Source: an uncultured Gemmatimonadaceae bacterium (GTDB lineage Bacteria > Gemmatimonadota > Gemmatimonadetes > Gemmatimonadales > Gemmatimonadaceae). Taken from it: 64,000 nucleotides of DNA. Positions 1-64,000 of this stretch are shown here, piece by piece; within the stretch, counting starts at the first letter, position 1, and each line of letters starts with the position of its first letter. The stretch covers positions 736,001 through 800,000 of the forward strand of contig CAWFQK010000004.1 in assembly GCA_963817955.1 (NCBI GenBank), in the 5' to 3' direction. A program made the position numbers and the translations under genes. The notes under the pieces were generated by a model that did no database searches, had not been told where the DNA came from, and saw nothing but the letters and a program-made list of their open reading frames with translations.

Positions 1-797
1 GCGCCGACCAGGAGCAACGCGCCCTCGCCCTCGCCGCCACCACGCTCGTCCCCGAGCACTACGGCGAAGTCGCCGACGCGCCGCATCGCCCATGTGGACA
101 AGACGCTCGCCGCCGTCCACGAGCGGCTGACCAAGGAAATCGCCTTCTGGTCCGACCGCTGGATGAAGCTCAAGGACGATCAGGAAGCCGGGAAGGACGT
201 GCGGCTGAATCTCGAAAACGTCCAGCGCACCATCAACGACCTCGAAGGCCGCCTGGAAAACCGGAAGAAGGAACTCCAGTCCATGCGCCACGTCACCAAC
301 GGCACGCCGGTCGTGCTCGGCGGTGCGCTCGTCGTCCCCGTCGGCCTGCTGCGCAAGCTGCGCGGCGAACCGCACCCGATGCTGCCACCGCCACCTTCTC
401 CGCCGACCCCGCCGCCCGCTCGCGCATCGAGCTGCTCGCCATGAACGCCGTCCGCCGCGCCGAAGAAGCTCGCGGCTGCCGCGTGGTGGACGTCTCCGCT
501 CAGAAATGCGGCTGGGACATCACCTCCTACGCGCCTGCCGTGGACGGCAAGTTGCCCGAGTCCCGCCACATCGAAGTCAAAGGCCGCGTCAAAGGCGCGA
601 CCACCGTCACCGTGACCAAGAACGAAATCTTTGAGAGCTGGAACCAGGGCAACAAATACCACCTCGCCATCGTCCTCGTCGGCGAAGACGACACCATCGA
701 CGGCCCGCACTACGTGCCGCATCCCTTCAAGGAAGAACCCGGCTGGGGCGTGTCTTCCGTCAACTACGACCTCAAAGCCCTGCTCAGAAGGCAGTAG
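1..797 (+). CDS. C-terminal part of SNF2-type helicase with DUF3883 (PD-(D/E)XK-like) domain; 5'-truncated by the window, frameshifted
   Basis: ORFs 94-444 (coiled coil, '[11 protein letters not shown]') and 441-797 ('[13 protein letters not shown]...HIEVKGR') match the typical C-terminus of DUF3883-bearing helicases found beside DUF1156/DUF499 genes. The helicase motifs lie outside the window, so SNF2 is inferred from context. Confidence 0.75.
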
Positions 798-802
798 ACT
801 CC

Positions 803-1896
803 ATGAGGGAGCTCAACGTCTCCTGCGAATCGATCATCTTACGGTCAAGAACTTCCGCTGCTTTGCAGCTTGCGATCTCAAGCTGCACGCCAAAGCTGAC
901 GGTTCTTGTCGCGGAGAATGCTGCAGGGAAAGACGTGCGCTGCTCGATGCGCTGCGTTTGGTTCTCCAGGGTTTTGTTACTTCGGCCGGAAGTGTCGGGC
1001 AGCACCGTGGCTTCGAACGGACGGATATACATCTGGAGCAGAGTAAACAGCACTGTCGATGGAGACGCGACTTCCAACCGAGTTTCACGTTGATGGGGAG
1101 GTCGATGGCGAGTGTGTTTCTTGGCTTCGCACTCTGAGCAAAGGCAGTTTGCACGCCAAGACGTCAACAAGGAATCTCAGGGGCATCCAGCGGATCGCCA
1201 ACGCCTAGCTGACCGAGCAGACCGTACACGACAATTTCCCGATCGATTCGTCCACAATCTTGCCAGTTGTGGCCTATTACGGGACAGGGCGGCTTCTACG
1301 ACGAGCAGCGCCTTACGAAAAGCAGGCGGTGGCTGGCCGGATCCAGTCCAAGCCGCGTTTCAGCATACCTGGATTGCCTCTCACCTTCATCGTCCTATAA
1401 ATCGTTCTCCACTTGGTTTGGTCAGAAATGGGAACAGGTCAGTGAGCCTCGCTTTCGTGCGGTAGGATTTGAAGCCCGACCAGAGAATCAAATTGCAGCG
1501 GTGCGCAATGCGGTCCAGCACCGTGCTCGATCCCACGAGTGGCTGGACAACCATTGTGTGGACCCCAGCGACTCTAGATGCCGTACGGACGCAACTGTTA
1601 GCCCGGGCTATATCGCGCTAGAACATTCAGAGAAAGGTCAGCTTCCACTAACCCACCTCAGTGACGGTGTGCGCAACATGGTCGCCCTCGTCGGTGATTT
1701 GGCCCACCGGTGCGTGCGATTGAATCCGTTCTTCGGCGAAGACGCAGCCAAGCGAACCCCGGGAATTGTCCTTATCGATGAAGTGGAGATCAAATCCTAC
1801 ATCGGAGGTGACAGCATCAGGAGGTTGTTACAAGCTCGGGGCGTTCGAGCTCGCAAGTGTGAGTGTCTCAGCAGCAACAACTTGCAACGCGACTGA
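803..1896 (+). pseudogene. ABC/AAA-type ATPase (PtuA/Septu-retron-effector-like), frameshifted and truncated at Walker B
   Basis: Fragments 'LRIDHLTVKNFRCF', 'LTVLVAENAAGK' (Walker A), 'LSDGVRNMVALVGDLAHRCVRLNP' (signature) and 'TPGIVLIDEVE' (Walker B). The expected 'HLHP..Q' continuation is absent. Confidence 0.7.
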
Positions 1897-2025
1897 TCTA
1901 CCATCCGCCGCAGAGTTTTGTCATCCTTTCAAAGCAAGCCAAAGAGGTGGTCGACCACTTTTGTGGATTCACTTCCTCGAAAGCTGGCAAGTCGCCGAAG
2001 GGAGCGACGCAGTGACAACTAAGCC

Positions 2026-4967
2026 ATGGCCGACTATCCCATCAAATCACCCCGCAAGCTCATCGAGGTCGCGCTGCCGCTGGATGCGATCAATGCGGCT
2101 TGTGCGCGGGAGAAATCCATCCGGCATGGGCATCCATCCACACTGCATCTTTGGTGGGCGCGGCGACCGCTGGCGGCGGCGCGGGCGGTCATCTTTGCGC
2201 AGTTGGTCAATGATCCCGGCTACCAGCAGGGCGGCGGGTTCAAATACGGGAAGAACAAGAAGGAAGCCGCCATCGAGCGGAAGCGGCTGTTCAAAATCAT
2301 CGAAGACCTCGTGCTGTGGGAGAACACCACCAACGAGGAAGTGCTGGAGCGCGCCCGCGCCGAGATTCGCCGCTCATGGCGGGAGGTGTGCGAGCTGAAC
2401 AAGGACCACCCGCAGGCCGCCGAGCTGTTCAATCCCGACAAGCTGCCCGCCCTGCACGATCCCTTTGCCGGTGGCGGAGCCATCCCGCTGGAGGCGCAGC
2501 GGCTGGGGCTGGAGGCTTACGCCAGCGACCTCAACCCCGTGGCCGTGCTCATCAACAAGGCCATGATCGAGATCCCGCCCAAGTTCGCGGGCAGGCCGCC
2601 GGTCAGCCTTCTGCAAAGCCGCCAAGTCGCGAAGAAGAAGGAACTGGATTTGGAACGGGAATGGCCCGGTGCCACCGGTCTGGCGGAAGACGTGCGCTAC
2701 TACGGCGCTTGGATGCGCGAGGAAGCGCAGAAGCGCATCGGCCACCTCTATCCGCCGGTTGAAATCACGGCGGAGATGGCAAAGGAACGGCCCGACCTCA
2801 AACCGCTCGTCGGCCAGAAACTCACCGTCATTGCTTGGCTCTGGGCGCGGACGGTCAAGAGTCCCAATCCGGCGTTCTCGCATGTGGATGTGCCGCTGGC
2901 TTCAACATTCGTTCTTTCGAGTAAAGAAGGGAAAGACAGCTTACGTTCAGCCCGATGTCGCAAGGCGACAGCTACAGTTTCACGGTTAAGATTGGGCACT
3001 CCCGCCGGATGCGGCAAAGACTGGCACAAAGCTAAGGCGCGGATCGAATTTCCGTTGCATTGCTATCGGACGTCCGCTATCGACGCGAACTACATCCAAG
3101 CTGAAGCACAAGCGGGGCGAATGGGGACTAGGTTGATGGCGGTTGTTGCCGAAGGCGACCGTGGCCGGTTTATCTTATCACCACCCAGAGCATGAAGCCG
3201 TCGCAGCTACGGCAAAGCCCGAACTGGAAACCCGATTTGGAAGTTCCGACTCCTTGCCACGATGTGGACAGACTTCCGATGTATGGAATGCCGACATGGG
3301 GCGACGCTGTTCACTCGACGGCAATTGGTGGCGTTGACGACGTTTAGCCGACCTCGTTGCGGAAGCGCGAGAAGATCGTAAGATCGCTTGCAACGGATGT
3401 TACCGACGACGGGTAAGGGCATGGAGGCGTGGACAGTAGCGACAGCCTATGCCGAAGCTGTCAGCGTTTCTTGGCGTTCGCGGTCGAGCGAAGCGCGCAA
3501 CTACTGGTCAATGCACTTTACGCCATGGGCCGATGGTCTCAATGTCCAGAACCTTTTGGGAGACAGGCGATACCAATGATTTGGGATTTTGCTGAAGTAA
3601 ATCCGTCTTCTCGGATTCCGGTCTGGGAATTTCGCGAGTGGTGCCAATTGACTTGGATAGAGCGAGTAATTGCCAATGTCTACCGGCTCGTTCCGCGGGT
3701 TTGGCAGTTCAAGCTGACGCACAAACACAGACATCAGCCAAGAAAAGTCATTTCCACTGACCCTCCCTACTACGACAATATCGGCTACGCGGACCTCTCC
3801 GATTTTTTCTATGTCTGGCTACGCAGAGGCTCTGCGCCCAATGTATCCCGAATCTGTTTGCGACGATCGCGGTTCCGAAGGCTGAAGAACTGGTTGCAAT
3901 CCACTATCGCCACGGCGGCAAAGAAAAGGCAGAGGCATTCTTTCTTGACGGCATGACCGAAGCCATGAGCGAACTCTGGTCAATCAAGCGCACCCGACTG
4001 TCCCGGTCACGATCTACTATGCATTCAAGCAGTCCGAAACGAACGATGGATGCTGGCAACAGCTCAGCACAGGATGGGAGACCTTTCTTGGCGCGGTTCA
4101 TCGAGCAGGACTTCAATTAGCGGCACTTGGCCGATGCGAACAGAGCGCTCACAAGGACGTTAAGGCCAAGCTCGAACGCCCTCGCTTCCAGCATCATCCT
4201 CGTCTGCCGCAAACGCCCGCCGACGCACCCTCCATTTCCCGCCGCGAGTTCATCCGCGAGTTGAACGGCGTGCTGCCCGAGGCGCTCGACGAGATGACCA
4301 AAGGTTCCGGCGACGAGCGTTCGCCCGTGGCCCCGGTGGACCTTTCGCAGGCCATCATCGGGCCGGGCATGGCGGTCTTTTCCAAATACGCCGCCGTGCT
4401 GGAGGCCGACGGCTCGCCCATGAGCGTGCGCACCGCCCTCCAGCTCATCAACCGCTTCCTCGCCGAGGACGATTTCGACGCCGACACCCAGTTCTGCCTG
4501 CACTGGTTCGAGCAGCACGGCTGGACGGAAAGCGTCTTTGGCGAAGCCGACGTGCTGGCCCGCTCCAAATCCACGAGCGTGGACGCCATGAAGGAAGCCG
4601 GGGTGCTGCAAAGCGGCAGCGGCAAAGTGCGCCTGCTCAAGTGGGCCGAGTATCCCACCGATTGGGACCCGCGCACCGACACCCGCACGCCCGTCTGGGA
4701 AGCTCTGCACCAGCTCATCCGCGCCCTGAAACAAGGCGGCGAATCCGCCTCCGGCGCGCTCCTCGCCGCCCTCGGCGGCAAGGCCGAAGCCGTGCGTCAA
4801 CTCGCCTACCGCCTGTACACCCTCTGCGAACGCCTCGGCAAAGCCGAAGACGCCCGCGCCTACAACGAACTCATCACCAGTTGGACCGGCATCGAATCCG
4901 CCGCCGCCAGCGCGTCCGAAACCTGCCGACCGGCAAGGCGACGCTGTTTGAACTAAGTGAGCAATGA
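2026..4967 (+). CDS. DUF1156 domain adenine-specific DNA methyltransferase (multiple frameshifts)
   Basis: N-terminus 'KLIEVALPL...[20 protein letters not shown]', motif I '[12 protein letters not shown]', motif IV '[23 protein letters not shown]', C-terminus '[19 protein letters not shown]...[11 protein letters not shown]'. Confidence 0.88.
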
Positions 4968-4969
4968 CT

Positions 4970-7777
4970 ATGAGCCTGAAACCCTGGCGAGAAATCATCG
5001 TTCCCCACCCGGACGTGCTGAATGGCACGTTCCAACAATCCGAGTTCGCCGCCGACCTCACCGCCGTGCGCACCGGCAAGGCGACCCCGGAATACGGCGA
5101 CGCAAAGGCGTTTTACGAGCGCACCTTCATCACCGAGGGCATGGGGCGACTGCTCACCCAAGTGTCGCAGCGGCTCAATGGCAAGGGCGGCGAGCCGGTC
5201 ATCCAACTGCAAACCGCCTTCGGTGGCGGCAAGACGCACACGATGCTGGCTGTGTATCACCTGGCTCTCGCGCAAATGTCCGCTGGGCGACTTGTCTGGC
5301 ATCCCGGCGCTGCTCGATCACGCCGGATTGCTGGATGTGCCGCAGGCGCAGATCGCGGTGCTGGACGGCACCGCCCACGCTCCCGGCCAGCCGTGGAAGC
5401 ATGGTAAGCAGGCGATCCGGACGCTCTGGGGCGAACTGGCATGGCAGCTTGGAAAGGCGGAGGGCTTTGCGCTGGTGCAGGAAGCCGACGCCAACGGAAC
5501 GTCGCCGGGCAAGGATGTGCTCTGCACGCTGCTGGCTCGCTATCGCGCCGTGCGTGGTGCTGCTCGACGAGCTGGTCGTTTACATCCGCCAGTTCGTGGA
5601 GAGCCAACCGCTGAGCGGCGGCACCTACGACAGCAACCTGTCTTTCATCCAATCGCTGACGGAGGCGGCCAAGCTCGTGCCGAATGCGGTGGTGCTGGCT
5701 TCGCTGCCGGAATCCGACAGCCAGGCCGGTGGTCCGCGTGGCGTGGCGGCATTGAAGGCGCTGGAGGCGGTCTTCAACCGGGTGCAGGCGCTTTGGAAAA
5801 CGGTGGCACCCGAGGAAGCATTCGAGATCGTCCGGCGTCGCCTGTTTGAACCAATCCGCGATGCCAAGGCGCGTGACCAGGTGTGCCGGGCTTTTGCCGA
5901 CGCCTACGTGGCCGAAGGCGCAAAGGTGCCCGCAGGAAACTCAGGAGTCCCGTTACTTTGACCGGATGATGCAGAGCTACCCGATCCACCCCGAGGTGTT
6001 TGCCCAGCTCTATGAGGAGTGGACGACCATCGATGGATTCCAGCGCACGCGCGGCGTGCTGAAGCTGATGGCGAAAGTCATCTATCGTCTGTGGCAGGAC
6101 GACAACAAGGACCTGATGATTCTGCCCGGCAGTCTGCCGCTTTACGACGGAAGTGCGCGCAACGAGTTGATTTACTATCTCGGGCCCGGCTGGGATCCGG
6201 TGATGGACCGGGACATTGACGGCGAGCGGGCTGAGACCACGGTACTTGGAAGCCAAGGAGCCGCGATTTGGCTCCGTGCAGGCCGCCCGCCGCGTGGCGC
6301 GAACGGTGTTCCTTGGGCAGCGCGCCGTCTTCGGTGACCACGCAAGCCTGGAATCCGCGGCATCGACCGCGCGCGAGTGCTGCTCGGCTGTCTCCAACCC
6401 GGCCAGACTTCCTCTCTCTACTCCGATGCGCTGAATCGGCTGGCGGACCAACTCCACTACCTGAACTCCTCCGGCGACAAGGCGCAGGACGCGACCCGCT
6501 ACTGGTTCGACACCCGCGCCAATCTGCGCCGAGAGATGGAGGAGCGGAAGAAGCGGTTCGAAGACAAGAATGAAGTGCGCGGGCGAATGGCGGAGGTCGT
6601 CAAGAAGCTCGCCAGCTGGCGCCACCTTCTTCGACGGCACGCATATCTTCACCCCGCACGGCGACGTGCCCGACGATAGTGCATTGCGTCTGGTTGTGCT
6701 GGCCCCGGAGCAGTTTTATTCGCGCGAGGAACCGCGCCTGGCCGTTGAAGCCGTGCTCGACTATGTGCGGAACAACGGCACCGAAGCCGCGGTATCGCGG
6801 CAATCGCTTGATCTTCCTCGCGCCCGATCATGGAGCCCTGACACGACTGCGCGATTGCATCCGCGTGGCGCTGGCCTGGAACTCCATCGTCGAAGATGTT
6901 GCCGCCATGCGCCTGGTGCTGGACAATCTCCAAGCGCAACAAGCCAAGAAGGAACTGAAAGGGGCGGAGGACGTTTTGCCGCGAGTCGCCCGCGAATGCT
7001 ACAAGTGGCTGCTCTGCCCGGCGCAGGAGAACCCGACCGCCGCAAAGCCGACGGTGGAGGTTTTTCCTCTCAATACCGGCGGCGGCGGCTTTGGGACCTG
7101 AGATCGAGCGAGTGTGCATCGACAACGAACTGGTGATCGCGACCTGGTCGCCGATCCATCTGCGCGCTGAGTTGAAGGAACTTTATTGGAAGGCCGACAA
7201 GCCCGCCGTCGAGCGCGCTGGCTTTCTGGGAAGACACGCTTCGCTACCTATATCTGCCACGCCTGAAGAATCGCGACGTGCTGGCAGCAAGCCATCGTCA
7301 AAGGTGCCGGCAGCCGGGATTTCTTCGGCACCGCCTACGGGCAGCATGACGGCAAGTTCGACGGATTCAAGCTCGGTGACGCCAACGTTCAATTCGACGA
7401 CACGCTGCTGCTAATCGAGCCAGAGGCGGCGCTGGCAGTACGAGGCGGCGCATGCGCGGATCGATCCATTGGTCGTTATCCCGCCCATGCCTCTGTTCGT
7501 CTCACCGCTGACCGTCCAGCCTCCCTTACCGCCACCGATAACCACGAACCCGCGCGCATTCCACGGCAACGTGGTCATCAACGCATCCAGCGCGAAGATG
7601 CGGTTCGTGGAGCTTGCGGATGAGATTGTTGCCGTGCTTGCAGGGGATCCCAACGCGGACGTCACGATCACCGTGGAGATTCACGTGCAGTACCCGACCG
7701 GTGCGTCAGACCAGATCAAGCGTGCGGTGTCGGAAAACGCGAGAGCGCTCAAGTTCCGGAACGCCGACTGGGAGTGA
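4970..7777 (+). CDS. DUF499 AAA+ ATPase (multiple frameshifts)
   Basis: '[16 protein letters not shown]...EFAADL', Walker A '[11 protein letters not shown]', Walker B 'VVLLDELV', 'FEIVRRRLF', 'YPIHPE', 'FQRTRGVL', C-terminus 'SENARALKF'. Confidence 0.88.
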
Positions 7778-7783
7778 ACGCAA

Positions 7784-8026
7784 TCAATGGGCTCCGAAGC
7801 AGGCGTCCGAGCGGACATCGAGCTCCCGGCCGACTTGCGCGAGCGTCACCCCGAGCGCGCGCCGCTGGGCGACCCACCGCACCGCTTCAGCTTTGAACTC
7901 GGCACTGAACGCGCGTCGCTCCCCCCCACCCCGCCCTGCTCCTCCTGCCTTCCTGTTGGACCTCATGAGCCACCTCCACCCCGAACTTAGGGCGAGTAGG
8001 GCGTCCACGAAATCGGGTCAACTTCA
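7784..8026 (-). mobile_element. IS3-family remnant: left IR plus truncated orfA
   Basis: Minus strand begins TGAAGTTGACCCGATTTCGTGGACGCC (IS3-type TG end). GGAGG RBS precedes ATG at 7966. 'RRAFSAEFKAEAVRWV...LAQVGRELDV' is an HTH_Tnp_1-like sequence. Confidence 0.75.
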
Positions 8027-8306
8027 GGCGCCCACGAAATCGGGGCGATCTCAGACCCCGAGGACCTCGTGAACGATGCGATCGAGAAGCTCATCGTGTC
8101 ACGGAAGAATGCTTGCTAACGCCGCCGTCGAGCGCCCGCTGCCGGCGGCGCAGCGTTCAACCGGCGCATTCCGCCGCCTGCCGTCGCCCAGGCCGTTGGC
8201 CCCCCGAACGGCGGGCCAGCGGTCCGAGTTCGCTGGAGTGCCGTTTCTTTTGGGGGGACAACAGACGAGCGAACTCGAAGCCATTTATCCCGGCCACGCT
8301 GCTACT

Positions 8307-9364
8307 TCAGATACGCCGCTCGGCGAGATACATCGCTCGGCGGCATCGGACCCCATTGAGGATCGTGTTGAGCTGATTGGCGACCTTCTCATCGTCGGTG
8401 TCGGAATAAAGAGTTGCGCAAGTCAATCCCGCCTTCTCCGTGAATCCGAAGCCGCCGCGAGCCTCAACTTCGTGTCGGAATCCCGCAGTGGTGATTTGCA
8501 TTTCCCATGTATCCAGGCGGATCCAGGCTCGATCGACTTGCGACCGCGTGAACGACGTCAAGACTTCGGCCTGTTCGGACAACCTTGCCGCGCCATCGTT
8601 GGGAAAGAGGGCTCGGCCCTGGTCGAACGCGTTCCATATTCTGGTGGAAACTTCTTCACACTGCCGGAACCTCGCCACCTGAACTCCCGGAACTACGGAC
8701 AAGTCCCGACCCCGCGTCAGCTTCAACCCGAATGCCCGTTGTTGCTCCGGACGGGCAGCGGCTGCCACCCAATCGGCTCGAACTCCACATTCTGGATAAG
8801 ACCTTCATACGCCCCCCACGGCGGAGTGCGATATATCACGCCCGGCTCCTCCGAGGTCCCAATCGGTCGATATTCCCGACCCGTCCGATCGAATCGGCAG
8901 ACAGCAAAGAAGGTCGCTACGTCGAAGTTGCTGGTGAAGTCCAGCATGCCAGTGGCAAGGCCGTAGTGCTGTGCCAACGATTGTCGGTCAATGCGCAACG
9001 GGCTGCCGAAGAAGGCGCACCGCTCCGCAACCCGCACGGCGGGAGCGCCCCCGATGGCATCCTCGAATGCAATGGTCCGGCACATTGCCACCAACCTCTC
9101 CGCTGGCGTCTTCAGGCGCGCCAATGTTGGAAGACAGGGCACATGCTCTTGCGATTCCCCGCGGTACATGTGCGGGGGGAACTCGACGCCGGATTGCAGA
9201 ATGACCTGGCCATCTTCATCCGTCACAGCGGTTAACCCTTCAATGTCATCCGTGACGATTCCGGATGGCGTAGTCAGCGGTCGCTGAACGCCCGTGTTCA
9301 CCAGCGCCACGTCAAGCTCATGACGCAAGAAATCAAGGTTGGGAAGACGATCGCTGTTCTTCAC
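8307..9364 (-). CDS. FRG domain-containing protein (one frameshift near 8760)
   Basis: 'MYRGESQ...LPTLAR' and 'LAQHYGLATGMLDFTSNFDVATFFA' are FRG motifs. The protein continues in ORF 8307-8768 ('RPEQQRAF'). Confidence 0.8.
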
Positions 9365-9549
9365 GTTGTTACGCCCTCAGGAATTCAACACTCGCTCCGG
9401 CTCCCCGCGGGGTTCTCCCGAACCTTCTCTGCCACCTATGGGGGAGACTTCGATCTTCCCGGAGTTTAGCGTATGACGGTGATTCGGGATGTTTCCATTT
9501 CGGGTACTCTTGCTCCTACCCGGATGTTGGTTCAAGATGTGGGCGTGCG

Positions 9550-9693
9550 TCTGCGAAACGCGACCGCCGCCGCTTCACCGTCGCCTACGAGCTGCGCATG
9601 CTCCAGGAGGCCGAGCGCTGTCGCGCGCCCGGAGAAGTCGGCGCGTTGCTCCGGGAGTCGGTCCGGCCGCGGTTGATGGCGCGGGGAACTTGA
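9550..9693 (+). pseudogene. IS3-family transposase orfA fragment (not in ORF track)
   Basis: Manual translation gives 'RRRFTVAYELRMLQEAERCRAPGEVGALLRE', resembling the IS3 OrfA N-terminus RRRFTAEYKLRIL.EAD.C..PGEIGALLRREG. Confidence 0.65.
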
Positions 9694-9945
9694 CGTGCAG
9701 ACGCTACGGCTAATTAGCTGCGCGGGCGGATCGTTTCGAGTCCACGGTTCCAATTCCTTTCTTGCTGCGATGAAACGTCGCGTCGGCGCGCGATCGCTTA
9801 CTTCATAATTGGCGTTGCTTGCTGGCAAGCGGTTTCATCGTGGCGCGCCGAGCAGCCGATTGGCACCGTCGGCAGTGTGCGTTGTCCAAGATGAACCGAG
9901 GTCAAGCAGACTGAAATGGCAACAGGATGCCGAGACCGGCACCCT

Positions 9946-10017
9946 GTTGCTACACCAGTTGCTACATCGCACCAGAATTCCCTCAAACAATCGCATGTAA
10001 GTCGTTGTCGCACGAAG
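9946..10017. other. Putative att site of a tRNA-integrated island (arm-type repeats plus IHF-like motif)
   Basis: GTTGCTACA occurs twice at 12-bp spacing (9946-9954, 9958-9966). TAAGTCGTTG lies just beyond the tRNA 3' end. Confidence 0.5.
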
Positions 10018-10091
10018 TAGCAGGGGAGGGACTCGAACCCTCGACCCCGGCATTATGAGTGCCGTGCTCTAACCAGCTGAGCTACCCTGCC
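10018..10091 (-). tRNA. tRNA-Met (CAT), elongator type
   Basis: Minus strand reads GGCAGGGTAGCTCAGCTGGTTAGAGCACGGCACTCATAATGCCGGGGTCGAGGGTTCGAGTCCCTCCCCTGCTA, a cloverleaf with CAT anticodon. Ile2 is not fully excluded. Confidence 0.9.
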
Positions 10092-10153
10092 CCACTGCAG
10101 GTCCCGACCCTCCCAATACTCCGGACAAGCGGCCGAGCTCTGCCTATTACCTG

Positions 10154-10186
10154 AAACAAACCGGCCGGCCCTTGCGGACCGGCCGA
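10154..10186 (-). terminator. Rho-independent terminator-like hairpin after tRNA-fMet
   Basis: CGGCCGG...CCGGCCG stem followed on the minus strand by TTTGTTTC. Confidence 0.5.
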
Positions 10187-10191
10187 TTCTA

Positions 10192-10265
<74 letters not shown>

Positions 10266-10327
10266 CCAGTCCTTAAAAAATAAATCAGGCGGCCACAGAG
10301 TCAACCCAGCCGAGCGCTTCCATTCGT

Positions 10328-12695
<2,368 letters not shown>

Positions 12696-12696
<1 letters not shown>

Positions 12697-13625
12697 CAGC
12701 GCGAAAAGTGATCGTAGCCCGAGGCATTCGCAACCGGAGCACCATGAATCTTCACGCCCTCCGTGTCTGCGACGACCCGTCCGATCTCGCTGAGTGGAAT
12801 GCCGAATCGGCGCTCGAACGCATTTGCGTCGAATGGCGTCGGCGTCGTGACGACGATCTCGTACTCTTCGCCGCTCGCGATCGCCTGGTCCACGCTCACG
12901 CCGCTCTCACAGGGAATCCGCGCCGCCTCTATCACCATGCCGTGGCCGCACGCGCTCGCGAGGTGGCGAAGATCGGCCGCGAGACCGTCGGAGATGTCGA
13001 TTGCCGCCGATGCACCGGCATCGGCCAACCACCGGCCTTCGGCAATGCGCGGTATCGGGTGCGCAAAGCGATGGCGGTGTTCGCCGGCGTCCAATCCGGC
13101 AGAGAGGCGGCGCACGGTGTCGCCTGGGCCCCCAAGTCGCCCGGTCACGTACACGGCGTCCCCAACGCCCGCGCCGGCACGCCGCAATGGTGAGAAGCAG
13201 GCGCCGAGCACCGTAGTCGTGATCGATAGCTCGGACGCATCGGCAGTATTCCCGCCCAGGATCTGCGTGTCCACGGCCGCCGCCGCATCACCAATCCCCT
13301 TGCCGATGTCAGGCAATTGGTGCCGCCAGGCCACCGGCACCGCGAGCGCGACAAGGATACCCACTGGCCGCGCTCCCATGGCCGCGAGGTCGCTGAGCGC
13401 GGCAGCCACGGCCCGATAGCCGATCTCGCGCGGCGTGAGCCACGCCGGGCGGAAATGACGCCCTTCTACAAAGCTGTCGACGCTCGCAATGAGTGAGTCG
13501 CCGCGCGGAAGTCGAAGTACGGCAGCGTCGTCGCCAATGCCCTGCGCACGGTCGCCCCAGCCGTCCACCAGAGCGCGAATTGCGTCGAACTCCTTGCCCG
13601 GACCGAGTGGCGTGATGTCGCTCAT
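12696..13625 (-). CDS. thiL: thiamine-monophosphate kinase
   Basis: 'GIGDDAAV', 'SDLAAMGA', 'IDISDGL', 'GEEYE'. Confidence 0.93.
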
Positions 13626-15187
13626 CAGCCTGGGCCGACGTTCGGCAGCTCGGCGAGCACCGGGTACCGCGACGGCCGAGTGTCGAACGTCCAGACACGG
13701 CGCAGTTCGTTCACGATGTCGTCGAGCACAATGCCGCGCACAACGCTCGGCTCGTTGAACGACACGCGCTCGGCGGCCCGTCCATGCACCCAGGCGGCGA
13801 CGGCGCCGGCGACGAGCGGGTCATCTGATTGGCCGAGGAGCGTGCCGGCAATGCCACTCAACACGTCGCCGCTACCTGCGGTAGCCAGGGCCGGCGTGCC
13901 GCTGGCGCTCACCAATCGGCGCCCGTCAGGCGCGGTGATCACCGTAGGAACGCCCTTCAGCAATACGGCAGCGCCGAGCTTTGAGGACACCGAACGCGCT
14001 GCCTCGAAACGGGTGGCGAGTACGTGGTCCACGCTGTCGCCTGAAAGTCGCGCGAACTCGGCCGGGTGCGGCGTGAGCAACGCCTGGCGGCCGGCGAGCA
14101 GGTGCGCCAGTTCGGGCCTGCGGCCCTCGAACAACGTGATCGCGTCGGCATCGAGGAGCGTCGGTCCGGTGAACGCGTGCAGCACGCGGCGCAACACGTC
14201 TTCGCTCTCGGTGGTGCGACCGAGTCCGGGTCCAATGATCACCACGTCTGCCCAACTCGCGATGTCGCGCACGGCACCAGCGTCGTCCAGCGGCCAGGAC
14301 GCGGCCAGCGCGTACGGCTCGGCCTCCTGCACCCGTGAGAGCGAGGTAGGAGCGACGATGAGCTTGACCATGCCCGCACCGCTCCGCAACGCTGATCGGG
14401 CCGCGAGAATGGCGGCGCCGGCCATTCCGTTCGCGCCGCCAATGATCGCGACCTTCTTTCGCGTTCCTTTATGGGCGGACGGGTCGATCGCCGGAACGTG
14501 CGCACCAACCCAGGCTTCGTCCACGAGTTGCGGAGCGCCATCGCCCGGCGTTGAGTGCGCACCCAGTCCAATGTCGAGCACGACGATGTCGCCGCAGGCG
14601 CCGCGGTTCACGAGGTGGCCGCGCTTTGCCGTGCCGAACGTGAGCGTCAGGTGGGCGTGCACGAAACATCCGCTGGACACGCCAGTACTAGCGTCCATGC
14701 CGCTCGGCACGTCCACGGCAACGATGGTGGCGCCGCGGCTACGAATGGACTCCAGGCCGCCAATGACACTGGCGATCGCCCCGCGGGGCGCACCGGTGGC
14801 CCCCGTTCCCAACAATGCATCGACGACGAGTGCTTCACCGCCGTCGAGTGGTTCGGTACTCGCGGTGACGCCAGGCTGCTCGAGAGCGAGCGTGCGCTCG
14901 GCGCGCGCGTCGTCGGTCTTCGCCTCGACAGGCTCCACGACACGAACGCGAACGCCGACGGCCCCGAGCGCACGGGCAATGACCCAGCCGTCTCCGCCAT
15001 TGTTACCGGGGCCGGCGAGTACCAACACGCCGCTTGCAAGCTGCTCGCGGTAGCGTAGCGCGATCTCGCTGGCGGCTGCCGCTCCGGCGCGCTGCATCAG
15101 AGCGCGCGACGGCGTACCCGCGGCAATGGCCGACGCGTCCCGCGCCGCCGACTCCGAGCTGGTGACGACGTGGACGAGGGTCCGCAC
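13625..15187 (-). CDS. nnr: bifunctional NAD(P)H-hydrate epimerase/dehydratase
   Basis: 'LMQRAG', 'GPGNNGGDG', 'HKG', 'DADA', 'TPHPAEF', 'ATAGSGDVLSG'. Confidence 0.93.
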   Translation of the reverse strand: MRTLVHVVTSSESAARDASAIAAGTPSRALMQRAGAAAASEIALRYREQLASGVLVLAGPGNNGGDGWVIARALGAVGVRVRVVEPVEAKTDDARAERTLALEQPGVTASTEPLDGGEALVVDALLGTGATGAPRGAIASVIGGLESIRSRGATIVAVDVPSGMDASTGVSSGCFVHAHLTLTFGTAKRGHLVNRGACGDIVVLDIGLGAHSTPGDGAPQLVDEAWVGAHVPAIDPSAHKGTRKKVAIIGGANGMAGAAILAARSALRSGAGMVKLIVAPTSLSRVQEAEPYALAASWPLDDAGAVRDIASWADVVIIGPGLGRTTESEDVLRRVLHAFTGPTLLDADAITLFEGRRPELAHLLAGRQALLTPHPAEFARLSGDSVDHVLATRFEAARSVSSKLGAAVLLKGVPTVITAPDGRRLVSASGTPALATAGSGDVLSGIAGTLLGQSDDPLVAGAVAAWVHGRAAERVSFNEPSVVRGIVLDDIVNELRRVWTFDTRPSRYPVLAELPNVGPG

Positions 15188-15206
15188 GTGATGATCGAGT
15201 GAGCCG

Positions 15207-15404
15207 CTACTTCTGCGAGATCCCGATGGTGCGCCCGTAGCTCAATTCACCGTTGTCGATGCGGAGATTGAAGCCACAGTCGGGATTCGTGCACGCCCAC
15301 GCCTTGTACGTGATCGGGGCGCCGTCGCGACCGTAATCGCTGAGCGGCAGCAGGATTCCCGTGCTGCACTTCTGACAATTTGGCCATTCCAACGGAGTAT
15401 CCAT
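15207..15404 (-). CDS. small Zn-ribbon hypothetical protein
   Basis: Two Cys pairs (CQKC, CTNPDC) in 65 aa, in line with neighbouring genes. Confidence 0.7.
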   Translation of the reverse strand: MDTPLEWPNCQKCSTGILLPLSDYGRDGAPITYKAWACTNPDCGFNLRIDNGELSYGRTIGISQK

Positions 15405-15409
15405 AAATG

Positions 15410-15796
15410 TCAGACCTCGAGCGCGCTGCACCAGGGATACTCGCGCTCGAATGCCTGATCGAAATCAAACACGTCGACGAACTCGCTCCGGGTGTCGGTG
15501 GGCTGGCTCATGAGCAAACCGAGATCGACGAGGGTGAACACGACGGCGCCGATGTCGCCACTGGTCCGCATTCCCCAGTGCTCGAGCACTGGGCGCGCCA
15601 TGACCCCGAACCGATCGAGGGCCATATCCCGGCAAGCCAACGCGAGCTCTCGCCCCGTGATATGACGGCGCTCATCGAGCCGTTGCTGGCAATACTCGAG
15701 GGCGGCGAGTACGAACAGATACGCGCGCTCGTCGAACCGCGGCTCGTGCAGCCGAATACGGTCCATGATGCCATCTCGAAATGCCAGTTCCGCCAC
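15410..15796 (-). CDS. Minf_1886-like conserved protein
   Basis: 'AYLFVLAAL...RHITGREL...FG.MA..VL..WG...DIG..VF.LV..G.L' pattern, GTG start. Confidence 0.75.
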   Translation of the reverse strand: MAELAFRDGIMDRIRLHEPRFDERAYLFVLAALEYCQQRLDERRHITGRELALACRDMALDRFGVMARPVLEHWGMRTSGDIGAVVFTLVDLGLLMSQPTDTRSEFVDVFDFDQAFEREYPWCSALEV

Positions 15797-16020
15797 CGCG
15801 TGCCTCGCTCCAACCGTTATATGAGGAACGGCGGGACTACGCGCGTCCCGCCGACGACAGGAAATTGACGATTGGACGCCGCCTCCACAACTCCCTTGAC
15901 GGAATGTGGGTAGGCAGCATGCCGGGCTCGCTGCTAGATTACCCCCCGCTGGCGAAGGGCCGGACCCCGTACCAAGGGGATGGCACGCGCCGCGCCGGTC
16001 CACCAGTCCTCCATTCGAAT

Positions 16021-16962
16021 ATGCGTGCCCCCAAGTACGACGTAGCGATTACCGCCGCCGACTTTGACGCATTGGCAGTGGCGGAGCTGAAGCGACGCCT
16101 CGAGCAGCGCCTTTCGAAGCCCGTCTACGCTCCGCCCCGCGCCGGAGACACGCCACGCACGGACGCCGACTTGGCCGCCATTCAGAAGGCGATCGAGAAG
16201 GAATCGCGGGTCGTGGTCGTGCTCCATCAACGGCTCTGGGGCGTGACGCCTGTCACAGCGCCAGAAGCGGCAGCCTTACAGGCACGCATTGGCAAGGTCA
16301 AGCACAAAGATGTCGTCGTCGTGCCCATCGATACCTCGCCGGTGCCGACCTGGCTCAAGGCCACGATGGTTCGATCGGAGGGCGATCCGACCAGCGCCGC
16401 GGTGATTGACGCAATCATGAACGCGGTGGACCATGCCGGCGGCTCGCCCAAACGTGTCACGGACGCAATCATCGCGGCGCATGTGGCCGAGGACGCGCGA
16501 CGCGCGCAGGCACGCACCACCTTCCTCACGTCGCAGCGAGCACTCACGCTGATCAACCGCGAGCTGGACTCGCTGTCGGCAACGGTGCTCAAGCTTTGCC
16601 AGAGCACGCTCCCGGAAGGAGTCGCCGCCGAAGCGCGCCGGACACCTGACCGCTACACCGTCCAGATTGGACCGGTGGGTCTGAGCTTTTCATGGATTCG
16701 TGGCCGCTCCAATTCGATCGCCGACGGGCAGCTTCTCGTCATTGAATGGAGCGGCACACTGGGCGACCAACAGGGTGTAGCCGCTGCGCGCACGGCCATG
16801 CCGGCGTTCGAGCACGTCCTCCAACCGCACGCCACGAGCCCCGAGGACTGGCAGTGGCGTCGCGCGGATCTCGATCTCTGCTGCTATACGACGCGGGATC
16901 TGGCGGAGCAGTGCGTCGCGTCAGTGGTGAGGCGACTGCCTGCGCCGGTGGTCGTGAGTTAA
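16021..16962 (+). CDS. divergent TIR-domain protein with uncharacterised C-terminal domain
   Basis: 'YDVAIT...D...ELKRRLE', 'AIQKAIEKESRVVVVL', 'WGVTPVTAPE' and 'VVVVPID...PTWL' follow the TIR fold pattern. Confidence 0.6.
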   Translation: MRAPKYDVAITAADFDALAVAELKRRLEQRLSKPVYAPPRAGDTPRTDADLAAIQKAIEKESRVVVVLHQRLWGVTPVTAPEAAALQARIGKVKHKDVVVVPIDTSPVPTWLKATMVRSEGDPTSAAVIDAIMNAVDHAGGSPKRVTDAIIAAHVAEDARRAQARTTFLTSQRALTLINRELDSLSATVLKLCQSTLPEGVAAEARRTPDRYTVQIGPVGLSFSWIRGRSNSIADGQLLVIEWSGTLGDQQGVAAARTAMPAFEHVLQPHATSPEDWQWRRADLDLCCYTTRDLAEQCVASVVRRLPAPVVVS

Positions 16963-16966
16963 CAGA

Positions 16967-17401
16967 GCTGTCATCCTGAGCGACGGGCTGTCATCCTGAG
17001 CGACGGGCTGTCATCCTGAGCGAAAGCGAAGGATCTCTGTGACCGATAGACCAGCTTTTTAACGCAGAGGACGCAGAGAACTGCAGGAGGTCGCAGAGAA
17101 CTGCAGGAGAACTGCAGAGGACCGGGAAGGATTGTCTCGCCTGGAAATCTTGGCTGATGCCGTCGTGATGCTCCGATGGTATCGCCCAGGTTGGGATCAT
17201 CAACAATATAGGTGGAATGAATTTTGGACTCGGCATCCACAATTCATTCCACCTATACGCGCCTCCCTCTTCCATACGCTTACAAGTTTTCTTTTACAGT
17301 TCTCTGCAGTTCTCTGCAGTTCTCTGCAGTTCTCTGCGTCCTCTGCGTTAAAAAGCGGTTCTGTCAGTCACAGAGATCCTTCGCTTTGCTCAGCATGACA
17401 G
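16967..17401. repeat. Composite palindromic MITE-like element, copy 1 (REP arms, AACGCAGAG/AGAACTGCAG repeats, structured core)
   Basis: GTCATCCTGAGCG x3, then GAAGGATCTCTGTGAC..TTTTTAACGCAGAGGACGCAGAGAACTGCAG, mirrored at 17324-17401. Core is homologous to 62105-62275. Confidence 0.85.
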
Positions 17402-17416
17402 GCTTTGCGAGGGTCA

Positions 17417-18694
17417 TCAGGTCCAGTAAAGGCAGAACTCCTTCGTGAGCGCCAGAACGTCCTGGCGCACGGCAGCCTTCACTGATGCATCTTCGGGCGC
17501 TTGAACCACGCGATCGATCAACTCGGCGATTCGCACCATCTCCGGCTCGCCCATGCCGCGGGTGGTCACGGCGGACGTGCCGATCCGAATGCCGCTCGTC
17601 ACGAAGGGAGACTGCGTTTCCTTCGGCACCGTGTTCTTGTTCACCGTGATCGCGGCCTCGTCGAGCGACGTCTGCGCGAGTTTGCCGGTGAGATTACGGT
17701 TCCGGAGATCCACCAACATCAGGTGATTGTCGGTACCCCCGGAGACGATCTTGAAGCCGCGGGCCGACAGCGCGTTGGCGAGCGCGCGGGCGTTCGCGAT
17801 GACGCGTGCGCCGTACGCCTTGAACGCCGGTGTCGAGGCTTCCTTGAAGCACACGGCCTTGGCGGCAATCACGTGCTCGAGCGGGCCGCCCTGACTTCCG
17901 GGGAACACCGATTTGTCGATCCCCTTCGCATGCTCGGCGCGGGAGAGAATGAGACCACCGCGCGGTCCACGTAGCGTCTTGTGCGTCGTCGTGGTGACGA
18001 CGTCGGCATGCGGCACCGGCGACGGGTACACGCCCGCGGCTACGAGGCCGGCGAAGTGCGCCATGTCCACCATGAAGACCGCGCCCACCTCGCGCGCGAC
18101 CTCGGCGAACGCCTCGAAATCGATGACACGCGAGTACGCACTGTAGCCCGCGAGAATCAGCTTCGGCTTGTGCGCGCACGCCTTGGCGCGCATGTCCTCG
18201 TAGTCGATCAAGCCGTCGTCTGTCACGCCATACGAGATGGCATTGAACAGGCGACCCGAGAAATTGACGGGCGACCCGTGCGTCAGGTGACCGCCGTTCG
18301 ACAGATCCATGCCGAGGAACGTGTCGCCCGGGTTGAGAAACGTGGTCATCGCGGCGTAGTTCGCCTGCGAGCCGGAGTGCGGCTGCACGTTCGCATGATC
18401 GGCCCCGAATAGAGCCTTGGCCCGATCGATGGCGACCTGTTCAATGCGATCGACTACCTCACAGCCCCCGTAATAGCGCTTGCCCGGCAATCCCTCGGCA
18501 TACTTGTTCGTGAGCGCCGATCCCATGGCCTCGAGCACCGCCGGTGACACGAAGTTCTCGCTGGCGATCAATTCGAGTCCGTCGGACTGGCGCCTGATCT
18601 CCTCGTCGATCAGGTCCGCGATGTCGGGGTCGTGCTCACGCAACGCTGCGCCCGGGGAACATAAGCAGTGCTTCGTCAAGTGGTTGTTCATCAC
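17417..18694 (-). CDS. glyA: serine hydroxymethyltransferase
   Basis: 'ELIASENF', 'NKYAEG', '[14 protein letters not shown]'. Confidence 0.98.
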
Positions 18695-19137
18695 TCAGTG
18701 TCCTTCTTTTCGATTTTCTCGACGCGCCGCGCGTGACGTCCGCCCAGAAACGGTGTGTCGAGCCACATTTTGAGAATGGCAATTCCCTGCTCTTCCGATA
18801 GAAAGCGCGCCGGCAGCACGAGCACGTTCGCATCATTGTGCTCACGCGCCAGCTTCGCGACCTCCGGATTCCACGCCACCGCGGCACGGACCCGCGGATA
18901 CCGGTTGGCGGCGTAACTCATACCCAACCCCGTGCCGCACAGCAAAACGCCGCGCTGCACCGCACCCGCCGACACCTGCTGCGCCAGGGGATGTGCATAG
19001 TCGGCGTAATCGGTGGAGTCCATGCTGTCTGTGCCAAGGTCCTCGACGTCAAACCCGAGGCGACCCAGCGCGGCCTCGAGCTTTTCCTTCAGCTCGAAGC
19101 CGGCGTGGTCGGAGGCGATCAGAATGTGTTCAGCCAT
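18691..19137 (-). CDS. rpiB: ribose-5-phosphate isomerase B
   Basis: 'ASDHAG', 'CGTGLG', 'EHNDANVL', 'GGRHARR'. Confidence 0.95.
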
Positions 19138-19138
19138 G

Positions 19139-19191
19139 CGAGAGATCCTTCGCTGCGCTCAGGATGACAGTGGTTTTATGCTCAGGATGAC
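19139..19191. repeat. REP-like repeat (GAGATCCTTCGCTGCGCTCAGGATGAC)
   Basis: Same motif as at 17007-17043, 17368-17401, 31450-31510 and 62325-62400. Confidence 0.85.
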
Positions 19192-19208
19192 CGTGCGCAG
19201 GCGCACGG

Positions 19209-20279
19209 TCACTTGTTCGGCCACTGCGGCCAGGTGCGAACCATGGAGCCTACAGCCCGAATGCGCTGCTCGGCCAGACGATCGGCGGCGAGATAGGTCG
19301 GGATCTTCTCGGTGTTCGCGATGCGGTACACTTTCAGGATCGTGTCATAGATCTCATCAGCCTTGCGGAACGCGCGTGCTGACGTCCAGCCGGCCAACTC
19401 GCTGTACACGTTGATCACGCCACCGGCGTTCGCGACGTAGTCAGGCGCGTACATGATGTTGCGTTTCTCGAGCTCATTGCCATGCCGCTCTTCGAGCAGT
19501 TGGTTATTCGCGGCACCGGCGACAATGTCCACCTTGAGCTGCGGGATGGTCTTGTCGTTGATGATCGCGCCAAGCGCGCATGGTGCGAAGATGTCGGCCT
19601 GCACGCCGTAGATCTCATCGCTCGTCACTGCCCGAGCGCCAAACTCGGTCACGACGCGCTTCACACACTCGGCGTCGATATCGGTGACGATGAGCTTCGC
19701 TCCCGCCGCGTGCAACTCCTTCGCGAGGTACGAGCCTACGTGGCCGCATCCCTGAATCGCCACAGTCTTGGTGCTCAGATCGTCGCTACCCCAGCGCTCC
19801 TTGGCCGAGGCCTGGATGGCGCGGAACACGCCGTGCGCCGTCACTGGCGAGGGGTCGCCCGACCGGCCGGCAAGACCGCTCACGTACTCGGTCTCCATGT
19901 GGACGAAGTCCATGTCGGCCGTGTTCGTGCCAACGTCCTCGGCGGTGATGTACCGGCCACCAAGACTCTCGACAAAGCGGCCGTGCGCGCGAAAGATCAT
20001 CTCGCGATCGGCGGTCTTGTTGTCGCCGAAGATCACAGACTTGCCGCCGCCCAGGTTCAGGCCAGCCACGGCATTCTTGTACGTCATGCCGCGCGCGAGT
20101 CGCAGCGAATCGACGATCGCCTCTTCGTCGGTGGCATAGTTCCAGAAGCGCGTGCCGCCGAGCGCCGGGCCAAGCACGGTGCTATGAACCGCGATGATGC
20201 CGCGATAGCCTGACGCCGAATCCTGGCAGAGCACGAGCTGCTCGTGGCCCATGTCGGCGATGGTGTCGAAGAGCTTCAT
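19209..20279 (-). CDS. Glu/Leu/Phe/Val dehydrogenase (leucine dehydrogenase-like)
   Basis: 'GPALGGTR', 'MTYKNA', 'GGGKSV', 'TAEDVG', 'GAANNQL'. Confidence 0.93.
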
Positions 20280-20360
20280 GTGTGAGGTCTAGGGATGGGG
20301 TCTGAGGTCGAGGTCCAGCGTAGGCAGGAACAACGTGGGGCACGTGCAACGGGCAACGAT

Positions 20361-21525
20361 CTACCTCTTCGAGTACAGCTCGCGAGCAATCACTATGCGT
20401 TGGATCTCGGAGCTACCCTCGTAAATCTCGGTGACTTTGGCATCGCGGAACAAGCGCTCCACGGGAAAGTCCTTCACGTAACCGTAACCGCCAAAGATCT
20501 GGATGGCTTGCGTGGTGACCCACATGGCCGTCTCGCTCGCCAACAACTTGGCCATGGCGCTGAATTGCGTCATGTGCTCGCCACGGTCCTTCGCGTGAGC
20601 CGACATGTGGAGCAACGCGCGAGCGGAGGCAACGCGCGTAGCCATGTCCGCGAGCTTGAACTGAATGGCCTGGAATTCCTTGATCGGCTTTCCGAACTGC
20701 TTCCGCTCCGCGGCATACGCGGCGGAGTAGCGCAGCGCGGCTTCGGCAATGCCGATGGACTGCGCGGCAATCCCGAGGCGGCCGTTGTCGAGCGATTGCA
20801 TGGCATAAATGAACCCGCTGCCCACATCGCCGAGCAGCCGGTCACCCGGAACGCGCATATCGGTAAAATTGATCTGCACCGTGGGCGAAGCGCGCAGCCC
20901 CATCTTGTCTTCTTTCTTGCCGACGCTGAAGCCGGCGAAGGTCGGGCGTGATGATGAAGGCACTGATCCCGCGTGCCCCACGCCGGTCATCGGGCGTATC
21001 GGTGCGCGCCATGGCGATGATGACCTCGCCCGCCGTGCCGCTCGACACCCATGCCTTGGTGCCGTTCAGAATCCAGTCGTCGCCGTCGCGAACCGCTTGC
21101 GTCCGCAGCGACGCGGCATCCGATCCCGCCTCGGGCTCGGACAGGGCAAACGCGGCCAGGAGCTCGCCGCGCGCCGCGGGCTTCAAATAACGCTCTTTCT
21201 GGTCTTCTGTTCCCCATCGCAGCAGCATCTGCGTCGGGAGCGAATTGTGCACGCTGAGCATGACGGCAACCGAGGCATCCACACGCGCGATTTCCTCGAG
21301 CGCCACGAGATAGGTGAGCGTGTCGAGCCCCAGACCGTCGTACTCCTCGGGGATGGTCATGCCCAGAAAGCCGAGCGCGCCGAGCTTGCCCACGAGTGAC
21401 GGCTCGAAGTACGCGTCGCGATCCCACTGCGCGCTGTATGGCGCGATCTCATCGGCCGCGAAATTCCGTGCGACCTGCTGAATCTCGCGCTGGACTTCGC
21501 TGAGCGGGGTTAGTGCCCAGGCCAT
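20361..21525 (-). CDS. acyl-CoA dehydrogenase (frameshift near 20940)
   Basis: 'FALSEPEAGSDA', 'LNGTKAW', 'RKQFGKPI', 'IFGGYGY', 'IYEGSSEIQR'. Confidence 0.92.
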
Positions 21526-21573
21526 GACATCAACGGTAAGGGGTGGTGTGAGGTGTGGCTTTCGAGCTTACCG

Positions 21574-22419
21574 TCAGTACGCATGGAACCCGCGCTTCGT
21601 TTTCCGTCCGAGCCATCCGGCCGCGACGAACTTCCGCAGCAACGGGCAGGGACGGTACTTCGGGTCGCCAAGTCCGTCGTGCAGCACCTCGAGAATCGCG
21701 AGGCAGGTGTCGAGACCAATGAGGTCCGCGAGTGCCAGCGGTCCCATGGGATGGTTCATCCCGAGCTTCATGACCGTATCGATGGCGTCGGCGGTCCCGA
21801 CGCCTTCCATGAGGCAGTAGATCGCCTCATTGATCATTGGCATCAGGATGCGGTTGGCGACGAATCCGGGATAATCCTGCACTTCCACCGGTGTCTTGCC
21901 CACCGCCTTGCTCAACTCGAGCACGCGCCCCATGGTCTCGTCCGACGTCGCGAGACCGCGGATGACCTCCACGAGCTGCATCACCGGCACGGGATTCATG
22001 AAGTGCATGCCGATGACCTGGTCCGGACGCTTGGTGCGCCCGGCAATCTCCGTAATGGAGATGGAGCTGGTGTTGGTCGCGAGGATTGCGCCGGGGCTCG
22101 CGACGGCTTCCAGTTCGCCGAAGATCTTGAATTTCAGATCGCGATTCTCGGTTGCCGCTTCGATGATGAGCGACGCGCCGCTTGCCGCGCCGATCTGCTG
22201 CGCAGTCGCCACACGTCCAAGGATCAGATCCTTGTCCGCCGGCAGGAGTGCGCCCTTCTTGATCTGTCGATCGAGGTTCCCGGCGATGGTCTTCGTACCG
22301 CGCGCCAACGCGTCAGCAGAGACGTCGATCATGGTGACGTCATATCCGCTCTGCGCGAACACATGCGCGATTCCGTTGCCCATCTGTCCCGCGCCGATGA
22401 CGGCCACACGTTCGGCCAT
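21574..22419 (-). CDS. 3-hydroxybutyryl-CoA dehydrogenase
   Basis: 'VIGAGQMGNGIA', 'NTSSISI', 'GMHFMNPVP', 'HPMGPL'. Confidence 0.93.
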   Translation of the reverse strand: MAERVAVIGAGQMGNGIAHVFAQSGYDVTMIDVSADALARGTKTIAGNLDRQIKKGALLPADKDLILGRVATAQQIGAASGASLIIEAATENRDLKFKIFGELEAVASPGAILATNTSSISITEIAGRTKRPDQVIGMHFMNPVPVMQLVEVIRGLATSDETMGRVLELSKAVGKTPVEVQDYPGFVANRILMPMINEAIYCLMEGVGTADAIDTVMKLGMNHPMGPLALADLIGLDTCLAILEVLHDGLGDPKYRPCPLLRKFVAAGWLGRKTKRGFHAY

Positions 22420-22424
22420 TGGTG

Positions 22425-23300
22425 CTATGTCTCCTGGCGGCGTGTAGTCCGTCCGCGCCGCGCAAAAAGGTATACGATGCCTATGCCCATCCCGAATCCG
22501 GCGGGGATGCCGCCTTCGGGACCCCATGCACCCCCAGTTGCCCAGTCCGGCCCCGCATCAACATAACGGTACCGCGGCGATTCAAGCGGGTAGCCGCTCA
22601 CCGCGGTGTGAAAGATGACCGCCATCGTCCAATTCCAGGCGAAGTGCGCCATCCACGCGGCGTACAGGCTCCGCGTAGCGTACAAGACCCCCGCCAAGAA
22701 AAACCCCGCGAGCGTCACCAACACCACCGATTCGGCGGTCACGCCCTTGTTCCCCAGGTGCAGCAGGCCAAAGCCGACGCTCGTCGTGATGATCGCCCAC
22801 GGCCAGCCCCAGGACTCGCGCAGTACGGAGAGGATATAGCCCCGCGTCAGCAGCTCTTCGACCAGCGCGGCCGGCAACAGAAACAACGTGATGCGCGCTG
22901 CTGCTCCAGCCCACGAGCCGGCGCCTGATACATCCAGTCGCAGCCAATGGACACCGATCAGCAGTGCGATCGGCACTCCGATCGCCAACCCGCCGGCAAG
23001 CAGTCCAAAGCCAAAGAGTGAGGGGCGGGCCGCGTCGTTCCCCAGCCAGACGTCGCGCCATGGCCGCTTGTCGATCAATTGCAGGCAGACGGCGGTGCTG
23101 GAGAGGAGCCCGATGACTTCGATCCACGACTCGGTAGTTACACCGCGCGCGCCAATGAGCGCGAAGAGCCGAGTGATGAGCGGACCGGCGAACGCTGCGG
23201 AAACGAACAGCGTGGCGAGCGTGACGAAGAAGAAGATGAGAACGCGCCAGGGCGCGCGAAGCGCCCCGGTTTCACCGTAGAAGACCTGCCGCGCGTTCAA
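22425..23300 (-). CDS. CPBP (CAAX) family intramembrane metalloprotease
   Basis: 'EELLTRGY', 'FGLLH', 'HFAWN'. The start codon (TTG) is approximate. Confidence 0.85.
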   Translation of the reverse strand: MNARQVFYGETGALRAPWRVLIFFFVTLATLFVSAAFAGPLITRLFALIGARGVTTESWIEVIGLLSSTAVCLQLIDKRPWRDVWLGNDAARPSLFGFGLLAGGLAIGVPIALLIGVHWLRLDVSGAGSWAGAAARITLFLLPAALVEELLTRGYILSVLRESWGWPWAIITTSVGFGLLHLGNKGVTAESVVLVTLAGFFLAGVLYATRSLYAAWMAHFAWNWTMAVIFHTAVSGYPLESPRYRYVDAGPDWATGGAWGPEGGIPAGFGMGIGIVYLFARRGRTTRRQET

Positions 23301-23851
23301 GCGCCGCGGCGCGTCTTCCGAGGACCAGTGACCGCTGCCGCCACGAGCGCCTTCACGATGTCGAGCGCCGCGAACGGAGTCACGCCGAGCTGCACCGCCC
23401 GCGCAACGCCGCCGCTGAGCAGCGCGAGTTGGGCAATTCCGCCCACGAAGATCACCGCGATGCCTGCGACACCAGCCACCCAGCGGCCATTCAACGACGA
23501 CGCACGCCGCGCCAGCGTGCCCGCCACCCACGCGGCGGCGGGATACGCGAGCAGGTATCCGCCCGTGGGTCCAAAGAACCGCGCGATACCGGGCAGGCCC
23601 ATGGGCGTGAACACCGGCAGCCCCGCTGCGCCAGCCGCCAGATACAGCAGCATGCTGGCAACGCCCGCCGCCGGCCCAAGCCACATGCCGGCGAGAATGA
23701 CGAGCATTGGCTGGAGCGTTACCGGCACCGGCGTGAACGGCAGCGGAATGGCCACCTGTGACGCCGCCGCGACGGCAGCGGCAAAACCGACGACGCCAAT
23801 GAGCGACGTGCGGTCGGTAATGGACGAGAGGCGTTGGACGTTCGTCGTCAT
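23297..23851 (-). CDS. bioY: biotin transporter BioY
   Basis: 'PVPVTLQ', 'GLPVF', 'GPTGGYL'. Confidence 0.92.
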   Translation of the reverse strand: MTTNVQRLSSITDRTSLIGVVGFAAAVAAASQVAIPLPFTPVPVTLQPMLVILAGMWLGPAAGVASMLLYLAAGAAGLPVFTPMGLPGIARFFGPTGGYLLAYPAAAWVAGTLARRASSLNGRWVAGVAGIAVIFVGGIAQLALLSGGVARAVQLGVTPFAALDIVKALVAAAVTGPRKTRRGA

Positions 23852-23852
23852 G

Positions 23853-25061
23853 TCAGCTCACCCGTGAAACGCTGAGGGCCACCGCATCGCCGCCGCCAAG
23901 GCAGAGCGTCGCGAGACCACGTTGTTTATTGCGATCCTGCAAAGCGTACAGCAGCGTCGTGAGCACGCGCGCACCGCTGGCGCCGATCGGATGCCCGAGC
24001 GCGATGGCTCCGCCGTTCACGTTCACGCGGTCCCAATTCCAATTGAGGCCGGCGCCGTTCGCCAGCGCCTGCACGGCAAACGCTTCGTTGGCTTCGATCA
24101 GATCGTAGTCGGCGATCGACGTGCCGCTCTTCTTCATCAGGTTCTGAACGGCGTGGATTGGCGCGAAGAACAGATCCTGCGGCTCGGTACCACCCGTGGC
24201 ATATGCGTCGATGCGCGCGAGAATGGTGAGCCCATGCGCCCGCGCGTACTCCTCCGACGTCACGACCACCGCCGCTCCGCCGTCGTTGAGGCTCGACGCA
24301 TTGCCCGCGGTGACCGACAGCGATTCCGGCTTCTCTTTGCCGGGAAACGCGGGGCGAAGCTTGCCGAGCGATTCAACCGTGGTGTCCTTGCGCGGGCTCT
24401 CGTCTGTATCCACGGTCGTCGGGCCTTTGCGTCCCGGAATCTGCACTGGTACGATCTCGTTCTTGAACTTCCCCGCTTCGATCGCCGCGATTGCCTTTGC
24501 GTGCGACTTGGCCGAGAACTCGTCCTGCATGTGCCGCGTGATGCCGGCCTTCTTTGCCGTGTACTCGGCGTGGCCACCCATGTGGACGTCGCAGAGCGCA
24601 CACCAGAGTCCGTCCTTGATCATGCCGTCGACGAGCGTCTGATCACCGAGCTTGACGCCGCTGCGCAATCCATAGTTGTAGTACGGCGCGTTGGACATGG
24701 ATTCCTGTCCGCCGGCCACGACAACCTGGCGATCGCCCGCCTTGATCGACTGTGCAGCAAGCATTACGGCCTTGAGACCCGAGCCGCAGACCTTGTTGAT
24801 CGTGAGCGCGGACGCGACAGCCGGCATGCCGGCCTTGAGCAGCGCCTGACGCGCTGGCGCCTGGCCAACACCGCCCTGGATCACGTTGCCCATGATCACT
24901 TCTTCAACGTCCTGGATGTCGATGCCGGCGCGCTCCACGGCGGCGCGAATAGCGATGGCGCCGAGTTCGGGCGCGGAAAGCGGGGCAAGCCCGCCGAGGA
25001 AACGTCCAATGGGGGTGCGGGCCGCCGCGACGATCACGGCCTGCCGGGATGTATCCGTCAT
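23853..25061 (-). CDS. acetyl-CoA C-acyltransferase (thiolase)
   Basis: 'INKVCGSGL', 'NEAFA', 'GHPIGASG', 'CLGGG'. Confidence 0.95.
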   Translation of the reverse strand: MTDTSRQAVIVAAARTPIGRFLGGLAPLSAPELGAIAIRAAVERAGIDIQDVEEVIMGNVIQGGVGQAPARQALLKAGMPAVASALTINKVCGSGLKAVMLAAQSIKAGDRQVVVAGGQESMSNAPYYNYGLRSGVKLGDQTLVDGMIKDGLWCALCDVHMGGHAEYTAKKAGITRHMQDEFSAKSHAKAIAAIEAGKFKNEIVPVQIPGRKGPTTVDTDESPRKDTTVESLGKLRPAFPGKEKPESLSVTAGNASSLNDGGAAVVVTSEEYARAHGLTILARIDAYATGGTEPQDLFFAPIHAVQNLMKKSGTSIADYDLIEANEAFAVQALANGAGLNWNWDRVNVNGGAIALGHPIGASGARVLTTLLYALQDRNKQRGLATLCLGGGDAVALSVSRVS

Positions 25062-25199
25062 GTGGCTGAGGCTCCGAAGCTGGAAGTTCAGCCAGAAAGC
25101 TAAGGACGACGGTTCAGCGACGCGACCGTTGGGCGTGTTCACAGCTGCTGGCCGCCCGTTTCGTCAGCGGGCGGCGTCACGCCCCCATGCGGACATTGC

Positions 25200-26033
25200 C
25201 TACATGGACGTCCAGATCAACACGAGCACCTGACTCGCGTTTTGCGCGCCGCCAGAACTGAACATGTTTGGGCCTCCGCGCGTCATGTTGTACTCGGCTG
25301 GACGATTGTGACGATAGACCTCGACGCCAATCACCAGTTCTGCGGGATAGCTCTGAACGGTATTGTAGTCCACTGCAAAGCGATCGAGCTGGAACTCGAC
25401 CCCCTTGTCGTCATGGAATCCGTACCAGGCAAGAATGTCCGCTACGGTTTGCGGCTTCCGGCGCAATATCTCCTGACGGTCGACGAACGTTCCGGTGCCC
25501 TCAAACCGATGCCGGTCGAGGTAGCCAACGCGGTTCAGGCGTGCGTTCACCTTATCGACGGAGGTGGCGGTGACCTGCACCTTGGCGAGCACCTGCGACG
25601 CCACATCCATGACGATCGATGTCGATACGGTCGTACTGTCGACCACGACAAAACCGCGCACGGGGCTCAATCCAACGCGGCGCACCTCGAAGATGTACCG
25701 GCCCGGCACAAGCGAGCGAATGGCGAAATTGCCACCCGAATCGCTGACGCCGAGGCGCGATCGGGTGGTGTCGACAAACGCCTCGAGGGAGTCGGGCGTG
25801 TTGGGCTGCGTGACCCGGATGCTGTCGATGTAGAACAACCGGATGTCGGCGGAGCGAACGCCGGAGTCATCGTTCGCGTTCCGGACCTGGCCAATGAATG
25901 CGGCACGAGCCCCCACGGCGGCCGGCCTGCTCGCCGAATCCGGTAGTTGCGCATAGAGCGCGACGGCTGGAGTGACGGCTGGCGTGACGGCAAGCGCAAT
26001 AGCGAGAGAAACCTGACGGGCAAGCGATAGCAT
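25200..26033 (-). CDS. secreted carboxypeptidase-regulatory-like domain protein
   Basis: Signal peptide, 'SDSGGNFAIRSLVPGRYIFEVRRVG', and a plug-like C-terminus 'GVEVYR'. Confidence 0.65.
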   Translation of the reverse strand: MLSLARQVSLAIALAVTPAVTPAVALYAQLPDSASRPAAVGARAAFIGQVRNANDDSGVRSADIRLFYIDSIRVTQPNTPDSLEAFVDTTRSRLGVSDSGGNFAIRSLVPGRYIFEVRRVGLSPVRGFVVVDSTTVSTSIVMDVASQVLAKVQVTATSVDKVNARLNRVGYLDRHRFEGTGTFVDRQEILRRKPQTVADILAWYGFHDDKGVEFQLDRFAVDYNTVQSYPAELVIGVEVYRHNRPAEYNMTRGGPNMFSSGGAQNASQVLVLIWTSM

Positions 26034-26190
26034 GATTGCGTCTCTCGACGGCGGGTGTTCCAGGCGTTCATGTATACAATTATGCGACCGTCGCGTCAAG
26101 GCTCACGTTCGGAGCGATCGCAGAACGCTCTTGACAGAAGACGCGAGAGGATACCATGGTTCCATACAGACTCTCCATAGAGACACCAGA

Positions 26191-26547
26191 ATGTCACGCC
26201 TGCCGGTCCTCAAGGGAACGCTCGACCTCCTCGTCCTCCGCGCGCTGAGCTGGACGCCGATGCACGGATTCGAGATCGTCACGTGGCTCGAACGGGCCGC
26301 CAATGGGGCACTCGACGTCGACGATTCCGCGCTGTACCAGGCCGTCTATCGCCTGGAGGAGCGCGGGCTGCTCGAGGCGGAATGGGGCATCACGGCGAAC
26401 AACCGGCGCGCGCGCTACTACAAGCTCACGGCCAACGGTCGCGCGCACCTCCGCGCCGAGACAAAGAGCTGGGTGCAGTACGCGGACACCGTGACGAGCA
26501 TCCTCACCGCTGGCAAGGACGCCCTGCCCGCGCGGGCGAAAGGATGA
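26191..26547 (+). CDS. PadR-family transcriptional regulator (acidobacterial type)
   Basis: 'LKGTLDLLVLRAL', 'ALYQAVYRLE', 'EWG.TANNRRARYYKLT'. Confidence 0.92.
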   Translation: MSRLPVLKGTLDLLVLRALSWTPMHGFEIVTWLERAANGALDVDDSALYQAVYRLEERGLLEAEWGITANNRRARYYKLTANGRAHLRAETKSWVQYADTVTSILTAGKDALPARAKG

Positions 26548-29189
26548 TTCGCGGCGGCGTACGACGGTTCTTCCACCTCGCCCTTCGACGGCGCGACCGT
26601 TGGGAGCGCGAGGTGGAGGACGAGATCAAACTACACCTCGCGCTTCGCGCCGAGCAGTTCGTGGCGCACGGCGCCACACCAGACGAAGCATGCCGCGAAG
26701 CCATGCGCCGCTTTGGGCCATTGGATGAATCACGCGCCCGGCTACTCGACGCCGCGCGCCACCGGGAGCAGCACATGCGACGCACCGAGTATCTGTCCGA
26801 CCTGTGGCAGGATCTGACGTTCGCCGTTCGCACGCTGCGGCGCGAGCGCGCGTGGACCGTGGTGGTGATCCTCACGTTGGCGCTCGGCATAGGCGCCACC
26901 ACGGCGGTCTTCAGCGTGGTGAGCAGCCTCATGCTGCATCCGCTGCCGTATCCGAACGCCGACCGCGTGATGCTGGTGGCGCAGCAGCCCACGACGGGCA
27001 ACATGACGGGGATCCAAGTGTCCGTCGACGCGCCGCCACCCTTGATAAAGGCATGGCGCAGCGGAGCGCGGTCGTTCGAATCGCTCGAGCCGTTCCGCCC
27101 GTTCAACACGCTCATGCAGACGAACGGCGAGCCCTCCCAGCTCAGGGCCGCGCAGACGTTGCCGAGCTTTGCCACCTTCGCGGGACAACGCGCTCTCCAT
27201 GGCCGCCTGTACGACGCGGGCGACATCGAGCGGCGAGATCACGTCGTCGTGTTATCGGAGCAGCTCTGGGTTTCGCGTTTCGGGGCCGACGCCTCAGTCA
27301 TCGGCAAGCGTATCACGCTGGACGATAGCATCTACACGGTGATCGGCATCGCGCCCGCGGCGCTGCGGCTGCCAACGATCGGGCTCCTTCCAACCGACGT
27401 CTGGCTTCCACTCGACCTCGGCAAATCACTCTATGGAATTCGGAACGTGGGGCGTCTCCGGACTGGCGTGACGCCGACGGCCGCCGCCCGCGAGCTCGAT
27501 TCTCTGTCGCTGCGATCCGGCGTCTATCCCGGCCCCAAGCTACCGCTCGTCGCGACCGTCACGCCGCCCGCCCGACTCATCAGCTTTCGCGAGTCGCTGA
27601 TGATGCTCAGCGCCGCCGTGGCTCTGGTGCTGCTGGTCGCGTGCGCCAACGTCGCGCATTTGCTGCTGGCGCGCGCCGCGGCGCGTCATCGCGAGTTGGC
27701 CATTCGCGCCGCGCTCGGCGCCGGCCGGCGGCGCCTGTTCCGCCAACTGCTCACGGAAAGCCTGATGCTCTCGCTGGCTGGCGCCGCGCTGGGCGTATTC
27801 GTTGGATGGATTGGACTGCGCGCCATGCTGCTGCTCCGCCCAGCCGAATTGCGCGAGCTCCGCGCCGCCCATCTCGACGGAACCACGGTGATCGTCGCTG
27901 TAAGCGTCGCGGTGCTCTGCGGCATTGCCTTTGGTGTGCTGGGTGCGTTCCAGTCGGCACGCCAATCGACGCACGACGCGCTGAAGTCGGGGGCCTTGTC
28001 GGCGTCACACTCTCGCCGCCATGATCGTCTTCGCGCGCTACTCGTCGTCAGTGAAATGGCCCTATCGGGCGTGCTGATGGTGGGCGCCGCACTGCTCGTG
28101 CGTAGCGTGATCAACATGCGACAGACCGATCTCGGATTCGAGCCACGCGGTCTGTACGCCATCAGTCTCTCGCTGCCCAGTTCACGATACGCGACGCCGG
28201 CCTCCCGCGAGAGCTTCGTGCAGGAGTTGACGACGCGGCTGCATGGACTGCGAGGAGTGCGGGACATTGCCATGGCGGGGGTCGCTCCCGGCTCGTTCAC
28301 TTTCATTCTTGGCACGCTCGAAATCGAGGGCGAGCCAGCGCCGCCGGCCAACAGCTCGGCGTACATCGCCGACAACAACGTGGAGCCAGCGTTCTTCCGG
28401 ACGATGGGGATTCGATTCGTGGAGGGTGGCGTGTTCACCGACACGAGCAAGACGTCCAACCAAATCGTTGTCAACAATGGGTTTGCACGGAAGCACTGGC
28501 CTCGAGGTGGGGTGGAGGGGCATCGGCTGCGAGTGGTTTACGGGGGCCAGGGCAACTGGATGACCATCGTTGGCGTGGTGGCTGACGCAATGGTCGGCGG
28601 TCCGGTTCGAGAGACGTCGGCACCAATGTTGTATTCTACCGGTGACCACCAATACCTCCGGGCGATTCTCATTCGCACCGACGGCACCGCGGACCCACTG
28701 ACGCCAATACGATCGCTGCTCCGATCGATGGATCCGCACATGATGTCCAGCGACGTATCCAGTATCGAGCAGATGATGGGGAACTCGATCGCGGAACCCC
28801 GGTTCACGATGGTGTTGTTGACCGCGTTCACGGGACTGGCGCTACTGCTCGCGGCGATCGGCCTGTACGGCGTCATGTCCTATTCCGTCGCGCAGCGCAC
28901 CCGCGAGATCGGCATTCGCATCGCGCTCGGCGCCACCCGCAGCAACATCGCGAGCGTCGTGGTGGTGCGCGGATTGATCCTGACCGCACTGGGCGCGGCG
29001 GCGGGCCTCGCCGGAGCCTATTGGGGCACGCGCATGCTCGGCGATCTCCTGTACGGCGTCACGCCACTCGACCTGCCATCGTTCGCCGTCGGCGCAGGAG
29101 TGCTCTTTGCGGCGGCAGTCCTCGCGTGCCTGGTACCAATGCGGCGAGCCGTACGAGTCGATCCAATCGCGGCGATACGGACGGAGTGA
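26544..29189 (+). CDS. duplicated ABC-type permease (ADOP/MacB-FtsX family)
   Basis: 'LALGIGATTAVFS', 'ACANVA', 'RELAIRAALGA', 'VAQRTREIGIRIALGA'. ATGA overlap with the PadR gene. Confidence 0.92.
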   Translation: MIRGGVRRFFHLALRRRDRWEREVEDEIKLHLALRAEQFVAHGATPDEACREAMRRFGPLDESRARLLDAARHREQHMRRTEYLSDLWQDLTFAVRTLRRERAWTVVVILTLALGIGATTAVFSVVSSLMLHPLPYPNADRVMLVAQQPTTGNMTGIQVSVDAPPPLIKAWRSGARSFESLEPFRPFNTLMQTNGEPSQLRAAQTLPSFATFAGQRALHGRLYDAGDIERRDHVVVLSEQLWVSRFGADASVIGKRITLDDSIYTVIGIAPAALRLPTIGLLPTDVWLPLDLGKSLYGIRNVGRLRTGVTPTAAARELDSLSLRSGVYPGPKLPLVATVTPPARLISFRESLMMLSAAVALVLLVACANVAHLLLARAAARHRELAIRAALGAGRRRLFRQLLTESLMLSLAGAALGVFVGWIGLRAMLLLRPAELRELRAAHLDGTTVIVAVSVAVLCGIAFGVLGAFQSARQSTHDALKSGALSASHSRRHDRLRALLVVSEMALSGVLMVGAALLVRSVINMRQTDLGFEPRGLYAISLSLPSSRYATPASRESFVQELTTRLHGLRGVRDIAMAGVAPGSFTFILGTLEIEGEPAPPANSSAYIADNNVEPAFFRTMGIRFVEGGVFTDTSKTSNQIVVNNGFARKHWPRGGVEGHRLRVVYGGQGNWMTIVGVVADAMVGGPVRETSAPMLYSTGDHQYLRAILIRTDGTADPLTPIRSLLRSMDPHMMSSDVSSIEQMMGNSIAEPRFTMVLLTAFTGLALLLAAIGLYGVMSYSVAQRTREIGIRIALGATRSNIASVVVVRGLILTALGAAAGLAGAYWGTRMLGDLLYGVTPLDLPSFAVGAGVLFAAAVLACLVPMRRAVRVDPIAAIRTE

Positions 29190-29194
29190 GATGA

Positions 29195-29545
29195 GACACG
29201 GGACACGGGACAACGGCTGACTGCGTGCTAACTGCGCTAACTGCGGGCTTGGGCTCCGGGTGGTGACCGGCTGGATGTCGCTGGCTGCTCCGTAGCGGTC
29301 GGCCCACCGGTCGGCGAGTTTCGAGTTGCCAGTTGTGAGTGATGCGTTGCGCGTTTTAAAAAACGCACAACTCACAACTCACAACTGGACACCCGAACCT
29401 CGCCGACCGGCGATAGTGGCCTGCGAACCAGGCGCCCTGGTGCGCATGACCCGTATACTGACAACTCACAACTGCCAACTGATCACTGATCACTGATCAG
29501 TGATCCCCCGCGACGCCTGTCGTCCCGCGCGAACCCTGTCATCCC
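29195..29545. repeat. Left arm of long inverted repeat
   Basis: Near-exact reverse complement of 31473-31851. Contains GGGACAC, CACAACT and TGATCAC heptamer runs and an internal hairpin at 29307-29410. Confidence 0.9.
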
Positions 29546-29713
29546 CGGGTCACAACAACCACGGGACACGGGACTGCCGTACCTCTCTACTAGTACTAAC
29601 GCTGAAACGTTCAAAACATGTCGGTTATTGGTCAATCAGTCATATTGACCCTTGCGCTGCCCCCCCAATTTCGGAACTAATATATAGGACTACGACCATC
29701 GCCCGACGCTCGG

Positions 29714-31182
29714 GTGGCGAGGCGGGATCGATCGTGGCGAGATCGAAGTCGATCGTGGCGAGATGGGATCGATCGTGGCGAGATGGGATCGATCGTGGCG
29801 AGATGGAATGCGATCGCGCCGAGATCGACTTCGATCGCGCCGAGATGGAATGCGATCGTGCCGAGATGGGATCGATCGTGCCGAGATGGAATGCGATTCC
29901 GCCGAGACGGAATGCGATCGCACCGAGATGGAATGCGATCGCGCCGAGACGGAATGCGATCGCGTCGAGATGGAATGCGATCGCGCCGAGACGGAATGCG
30001 ATCGTGGCGAGATGGAATGCGATCTCGCCGAGATGGAATGCGATCGTGGCGAGACGGAATGCGATCGCGCCGAAATCGGAATGCGATCGTGGCGAGATGG
30101 GATCGATCACACCGAGATCGAATTCGATCGTGGCGAGATGGGATCGATCACGCCGAGATCGAATTCGATCGCGTCGAGATGGGATCGATCGTGCCGAGAT
30201 CGAATTCGATCGTGCCGAGATGGGATCGATCGTGCCGAGATCGAATTCGATCGCGTCGAGATGGAATGCGATCGCGCCGAGATCGAACGCGAGCCTGTCG
30301 ACCGAGCATCGCAACCCGGCGACATGGCATTGCAACGCGGCAAGTTGGCACCCCAACGCGCCAAGCAAGGATCGTCGCGTGTCCAGATCGGATCGCAACG
30401 GATCGAGCGAGGATCCCAGCGCGGCGAGCCAGGATCCTCGCCTTGCTAGCAGGCATCGCAACGGGCCGAGGAGGGAGGCGATCGCGGCGAGATCGCATCG
30501 CATCGCCGCGAGGCGACTCTCTTGCGTGCCGAGACAGCAGCGCCCGATGCCGAGCTGCTTTCCGAGCGCATCGAGCTGAGATCGCAACTCGGCGAGAGAG
30601 CACTCAAACTCGCCGAGACGCAATCGGAGCGCGTCGAGACGGCACCCGAACTCGTCGAGACGCCATCGGAGCGCGTCGAGACGGCACCCCAACCCTTCGA
30701 GATCCCATCCTAACCCATCGAGACGGCACCTCAACCCTTGAGATCCCATCCTAACCCATCGAGACGGCACCTCACCCTCGAGATCCATCCAACCCTCGAC
30801 AGCACCTCCGGGCACCCTAACTCATTGAGCGGGTACCCCAACCCGTCGAGACGAGACCTCAACTCGGAGAGCTGCCACTCCAACGCATTGAGCCGTCAGC
30901 CGAACGCGTCGAGCGGCCACTGTAGCGCGTCGACACGGCACTGCAACTCGGCGAGACGCTACTCCAACTCGCTGAGACGACACCCCAACGCTCCGAGACG
31001 ATATCCCAACGCAGGGAGGCGACATCGCAACTCCCCGAGCCGACTCGCAACTCCCCGAGGCGACATCGCAACTCCCTGAGACGACATCGCAACTCCCCGA
31101 GGCGACATCGCAACTCCCTGAGACGACATCGCAACTCCCTGAGACGACATCGCAACTCCCTAAGACGACATCGCAACCGCCC
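29714..31182. repeat. 20/21-nt periodic tandem array (several sub-blocks)
   Basis: Block A (29714-30290): CGAGATGGAATGCGATCGYNN mixed with 20-nt CGAGATGGGATCGATCGTGN units. Degenerate middle. Block C (~31015-31180): GAGRCGACATCGCAACTCCCY. Confidence 0.9.
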
Positions 31183-31278
31183 GAGGCGGTTGCTCCCAGT
31201 TTTCGACCCCGGCGCATCGGGCGCCCGTCGGTATGCAGGTCCATTTCGGCGCCCCGTTGGCCGCGGACACGAGGCGCC

Positions 31279-31510
31279 TGTCATCCTGAGCGACGCCGTA
31301 TCAATCTGAGCGAACCGTAGGATCTCGTGACCAGCCGGCTTCGACCCCCGAATGGAGAATCGCCTCTCGCGTTCGACCTATACGTGCTTCTCTCCGCAGT
31401 TCTCTGCAGTTCTCTGCGACCTCTACCGTTGAAATGCTGTTCTGTCGGTCACAGAGATCCTTCGCTTCGCTCAGGATGACAGGGCTTCGCGCAGGATGAC
31501 AGGGCTTCGC
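31279..31510. repeat. Partial REP/MITE copy nested inside the long-IR element
   Basis: GTCATCCTGAGCG...GGATCTCGTGACC at left; GCAGTTCTCTGCAG and GTCACAGAGATCCTTCGCTTCGCTCAGGATGACAGG at right. Confidence 0.8.
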
Positions 31511-31851
31511 GGATGATCAGTGATCAGTTGTGAGTTGTCAGTTGTGAGTTGTCAGTATACGGGTCATGCGCACCAGGGTGCCTGGCTCGCCGGCCACTAT
31601 CGCCGGTCGGCGAGGTTCGGGTGTCCAGTTGTGAGTCGTGAGTTGTGAGTTGCTAAAAACGCATAACGCATAACTCACAACTGGCAACTCGAAACTCGCC
31701 GACCGGTGGGCCGACCGCTACGGAGCAGCCAGCGACATCCAGCCGGTCACCACCCGGAGCCCAAGCCCGCAGTTAGCACGCAGTTAGCACGCAGTTAGCA
31801 CGCAGTTAGCCCGCAGTCAGCCGTTGTCCCGTGTCCCGTGTCCCGTGTCCC
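31473..31851. repeat. Right arm of long inverted repeat
   Basis: Reverse complement of 29195-29545, with different copy numbers of GCAGTTAGCAC and GTGTCCC units. Ends at the thrS stop codon. Confidence 0.9.
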
Positions 31852-33813
31852 TTACCCGTGCGCAGCCAGTACCAGCGCTCGCGTCGCATTCTCTTCCGCG
31901 ACCCTCTCCACGAACGTATCGAGCGGAATCGAGTTCGGCTTCTGCTCCTTCCCCGCCCCGCGCACGTTCACCGCGACGGTGCCGAGTTCGGCCTCGCGCC
32001 TTCCCACCACGATCATGTACGGCACCTTCATGCGCGCGCCTTCCGCCACCCGGTACTTGAGCGTCTCCGACCGCGCGTCGAGATGCACGCGTACGCCCGC
32101 CGCGTGCAAGCGTTTCGTGACCTCCTCGGCGTACGCACGGTAATCGTCGGTGATCGGCAGCACCCGCACCTGTTCCGGCGAGAGCCAGACGGGAAACGCA
32201 CCGGCGAAATGCTCGATGAGAATGGCAATGAACCGTTCGATCGATCCACTCACCGCACGATGGATCACCACCGGCCGGTGGGCGTTGTTGTCGTCGCCCA
32301 CGTACGTGAGATCGAACCGTTCCGGCGCGTTGTAGTCGAGCTGGATGGTGCCGAGCTGCCAGGGACGGCCGATCGAGTCCATGACATCGAAATCGATCTT
32401 GGGTCCGTAGAACGCGCCGTCGCCGGGCTTGAGCTCGTATTCCATTCCCGTCGCTTCGAGCGCGGCGCGGAGCGAGGCCTCGGCGCGATCCCACATCTCG
32501 TCGGTGCCGATTCGCACCTCGGGCCGCGTCGCGAACTTGAGCTTGGCCGTGAGACCGAACGTCTGCGTAGTAGTCGAGGATGAAGCGCAGCAGAAAGTGC
32601 ACTTCATCCTTGATCTGGTCTTCCGCGAGGAAGACGTGGCAGTCGTCCTGCTGGAACTGACGCACGCGCGTGAGGCCCGACAGCGCGCCGGTCACTTCGT
32701 TCCGGTGCAGCACGTCAAACGTCACGAAGCGCAGCGGGAGCTCGCGGTAGGAGTGCTTCTTCGTCTGGTACATCAGATAGTGCGACGGACAGTTCATGGG
32801 CTTGAGCGAGAACTCGTGCTCGCCCGTCTCGTTGTCGAGCACGAGGAACATGTTCTCGCGGTACTTGCCCCAGTGGCCGGAGATCTCCCACAGCCCCTTG
32901 TTGTACAGGAGCGGCGTCTTGATCTCGCGGAAGTCGTCGCGCTGGCGCTCGCGGATGAAATCCTGAATCGCGTTGAACAGCGATGGTGCCACGCTCCGTC
33001 CAGAACACGGCGCCGGGCGCGAACTGGTGGATCATGAACAGGTCGAGCTGTCGGCCGACCACGCGGTGGTCGCGCTTCCGCGCTTCCTCGATACGCTGGA
33101 GGTACGCGTCGAGCTCGTCCTTCTTGAAGAACGCCGTCCCGTAGATGCGCTGCAGCATCTGGCGCTTGGAATCGCCCCGCCAGTAGGCGCCGGCGGTATG
33201 CAGTCAGCTTGAAGTGCTTGAGGCGCGACGTATCGGGCACGTGCGGACCGCGGCACAGATCGATGAACGGTCCGTCCGTGTACGTCGAGATGATCTCATG
33301 GTCGCCGAGCTCGGACAGCCGCTCGAGCTTGAGCGGATCGTCGGCAAAGCGCTGTTGCGCCTCACTGCGACTCACCTCTTTGCGCACGAACGGCAACTTC
33401 TCCGCCGCAACCTTCCGCATCTCGTTCTCGAATGACGCGAGATCCTCGGGCGTGAACGGCTGCGCGACTTCGAAGTCGTAGTAGAAACCTTCGTCGATCG
33501 ACGGACCGAAGCCGATCTTGGCGTCCGGGCGCAGCCGACGGACGGCCGTCGCGAGGATGTGCGCCGCCGAGTGCCGGAGCACGTCAAGCGCCGGGGCATC
33601 GCGATCGGTCAGCACCCGAAATGTGCCGCTCACACGCAGTGGCGTCACGAGGTCCTGAAGCGTGTCGTTCACCTCCACCGCGACCGCGGCCTGAAGCAAA
33701 CGTTCACCAATCGATTTGACGACCTCGGACGGCAGGGTTCCTGACGCCACGGTGCGCTGCGATCCATCAGGCAGCGTCAGCGTGAGCATCGCTTCGGATG
33801 GGCGATCAATCAT
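31852..33813 (-). CDS. thrS: threonine--tRNA ligase (two apparent frameshifts)
   Basis: 'RHSAAH', 'DLCRGPH', 'RDHR', 'KPMNCP', '[11 protein letters not shown]', 'QLGTIQLD'. Confidence 0.95.
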
Positions 33814-33990
33814 GTGGTTTAGACGGATGATTTGCCATCCAAGCGGGTGGAGAGTTTTCGCAGAGAATGCGCTCTCCAACACGTACTCCAGATGGCCTTG
33901 TTCTTGCACCGCGAGCGACGCGAGCACTCGCGCGATCTGTCTGCGTAAACTATCCTTCTGCAACAACCTCCGCCACAGGGCTCAGTCTCT

Positions 33991-34800
33991 ATGTCACCGT
34001 TTCACTATCGTGACGACGAGTCGTCATCCACGAGTACCGTTCTCGGCGTACTGGCTGGTGCAGTGGCCGGCTTTGCCGTTGGTATGCTGGTGGCGCAGCG
34101 GGTGGGCGGCTTCAGCGGTTTAACGTCCAAGCTGCGCAAGCGCGGGACGGGCGCCGCCGAGGCCTTCCGCGATCGCTACAACAATGCAGCCGGGCACGGG
34201 GAACACGACGACTTCGAGGACATCGAGGAGGACGAGCTCGAGTCCGAGGAGTATGACGAAAGCCTCGAAGAGCACGTGCTCGAGGCCTTCCGCAACGATC
34301 CCATCCTCGCTGAGCGTGCGATCGACATCGGTTCGATCGCCGACGGCGTGATCGAACTGGCCGGCTGGGTGGAAGACGAGGACGAGTCGCAGCATGCCGT
34401 CACGATCGCCCGCGGAGTACCGGGCGTTGTCACCGTGGTGAATCGCATTGCCCTTGGCGCCGAAGAGGACCGCTTCGCCGAGACGGCGCGGCGTTTCCGT
34501 GACGGTGATCCGGCGCTCAACGAGACGCGCTGGGAAGGCGGCGGGATCGGCACCGGCCGTCGCCGGCAGGGGACGTCGGATGAACCCGGACGTCATGCTG
34601 ATCCAAAGAACGACCTGGAAGAGCGCTGGCAGCGCACGGATGCCGCCCTACGCGACGCGGCCGATGATACGGCAGGAACGGCCGAGCGCCGAGCGCGCTC
34701 GAAGCGCACCGCACGTGGAGATCGCACCAGCGGGTCAGCCGAGGGGCCGACGGGCGTACCGAAAGGCGATCATGTAGACTACCCGCTCGACGACCGCTGA
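33991..34800 (+). CDS. BON domain membrane protein
   Basis: N-terminal TM helix, acidic linker, 'DGVIELAGWV...ARGVPGVVTVVNRI'. Confidence 0.8.
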   Translation: MSPFHYRDDESSSTSTVLGVLAGAVAGFAVGMLVAQRVGGFSGLTSKLRKRGTGAAEAFRDRYNNAAGHGEHDDFEDIEEDELESEEYDESLEEHVLEAFRNDPILAERAIDIGSIADGVIELAGWVEDEDESQHAVTIARGVPGVVTVVNRIALGAEEDRFAETARRFRDGDPALNETRWEGGGIGTGRRRQGTSDEPGRHADPKNDLEERWQRTDAALRDAADDTAGTAERRARSKRTARGDRTSGSAEGPTGVPKGDHVDYPLDDR

Positions 34801-34964
34801 GACCGAGGCGGCGCGCCGAGAGAGCAGAACGATCGGTTGTAGATTCGACGCAGGCGAACATCATACTATAGAGACGGTAGGGCGGCAACGCTTCTACCGT
34901 CTTTCTTCTTTGCAGGCCAGTGCCCTACCGCAGTGCCTCCCCAAGGCCTTACTGTCTCCTCACG

Positions 34965-36560
34965 ATGAAACGCTTCCCTGCCCGCTGGGTTCCGGCGCTG
35001 CTCCTCCTGATAGCCGTCCCCACCCGTTCGCGGGCGCAGGCCACTCGCCCTGATGCGGTGTACGGCTCGCGCTACTTGTCGATGGAGAACTGGGCCTACG
35101 ACGCGATCACCCAACTGCGCCGCCGCGGGTTGTTGTCGTCGCTCGATCCGCTGGCGCAGCCGTATCATCGCATGGACGTGGCGCGTGCCGTCGCCGCATT
35201 GAATCCCGACACCCTGCAACAGCCTGTATCACAGTGGGTACGGCTCCTCCGCGACGAGCTCGCACCGGAGTTCGCGCGGCTCGCCGGACGCGACTCATTG
35301 ATAGCAGGCTACGAAGCGATCGGCGGCATCACGAGCTCCACGAGCCGCAGTCTCGACCCGTTGCTCCCGTGGCGGCATCCCGATGAGGGCACACACTTCA
35401 CCAACCGGGCATGGACGAACTATGGCCTCGGCGGGTGGTTCGAGTTGGGACGACTCAGCGGTGAGACACGCTTGTTCGAGGATTGGTATCTGAAGCACGG
35501 CGGCAACGGCGACCCGCTCGGCCGCGATCCAGGTGGCATTGCGTTCGTGAACAAGACCGACAATGCCTACCTCGAGGCCGCGTTCTCGCACGGTGATGTG
35601 TTCATTGGTCGAATGAAGCGGAACTGGGGACCGCTGGGGACTGGCGGTCTGATGGTATCCGACAACCCGACGGCGTACCCACAGGTCGGCTTCGATCTGA
35701 AGGCCGGGCGCGTCTCCTATCGATTCTTTCTCGGGGAGCTCGACACGCTGGCCGGAACGCTCGCCGGAACGCCGCGCCAGGAGTGGAACCGGTTTTTCGT
35801 CGCGCACGAGTTGGAATACCGGACGCCGAATTTTGGTATCTCGATCGGCGAGTCTGACCTGTACGCGGCGTCGTACCCGTTGATCAACACGTTCAATCCG
35901 ATGGAGCTGTTCTTCTTCCAGCAAGACATCGTGCCGCAGCAGGCGACCAGCAACACCGAGCTCAATGGAAAGCTGTGGATCCAGCGCGGGCCGCTGCTGC
36001 TGTACGGCGAAACCATGCTCGATGACATCCACGTGGACAACACAGCTCCGGTGCGGGCCGCGATCTCCGGCGGCGCGCAGTATGTTGCCGCGCCGTGGAT
36101 GGAGCTCGGCGGCGACTTGCGCGTCGTCACGTCGCTCACCTATTGGACGACGCATTCCACCGATCAGTGGGACTTCTACTATCGCGGTCTCGGCGATCCG
36201 TTCTCCGACTACGTTCGCGCCACCATGCGCGCGTCACTGTATCCGCACATTACCGGCCTCCGCCTCACGCCCATGCTCGTGCTGCAGGCCAAGGGAGAGG
36301 GCGACTATCGCACGACGGTCATCCCGACGGATTCAGCGTTTCGTCATACCAAGAACCTGTTTCTCGGCGTGCGGGAGAATACTACACGACTCGCGCTGGC
36401 CGGCCGATACCAGCCGACACGCTCGTGGTTTCTCGACTGGGACGGTGGTCTGAACTTCGTCACCAACGCCAACCACGTCGTCGGCAACAAGATCAGCGAG
36501 TTCCAGGGCGTTGTCCGCTTCGGCGTCACGCTCACGGGTCCGCGTGTCGGAACACCTTAG
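34965..36560 (+). CDS. outer-membrane beta-barrel protein, capsule assembly Wzi-like
   Basis: Signal peptide, 'GRMKRNWGP..GGLMVSDN' Wzi-like motif, 'YGETMLDD'. Confidence 0.55.
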   Translation: MKRFPARWVPALLLLIAVPTRSRAQATRPDAVYGSRYLSMENWAYDAITQLRRRGLLSSLDPLAQPYHRMDVARAVAALNPDTLQQPVSQWVRLLRDELAPEFARLAGRDSLIAGYEAIGGITSSTSRSLDPLLPWRHPDEGTHFTNRAWTNYGLGGWFELGRLSGETRLFEDWYLKHGGNGDPLGRDPGGIAFVNKTDNAYLEAAFSHGDVFIGRMKRNWGPLGTGGLMVSDNPTAYPQVGFDLKAGRVSYRFFLGELDTLAGTLAGTPRQEWNRFFVAHELEYRTPNFGISIGESDLYAASYPLINTFNPMELFFFQQDIVPQQATSNTELNGKLWIQRGPLLLYGETMLDDIHVDNTAPVRAAISGGAQYVAAPWMELGGDLRVVTSLTYWTTHSTDQWDFYYRGLGDPFSDYVRATMRASLYPHITGLRLTPMLVLQAKGEGDYRTTVIPTDSAFRHTKNLFLGVRENTTRLALAGRYQPTRSWFLDWDGGLNFVTNANHVVGNKISEFQGVVRFGVTLTGPRVGTP

Positions 36561-38028
36561 CGCACGAGCCGCCGTCGTACGGCCGCGACTGCCCGTCGTT
36601 CGGCTGGCGTGGGCGCAGGTGGCGTGGCTCGTCGCGCTCGCGGTGCTGTGGACTGGCGGCATGTTCCGACTGCCGCTCGATGCCGACTACACGTCGGGAG
36701 AGCTTCTCGACCACCTGATGTCCTGGCGGAGTACCGGCGTTCTGTACTCCGATCCGTCCGTCGCGCCGTACCGCGTGTTGAACTATCCACCGCTGTTTCT
36801 CGCGCTGGCACGCGGCCTGTGGGCCCTCGGCATTCCTCCGCTGTTCGCGGCGCGACTCCTGGGAACGCTCGGCGTCGCGGCGGCGCTCGCGGTGGTCTAT
36901 CGCTGGCTGCGCCAGGTGGACGTGCAACGGGAGATTGCACTGGGTGTCGTCGCGCTCGCAGCGGCCAGTCTGCCGATCGTGCATCTGACGGGACAGTTCC
37001 ATCTCGAGGGGCTGGCGGTCGCCACGACGGCGGCGGGCTTCTACTGTGCACAGCGCCGCACGCCGCGGACCGATCTCATCGCGGGAACGCTGCTTGGTGT
37101 CGCCTGCCTCACGAAGCAATCCCAAGTCGCGCTCACACTCGTGGCACTCGCCTGGGTCCTGACCGACCGCGGCGTGCGCGGCTGGCGCGTGCTCACCACG
37201 TATGCGGTCACCGGAGCCGTCGGCTGTACCCTCATTACCGGCATCTTCGGCATGGAGGCGTGGCGTCACATGCTGACGTACACCGTCGGCACCTTCTCCC
37301 TGGCCCAACTGGGCATGCAGCTCGCGTCACACGCACTACCGTGGATCGTCTTTGCCGCGGTGGCATTCAGCGAGGCCTTCCATCGGCCGGCCAACCGCCG
37401 CGACGCGCGCACCTGGTATCTTGCGGGCACCACAGTGTGGCTGCTCTCCTCAGCGCGCGTCGGCGCCAGCTACACGTACTTCCTGGACTGGCAGCTCGCG
37501 GTGATGCTCTGGGTTGGCCCGGCGGTGCAGCGTTGGCTGGCCGAGCGTGGCGTGCCCGAACGGCGCAGATGGCGATGGGCCGTCGGGGCGGCGTTCGCCG
37601 TTCAGGTGTTGTTCGCGGACGTGATCGTGGGCGGGATTCTCGGTTACGACTTGCGGGTGGCACAGGCCGGGGCGGCAACGCTCGCGACAATGTGCGCGGC
37701 AGTCCCGCCCGCGCCCGAGCTGACCGTCTCGGAATCGCCAGGCCTCGTTCGCGCCTGCGGGGGGCTGCCGGCGCTACACCCGTTCATCATCAGCAACCTC
37801 ACGGCGCGTGGACTGTGGAACGAGACCACGTTCGTACAGGACCTGACCAATGCGCGGTATGCGACGGTCGTGTTGCCCTTCGACCCGGCTTTCGAGGCCC
37901 GAGGGGTGCACGCGGAGCGTTGGACGCCGGCCATGATCGCCGCCATTCGCCAGGGCTACCAAGGGAGCACCATCGGGAGCTGGTGGGTGGGTGAGAGGTC
38001 CCGGGTCCGCCCGGCGGCCCTTCGTTGA
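36550..38028 (+). CDS. multi-pass GT-C-fold glycosyltransferase-like membrane protein
   Basis: 'NYPPLF..L', 'ACLTKQ' and many TM helices. Start position uncertain. Confidence 0.6.
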   Translation, partial: EHLSARAAVVRPRLPVVRLAWAQVAWLVALAVLWTGGMFRLPLDADYTSGELLDHLMSWRSTGVLYSDPSVAPYRVLNYPPLFLALARGLWALGIPPLFAARLLGTLGVAAALAVVYRWLRQVDVQREIALGVVALAAASLPIVHLTGQFHLEGLAVATTAAGFYCAQRRTPRTDLIAGTLLGVACLTKQSQVALTLVALAWVLTDRGVRGWRVLTTYAVTGAVGCTLITGIFGMEAWRHMLTYTVGTFSLAQLGMQLASHALPWIVFAAVAFSEAFHRPANRRDARTWYLAGTTVWLLSSARVGASYTYFLDWQLAVMLWVGPAVQRWLAERGVPERRRWRWAVGAAFAVQVLFADVIVGGILGYDLRVAQAGAATLATMCAAVPPAPELTVSESPGLVRACGGLPALHPFIISNLTARGLWNETTFVQDLTNARYATVVLPFDPAFEARGVHAERWTPAMIAAIRQGYQGSTIGSWWVGERSRVRPAALR

Positions 38029-38043
38029 TATCTTTATAGACCT

Positions 38044-40821
38044 ATGACTCTTCCCGATCGCTACGACTTCGCGTCGACCGAATCCGAGATCTACCGCGCC
38101 TGGGTGGGCGCGGGCTGCTTCGATGCATGTGCTAGCGAGTCAACACGTGCAGGGGGCATGCAGGAGCCGTTCACGATTGTCATGCCGCCGCCGAACGTGA
38201 CGGCCATTCTGCATGTCGGTCACGGCTTGAACAACGCGATTCAGGACGTGATCATGCGGTGGGCGCGCATGCGCGGCGCCGAGGCGCTGTGGGTTCCTGG
38301 CACCGACCACGCGGGGATCGCGACACAGAACGTCGTCGAGAAACTGGTCGCCGGCGAAGGCAAGACGCGTTTCGACCTCGGGCGCGAGGCGTTTGTGCGC
38401 CGAACCGAAGCATTCGTCGCCGAAACGGGCGGTACGATTCTCAGCCAACTGCGCGCGATCGGCGCATCGGCCGACTGGTCGCGCACGGCGTACACGCTCT
38501 CTCCCGAGCTGTCGCGCGCCGTGCGCGAGGCGTTCGTACGCTTGTTCGAACGCGGGCTGATCTATCGCGGCTACCGTGTGATCCACTGGTGTCCGCGCTG
38601 TCTCACCTCGTTGAGCGATGAGGAAGCAGAGTTCAACGACGAGACTGGTAAGCTGTACCATATCGGATATCGGGTCGCCGGTCGCGGCGATCTCTTGACG
38701 ATTGCAACGACTCGGCCGGAAACGATGCTCGCCGACGTCGCGGTGGCGGTGAATCCCGAGGACCCGCGCTACCGGCATCTCGTGGGAGCGCACGTGATAC
38801 TGCCGATCGTGAATCGCGAGATTCCGATCATCGCCGACGACTACGCAGACCCGGCGTTCGGCACGGGCGTGGTGAAGATCACGCCGGCGCACGACGCCAA
38901 CGACTTCGAGGTGGGCAAGCGCCATTCGCTCGCCATGCCGATCGTGATCGACGAACACGGCGCATTGCATGAAGTGAAGGATGCCGGCGGACGCGTGCCG
39001 GCGGAGCTCGACGGTCTCGATCGCTTCGAGGCGCGCGAGCGCATCGTGAAACTGCTCGAGGAAAGTGGCGCGCTCCAGAAGATTGAAACGCACCAGCACT
39101 CGGTGCGCCATTGCTATCGCTGCGATACAGTCGTGGAGCCGCGGCTATCCGATCAGTGGTTCGTATCGATGGAGCCGCTCGCCCGCCCCGCGCTGCAGGC
39201 GGTGCGCGAGGGCGCCATTCGTATTCTGCCCGAACGGTGGGAAGCCGTCTACGTCAATTGGCTCACCAACATTCGCGACTGGAACATCTCGCGCCAGTTG
39301 TGGTGGGGGCACCGCGTGCCGGTGTGGTACTGTGACGAGTGCGATCCGCCGCAGAACGTCATCGCCAGCCGCGAAGACCTCACGGAGTGCCCCTATTGCG
39401 GTTGCCCCGTGCGGCAGGACGAGGACGTGCTCGACACCTGGTTCTCCTCGTGGCTCTGGCCGATCTCCACGCTCGGTTGGCCGAACGAGCAGTCGCCGGA
39501 CCTCGCCGCATTCTACCCGACGGACACGCTCGTCACCGCGCCCGAGATCCTGTTCTTCTGGGTCGCGCGGATGATCATGGCCGGCTACGAGTTCATGGGC
39601 CGCGCCCCATATCACACGGTGTACCTGCACGGCACGGCGCGCGACACGCAGCATCGTAAGATGTCGAAGTCACTCGGCAACGGCATCGACCCGCTCGACG
39701 TGGTCAAGCTGTACGGTGCCGACGCCCTTCGGTGGACGCTCATTGCCGGCATGGGAATGGGCGCCGACGTCATTCTCGATCCGGACGACCTGGACAAGTC
39801 GTTCGCCACGGGCCGCAACTTCAACACGAAGCTGTGGAACATTGGCCGCTTCCTGCTCGATCGCGTCGGCACCGATCCGGTGCAGCGTGTCGATAAGCTC
39901 GACCGTGCGTCGCTCACCCGCGCCGACGCCTGGATTCTGGCGCGCCTCGATACCGCGATCGAGGAGTGTGACCGCGCGCTCGGCCCGCTCCGGCCGACGC
40001 AGCCGCACGAGTCTCCGGATGGCCGCGTGTGGACGGACGCCGAGCGGTACGCCGGCCTCCGCCTGAACGAATACGCCGAAGCGGCGCGCCGCTTCGTGTG
40101 GAACGAACTCGCAGACTGGTATCTGGAATCTGTAAAGGCGCGGCTCGAGGTTCCCGGCGCCGATCGCGAGGTGGCCCGTGCCGTGCTCGTACACGCCTTC
40201 GACCAAGCGCTTCGCCTGCTGCATCCCGTGGTGCCGTTCATCACCGAATCGCTCTGGCAGCGGCTGCCTGGGCACGAGGTCGATACGTTTCTCGTGCGGG
40301 CGCTGTGGCCCGACGCCTCCGGTGCGGTCTCGTTTGAGGCGGCACAGGAATTCGAGCAGGTGCGCGACGCCGTCCTCGCCATTCGCCAGATTCGCGGCGA
40401 CAACGCCGTGGCGCCCGGCAAAGTGATCGAAGCGCTCGTGCGGCCCACGACCAACGTCGAACAGGTTGCTCGCCTCTTCCAGGCCGAAGCCGCTACGATC
40501 GGTCGGCTCTCGCGCGCCGACGTGCGCGTGGTGGACGCTGCCCCGGCGGGCGCCGCGGCACACGCGGTGATCGGCGGCGGCACGGAGATCATCGTGCCAC
40601 TCGGCGGTTTGATCGACGTCGAGACGGAATGTGCGCGACTGCGACTGGATATCGCCGAGATGGATAAGCAGATCACGTCGCGCGAAGGACGCCTCGACAA
40701 TCCCAAGTACGTCGAGCGCGCTCCGGCGCAGGTGGTGGCGAACGATCGCGCCATACTCGCCGAGATGCAGTCGAAACGAGCACAACTCGTGGACAAGGTG
40801 AGGGCGCTGTGCGGCGCCTGA
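38044..40821 (+). CDS. valS: valine--tRNA ligase
   Basis: 'PPPNVT..LHVGH', 'GTDHAGIATQ', 'ISRQLWWGH', 'KMSKSLGN'. Confidence 0.98.
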   Translation: MTLPDRYDFASTESEIYRAWVGAGCFDACASESTRAGGMQEPFTIVMPPPNVTAILHVGHGLNNAIQDVIMRWARMRGAEALWVPGTDHAGIATQNVVEKLVAGEGKTRFDLGREAFVRRTEAFVAETGGTILSQLRAIGASADWSRTAYTLSPELSRAVREAFVRLFERGLIYRGYRVIHWCPRCLTSLSDEEAEFNDETGKLYHIGYRVAGRGDLLTIATTRPETMLADVAVAVNPEDPRYRHLVGAHVILPIVNREIPIIADDYADPAFGTGVVKITPAHDANDFEVGKRHSLAMPIVIDEHGALHEVKDAGGRVPAELDGLDRFEARERIVKLLEESGALQKIETHQHSVRHCYRCDTVVEPRLSDQWFVSMEPLARPALQAVREGAIRILPERWEAVYVNWLTNIRDWNISRQLWWGHRVPVWYCDECDPPQNVIASREDLTECPYCGCPVRQDEDVLDTWFSSWLWPISTLGWPNEQSPDLAAFYPTDTLVTAPEILFFWVARMIMAGYEFMGRAPYHTVYLHGTARDTQHRKMSKSLGNGIDPLDVVKLYGADALRWTLIAGMGMGADVILDPDDLDKSFATGRNFNTKLWNIGRFLLDRVGTDPVQRVDKLDRASLTRADAWILARLDTAIEECDRALGPLRPTQPHESPDGRVWTDAERYAGLRLNEYAEAARRFVWNELADWYLESVKARLEVPGADREVARAVLVHAFDQALRLLHPVVPFITESLWQRLPGHEVDTFLVRALWPDASGAVSFEAAQEFEQVRDAVLAIRQIRGDNAVAPGKVIEALVRPTTNVEQVARLFQAEAATIGRLSRADVRVVDAAPAGAAAHAVIGGGTEIIVPLGGLIDVETECARLRLDIAEMDKQITSREGRLDNPKYVERAPAQVVANDRAILAEMQSKRAQLVDKVRALCGA

Positions 40822-42130
40822 TTGCGCTTCTCCTGATCGGCGGCTGCGCGTCCGCGGGCCCACCACCGGGCGGCGTCGAGCGACACACGCCCCCGGCGAT
40901 CGTGTCGATCTCGCCCGATTCCGGGGCGACCAATGTCAACATCAAGTCGGTGGAGTTCAAGTTCGACGAAGTCGTGAGCGATCGCCCGGCGGGAGCGGGA
41001 ACCGCGCTCGATCAGATCTTTCTCGTATCGCCGCGCAATGGTGCCGCGGATGTCGGCTGGCACCGCAGCCGCGTGACCGTGCGCCCCCGCAACGGGTTTC
41101 GGCCGAACACGGCGTATCGGATCACCATGTTGCCTGGCCTCGTCGACCTGCGCGGCAATGTCGTGAAAGAGGGCCGCACGATCGTCTTCTCGACAGGGCC
41201 GACGTTTCCGCCATTCAGCATTCCTGGCATCGTGTTCGACTGGGTGGCACAGCGTCCGGCCTCCGGCGCGTACATCGAAGCGGCATCGAAAGCCGATACG
41301 AGCATCGTCTACATTGGTGCCAGCGATAGCACCGGCCACTTCGACCTCGGTCCGCTGCCGGCAGGCACCTACCTCGTACACGCGCTCATCGACCAGAACG
41401 CCAACCGTACCATCGATCGCAACGAGAAGTGGGACAGCACCACCGTCACCATCACGAACGCGCGGAGCATGACTGAACTCGATGTCATCGAGCGCGACTC
41501 AGTGCCGGCGGTGATGGAGAACGTCGCGCGACTCGACAGTGTCACGATCCGGATCACCTTCGACAAACCGCTGGATCCGCATCTCGAATTCCAGCCGTCA
41601 CAGGTGACCATCAAGCGGGCCGACTCCACGACAGTCCCGGTGTTGCGCGTGCAGGGGGAGACCGCGTACGATCGTGCCCGGCAGGCCACAGACTCCGCGC
41701 GGCGGGCCGACTCGACGAAGGCGGCACAGAAACCCGACTCCGCGCGGCGGGCCGACACAACGAAGGTGGCTCCGCCTGCACCACCTGCGACCGCACCCGG
41801 CGGACGTCGTGCACCGCCGCCACCGCCCAAGCCGAGCACGCCGCCACCGGATCGCGCGATCATCGTCACCGTCGCACCGACGACGCCGTTCGTGGTCGGC
41901 GTCACGTATCGCATTACCGCCAACAGCATGCGGAACCTGGTCGGACATGCGCGCGAGTCCTCGCGCTTGTTCACGGTGCCGAAACCGGCCCCGCCCAAAC
42001 CCGCGCCGGCCGATACCACTCGCCGGCCCCCGCCGATACCACTCGCCGGCCACCCGCCGACACGGCACGTCCGCCGGTGAAACCGCTGGCGAAACCGCTG
42101 GCGAAACCGCCGGCGAAGCCGCCGCGCTGA
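40809..42130 (+). CDS. Ig-like (Big_5) domain lipoprotein with Pro-rich tail (probable 1-nt indel near 42030)
   Basis: Lipobox 'IGGC', 'PPPGG..TPPAIV..SP..GA', 'FDEVV'. Restoring the frame gives a tail PVKPLAKPLAKPPAKPPR ending at 42130. Confidence 0.75.
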
Positions 42131-42134
42131 TCGC

Positions 42135-43490
42135 ATGGGCGACGCGCGACGCGCTCTGCCGAGCGTGAGCTCACTCCTCGAGAGCGACGCCGTACGTCCG
42201 CTGCTCGAACGTGCACCACGCAGCGTGGTCGTCGACGCCATCCGTCACGCCATCGACGCAGCGCGCGCCTCACCCGGCGACGCACCGCAAGATGAACAAA
42301 CGTGGGCGACCCTGGTCGCCACCGCGGTTGCGAGCGCCACGACCCCGTCGCTCCGGCCCGTGCTCAACGGAACCGGTGTGGTGCTGCACACCAACCTGGG
42401 GCGCGCGCCTCTCGCGCCGGCGGCAATCGATGCGGTGGTGCGCGTGGCCACCGGCTTCTCGAATCTCGAGTACGATCTCGAGACCGGCGAGCGTGGATCC
42501 CGGTACACACACTGCGCCGCGCTGCTGCGGGAGCTTACTGGCGCCGAGGACGCGCTGGTCGTCAACAATGGCGCGGCAGCGCTGGTCCTGTCACTCAACA
42601 CGCTTGCCGAGCAGCGAGAGGCAATCATCTCGCGCGGCGAGCTCGTCGAGATCGGCGGCAGCTTTCGCATTCCCGATATCATGACAAAGAGCGGCGTGCG
42701 GCTGATAGAAGTCGGCACCACGAACCGCACGCACGTCGACGACTACCGCCAGGCGCTCGGCGCCGACACGGGCATGATCGTCAAGGTGCACCGGAGCAAC
42801 TTCGCGGTCACCGGATTCGTGGCCGAGGTGTCTGCCGCAGATCTGGCGCAACTGGCATTCGACCGCGGGGTGCCGTTCCTGCACGATCTCGGCAGCGGCC
42901 TCCTTCTGTCGCTCGCGGACTATGGTCTCGCCGGCGAGCCAACTGCGCGCGAGGCCATTCGGGATACGGGAGGCCGCGCCATCGTGACGATGAGCGGAGA
43001 CAAGTTGCTCGGCGGCCCCCAGGCTGGAATCCTGCTCGGACCGCGCGACGCGATCGCGCGCATCCGCGCGAATCCGCTCACGCGGTCCTATCGCGTCGAC
43101 AAGCTGACGCTCGCCGCGCTCGAGGCAACTCTGGCGCTGTACCGTACGCCGGCGCGTGCCCTGACGGAGATTCCCGCGCTCGCACAGCTCACGGTTTCCG
43201 TGGACGTACTGCGTGCGCGAGCGGAGCGTCTCCGCGCCTTGATCGGCCACGCGGTCGACGTGGTCGAAAGCAACGCGAGCGTAGGAGGTGGCGCGTTTCC
43301 AACGGCGCGCATCCCGTCCATCGCGCTGGCCGTTGCCGGCCACGCAGACACCATCGAGCGCCGCCTCCGCGCGGGCCATCCACCTCTCGTCGCCCGAGTG
43401 ACAGACGGTCGCGTCTTGATCGATCTGCGGACGATCTCCCCTTCGGACGATTCCCTGGTCGCCGCTGCAATTCAGGCGGCAATCGAGTGA
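42135..43490 (+). CDS. selA: L-seryl-tRNA(Sec) selenium transferase
   Basis: 'NGTGVVLHTNLGRAPL', 'ELVEIGGSFRIPD', 'SGDKLLGGPQAG'. Confidence 0.95.
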   Translation: MGDARRALPSVSSLLESDAVRPLLERAPRSVVVDAIRHAIDAARASPGDAPQDEQTWATLVATAVASATTPSLRPVLNGTGVVLHTNLGRAPLAPAAIDAVVRVATGFSNLEYDLETGERGSRYTHCAALLRELTGAEDALVVNNGAAALVLSLNTLAEQREAIISRGELVEIGGSFRIPDIMTKSGVRLIEVGTTNRTHVDDYRQALGADTGMIVKVHRSNFAVTGFVAEVSAADLAQLAFDRGVPFLHDLGSGLLLSLADYGLAGEPTAREAIRDTGGRAIVTMSGDKLLGGPQAGILLGPRDAIARIRANPLTRSYRVDKLTLAALEATLALYRTPARALTEIPALAQLTVSVDVLRARAERLRALIGHAVDVVESNASVGGGAFPTARIPSIALAVAGHADTIERRLRAGHPPLVARVTDGRVLIDLRTISPSDDSLVAAAIQAAIE

Positions 43491-44059
43491 CGGGCCGGCC
43501 CGCGGCGTTCCTCGATCGCGATGGGACTATCATTCGCGACGCCGACTACCTGGCTGATTCCCGCGAAGTGGAGCTGTTGCCCGGCGCGGCCGACGCCATT
43601 CGCCGCCTGAACTCGGCAGGCGTCGCGGTCGTGGTGGTGACCAACCAATCCGGAATCGCGCGCGGATGGATCACGCGCGAGCAATACGACGCCGTCTGTC
43701 ACCGGCTGGAGTCGCTGCTCGCTGCGGAGGGCGCGACGCTCGACGCCACCTATATGTGCCCACACCATCCGGACATCACGGGTCCGTGCGATTGTCGGAA
43801 GCCTGGACTCGCGCTCTATCGACAGGCGATTGCCGAACACGGTCTCGATCCCGCCCAATCGGCTTTCATCGGCGACAGGTGGCGAGACGTTGCCCCCGCG
43901 GCCGCGTTCGGTGGGCTGGGTATTCTGTTGGATGTAGCGTCCACGCCGGACGAAGACCGGTCACGCGCCGACGCGAAGCACCTCGCGATATCAAAATCAC
44001 TCGCCGACGCCGTAGATCGTTACCTGGCCGAGCTTCCCGCACGGCGCCGTGAGCAATAA
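43487..44059 (+). CDS. gmhB: D,D-heptose 1,7-bisphosphate phosphatase (HAD IIIA)
   Basis: 'FLDRDGTI', 'VTNQSGIARG', 'CPHHP...CDCRKPG', 'IGDR'. Confidence 0.88.
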   Translation: MTGRPAAFLDRDGTIIRDADYLADSREVELLPGAADAIRRLNSAGVAVVVVTNQSGIARGWITREQYDAVCHRLESLLAAEGATLDATYMCPHHPDITGPCDCRKPGLALYRQAIAEHGLDPAQSAFIGDRWRDVAPAAAFGGLGILLDVASTPDEDRSRADAKHLAISKSLADAVDRYLAELPARRREQ

Positions 44060-44774
44060 GATCCGCGCGATGAGATCGCGTGTTGCCGTACTTGCGTCGG
44101 GAAGCGGTTCCAACCTTCAGGCCATCCTGGAGCATTTCGAGCGATTGGGTGACCGTCGCGGCGGCGATGTGGTGCTCGTCGCCAGCGATCGCGCCACGGC
44201 GGGCGCGCTCGACCGCGCGGCCCGCCACAATATTGCGACCGCCGTGCTACCGTCCGATGCACGGCCCGCCGCCCGCCCGCTGAGCGAGTTGGTCGGCGAC
44301 TACGATGTGGATCTCATCGTGCTGGCCGGGTACCTCAAGCTGGTACCTCCGGAAATCGTCGCGGCGTATGAAGGCCGAATGGTGAATGTTCATCCATCCC
44401 TGCTCCCGGCGTTCGGCGGGCCTGGAATGTACGGGCAGCGCGTGCATCGGGCAGTCCTCGAGGCAGGCACGCGGGTGAGCGGGGTCACCGCGCATTTCGT
44501 GAACGACGTGTACGACCGCGGGCACATCATTGCGCAGTGGCCGGTGCCGGTGTTTCCCAATGACGACGCTGCGACGCTCGGCGCGCGGGTGCTGCGCGTG
44601 GAACACCTGTTGTACCCGCGCGTCGTCGATGCCGTTGCCGCGGGCCGGACGACGCTGTCGAATTGTGCCATGGTCGGCAGCAGGCTGGTGGTGGACGCCC
44701 TCCCGTCGTTCACGCTTCTTCCGCATGAGGATTCTCGTCTTGCCGAGAACATCGAGCTCGCGCTGGGCTGTTGA
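44049..44774 (+). CDS. purN: phosphoribosylglycinamide formyltransferase
   Basis: 'ASGSGSNLQA', 'NVHPSLLP.FGG.G.YG..VH', 'YDRG'. Confidence 0.93.
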   Translation: MSNKIRAMRSRVAVLASGSGSNLQAILEHFERLGDRRGGDVVLVASDRATAGALDRAARHNIATAVLPSDARPAARPLSELVGDYDVDLIVLAGYLKLVPPEIVAAYEGRMVNVHPSLLPAFGGPGMYGQRVHRAVLEAGTRVSGVTAHFVNDVYDRGHIIAQWPVPVFPNDDAATLGARVLRVEHLLYPRVVDAVAAGRTTLSNCAMVGSRLVVDALPSFTLLPHEDSRLAENIELALGC

Positions 44775-44892
44775 GCTGAGCGTGGCGCTCGCCTGGCCGC
44801 TCCGGTTCAGATATTCACCCGCCGAAGTCATCGACCTTCGGGACCTTCGCTCGCTCACGCGCCCATAAATCCTCGCCCTCTTCCCATTCCCA

Positions 44893-46431
44893 ATGCCCCG
44901 CGCGCTTCTCTCCGTTTCCAACAAGTCAGGCCTGGTCGATTTCGCCCGCGGGCTCACCGAGCTGGGTTGGGACCTCGTCTCCACCGGTGGTACAGCCAAG
45001 GCACTGCGCGACGCAGGCCTCACCGTGTCCGACGTCAGCGACATCACCGGCTTTCCGGAAATGATGGATGGACGCGTGAAGACACTGCACCCTGCCGTAC
45101 ACGGCGCATTGCTGGCGCGACGCGACCTGCCGGCGCACATGGCCGCGCTCGCCGAACACGAGATCACGCCGATCGATCTCGTCGCCGTGAATCTCTATCC
45201 GTTTCGCGAGACCGTCGCGCGCAAGAACGTGACGCCCGAAGATGCCATCGAGAACATCGACATCGGCGGACCAAGTATGCTCCGCTCTGCCGCGAAGAAT
45301 TTCGAGTCCGTATGGGTGGTAGTCGATCCGGCGGATTACGGCCGCGTGCTCGCCGCGTTGCGCGCCGATGACACCGACTCCGACCTGCGCCGCTTGCTCG
45401 CGGGCAAGGTCTACGCCCACACGGCGTCGTACGACGCGGCAATCGCCGCCTGGTTCGCACAACAGCGGCAAGACAAGTTCCCGCAAACGATCGTCGTCTC
45501 GCTCGATCGCGCACAGACACTGCGCTATGGCGAGAATCCGGATCAAGCAGCGGCATTCTACGTCGAACGCCCAGGTGCAGGCTTGGCGGGGCTGACGCAG
45601 CATGGAGGCAAGGAGCTCTCGTTCAATAATTTCCTCGACCTCGAAGGCGCGTTGCTCGCCATCGATCCATTCGCCGGTGAGGCGGCATGTGCGATTGTAA
45701 AACACACCACGCCGTGCGGGCTCGCGATCGCCGCAACAGGCGTCGAGGCATACAAGAAGGCACTTGCCTGCGATCCCGCGTCCGCGTTCGGATCGGTGAT
45801 TGCGTTCACCGTGCCGGTGGACGATGCCACCGCGGACGCCGTCTCCAGTCTATTCGTCGAGTGCATCGTCGCGCCCGAATTCAGCGCCGGCGCGGTCGAG
45901 ATCCTCGGGCGCAAGAAGAACCTGCGCGTGCTCGAGGGACGTGCCGAATGGGGCATTGGCGCCAACAACCTGGACTACAAGCGCGTCCGTGGCGGCGTAC
46001 TCGTGCAGGAACGCGCTTCAGGAGTGAACGACGCCAGCGCCTGGAAGGTGGTCACCAAGCGCCAGCCGACAGCCGAGGAGTACCGCGACCTGCTGTTCGC
46101 CTGGCGTGCCGTTGCGAGCGTCAAGTCGAACGCGATCGTGCTCGCGCGCGACGGCGCAACGATCGGTATCGGCGCGGGTCAGATGTCGCGCGTTGACGCG
46201 GCCTTCATCGCCGTGCACAAGGCTGCGGCTGCAGGGCACGCCACCGCTGGCTCGTCGCTTGGGTCCGACGCCTTCTTCCCCTTCCGCGATGGCGTGGATC
46301 AGGCCGCCGATGCCGGAGTCACGGCCATCGTCCAACCGGGCGGCTCGGTCAGGGACGCCGAGGTGATCGCCGCCGCGGACGAACGGGGAATGGCGATGGT
46401 GTTCACGGGCAAGCGGCAGTTCCGCCACTAG
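44893..46431 (+). CDS. purH: bifunctional AICAR transformylase/IMP cyclohydrolase
   Basis: 'RALLSVSNK', 'GRVKTLHP', 'IDIGGP', 'LRYGENP', 'SDAFFPF'. Confidence 0.97.
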
Positions 46432-46571
46432 CCAAACTCGCACCGAGTAGTTCGTACCAGTAGTCACCCCTCGGCAACCAGTAGCGTAACCCATTCCGGT
46501 TCATCATCTTTCCACCTTCTCGCCCCGCCTCCTCAGCGGGGCGCTTGCTGTCGGACACCCCACGGATCGTA

Positions 46572-48877
46572 ATGGCGACCTCCACGACCACCGAGCTGGA
46601 CTATCGCCCGTCCTACCGCGCCGCCGTTGTCGTGTCGCTGGCGACGCTGGCGCTCTACCTCCTCACGCTCGCTCCGTCCACCGCGATGTGGGACACGAGC
46701 GAGTACATCGCCGCCGCCTACACGCTCGGGCTTCCGCATCCGCCTGGAAATCCGCTGTTCGTCATTCTCGGCCGCGTCTTCTCCATGCTGCCGATCGCGA
46801 GCAGCGTCGCGGTGCGCGATCAACATCCTCGCCGCGATCTGTAGCGCCGTCTCGGCGGGCATGTGGTTCCTGGTCACCGAGCGCGTCCTCGTGGGCTGGT
46901 TCCGCGAACGGTGGCAGCGCGTAGTTGGCGGCGTGGTCGCCGCGCTCATCGGCGCCACCGCGTTCACGGTGTGGAATCAGTCGGTCGTGAACGAGAAGGT
47001 CTATACTGTCTCACTCGTCGGCATCGCGATCATCTCATGGCTGATGATCCGCTGGTGCGATGAGCCGGACGGCCGTAAAGCCGACCGCACGCTCGTGCTC
47101 GTCGCGTACCTGCTCGGCCTCGGCTACGCCAATCACATGGCCGGCATGCTCGCCGCGCCGGCGGTTGGCCTCGCGGTGCTCATCGTGCGGCCGCGCACGA
47201 TCTTGCGATGGAAGCTGCTGCTGGCCTGCGTCGGCATGTTGCTGTTCGGCCTGACGCCGTTCGCGACGCAGCCGATCCGCGCCGCGCACTTCCCCGCGAT
47301 CAACGAAGGCGAGCCGACGGCCTGTCGCACGAAACTCGAGCTTCGCTGCACGTTCTCCAAGGGGACGCTACGACGCATTCATGTACAATTTCAATCGCGG
47401 CCAGTACGGCAAGCCCGATCTCACCGACCGCCAGGCCCGCTTCGGCGCGCAGGTCGGCATGTGGTGGCTGTACTTCAAGTGGCAGTGGATTCGCGACGCC
47501 CACGGCGACCACCAGTTTGCACAGGCGATGCTCGCGGCGGTGTTCCTCGTCCTCGGGTTGATCGGCGGATGGGTGCACTTGCAGCGAGACCGACGAAGTT
47601 TCTGGTACTTCGGTTCGCTGATGTTCACGCATGACGCTGCTGCTCATCTATTACCTGAACTTCAAGTACGGCGCATCGCAGGATCCGACCTCGCAGGCAC
47701 CGCACGAGGTGCGCGACCGAGACTATTTCTTCCTCTGGAGCTTCTCGGCGTGGGGCGTGTGGGCGGGACTCGGCCTCGTCTTCGTCTGGGAATCGATCGC
47801 CGCACTGTTCGGCGCCGAGGAGGTGAAAGTAGGCCGCGAGACGGTGCTCGTGCCCAAACCGACCAGTTGGCGATACGATCGCCCATCCTGTTGTTGGCCG
47901 TCGTGCCGCTCTTCGCGAACTGGCATTCGGCATCGCGCGCCGGACAGCGGGACACGCGCGACTTCGCGGAGGATCTGCTCAACTCAGTGGAGCCGTACGG
48001 CGTGCTGGTGACCGTCGGCGACAACGACACCTTCCCGCTCTGGTACGCGCAGGAAGTGGAAGGCATTCGCCAGGACGTGGTGGTCGCGAATACGTCGCTC
48101 CTGAATACCGACTGGTACATGCGCCAGATGATTCGTCGTCCGATCTTTGCCTACGACGCGGCAAAGGGTCCGGCTATCTACCGCGGCCAGCAATGGGTGA
48201 AACCGACGACGGCCCCCATTCACATGTCGATGGACGAAGCGGACTCCGTGCCGGCGTACTATCCGCTGAATAGCCCAATGGCCTTCACGTCGGGCGCGCT
48301 CAAAGCGACAATCGACCCGAAGAATCTCGACCATAGCGTCCTGCAGCGCGCAGATCTGTTCGTGCTGCGCATGATTCAGGACGCTTGGCCGCAGCGCCCG
48401 ATCTACTTCGCGCGCACGTCGGGTGGCTACGCGCGCTCACTCGGTTTGGGCGACGACGTGTTGACGCAGGGGTTGGCATCGAAGCTCTTCCTGCCGCCAA
48501 CCGGCACCGCCAAGGACACTGTCTACGTGCAGGGCGATGGATGGCTGGACGTGCCGCGCAGCGACACGCTCTGGAACAAGGTGTTCGTCGGCCCGCAGTC
48601 GGTGCTCAAGACCGGCGACTGGATCGATCGGCCGTCGGTGGGCATTCCCTATCTCTACGTCGCGACTGGCCTCGAGCTCGCAGAGGCCCTCAAGGGGCAA
48701 GGCAACCTGCAGGCGGCGCAGCAGGTATTCAACACGTCGAAGAACATCGCGGTAGCGGTGCGACTCGACGACTTGATTCGCCCGGCGGAAGCAGAGTTCA
48801 AGACGCCACTCGCCGGTGACACGGCGCGCGGCACTCCATTGGTAGCGCCAAAGGCCAAGCCAACGCCCAAGCCGTAG
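46572..48877 (+). CDS. DUF2723 (TMEM260-like) membrane glycosyltransferase (several frameshifts)
   Basis: 'WDTSEYIAAAYTLGLPHPPGNPLF', 'HEVRDRDYFF', 'GDNDTFPLWYAQEVEGIR'. Confidence 0.85.
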
Positions 48878-48879
48878 GT

Positions 48880-49797
48880 TCAAGCGCGGTGCGGCGCAAT
48901 CAGCACTGAGCAGTGTGCGTCCCGGATGATGCGGGTACGCACGCTGCCCAGCAGGATGCGATCGACGAAGCCCAGCTCGTGACCGCCAACGGCGATCAGG
49001 TCGCAGTGCTCCTGCTTGGCGTATTCCAGGAGCTGGCCGACGACATCGCCCTGCAACATCACCGTCTGCACACGCCGCCTGGTCTCCTTGTGGATCTCGT
49101 GACGGATCTGCTCGAGCTTGTCGGCGGCACCCGTGCTGTACACGTCTACCAGGCTACCGGCTTCGTGTTTCGGAGCGGCGAGGGCCGATGCGTGCACCAA
49201 CGTGAGCGTGCCGTCCGCCACCATGAGGCGGGCGGCGAGCTTTGCTGCCCCAATGCTCGACTCGCTGAAGTCGATAGCGGCAATCACGCGCGCCGGAAGC
49301 TCCTGGACATCGGGTGGCACGGCGAGCATCGGCACGGCGGCACGACGCGCGACCGCAATTGCCGTCTCCGGTCCGAACAGACGGTCCACCGCCTTGTGAC
49401 GGCCAATGCCGAGCACGATCAGCGACGCCGGCCAGCACCGCGCTTCGTCCACGAGCGCCTCGGCGGGCCAACCGACCACGGCATGCACCGTCCAACTGGC
49501 GGTGCCGCGGATTGTCGCGAGCTGATCCTGCACCGCAACGAGCGCGGCGCGCCGGTTGTCCGCATCGATCACCGCCGGGGGCGCCATCTCGAACGGCGAT
49601 GGCGCCACATGCGGGAAAGGCGTGCTCACGGTGAGCACCTGAACGCTCGCCTGCGCGCGTTTGGATAGCGCCCGTGCTATATGGATTGCGCCGAGCGACG
49701 AAGCATCACCAGCGGCGCCGAGCAGAATGTGCAACGGCAGGTGTACCGGACGCGCCGACTGCCGAGTCTTGAGTCCCACCGCCCGTGCGCCAGCCAT
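48880..49797 (-). CDS. tandem universal stress protein
   Basis: Two USP domains: 'LIVLG....RLFG', 'AIDFSESS', 'LIAVG...RILLGSV'. Confidence 0.88.
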   Translation of the reverse strand: MAGARAVGLKTRQSARPVHLPLHILLGAAGDASSLGAIHIARALSKRAQASVQVLTVSTPFPHVAPSPFEMAPPAVIDADNRRAALVAVQDQLATIRGTASWTVHAVVGWPAEALVDEARCWPASLIVLGIGRHKAVDRLFGPETAIAVARRAAVPMLAVPPDVQELPARVIAAIDFSESSIGAAKLAARLMVADGTLTLVHASALAAPKHEAGSLVDVYSTGAADKLEQIRHEIHKETRRRVQTVMLQGDVVGQLLEYAKQEHCDLIAVGGHELGFVDRILLGSVRTRIIRDAHCSVLIAPHRA

Positions 49798-49911
49798 AGC
49801 GCCTCCAGATGAGTTGCCCCATCAACAACGTGCTGTACGCAGCACGGAGTGGCAGTCAGGCGATATCGTGCCGGCCGTGGCGAATCGCCCGACGGCCGCT
49901 CGCAGCGAACG

Positions 49912-50046
49912 TCAGTGACAGTCGCAGGACGACCCACAGTCGTCGGAGCGCCGGCGGCGTGCCCGCCACACCCGCAAACTGAGATACGTCACGGCCAGTG
50001 CCACCACAACGAACGTCACCAGAGGGTCCCACCAGGGTGTCTTCAT
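49912..50046 (-). CDS. FeoB-associated Cys-rich small membrane protein
   Basis: MKTPWWDPLVTFVVVALAVTYL...DDCGSSCDCH, overlapping the feoB stop. Confidence 0.65.
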   Translation of the reverse strand: MKTPWWDPLVTFVVVALAVTYLSLRVWRARRRRSDDCGSSCDCH

Positions 50047-51983
50047 GCGAATCCCACCGCCTTCCCGCCATGATAGACGAGGTACGCGACTCCGTATGCG
50101 AGCAGAAGCATGTACATGAACTGCAGCGCCGCCCACGCGGCACCCGTGCGGCCGCCGCCCGTCTCGCGAACGGTGACGGCAGTGGTGCTGGTGCACATCA
50201 GGGCAAACACATAGAACGCCATCAGCGCGAGCGCGATGATCGGCGTGTAGGATGCCTCGCCGTGGCTGTTCCGCGCCTGCCGAAGCTCAGCAGACAGTGC
50301 CGCCGTACGCCCGCCGCCGGACTGCTCGTCTACGCCGTAGATGGTGGCCATGGTGCTGACGAACACTTCCCGCGCCGCAAACGAGGATGCGACCGAGACA
50401 CTGATTTTCCAATCGAACCCGAGCGGGCGCGCGGCGGGCTCGAGCACCTTGCCGACTCGACCGAGCGCCGAATACGCGAGCCGCGCTTCCGAGGACGCGT
50501 GTGGGTCGGGAGACTTGGGGTACTGCGCCAATGCCCAGAGCACGACGGACGCAGCGAGGATCACCGTGCCGGCGCGTTGCAGAAAGACCTTGATCCGTAG
50601 CCAGACGGACATAGAGAGCACGCGCGTATTCGGCAGGCTGTACGACGGCATCTCCAGAATCAGAGCTCGCGTCGCCCCGCGAAGCAGGGTCTGCCTGAAC
50701 ACCGCTGCCGCGGCGAGCGCGCCAATCGTGCCAAGCAGGTACATGCCGAGCAGCGTCAATCCCTGCAGATTCAGCACGCCATGCATGACGGCCACACTGG
50801 GCACGAACGCGCCGATGAGCAACGCATACACCGGGAGGCGCGCGGAACAACTGATGAGCGGAACGACGAGAATCGTCGCCATCCGCTGCTTGGGATCCTT
50901 GATCGTGCGTGTGGCGAGAATGGCCGGCACGGCGCACGCGTACCCGGACAGCAGCGGAATGAAACTGCGCCCGTGTAGCCCCACCGGCCGCATGAATCTG
51001 TCCATGACGAATGCCGCACGGGCCATGTAACCGCTGTCCTCGAGCAACCCAATGAAGGTGAACAGGATCGCGATCTGCGGTACGAACACCAGCACGCTAC
51101 CCACTCCACCCACGACGCCGTCGACCAGCAAGCTTCGAAACTCGCCGGCGGGAATCACGCGCGTGAGTCCGCTGGCGAGCCACGCCATCACCCATTCGAT
51201 GCTGCCGGTGAGCGGGCGAGCCCAGGTGAACATGGTCTGGAACATCAGCGCCATGATGACCACGAAGATCAGCGGTCCCCATACCGGATGGAGCGCCACC
51301 CGGTCAACTCGATCGCTGGCCGTTCGCCGTCCGATCGCGGGCCGCGGCGCACATCGCGCCACCACTTCACCGATCCGCGCGTAACGCGCCTCAACAGACA
51401 CGGGCCCGCGTGCCACGGGAAGCGGCAGCGACTTGGCGACCGCGATGGCATGCCGTAAACGGTCGATGCCCTCTCCCCGACTGGCGACGACGGGAACCAC
51501 CACGGCGCCCAATTCGTGAATCAACTCGGGAATGTCGATCTGCCAACCGGAGGCGGTCAGGCGGTCCATTCGGTTCAGCGCGATCACCGTCGGCCGCCCC
51601 AGATCCAGCACCTCGCTCGCGAGAAACAGGTGCCGCTCGATGTTCTCGGCGTCAACGACGACGACGGTCACATCCGGAGCCGGCACGCCGTGGATGCGGC
51701 CGAGCAGTACGTCCACCGCGATCCGTTCGTCTGGCGAATCGGCGGTCAGACCGTATGTGCCAGGAAGATCAGTGACGATGACGCGCCGCCCACCGTGTGC
51801 GAACGAGCCTTCGACGCGCTCCACCGTGACGCCCGGAAAGTTCGCCACCTGTTGGCGCAAACCGGTGAGCGCGTTGAACAACGTGCTCTTCCCGGCGTTC
51901 GGATTCCCAATGAGCGCAACGCGGAGCGGCCCCGCGAGGTCCTGTGGATCCGCTGCATCTCTGACGACGGCGACCGCGCTCAT
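50043..51983 (-). CDS. feoB: ferrous iron transport protein B
   Basis: 'GNPNAGKSTLFNALTG', 'NFPGVTVE', 'DLPGTY', 'LEDSGYMAR', 'CSARLPVY'. Confidence 0.95.
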   Translation of the reverse strand: MSAVAVVRDAADPQDLAGPLRVALIGNPNAGKSTLFNALTGLRQQVANFPGVTVERVEGSFAHGGRRVIVTDLPGTYGLTADSPDERIAVDVLLGRIHGVPAPDVTVVVVDAENIERHLFLASEVLDLGRPTVIALNRMDRLTASGWQIDIPELIHELGAVVVPVVASRGEGIDRLRHAIAVAKSLPLPVARGPVSVEARYARIGEVVARCAPRPAIGRRTASDRVDRVALHPVWGPLIFVVIMALMFQTMFTWARPLTGSIEWVMAWLASGLTRVIPAGEFRSLLVDGVVGGVGSVLVFVPQIAILFTFIGLLEDSGYMARAAFVMDRFMRPVGLHGRSFIPLLSGYACAVPAILATRTIKDPKQRMATILVVPLISCSARLPVYALLIGAFVPSVAVMHGVLNLQGLTLLGMYLLGTIGALAAAAVFRQTLLRGATRALILEMPSYSLPNTRVLSMSVWLRIKVFLQRAGTVILAASVVLWALAQYPKSPDPHASSEARLAYSALGRVGKVLEPAARPLGFDWKISVSVASSFAAREVFVSTMATIYGVDEQSGGGRTAALSAELRQARNSHGEASYTPIIALALMAFYVFALMCTSTTAVTVRETGGGRTGAAWAALQFMYMLLLAYGVAYLVYHGGKAVGFA

Positions 51984-51993
51984 CGGCCGTCGT

Positions 51994-52326
51994 TCAGGGA
52001 ACGACAGGAACGGCGAGGATCGCGGCGGCAAGCGACGTAGCTAACGCGAGACGCGAACCGCGCACGTCCAGCAGGACACCACTGCGGCGATCGACCACGG
52101 TAACGGGCGCACCCTCGAACACGCCCAACACGCGCAGGCGCCCAATGTCGTCGTGCGGGCAGGCGATGCGCACGATCACCGCGCGAACGCCGACCGGCAA
52201 GCTGGCGAGCGCGCAGGGCGCCTGGCAGGCCGCGTCGCACGGCACCGCACAATCGACAACATGCCCGGGGCCGGCCGCGACGTTTGTGCGGCTGGCTCGG
52301 AATCGGCGGATGAACGCCCTGAACAC
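51994..52326 (-). CDS. feoA: FeoA family protein with Cys-rich N-terminus
   Basis: 'RLRVLGVFEGAPV...VRGSRLAL'. Confidence 0.8.
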   Translation of the reverse strand: MFRAFIRRFRASRTNVAAGPGHVVDCAVPCDAACQAPCALASLPVGVRAVIVRIACPHDDIGRLRVLGVFEGAPVTVVDRRSGVLLDVRGSRLALATSLAAAILAVPVVP

Positions 52327-52420
52327 GGCCGTTTATTTCCTCGCGGTGGGACTGTCCAGCAATAAATCTAAGCCCAAGTACACGCCGTGGAGATCCAATC
52401 AGGCGACTTTGGCAAGACCA

Positions 52421-53380
52421 TCAGGAATTTCCTGATGAGGTCGGCGAGCCGACGGCGGAACCCGTCTGTGAGCGTAACACCACCGCGCTGAGCGCGCGAA
52501 TGAAATCCGGATCGGCATTCGGCAGCTGCGTACGTCCGAGTCGCATGCCCAGCTCGGTCGCGCGTTCCTTCGCCTCGATGTCGATGTCGTAAAGAATCTC
52601 GAGGTGATCGGACACAAAACCGATCGGCACCTGCACCACCGTGCGCACGCCTTCGGCCGACAGGGTCTCGAGATAATCGAGAATGTCGGGCCCGATCCAC
52701 GGCTCCGTCGTGCCGCCCGCGCTCTGCCAGGCAAATCGCCAGTCGCTCAGCCCCATCTGCGCCGCGACCATTGCTGCGCTGTCCAACAGTTGCGCCTCGT
52801 AGGGATCGTTCGACTCACGAATGCGAACGGGAAGGCTATGCGCCGTGAACACGACTGTGGGCGCCGGTTCACCGGGCTGGGCCACGCCCGCGAGCGCAGC
52901 GCGAACACGGTCTGCCATCAACTCGACGAAGCCCGGTTCGTCGTACCAACTCCTGACGAACGTGATATCGAGCGGTAGCGGCAGCGCGGCGTTCGCCTCC
53001 TCGACCGCATGCCGGTATGCCCCGACACTCATGTGCGAGTAGTGGGGCGCGAGCGCCAGCGCGACCACCTCCTGGACGCCGGCCTCCGACATCGCCTGCA
53101 CGGCCTCCTCGATGAACGGATGCCAATGCTTCATCCCCACGAATACTGCACGCTTCTCGCCGCTCGACACGAGCTCCGATCGCAGCCCGTCGCGCACCGC
53201 TTCCGTGATCCGACGAAGCGGCGTGGCGCCGCCTATTCGTGTATAGCGCGCCTGCAGATTGGCGATTGCCTCGTCACTCGGCCGGCGACCGCGCCGGATG
53301 TGCGTGAAATAGTCGGCAACGTCCTCGAGCCGCTCCGGCGTCCCATAGGCCATCAACAGCACGCCACGCATGCGGCTCAT
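52421..53380 (-). CDS. hemH: ferrochelatase (Bacillus CpfC-like)
   Basis: 'LLMAYGTP', 'GMKHWHPFIE', 'FTAHSLP', 'GFVSDHLEILYDID'. Confidence 0.93.
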   Translation of the reverse strand: MSRMRGVLLMAYGTPERLEDVADYFTHIRRGRRPSDEAIANLQARYTRIGGATPLRRITEAVRDGLRSELVSSGEKRAVFVGMKHWHPFIEEAVQAMSEAGVQEVVALALAPHYSHMSVGAYRHAVEEANAALPLPLDITFVRSWYDEPGFVELMADRVRAALAGVAQPGEPAPTVVFTAHSLPVRIRESNDPYEAQLLDSAAMVAAQMGLSDWRFAWQSAGGTTEPWIGPDILDYLETLSAEGVRTVVQVPIGFVSDHLEILYDIDIEAKERATELGMRLGRTQLPNADPDFIRALSAVVLRSQTGSAVGSPTSSGNS

Positions 53381-54465
53381 TGCGTCGCAGGATGGGCAAC
53401 CAACTCGGCGGCTGGCAATGCCCCGCCCTGCTCCGGCACGTACGCACGCACACAGTCGACGGCAATCTGAACGTTGTCGACCGGCGTCTGCGGCATCAGT
53501 CCATGCCCAAGATTGAAGATGTGGCCTGGCCGTCCCGCCGCCCGGGCCAACACGGCGTTCACTGCGCGCCGGATGACCGCCGGCGGTCCGAGCAGCACCG
53601 TCGGATCCAGATTGCCCTGGATGCACTTCGTCGGTCCGATGATGTCCCACGCATGGTCGAGCGGAATGCGCCAATCGCAGCCGATGATATTCGCGCCGTC
53701 ATCTTTCATGTCACCGAGCAACATCGCCGTGTTGACGCCAAAGTGAATGAGCGGCGCGCCGAGGGTAGATAGCTCGCTGAAGATGCGGCGCGAATGCGGC
53801 TGTACGTACTCCCGGTAGTCCGACGAAGACAGGCAGCCAACCCAGCTGTCGAACACCTGGATCACGTCGACGCCGGCCGCGCGCTCCGCACGCAGGAAAC
53901 TGACGACCATGTCGGTGAGCCGAACCATCAACTCATGCCACACATCCGGCGCGCCGTACATGAGCGCCTTGGTCCGCGCAAAGTCACGCGATGATTTTCC
54001 TTCGATCAGATACGCGGCCAGCGTGAACGGCGCGCCGGCGAACCCGATCAGCGGCTTGCTATCGCCCAGCTCCACCTTGAGCATGCGAATCGTCTCCAGC
54101 ACGTACGGCAGATCGGTCTCCGGCTCCAGCGGACGCAGTCGTGCGACGTCCGCCGCCGTGCGTACCGGTTCGCGAATCACCGGCCCCACGCCATCCACGA
54201 TGTCGAGATCCACGCCGGCACCCACGAGCGGATGCATGATGTCGGCAAAGAGGATTGCCGCGTCCACATCGAACCGCCGCACCGGCTGAAGAGTGACCTC
54301 CGTGCAGACGTCGGGGCGCTTGCAGATGTCGAGCAGCGACAACTCGCCACGGACAGCCCGATACTCAGGCAACACGCGACCGGCTTGCCGCATGAACCAC
54401 ACCGGCGTGCGCTCGACAGGCTTGGCATGGGCGGCGCGCATGAACGCCGTGGATTGAATGCTCAT
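53377..54465 (-). CDS. hemE: uroporphyrinogen decarboxylase
   Basis: 'PVWFMRQAGR', 'GFAGAPFTLA', 'IFNLGHG'. Confidence 0.96.
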   Translation of the reverse strand: MSIQSTAFMRAAHAKPVERTPVWFMRQAGRVLPEYRAVRGELSLLDICKRPDVCTEVTLQPVRRFDVDAAILFADIMHPLVGAGVDLDIVDGVGPVIREPVRTAADVARLRPLEPETDLPYVLETIRMLKVELGDSKPLIGFAGAPFTLAAYLIEGKSSRDFARTKALMYGAPDVWHELMVRLTDMVVSFLRAERAAGVDVIQVFDSWVGCLSSSDYREYVQPHSRRIFSELSTLGAPLIHFGVNTAMLLGDMKDDGANIIGCDWRIPLDHAWDIIGPTKCIQGNLDPTVLLGPPAVIRRAVNAVLARAAGRPGHIFNLGHGLMPQTPVDNVQIAVDCVRAYVPEQGGALPAAELVAHPATQ

Positions 54466-55943
54466 GGAGAAACGTCGGTAAGAGTGGGAACAGTGGCCGG
54501 CAACGCAGCGAGTGCCCGCGTCGCGGCGTCGATGCCGGACCGGACGCAGTCGGGAATGCCGACGCCGAGATACACGGCGCCAGCCAGCTCGAGACCTGAA
54601 ATATCGCTCACGCGCTCGGCAATGGCCGCCATTCGGCCGCGATGGCCAACAATGTACTGCGGCATCGCGCGCACGAATCGGTTGATTCGCGTGATGATCG
54701 GACGGGCGCTCACGCCCATCACCTCGAGCATTTCGGCGCGCGCCACGTCCAGCAACTGGGCGTCCGACCAGGTTTCGTACGGCGGGCGCCCGGCACCACC
54801 GAGAAAGAGCCGGAACAACGCGCGATTGGCCGGAGCCCGTTCAACGAACTTCGTCGACGCCCACGTGCAGGCGAGCACGGCACGGCCGTCGACGCGCGGT
54901 ACCACATAGCCGCTCGAGTCCAGCGGGCGGGACACGGCGTCGGCAGGGTAACCCAGCGAGATCGTGACCGTCGAGGCATACTCGAGGGCCGCGAGTTGCG
55001 CGCTGAGCGACGCGTCGATGTCGTGCAACAGTTCGGCGGTGACATACGCCGGCGTCGCGATGACGAGCGCGTTCGCAGCCAGCGTCTCGCCGCTGGTGAG
55101 GCGAACGCGAAACCGTCGCGCCGGAACACCTTTCATCTGATCGGCCGCTCCCATGCGCTCGATCATGGAAACGCGCGCCGACGTACGCATCTGCATGTGC
55201 GCGCCGAGCGGATCGCGCAAACGCACGGCCTGCACGACAGCGTCGACGAGCTCCTGCAGCCCCCGTGGAAACGAAACGAACGCACTGGTGCCGCCGGTCC
55301 GCGGGGGAGCGCCTCTCGCCGCACGCTTCGCCGCGAGCATCCCACGCACCAATCCGCCATGTTCGCGCTCGAACGCGCGGAGCTGCGGGAACATGGCGTC
55401 AATGCTGAGGCGCGACCCATCGCCCGCCGAAATGCCACTCAGCAGCGGTTCGACGAGGTTCTCATACATGCCGCGGCCCAGTCGGCGCACGACAAAGCTC
55501 TCGATGGATTCGTCGGCGTCGCCACGGCGCGGCCCAATGAAATAGTCCATCGCCACGCGCAGCTTGCTCAGGGGAGAGACGAGTCGCGTCGTGGCAAACG
55601 GGCCGAATCGGGACGGGACCAATCCCGTCAATCCCTCGGGGATGGGATGCAGGCGTCCGCGCCGAAGGATGAACGACCCGCGCGCGCGGGGATTGGTACC
55701 GATCAGTCGATCGGAGAGACCGACACGGCGCGCCAGCTCGATTGCCGCGGGTTTCGCCGACAGCAGGACGTCCGGTCCCGCTTCCATGATGAAATCATCA
55801 TCGCGGTCGGTGCGAATGTGACCGCCCAGCCGCGGCGCGGCTTCGAGCAGCGTGACCTGTACGGAAGGCGCAACGCGCGTGAGGTGTTCCAGTGCCGCAA
55901 GACCGCCAATCCCTCCGCCTACGATGACAACGTGTCCGCTCAT
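54462..55943 (-). CDS. hemY: HemY/CgoX-type (copro/proto)porphyrinogen oxidase
   Basis: 'IVGGGIGGL', 'RLGGHIRT', 'EAGPD', 'MPQY.VGH', 'GVGIPDC'. Confidence 0.92.
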   Translation of the reverse strand: MSGHVVIVGGGIGGLAALEHLTRVAPSVQVTLLEAAPRLGGHIRTDRDDDFIMEAGPDVLLSAKPAAIELARRVGLSDRLIGTNPRARGSFILRRGRLHPIPEGLTGLVPSRFGPFATTRLVSPLSKLRVAMDYFIGPRRGDADESIESFVVRRLGRGMYENLVEPLLSGISAGDGSRLSIDAMFPQLRAFEREHGGLVRGMLAAKRAARGAPPRTGGTSAFVSFPRGLQELVDAVVQAVRLRDPLGAHMQMRTSARVSMIERMGAADQMKGVPARRFRVRLTSGETLAANALVIATPAYVTAELLHDIDASLSAQLAALEYASTVTISLGYPADAVSRPLDSSGYVVPRVDGRAVLACTWASTKFVERAPANRALFRLFLGGAGRPPYETWSDAQLLDVARAEMLEVMGVSARPIITRINRFVRAMPQYIVGHRGRMAAIAERVSDISGLELAGAVYLGVGIPDCVRSGIDAATRALAALPATVPTLTDVSP

Positions 55944-57280
55944 CCCCCCAATCCGAACAGGTGACGAAGTGCCAGGGCATAGCCCGCCGATTGTCCGTGC
56001 TGCGCCTCCTGCCGCAGGCGCACCATCGGCTCGTGAAATAAGCGGTTGACCAGCGACTGAGAGAAGGCCTCGATCGCTGCGCGCTCGCCATTGCCGAGGT
56101 GCCCCATATCGCGCATGAGCCGTTCGATCGACGCCTGGCGCACGGACTCCATGTGCGACCGTAGGTCGGCGATGAGCGGCAACACGTCGAGCTGGCGCAG
56201 CTCGGCAATGCACTTCCCCGCCTCCTCCTCCACCACGCGCTCCACCTGCGGAATCTCGGCGACACGTTCCGCCAACGCATTCGTCACATGTCGCTCGAGA
56301 TCGTCGAGATCCCAGTAGCGAACGTTGTCCAGGTCGCGCACGGCCGGATCGACATCGCGCGGCACGCCGATATCGACGATCGCCAGCGGCCGGTCACGGC
56401 CAATCATGGCGTCCCGCACCATCTCACGCGACACGACGTGATGGGGCGCCGCCGTCGACGTGATGAGCACGTCGGCTTGCCGCAACTCGGCGGGGAGCGC
56501 TTCGAGCGCGGCCGATCGGGCATCGAAACGACTGCTGAGGTGCGACGCGTGCTCCGCCGTGCGGCTCACCACGCAGATGTCGCGCACGCCGCGATTGTGG
56601 AATGCCGATACGGCGAGTTCGCCCATCTCGCCCGCGCCCAACACGACGACGTGCGCCATGCGGAGCTCGCGAACGGTGTCGTCCACCAGCTTCACGGCGA
56701 GCGAACTGACGGTGGCCGGGTTCCGATTGATGCCCGTTTCCGTGCGCGCGCGACGTCCGGCGCGAATCGCGCCGTGAAACAAGACCGAGAGCGAATGTCC
56801 CGCGGCGCGCTGCGCCACGCCGGTGGCAAATGCGGACGAAACCTGCCCCAGAATCTGCGGCTCGCCAATGACCATGGATTCCAGGCCTGCAGCGGTCCGG
56901 CACAGGTGTCGCACGGCCTCGGCGCCCGTGTAGTGATACACCGCCGGCAGGAGCTCAGCCGCACTGACCCCTGTCTGCTCCTCGATGAGTCCGAGAAGCA
57001 CCTCGTAGCCGTCCGGTCCCGCTGCGGCGTACATCTCCAGGCGGTTGCAGGTGGAGAGAATCACCAGCTCACTGACGCCAGGGCGCACCTCCGTGCCGCA
57101 GCCGTAGCGCGCGAGGACCGATGCGACAGTGGTCTCGCTCAGTGCCAGCCGCTCGCGTAGCGCCACCGGCGCCGTACGGTGCGAGATGCCGACGCACAGA
57201 ATGTTCGCTCCGCCGCCAGGTGGCGGCTGATAGGTGGCGGAACGCTGGGCACCTGTTTCGGACGGCGCGATCGCGGTCAT
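55940..57280 (-). CDS. hemA: glutamyl-tRNA reductase
   Basis: 'HRTAPVALRE', 'STCNRLE', 'GLESMVIGEPQILGQ', 'DIGVPRDVDP'. Confidence 0.96.
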   Translation of the reverse strand: MTAIAPSETGAQRSATYQPPPGGGANILCVGISHRTAPVALRERLALSETTVASVLARYGCGTEVRPGVSELVILSTCNRLEMYAAAGPDGYEVLLGLIEEQTGVSAAELLPAVYHYTGAEAVRHLCRTAAGLESMVIGEPQILGQVSSAFATGVAQRAAGHSLSVLFHGAIRAGRRARTETGINRNPATVSSLAVKLVDDTVRELRMAHVVVLGAGEMGELAVSAFHNRGVRDICVVSRTAEHASHLSSRFDARSAALEALPAELRQADVLITSTAAPHHVVSREMVRDAMIGRDRPLAIVDIGVPRDVDPAVRDLDNVRYWDLDDLERHVTNALAERVAEIPQVERVVEEEAGKCIAELRQLDVLPLIADLRSHMESVRQASIERLMRDMGHLGNGERAAIEAFSQSLVNRLFHEPMVRLRQEAQHGQSAGYALALRHLFGLGG

Positions 57281-58437
57281 GACGTGGCCGTCCCATCGAT
57301 CATGCGCCGGTAGCGCTGCGGCACGTGCACGCAGAACGGCTCGGCTTCCTGGAAGTCGCCCGTCATGCCGTACGCGCGCGCCCGACTGCCACCACACACA
57401 CTGCGGAACTCACAGACACCGCACTTGCCTTTGATCTGCGACCGATCCCGCAACGAGTTGAACAACGGCGACTCACGGTAGGTCTGAACCAGATCGTCGT
57501 TGCGCACGTTGCCGGCAACGATGGGCAGGAACCCGGACGGCATGATCTCGCCGATATGGCTGATGAACATGAACCCATCACCGTCGTTCACGCTCCGCGC
57601 CCGTCCAATGCCGTCGGAGAGCGAGAACATCACGCCGCCCGTCAGGGTATCCGGTGCCTCGTCGCGTTCACCGAGGTGCCGCTCGGCGACCTGCCGCTGA
57701 AGAATGACGCGTGAATACTGCGGGGCGGCAGTCGCTTTCACGTCGAAGGGTGCATGCTTCGACAGGTCGTACATCTTGTTGAAGAGCATCTCGAACTCTT
57801 CGGCGCTCGCCACGTCGCCCGGCTTGGCGCGACCCATGGGAACGAGGAAGAACACTTCCCAGAACACGATGCCCAGCCGCTCCATGAGTGCGGCGAGATT
57901 ATCGAAGTCGTCCACGTTGTGCCGCGCCATCACCGTGTTCACTTGCGTGGACAGGCCAATCCGGCGGCACTCCTCGAGAATCCTGATACCCCAGTCGAAC
58001 GAGCCGTCCACACGCCGGAAGGCGTCGTGGATGGCCGGATTGGAGCCGTCGAGACTCACGGCCAGGCGAGAGATGCCCGAATCCTTGAACTGCTGTATGG
58101 CTTCGACGGTGGCGAGCGGCGTCGTGGCCGGCGTAACCGCCATGCGGAGACCGAGATCGAATCCGTAGCGAATCAGCTCGAAGACGTCGGGCCGTTTGAG
58201 GCAGTCGCCTCCACTGAGCACGAACACCACCGGGCCGAACTCGCGCACTTTGCGCAGCATGGCCTTGGCTTCATCAGTGGAGAGCTCGTCGGGCCGGCGA
58301 TACGGCACCGCTTCGGCGCGGCAATGCCGGCAGGCGAGATCGCAAGCGCGCGTAGTTTCCCAGATCACTACGAACGGCGACTTATGGAAATCGAAGTCCG
58401 CGATTCCTGCCCGGTTTCGCGGATGGGGGGACGACAT
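57277..58437 (-). CDS. radical SAM/SPASM protein, AhbD-like (TIGR04053-type)
   Basis: 'IWETTRACDLACRHCRA', 'SGGD', SPASM 'GKCGVCEFRSVCGGSRARAY...EPFC'. First gene of the hem cluster. Confidence 0.8.
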   Translation of the reverse strand: MSSPHPRNRAGIADFDFHKSPFVVIWETTRACDLACRHCRAEAVPYRRPDELSTDEAKAMLRKVREFGPVVFVLSGGDCLKRPDVFELIRYGFDLGLRMAVTPATTPLATVEAIQQFKDSGISRLAVSLDGSNPAIHDAFRRVDGSFDWGIRILEECRRIGLSTQVNTVMARHNVDDFDNLAALMERLGIVFWEVFFLVPMGRAKPGDVASAEEFEMLFNKMYDLSKHAPFDVKATAAPQYSRVILQRQVAERHLGERDEAPDTLTGGVMFSLSDGIGRARSVNDGDGFMFISHIGEIMPSGFLPIVAGNVRNDDLVQTYRESPLFNSLRDRSQIKGKCGVCEFRSVCGGSRARAYGMTGDFQEAEPFCVHVPQRYRRMIDGTATS

Positions 58438-58592
58438 AGCGAGCTCCTCGGAAGGTCGGCCGGCGGGCGGGCTGCCCGATGGTTCCGCTCGCAAGGGAGG
58501 ATGCGCAACGTACCCCTTCAGTGCTGTCGGGAAAGGCACGAAGTCCACTCCGAATGCCCCGACATGAGTGTAGGCATTTACCTGACGGCGCG

Positions 58593-59003
58593 TTAGGCGC
58601 TTCCTCCCTCTTTCGATCCCAGCGCGTTGACATCGATCGGCCAACTGCCGGTCCGCCGCTCCGGCGGCTCGTCCGCGCGATACATGATGACCCGGGCCCG
58701 TTCGAGGGTGATCAGTCCCCCGCCAAGCATGCCGTCCAGCTCGGGAAGTATGGCCTGGATCTTCTCCTCTGTTTCGATGCATTCAATGACAATCGGCAGA
58801 TCGGTCGAGAGCTCGAGGAACCGGTCCGTGTGCAGCTTGGAGCTGGCGCCAAAGCCCATGATGCCGCGGAACACGGTCGCACCCGCGTAGTGCCGCGCCC
58901 GCAACAACTCGACGATCTGCTGATACAGCGGCTTGCCGTGAAAACGATCCGCCTCGCCCACATGGATGCGCATCAGGACGCGCTCTCCCTTGAACCCGTG
59001 CAT
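58593..59003 (-). CDS. DUF190 (PII-like) protein
   Basis: 'GEADRFHGKPLY', 'GATVFRGIMGFG', 'LS.DLP.VIE'. Downstream of crcB. Confidence 0.9.
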   Translation of the reverse strand: MHGFKGERVLMRIHVGEADRFHGKPLYQQIVELLRARHYAGATVFRGIMGFGASSKLHTDRFLELSTDLPIVIECIETEEKIQAILPELDGMLGGGLITLERARVIMYRADEPPERRTGSWPIDVNALGSKEGGSA

Positions 59004-59014
59004 GCTCCCTCCCG

Positions 59015-59410
59015 TCATGGACGTTGGCGCAACGCAAGCAACTGATTGGCCGCCGCGAAGCCGAGGAACGTTCCGGCCAGCGCGAGCGCCACGCTCGATC
59101 CAACGTACAGCGCCGCGCGACCATACTCTCCGTCCTGCATCAGCCCGGCGGTTTCATAGGTGAACGTGGAGAATGTGGTGTAGCCCCCGCAGAAGCCCGA
59201 TGTCAGCAGCACGCGAACTTCCGGGCTGATCGCGTCCGTCTGCAGCGCGTACCGCATGATGAACCCGAGCAGAAAGCTGCCCGTGATGTTGACCACCAGC
59301 GTGCCCGCCGGAAAATCGGCGCCCGCCCACTGCTGGACGAAGCTCGCGAAGTAGTAGCGCGCGAGCCCACCGAGCGCGGCTCCGATTGCCACCGACCAGA
59401 AGAGTCTCAT
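59015..59410 (-). CDS. crcB: fluoride channel CrcB/FluC
   Basis: 'GGLARY', 'GTLVVNITGSFLLG', 'GFCGGYTTFSTF'. Confidence 0.95.
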   Translation of the reverse strand: MRLFWSVAIGAALGGLARYYFASFVQQWAGADFPAGTLVVNITGSFLLGFIMRYALQTDAISPEVRVLLTSGFCGGYTTFSTFTYETAGLMQDGEYGRAALYVGSSVALALAGTFLGFAAANQLLALRQRP

Positions 59411-59443
59411 GTGACGAAAATATCACCGGCTGGAGCGGACCGC

Positions 59444-59473
59444 TTGACAGATCAAGATTTTTTGGTATATACT
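59444..59473 (+). promoter_or_regulatory. sigma70 promoter of arsR overlapping a putative ArsR operator
   Basis: TTGACA (59444-59449)-N18-TATACT (59468-59473), with ATCAA-N6-TTGGT (59451-59466) in the spacer. Confidence 0.7.
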
Positions 59474-59478
59474 GCAGT

Positions 59479-59826
59479 GTGACCACAACGAGCAACGACC
59501 TCGCCCGCGCCGCGCGGCTCTTCCACGCCTTCTCCGACGAAACACGTCTCGCCGTCATCGACATGCTTCGTGACGGAGAACGATGCGTCTGCGAGTTGCA
59601 GGACGCGCTCGACGTCGCTCAATCGCGGTTGTCGTTCCACCTGAAGGTATTGAAGGACGTCGGGATCGTGACCGACCGCAAACAAGGTCGATGGGTGCAC
59701 TACGCACTCGACTGGGACGCATTCTCCGAAATCGAGACCGTACTTGCCGAGTTCAAGCCGTCGGCCCGTCGCACGGCGCTGCGCGTCCGTAGCGGCGGCG
59801 GCGGCGGCGGCGCATGCTGTGACTGA
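59479..59826 (+). CDS. arsR: ArsR/SmtB regulator
   Basis: 'FHAFSDETRL', 'ERCVCEL', 'QSRLSFHL', C-terminal CC. Confidence 0.9.
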   Translation: MTTTSNDLARAARLFHAFSDETRLAVIDMLRDGERCVCELQDALDVAQSRLSFHLKVLKDVGIVTDRKQGRWVHYALDWDAFSEIETVLAEFKPSARRTALRVRSGGGGGGACCD

Positions 59827-59878
59827 CGGTGAGGCACGAGATACGAGATACGGGACACACCTTTTTTTTCGGCAACAC

Positions 59879-59894
59879 ATCAACATTTCTTGAT
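59879..59894. promoter_or_regulatory. second putative ArsR operator upstream of arsM
   Basis: Perfect palindrome ATCAA-CATTTC-TTGAT. Confidence 0.6.
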
Positions 59895-59910
59895 CAAGAA
59901 CGAGGCTCCG

Positions 59911-60873
59911 ATGACCACCAAACAGAACGACGCGCCCATTCCGACCACCCTGGAAGAGATCCGCGCCACCGTACAAGCACGCTACGGCGCTGTCGCCGAG
60001 CGCGTCGCCACCGGGGATACCGGTGCAAGCTGCTGCGGGTCGAGTGGCTGCTGCGGGTCGTCCACCGAATCGTGGGACCCGATCACGGCGGATCTCTACG
60101 ATGCGGGCCAGACCGCTGGTCTGCCCGCCGAAGCGCTGCTCGCGTCGCTCGGCTGCGGCAACCCAACCGCGCTCGCGGAGCTCCACGCAGGTGAGATCGT
60201 ACTGGACCTGGGTTCCGGTGGCGGCATCGACGTGCTGCTGTCGGCCAAGCGCGTCGGTCCGACCGGCAAAGCATACGGCCTCGACATGACGGACGAGATG
60301 CTCGCGCTCGCCATCGAGAACAAGGAGAAAGCCGGCGCGACCAACGTCGAGTTCCTCAAGGGGCACATCGAATCCATTCCGCTGCCGTCCAATACCGTGG
60401 ACGTCATCATCTCCAATTGCGTGATCAATCTGTCTGGCGACAAACGGCAGGTGCTCGCCGAGGCATTCCGCGTGCTCAAGCCAGGCGGGCGCTTCGCCGT
60501 GAGCGACGTCGTCGTGCGCGGCGAGGTGCCGGACGCCCTGCGCCGGAGTATGGAATTGTGGAACGGCTGCATTGCCGGCGCACTCGAGGAACAAGAATTC
60601 CTCCAGCTGTTGCGCGACGTCGGGTTCGAAGATCCGTCAATTGAACCGACACGCATCTACACCACCGAGGATGCGGCAACGCTGATTGCGGGCACGGGCA
60701 TCGATCCGAAACTGGCAGCACTCGTCGATGGCAAGTTCATGAGCGCGTTCGTGCGCGCCACAAAGCCGGGCGCGTCGCGGAACGCGACGAAGAAGCCTCT
60801 CCGCGAGATGGCGAGCCTCGGCGCGGCGAAGTCGTCGCGCGACTGTGGCTGCAATGACGGCTGCTGCAACTGA
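59911..60873 (+). CDS. arsM: arsenite S-adenosylmethyltransferase
   Basis: 'SLGCGNP', 'LDLGSGGGID', 'ISNCVINL', 'WNGCIAGAL', N- and C-terminal Cys clusters. Confidence 0.93.
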   Translation: MTTKQNDAPIPTTLEEIRATVQARYGAVAERVATGDTGASCCGSSGCCGSSTESWDPITADLYDAGQTAGLPAEALLASLGCGNPTALAELHAGEIVLDLGSGGGIDVLLSAKRVGPTGKAYGLDMTDEMLALAIENKEKAGATNVEFLKGHIESIPLPSNTVDVIISNCVINLSGDKRQVLAEAFRVLKPGGRFAVSDVVVRGEVPDALRRSMELWNGCIAGALEEQEFLQLLRDVGFEDPSIEPTRIYTTEDAATLIAGTGIDPKLAALVDGKFMSAFVRATKPGASRNATKKPLREMASLGAAKSSRDCGCNDGCCN

Positions 60874-60892
60874 GCAACGAGAGGACACGAGC

Positions 60893-62008
60893 ATGAGCAC
60901 GTCCACACAAGCCGCTCGCGTCGTGATGACCGATCGTCGTCTTTCCACGCTCGATCGCTTTCTGCCGTTGTGGATCGTCAGCGCAATGGCGCTCGGTCTC
61001 GCGGTGGGGCGCGCCTATCCGGGCCTGGGCGCAGTGCTCGACCGAGTGCAGATCGGCGGCGTATCCGTACCGATTGCGCTGGGGCTGTTGTGGATGATGT
61101 ATCCGGTGCTCGCGAAGGTGCGGTACGAAGCCATTGGCCGTCACACGCGGGACACGAAGCGGCTCGGCACGTCGATCATCCTGAATTGGCTGATCGGGCC
61201 CGTGGTGATGCTCGGGCTCGCGTGGCTATTCCTGCCAGACTTGCCGCATTACCGGAACGGCCTCGTACTGATCGGCCTCGCGCGCTGCATCGCAATGGTG
61301 CTGATCTGGAATTCGTTGGCCTGCGGTTCTGGCGAGCTGGCGGCCGTGCTCGTCGCACTCAACTCGGTCTTCCAGATCCTGACGTATTCGGTCCTCGGCT
61401 GGCTGTTTCTCACCGTGGTGCCGGCGTGGTTTGGCGCCGACACCGCGGCGTTGAACGTATCGATGGGCCAGATCGCGCGGAGTGTGGCCATCTTTCTTGG
61501 CGTGCCGCTGGTCGCCGGATTTCTCACGCGCAAGACGTTGGTCGCACGGCGCGGTGCGTCCTGGTATGACGATGTCTTCATTCGACGCATTGGCCCCACG
61601 GCGCTCGTCGGCCTGCTCTACACGATCGTTCTCATGTTCGCCATGCAGGGACAGCGCATTCTCGCCCTTCCCATGGACGTGCTTCGCATTGCCGCACCCC
61701 TGCTCGTGTACTTCGGTGTGATGTTCAGCCTCGCGTTCTGGCTGTCCATGCGATTGGGGTTCGGGTACGAGGACACCGCCGCGCTGTCATTCACCGCGGC
61801 GGGCAACAACTTTGAACTCGCCATCGCCGTTGCCGTCGCGACATTCGGCATCGACTCGGGCGAGGCACTCGCCGCCGTCATTGGGCCGCTGATCGAAGTC
61901 CCGGCGCTGGTAGCGCTCGTGTACGCGGCACTGTGGGCACGCGGTCAATTTTTCGGGGGCGTCATGTCATCGCCCGCCATCGCTCGAGGGCCGGGCGGTT
62001 TTTCTTAA
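60893..62008 (+). CDS. acr3: Acr3-family arsenite efflux pump
   Basis: 'LDRFLP.WI', 'MMYPVLAKV', 'ARCIAMV', 'GNNFELAIAVA', 'GPLIEVP'. Confidence 0.95.
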   Translation: MSTSTQAARVVMTDRRLSTLDRFLPLWIVSAMALGLAVGRAYPGLGAVLDRVQIGGVSVPIALGLLWMMYPVLAKVRYEAIGRHTRDTKRLGTSIILNWLIGPVVMLGLAWLFLPDLPHYRNGLVLIGLARCIAMVLIWNSLACGSGELAAVLVALNSVFQILTYSVLGWLFLTVVPAWFGADTAALNVSMGQIARSVAIFLGVPLVAGFLTRKTLVARRGASWYDDVFIRRIGPTALVGLLYTIVLMFAMQGQRILALPMDVLRIAAPLLVYFGVMFSLAFWLSMRLGFGYEDTAALSFTAAGNNFELAIAVAVATFGIDSGEALAAVIGPLIEVPALVALVYAALWARGQFFGGVMSSPAIARGPGGFS

Positions 62009-62406
62009 CGCAGAGGACGCAGAGAACTGCAAGAGAACTGCAGAGAACTGCAAAAAGAAAACTGCAAAAGAGACCTGAAAAAGGGAACTGCAAAGAGAAC
62101 TGGAATCGTACGGAAGAGGGAAGCGCGTATCGGTGGAATGAACCGTGATTGCCGAGTCCACAATCATTCCGCCGATATCGTTACTCATCCCGACCTGGGC
62201 GATGCCATCGGAGCGTCACGACGGCATCAGCCAAGACATCCAGGCGAGACAATCCTTCACGGTCCTCTGCCGTTCTCTTGCAGTTCTCTGCGACCTCTGC
62301 GTTCAAAAGCTGTTCTATCGGTCACAGAGATCCTTCGCTTCGCTCAGGATGACAGCCCTTTGCTCAGGATGACAGCCCTTCGCTCAGGATGACAGGCTTC
62401 GCTCAG
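62003..62406. repeat. Composite palindromic MITE-like element, copy 2
   Basis: TTAACGCAGAGGACGCAGAGAACTGC arm, core homologous to the reverse complement of 17120-17280, then GCTCAGGATGACAG x3. Confidence 0.85.
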
Positions 62407-62424
62407 ACAGGACACGGGACACGC

Positions 62425-63189
62425 ATGCGATACGCGCTCATCTCCGACATCCACGCCAACTTGCCTGCGCTCGAGGCGGTGCTAGAGGACATCGAAGCCC
62501 GCGAGAACGTGGCGGCAACGTACCACCTTGGCGATCTGGTCGGCTACGCGCCGTGGCCAAATGAAACCGTGGCGCTCATTCGTGGCCGCGCGATCGCCGG
62601 CGTCGCCGGTAACTACGACTCCACCGTCGCCACCGACTACAAACATTGCGGCTGTCAGTACGACGATCCGCGACAAGAGGCGCTGTCACACCAGTCATAC
62701 GACTGGACGCGCGCCCATGTGACGGCGGAAACGAAACAATTTCTCAGTGGCCTGCCGTTCGCCATGACAATTCGCCCGGCCGGCGGACATCTGTCGGGTC
62801 CGAGCATCTTTCTCGTACACGGCCACGCATCGCTCAACACCATTTATGTCCACGAACAGCGATCCGACGACTTTCTGACGAAGATGGGCGCGTCGCTCGG
62901 TGCGCGCGCTGGTGACGCCGTGTGCTTTGGTCACACGCACAAGCCCTGGCACCGGGTGGTGTCCGGCATCCACTTCGTGAACACGGGGAGCGTCGGCCGG
63001 CCGAAGGATGGCGATTGGCGCGCCGGGTACGTGCTCCTCGATACATCAGCCGACGGGGTGAGCGGCGCGTTCATTCGCGTCGCTTACGACGTGGAGCGCG
63101 CGACGGAGGCCATTGTCGAGAGCGAGCTCCCGAATGAGTTTGCCGAGATGCTGACGTCGGGTGGCACACTGTCGCCCACCTCGGCCTGA
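62425..63189 (+). CDS. metallophosphoesterase (ars-operon associated, HCGC motif)
   Basis: 'ISDIHAN', 'LGDLVGY', 'GNYD', 'FGHTH', 'NTGSVGRPKDGD'. Confidence 0.88.
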   Translation: MRYALISDIHANLPALEAVLEDIEARENVAATYHLGDLVGYAPWPNETVALIRGRAIAGVAGNYDSTVATDYKHCGCQYDDPRQEALSHQSYDWTRAHVTAETKQFLSGLPFAMTIRPAGGHLSGPSIFLVHGHASLNTIYVHEQRSDDFLTKMGASLGARAGDAVCFGHTHKPWHRVVSGIHFVNTGSVGRPKDGDWRAGYVLLDTSADGVSGAFIRVAYDVERATEAIVESELPNEFAEMLTSGGTLSPTSA

Positions 63190-63210
63190 AGCATTTCGCG
63201 GTGCGACGCG

Positions 63211-63597
63211 TCAGCGGCTGTGCTTGTACATGAGCTCGACGAGCTCATCGTACATGGCCTCCGCCTGAGTCTCGTCGGCGCGAATCGCGGTCGTCGCACA
63301 GTGCTTGAGATGGTTGCGCATCAACTCGCGTCCGACAGCGCGAAGCGCTTCATGCACCGATGAGATTTGCATGAGGATGTCGGCACAGTAGCGGTCTTCC
63401 TCGACCATCTTCTGCAGCCCTCGCACCTGTCCCTCGATGCGCCGCAGACGCATGAGGTTTCGACTTTTCGCATCGACATCCACGGCCACCGCCTTGCGGC
63501 CATTGCCGTCGTGCGCGCCGCATCCGCAGCGCGCGTCGTGTGTCTCGCTGTTCGCGTCTGGTGCTGCCTTGCGAACACGCTTCGTTGGTCGTGCCAT
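63211..63597 (-). CDS. csoR: CsoR-family metal-sensing repressor
   Basis: 'RLRRIEGQVRGLQKMVEEDRYC.DIL.Q', 'NHLKHC'. Confidence 0.9.
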   Translation of the reverse strand: MARPTKRVRKAAPDANSETHDARCGCGAHDGNGRKAVAVDVDAKSRNLMRLRRIEGQVRGLQKMVEEDRYCADILMQISSVHEALRAVGRELMRNHLKHCATTAIRADETQAEAMYDELVELMYKHSR

Positions 63598-63641
63598 CGC
63601 GGATGTCTCCTGTCGCGTCAATCTGTGTGTCGCTACGCAGG

Positions 63642-64000
63642 TCAGGTGGTGCGAAACCGACGGAGTCGCAGGCTGTTCGAGACCACACTCACGGAGCTGA
63701 ATGCCATTGCCGCGCTGGCGAGAATGGGACTGAGCAGCAACCCGAACACGGGGTACAACGCGCCGGCGGCGACGGGAATGCCGATGACGTTGTAGACGAA
63801 CGCCCAGAAGAGGTTCTGCTTCATCGTGCGCATCGTGCGGCGCGACAACTGGATGGCGTGCACCACGCCGTGCAAGTCGCCGCGCAGGAGTGCCACGTCT
63901 GCCGCTTCCACCGCCACGTCGGTTCCCGTCGCGACCGCGAAGCCGAGATCACTGCGTGCGATCGCGGCGCCATCGTTGATGCCGTCACCCACCATCGCCA
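63642..64000 (-). CDS. copA: heavy-metal (Cu) P1B-type ATPase, C-terminal part
   Basis: 'MVGDGIND', '[19 protein letters not shown]', '[11 protein letters not shown]'. Confidence 0.88.

Follow-up and report, generated by a model that had tools for sequence, protein, structure and literature searches.

A probable patchwork of lineage-specific repeats, with what appears to be a decayed gene cassette at its centre, between a permease gene and thrS of a Gemmatimonadaceae bacterium

The permease–thrS spacer

The 64,000-nucleotide stretch of DNA analysed here (the window), from an uncultured Gemmatimonadaceae bacterium, contains two convergent genes, for a permease and thrS, the spacer between which is occupied by a block of 2.65 kb (29195–31851). 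Two inverted arms enclose an interior related to a dispersed gene cassette, which we refer to as MKY. The parts of the block and its flanking genes are as follows.

26283–29189, plus strand: left flanking gene, a duplicated FtsX/MacB-type permease, context outside the element (Pfam FtsX, MacB_PCD)
29195–29246, plus strand: microsatellites at the outer end of the left arm, a run of (GACACGG) heptamers followed by a 9–10-nt repeat (TRF)
29245–29410, plus strand: arm module M1, a 62-nt head and a 104-nt hairpin at 29307–29410 (module counts, DNA folding)
29411–29545, plus strand: arm module M2, AACTCAC/ACTGATC-type heptamer runs and two degenerate REP-like 19-mers (TRF, alignment of 30 arm copies)
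29560–29715, plus strand: 5' end of the MKY cassette and AT-rich leader, opening with two CACGGGA heptamers (nhmmer, alignment)
29714–30292, plus strand: array part A, CGAGAT-anchored units of 21 and 20 nt in alternation, forming a 41-nt higher-order repeat (TRF, unit list)
30293–31188, plus strand: array part B, with degenerate units giving way to regular ones of 21/42 nt, of the YGAGNCG...CAAC type (TRF, unit list)
31189–31263, plus strand: tail of 75 nt, the final conserved stretch before the MKY start codon in intact copies (11 genome loci)
31264–31472, no strand: REP-like zone in the gene's place, two inverted 20-mer REP units (pair I7) and 10-nt repeats (54–62 genome loci)
31473–31851, minus strand: right arm, M2, M1 and the outer microsatellites again, in reverse complement (pairing, TRF, BLAST)
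31852–33966, minus strand: right flanking gene thrS, context (Pfam)

A preliminary description of this DNA had stated that the element fills the gap between the two genes, and this is correct: the left arm starts 5 nt past the stop of the permease ORF, and the right arm runs directly up to the stop of the C-terminal ORF of thrS (31852–32607), its last position being 31851. It had also proposed a search for empty permease–thrS sites, and these exist. Permease orthologues adjoin thrS in 8 of 13 related loci, and the convergent junction is just 13–104 nt long in seven of the eight relatives in which both genes are visible. Because the spacer is so short in these relatives, the block is real inserted DNA. 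The arms, the leader and the array were found in none of the 30 related genomes searched, the REP-like zone being the sole part of the block common to related species. The earlier statement that the block contains no recognisable enzyme gene was confirmed by a Pfam scan of four interior ORFs, two of which gave no match at E ≤ 0.01 and the other two merely sub-threshold coiled-coil or DUF matches. A search of 28000–33000 against Rfam at E ≤ 1 returned just sub-threshold look-alikes of miRNA-type hairpins.

An assembly artefact, in the form of a fold-back or a collapsed repeat, was also considered. The assembly does have indel errors, making the single-base details of the repeat units less certain, and thrS is broken three times: with a relative's thrS as tblastn query, its reading is spread over at least three frames with three frame switches, compared with open frames of 659–704 aa in relatives. 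An artefact is nevertheless scarcely credible as an account of the block, every part of which belongs to a family with many independent copies, and the architecture of which recurs in diverged form elsewhere on the contig. Furthermore, a 151-nt metagenome contig matches 29071–29221 exactly, crossing the permease–arm junction, and two others match 30395–30555 and 30485–30635 exactly; these contigs, from three soil-metagenome runs of one study, are short and of low depth, and none spans an arm or the block.

The arms and their dispersed repeat family

According to the preliminary description, the arms are reverse complements that differ mainly in microsatellite copy number, and pairing, BLAST and TRF all bear this out. 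Positions 29236–29499 pair with 31514–31777 (264 nt, 94% complementary, 2014 nt apart), and the outer parts, 29185–29236 and 31801–31852, pair as well (52 nt, 90%), with an overall BLAST identity between left and right arm of 90.7% over 333 columns. By TRF, a 7-nt unit is present in 2.6 copies on the left (29195–29212) versus 3.9 on the right (31825–31851), and a 9–11-nt unit in 3.3 (29214–29246) versus 5.3 (31764–31821). The core of each arm is a hairpin, that of the left folding as DNA at −42.5 kcal/mol (z −8.7) and its counterpart at 31603–31706 at −43.1 kcal/mol (z −9.7).

The arm repeat is scattered throughout the genome, with some 30 long copies and some 100 partial ones, and the BLAST search of the arms returned 30 rows of at least 180 nt, counting the two arms here and two belonging to a second copy of the composite (copy 2). 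Of its modules, the 62-nt head of M1 occurs at 108 loci and the full 104-nt hairpin at 33; the opening 60 nt of M2 are present at 40 loci and the (ACACGGG)n class at 67. Heptamers dominate the short tandem repeats of this genome, with 146 loci of at least three exact copies versus 7–26 for periods 5, 6 and 8–11, and heptamer runs mark the ends of both arms and of the MKY cassette. Elsewhere, arm copies are solitary, tandem or otherwise oriented, and where further members of the interior family occur, the arms nearby are differently oriented or absent. Two further pairs face inward, 9 kb apart, and enclose ordinary housekeeping genes, and one arm abuts an IS481-type transposase gene as a flank, not as its terminus. 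By the distribution of its sequence, each arm is a copy of a dispersed mosaic hairpin repeat and not a dedicated terminus.

The interior of the block

The AT-rich leader, the 1.5-kb periodic array and the REP-like material that had been described inside the block were confirmed by G+C content, TRF, the unit list and locus counts. The leader (29575–29700) has a G+C content of 45%, versus 64% for the genome, and its family has 21 nhmmer matches in the genome. Its conserved core, at about 29640–29690, is probably a promoter/operator; a scan of the leader for sigma-70 promoters and terminators returned nothing, with no match to the sigma-70 consensus. The array (29714–31188) has TRF periods of 21, 41 and 42, and when cut at its GAG anchor yields 69 pieces, 36 of them of 21 nt and 10 of 20 nt. 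In part A, TRF reports 13.8 copies of period 41 with 88% matches. The architecture recurs in seven other long copies. The units follow one another at 20–21 nt and lack the unique spacers that define a CRISPR.

What follows the array distinguishes the window from intact copies, in which the tail joins the MKY start codon; here it joins REP sequence. No match to the MKY gene was found in the window by tblastn or HMM, and everything from the start codon to the end of the gene is absent. On these alignments, the interior of the block corresponds to the upstream region of an MKY cassette without its gene.

The MKY cassette and its protein family

An intact cassette is about 2.3 kb long and consists of a heptamer run, the AT-rich leader, the 21-nt-periodic array, the tail, the MKY gene and a terminator hairpin, after which homology between copies stops. 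The genome has 22 MKY gene loci as judged by HMM, 15 of which have a TRF array of at least 80 nt within 700 nt upstream. Gene-less remnants also exist elsewhere, the cassette at 90 kb of contig C6 retaining leader, array and just seven codons. The gene product is an orphan protein of 250 aa, basic and all-helical, with a core pI of 9.9–11.3 in 17 of 17 members. The family is large, a profile search at E ≤ 0.001 having matched 4,733 cluster representatives.

Comparison with known families gave little. Searches of Pfam, NCBIfam, PHROGs and PADLOC with the protein returned nothing significant, the best E-value against the PDB by sequence profile was 0.15, and only unnamed clusters were matched in the ESM Atlas. 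Foldseek comparison of the model with the PDB gave nothing at E ≤ 0.001, and a VIA wide search gave a best Z of 9.5, a value generic for helical bundles; the predicted structure shows no recognisable DNA-binding fold. Among 46 flanking ORFs scanned in other genomes, 27 of them without a Pfam match, there was no conserved neighbour of the MKY gene. Rfam at gathering score gave no matches for three related loci, and searches of the literature on tandem and intergenic repeats of Gemmatimonadota and on phased 21-bp sites returned no description of the cassette or the arrays.

A second copy of the composite

BLASTN of the arms against the genome, a search that the preliminary description had proposed, revealed one other pair in the same arrangement with cargo. 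The whole arm–cargo–arm composite recurs at 1.12 Mb of contig C4, about 86% identical over 29244 to 31852 and truncated in the same way at the MKY start codon. By that description's own account, its reading would fail if the arms never recurred as a pair; the composite does recur once as a whole. Among other leader copies, only copy 2 has both arms in this arrangement. It sits between unrelated genes, with flanks unrelated to those of the block, and its neighbours are not syntenic in the four orthologous loci found for an empty-site comparison. The leader-side arms of the two copies are 96.5% alike, that of copy 2 lacking its outer 50 nt and with them the outer microsatellites. The composite has moved or been duplicated as one unit once, which a reading of its parts as purely accidental neighbours leaves unexplained.

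These features invite a reading of the composite as a non-autonomous transposon, with the arms of about 350 nt as terminal inverted repeats and the enzyme encoded elsewhere. The arms are long and alike, inverted repeats are present at both ends, the block is absent from the equivalent junction in relatives, and the second copy has the same right-side ends between unrelated genes. We nevertheless consider this reading quite unlikely. There are just two copies, and they have a secondary truncation in common, as in a segmental copy; the left end of one is incomplete; and at neither is a target-site duplication visible, the flanks having no common direct repeat by eye. The varied arrangement of arm copies elsewhere, and the housekeeping genes held by the other two inward-facing pairs, also argue against it. 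No autonomous partner with a transposase and matching ends was seen among the arm loci examined, and a six-frame search of the 94%-complete genome for the Y1/RAYT transposase (PF01797) gave no matches, with control genomes positive in 6 of 14 cases. The suggestion that the element is mobilised in trans by a repeat-associated nuclease thus finds no RAYT-type transposase to support it. Neither does a mobile cassette of an unnamed class fit arms that are dispersed repeat copies, paired elsewhere around housekeeping genes, and a cargo that is a truncated piece of cassette. What stands of the non-autonomous element is inserted DNA that has no enzyme gene and recurs once; its arms are not dedicated termini.

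Recombination between the arms could also make the block an invertible switch, flipping leader and array and so redirecting transcription to thrS or the permease. The 264-nt match, at 94%, amply suffices for homologous recombination, and the interior holds a probable promoter. This is very unlikely, however: no ORF in the block or in its flanks is a recombinase gene, and in both genomic copies the interior points the same way with respect to the arms, which can be told apart.

Periodic arrays across paralogues and genomes

The periodicity of the arrays extends beyond this genome. In regions upstream of MKY-family genes of other Gemmatimonadota genomes, the top autocorrelation lag was 21, 42 or 63 in 28 of 33 cases, compared with 2 of 31 downstream regions and 9 of 33 gene bodies, this last figure meaning that the control is not clean; the loci were best-scoring matches instead of a random draw, and genomes related to one another do not count as independent. 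Paralogues that are 28–35% identical keep 21-nt arrays of different sequence, even as leader cores of similar sequence precede them; across arrays of different paralogues there is no common core motif (7–13 of 21 positions match after best rotation). Within the family, the units always point the same way relative to the gene. In this genome the order is fixed, with the conserved leader core first, then the array, then the ribosome-binding site and ATG. In other genera, instead of a leader preceding the array, an AT-rich promoter-like stretch sits between array and gene, and the place of the array with respect to the promoter is accordingly less certain.

The arrays do not encode protein. Units of 20 nt throw the reading out of frame, and in part A they break every frame; the G+C content at codon position 3 is 0.51–0.72, versus 0.77–0.83 in genes; stops precede the ATG in the frame of the MKY gene; and 8 of 21 arrays tested have stops in all six frames. 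Coding readings were rejected on these grounds. The most specific of them, a minus-strand heptad-repeat coiled-coil protein divergent from the MKY gene, draws on L-x-x-L-type heptads in the minus-strand frame and on one copy with a 651-aa open frame over its whole array; open frames arise because the units contain no stop triplets. It is highly improbable given that the changes of frame destroy the heptad register in the window, that the G+C content at codon position 3 is 0.51–0.68, unlike that of genes, that no conserved start codon is apparent and that arrays of paralogues have stops in all six frames.

A rather unlikely but more substantial alternative is that the array works as RNA, either as a long repetitive 5' UTR or non-coding RNA driven by the leader and bound by MKY or another factor, or as a sponge. 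On that view, the orphan copy would be a non-coding RNA gene in its own right. The invariable order of elements in this genome, the constant polarity of the units and the terminator hairpin at the end of the cassette are all consistent with this. Against it, no Rfam family was matched, and the leader and tail fold no better than shuffles (z −0.6 and +0.2). Moreover, retention of period 21, equivalent to two helical turns, despite changes of sequence is more typical of phasing on a DNA face, and the promoter-like stretch between array and gene in other genera does not fit.

The arrays do show helical-turn phasing, with period 21 and a higher order of 41/42 that is kept in paralogues and other genera, and we infer that they would be phased binding platforms for MKY proteins. 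The adjacency of array and gene, the basic pI and the paralogue-specific units are candidate pointers to such binding. A bolder proposal, which we put forward tentatively as a possibility well short of an even chance, is that MKY proteins and their paralogue-specific 21-bp-phased arrays constitute an undescribed, self-contained protein–array module in Gemmatimonadota. This would spread as a 2.3-kb cassette, leaving behind orphan arrays, the one in the window among them, that still recruit the proteins in trans. The basic helical protein might form a polymer along the tandem sites of its own array, giving a filament that is autoregulatory or organises the nucleoid.

Origin of the block and its significance

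Taken together, the block is probably a nested patchwork of lineage-specific repeats, in which a decayed MKY cassette is flanked by inverted copies of a hairpin repeat. These would have built up between the two convergent genes, in a spacer that was once short. At the centre would be a decayed copy of the dispersed, self-contained cassette, cut exactly at the start codon, with REP-like DNA having taken the place of the gene, and the arms would be inverted copies of the mosaic hairpin repeat that is scattered genome-wide. After assembly of the pieces, the whole composite would have been copied once, to or from the locus at 1.12 Mb. In functional terms, the leader core would serve as promoter/operator of the cassette and the array, with its phasing of two helical turns, as a landing platform for basic MKY proteins, each paralogue having its own unit sequence. 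The copy in the window would be an orphan platform, making no protein but perhaps still bound or transcribed. The arm hairpins abutting both stop codons are probably REP/BIME-like transcript-end hairpins and substrates for recombination.

By itself, the element in the window is repeat debris, and it carries the caution that two nearby copies of a dispersed repeat should not be read as the ends of a transposon. The unexpected result, in the sequences compared, is that members of an orphan family across Gemmatimonadota are regularly preceded by non-coding arrays of strict 21-nt period, the sequence of which changes by paralogue. Behind this pairing of gene and array could lie a new system for organising DNA or RNA, in a phylum common in soil. 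Repeat load has been described as differing widely among Gemmatimonadota genomes (PMC11237797), and the pairing could account for part of the differences described there.

Comparison with known repeats and arrays

REP repeats are combined in mosaics in the BIME elements. The REPs and REPINs of Enterobacteria and Pseudomonas are described as hairpin-forming extragenic repeats (PMC3337134, PMC3116915). The arm repeats resemble all of these in being short, hairpin-forming, extragenic and mosaic, in numbering tens to hundreds of copies and in lying directly after convergent genes. As in a REPIN, their core consists of two inverted halves, here forming the 104-nt hairpin found in full at 33 loci; unlike REPIN–RAYT systems, this genome gave no match to a RAYT/Y1 transposase. 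The arm modules are also longer than those of REP and BIME (62-nt head plus 104-nt hairpin), are interleaved with heptamer microsatellites and, among the 30 relatives searched, are confined in sequence to this species.

BOX elements have the modular layout boxA-(boxB)n-boxC. They are described in Streptococcus pneumoniae (PMC3049150). The MKY leader, array and tail likewise comprise a fixed head, variable tandem units and a fixed tail in about 20 dispersed copies. In contrast to BOX, they are not free-standing, being the upstream part of a gene cassette, and the arrays are far larger, reaching 70 units and 1.5 kb.

Tandem repeats with dedicated binding proteins are found in the iteron arrays of plasmid origins and in centromeres such as those of the ParR–parC and SopB–sopC systems. 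Similarities to the MKY arrays are direct repeats approximately two helical turns apart, located beside the gene for a small basic protein, and a repeat sequence that differs between paralogous systems. The MKY arrays differ in being chromosomal, at up to 22 loci per genome and with tens of units each, in having no partition ATPase or Rep gene nearby among the flanking ORFs scanned, and in a protein with no recognised DNA-binding fold, its binding to the repeats being putative. Finally, the dominance of heptamers among short tandem repeats recalls the STRR of cyanobacteria, although the heptamer runs here are not stand-alone arrays but junction pieces of larger mosaic repeats.

Anatomy and insertion site of the block

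The insert between the convergent permease gene and thrS of the window is a composite of two inverted arms and an interior, arranged as follows.

Features of the block and its flanks (window positions)
26283-29189: FtsX/MacB-type permease ORF; the left arm starts 5 nt past its stop
29185-29236 and 31801-31852: outer arm parts, which pair too (52 nt, 90%; repeat search)
29236-29499 and 31514-31777: inverted arms, 264 nt, 94% complementary (repeat search)
Between the arms: leader, 45% G+C
29714-31188: periodic array; 69 pieces when cut at the GAG anchor, 36 of 21 nt and 10 of 20 nt
To 31263: tail, 75 nt
After the tail, before the right arm: REP-like DNA
31852-32607: thrS C-terminal ORF; the right arm's last base directly precedes its stop

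By BLAST the arms are 90.7% identical over 333 columns, and the main differences between them lie in how many copies they have of a heptamer, a 9-11-mer and the inner heptamers. The preliminary description was thus correct in proposing inverted arms that differ mainly in repeat copy number and fill the permease-thrS gap. It was also right that the block holds no recognisable enzyme gene: of the four interior ORFs scanned against Pfam, two were without a match at E<=0.01 and two gave sub-threshold matches only. An Rfam search of the block returned no match above threshold.

Empty sites, for which a search had been proposed, were found in relatives. Among 13 same-genus loci with the thrS 3' end, the convergent permease is visible in eight, and in seven of these the spacer is ~13-104 nt, compared with 2,662 nt in the window. 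The eighth spacer (536 nt) resembles, as read by eye, an extra small response-regulator-like gene. Across 30 related genomes, no arm, leader or array-length matches were detected; nearly all matches sit on the REP-like part (query 2092-2372), and the few others are short, the longest being 65 nt to the array at 77% identity. This comparison of sequences identifies the block as inserted DNA.

The genome is assembled as 4.53 Mb in nine contigs, with a G+C content of 64%. Its single thrS match (31852-33966, minus strand) switches frame three times relative to a relative's protein, occupying at least three frames in all, whereas thrS in relatives is one open frame of 659-704 amino acids. Indel errors in the assembly (~1.5 per kb here) are therefore probable, and a likelier cause of the broken frame than decay to a pseudogene.

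A truncated MKY cassette in the interior

The leader has 21 nhmmer matches in the genome, with eight copies heading long arrays and ten heading patchy ones. Homology among leader-headed copies extends over 1.7-2.3 kb, and in these the tail passes directly into a conserved ORF whose product begins MKY. Immediately past the stop codon a terminator-like hairpin closes the cassette, and beyond this point copies share no further homology. MKY genes were found by HMM at 22 loci, several of them fragmented, although some of these may be intact in reality, given the indel errors. In the window the tail stops at 31263, REP sequence occupies the expected position of the ATG, and homology and HMM searches found no remnant of the gene. 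The interior had been described as the cargo of an arm-bounded cassette; leader, array and tail are instead an MKY cassette with its gene cut off.

A second kind of orphan array is found at 90 kb of contig C6 (L101:4150-5250, G000:C6:89.1-90.2 kb). This remnant duplicates the upstream region of the cassette at C1:442 kb and keeps the leader core, REP units, 21-nt array, hairpin and ribosome-binding site, followed by seven MKY codons and then a tricorn-type protease gene.

The MKY family

Named homologues of the MKY gene also come from Gemmatimonadaceae MAGs. Of 121 genomes sampled from the phylum, 23 contain the family, in two families of one order. Within the genus, 15 of 26 genomes have it; each gives 1-13 matches, compared with 28 in the genome studied here. 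When 1.84 billion representatives were searched with a profile, 4,733 matched at E<=0.001 and 838 at the stricter limit of E<=1e-30. No conserved neighbouring genes were seen among the 46 flanking ORFs scanned in other genomes.

The AlphaFold2 model of the protein is all-helical and confident (mean pLDDT 84.9); it contains two helices of 55 residues each, and its Pro/Thr-rich tail is disordered. Fold searches with this model returned only generic helical-bundle likeness, and none of the libraries searched supplied a name. All 17 aligned members have a basic structured core (pI 9.9-11.3). The disordered C-terminal tails (alignment A1) carry short tandem peptide repeats of TTQGS, PTPA and PVTT types, the number of which varies between close relatives, for example between P0003 and L013:1986-2741.

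Arrays beside the MKY gene

A minus-strand heptad coding reading of the array was considered and rejected, because every frame is displaced by 20-nt units and a 41-nt higher-order repeat, third-position G+C of codons is 0.51-0.72 compared with 0.77-0.83 in real genes, and frames contain stops: all six in eight of 21 arrays tested, and in paralogues the MKY gene's own frame upstream of its ATG. Paralogues that share only 28-35% identity (C4:1266036, C4:914201, C1:142535, C1:442472) still have a comparable leader core and arrays of 21-nt units, followed by hairpin, ribosome-binding site and ATG. The array unit is specific to each, with no core common to different paralogues.

Tandem Repeats Finder (TRF) places a period-21/42 array within 700 nt upstream in 15 of the 22 MKY loci. 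Beyond this genome, periodicity was assessed as the strongest autocorrelation lag in two sets of best-scoring loci, which are related to one another and not a random choice. This lag was 21, 42 or 63 in the upstream region (-700..-60) in 20/22 and 8/11 loci, in the gene body in 3/22 and 6/11, and downstream in 2/21 and 0/10. The gene-body signal, perhaps arising from heptad-like helices, makes the gene body an imperfect control. The arrays are non-coding, and their period is conserved beside the MKY gene family.

Over the whole genome, TRF reports 820 tandem arrays, of which 142 have a period of 21 and 45 a period of 42. Several 21/42/63-nt arrays have no MKY gene nearby (for example C4:30560-30807, C4:492299-492625, C5:41770-42160, C4:1664065-1664401 and C7:126472-126970). 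Six arrays of 180-nt period total 3.4 kb.

Arms as dispersed repeats

The left arm has 30 genomic BLAST matches of at least 180 nt, counting both window arms and both of a second copy of the composite. By coverage it divides into modules. There are 108 loci with the 62-nt head, 33 with the complete 104-nt hairpin and 40 with the 60 nt that come next. The hairpins fold much better than shuffled sequence (z -8.7 and -9.7). When the 30 long copies are aligned, flanks are unrelated, tandem arrangement is frequent and the inner end carries heptamer runs and REP 20-mers. Hence the arms, which had been taken for dedicated element ends, are ordinary dispersed repeats.

Ten long copies share one orientation within 84 kb of C1 (G000:C1:396-480 kb), a stretch resembling a repeat-rich island. 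Directly next to another copy lies an IS481-type transposase gene (HTH and rve domains; L025:1036-2286, G000:C4:905.5-906.8 kb). Arm copies at C5:39.6 kb and C4:244 kb have the same flanking sequence, so the insertion sequence is present in multiple copies and may preferentially land at arm repeats.

Among short tandem repeats, runs of heptamers predominate, with 146 loci of at least three exact copies compared with 7-26 for periods 5, 6 and 8-11; the classes ACACGGG and ACACGAG account for 67 and 36 loci. They often lie directly after stop codons and at ends of larger repeats.

Recurrence of the paired arms, also anticipated, holds in one instance for the whole composite. This second copy (C4:1119787-1122310) matches window 29244-31852 at ~86% (1969 and 1023 alignment columns), with an identical tail-REP junction; on the leader side it lacks the outermost 50 nt. 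It lies between a GH2 glycosidase and DUF4337 on one flank and DUF2911 on the opposite flank. The alignment shows that the composite as a whole was duplicated, once. That single recurrence keeps alive the reading of the composite as a transposon, to which we give low odds: target duplication was seen at neither site, and between the arms of the two other inward-facing pairs, C5:23.3/32.7 kb and C4:905/915 kb, lie amino-acid permease, CtaA, M24 peptidase, aminotransferase and similar genes.

Concluding remarks

We infer that the leader core would serve as promoter/operator of the MKY cassette and that the arrays would act, on DNA and not RNA, as phased binding platforms for MKY proteins. If so, the window element would be an orphan platform within repeat debris. 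As background to this picture of dispersed repeats, a published survey describes loads of 90- and 150-bp repeats that differ widely among Gemmatimonadota genomes (PMC11237797). A search of the present genome for a PF01797 transposase was negative. The arm hairpins would act in the manner of REP/BIME elements.
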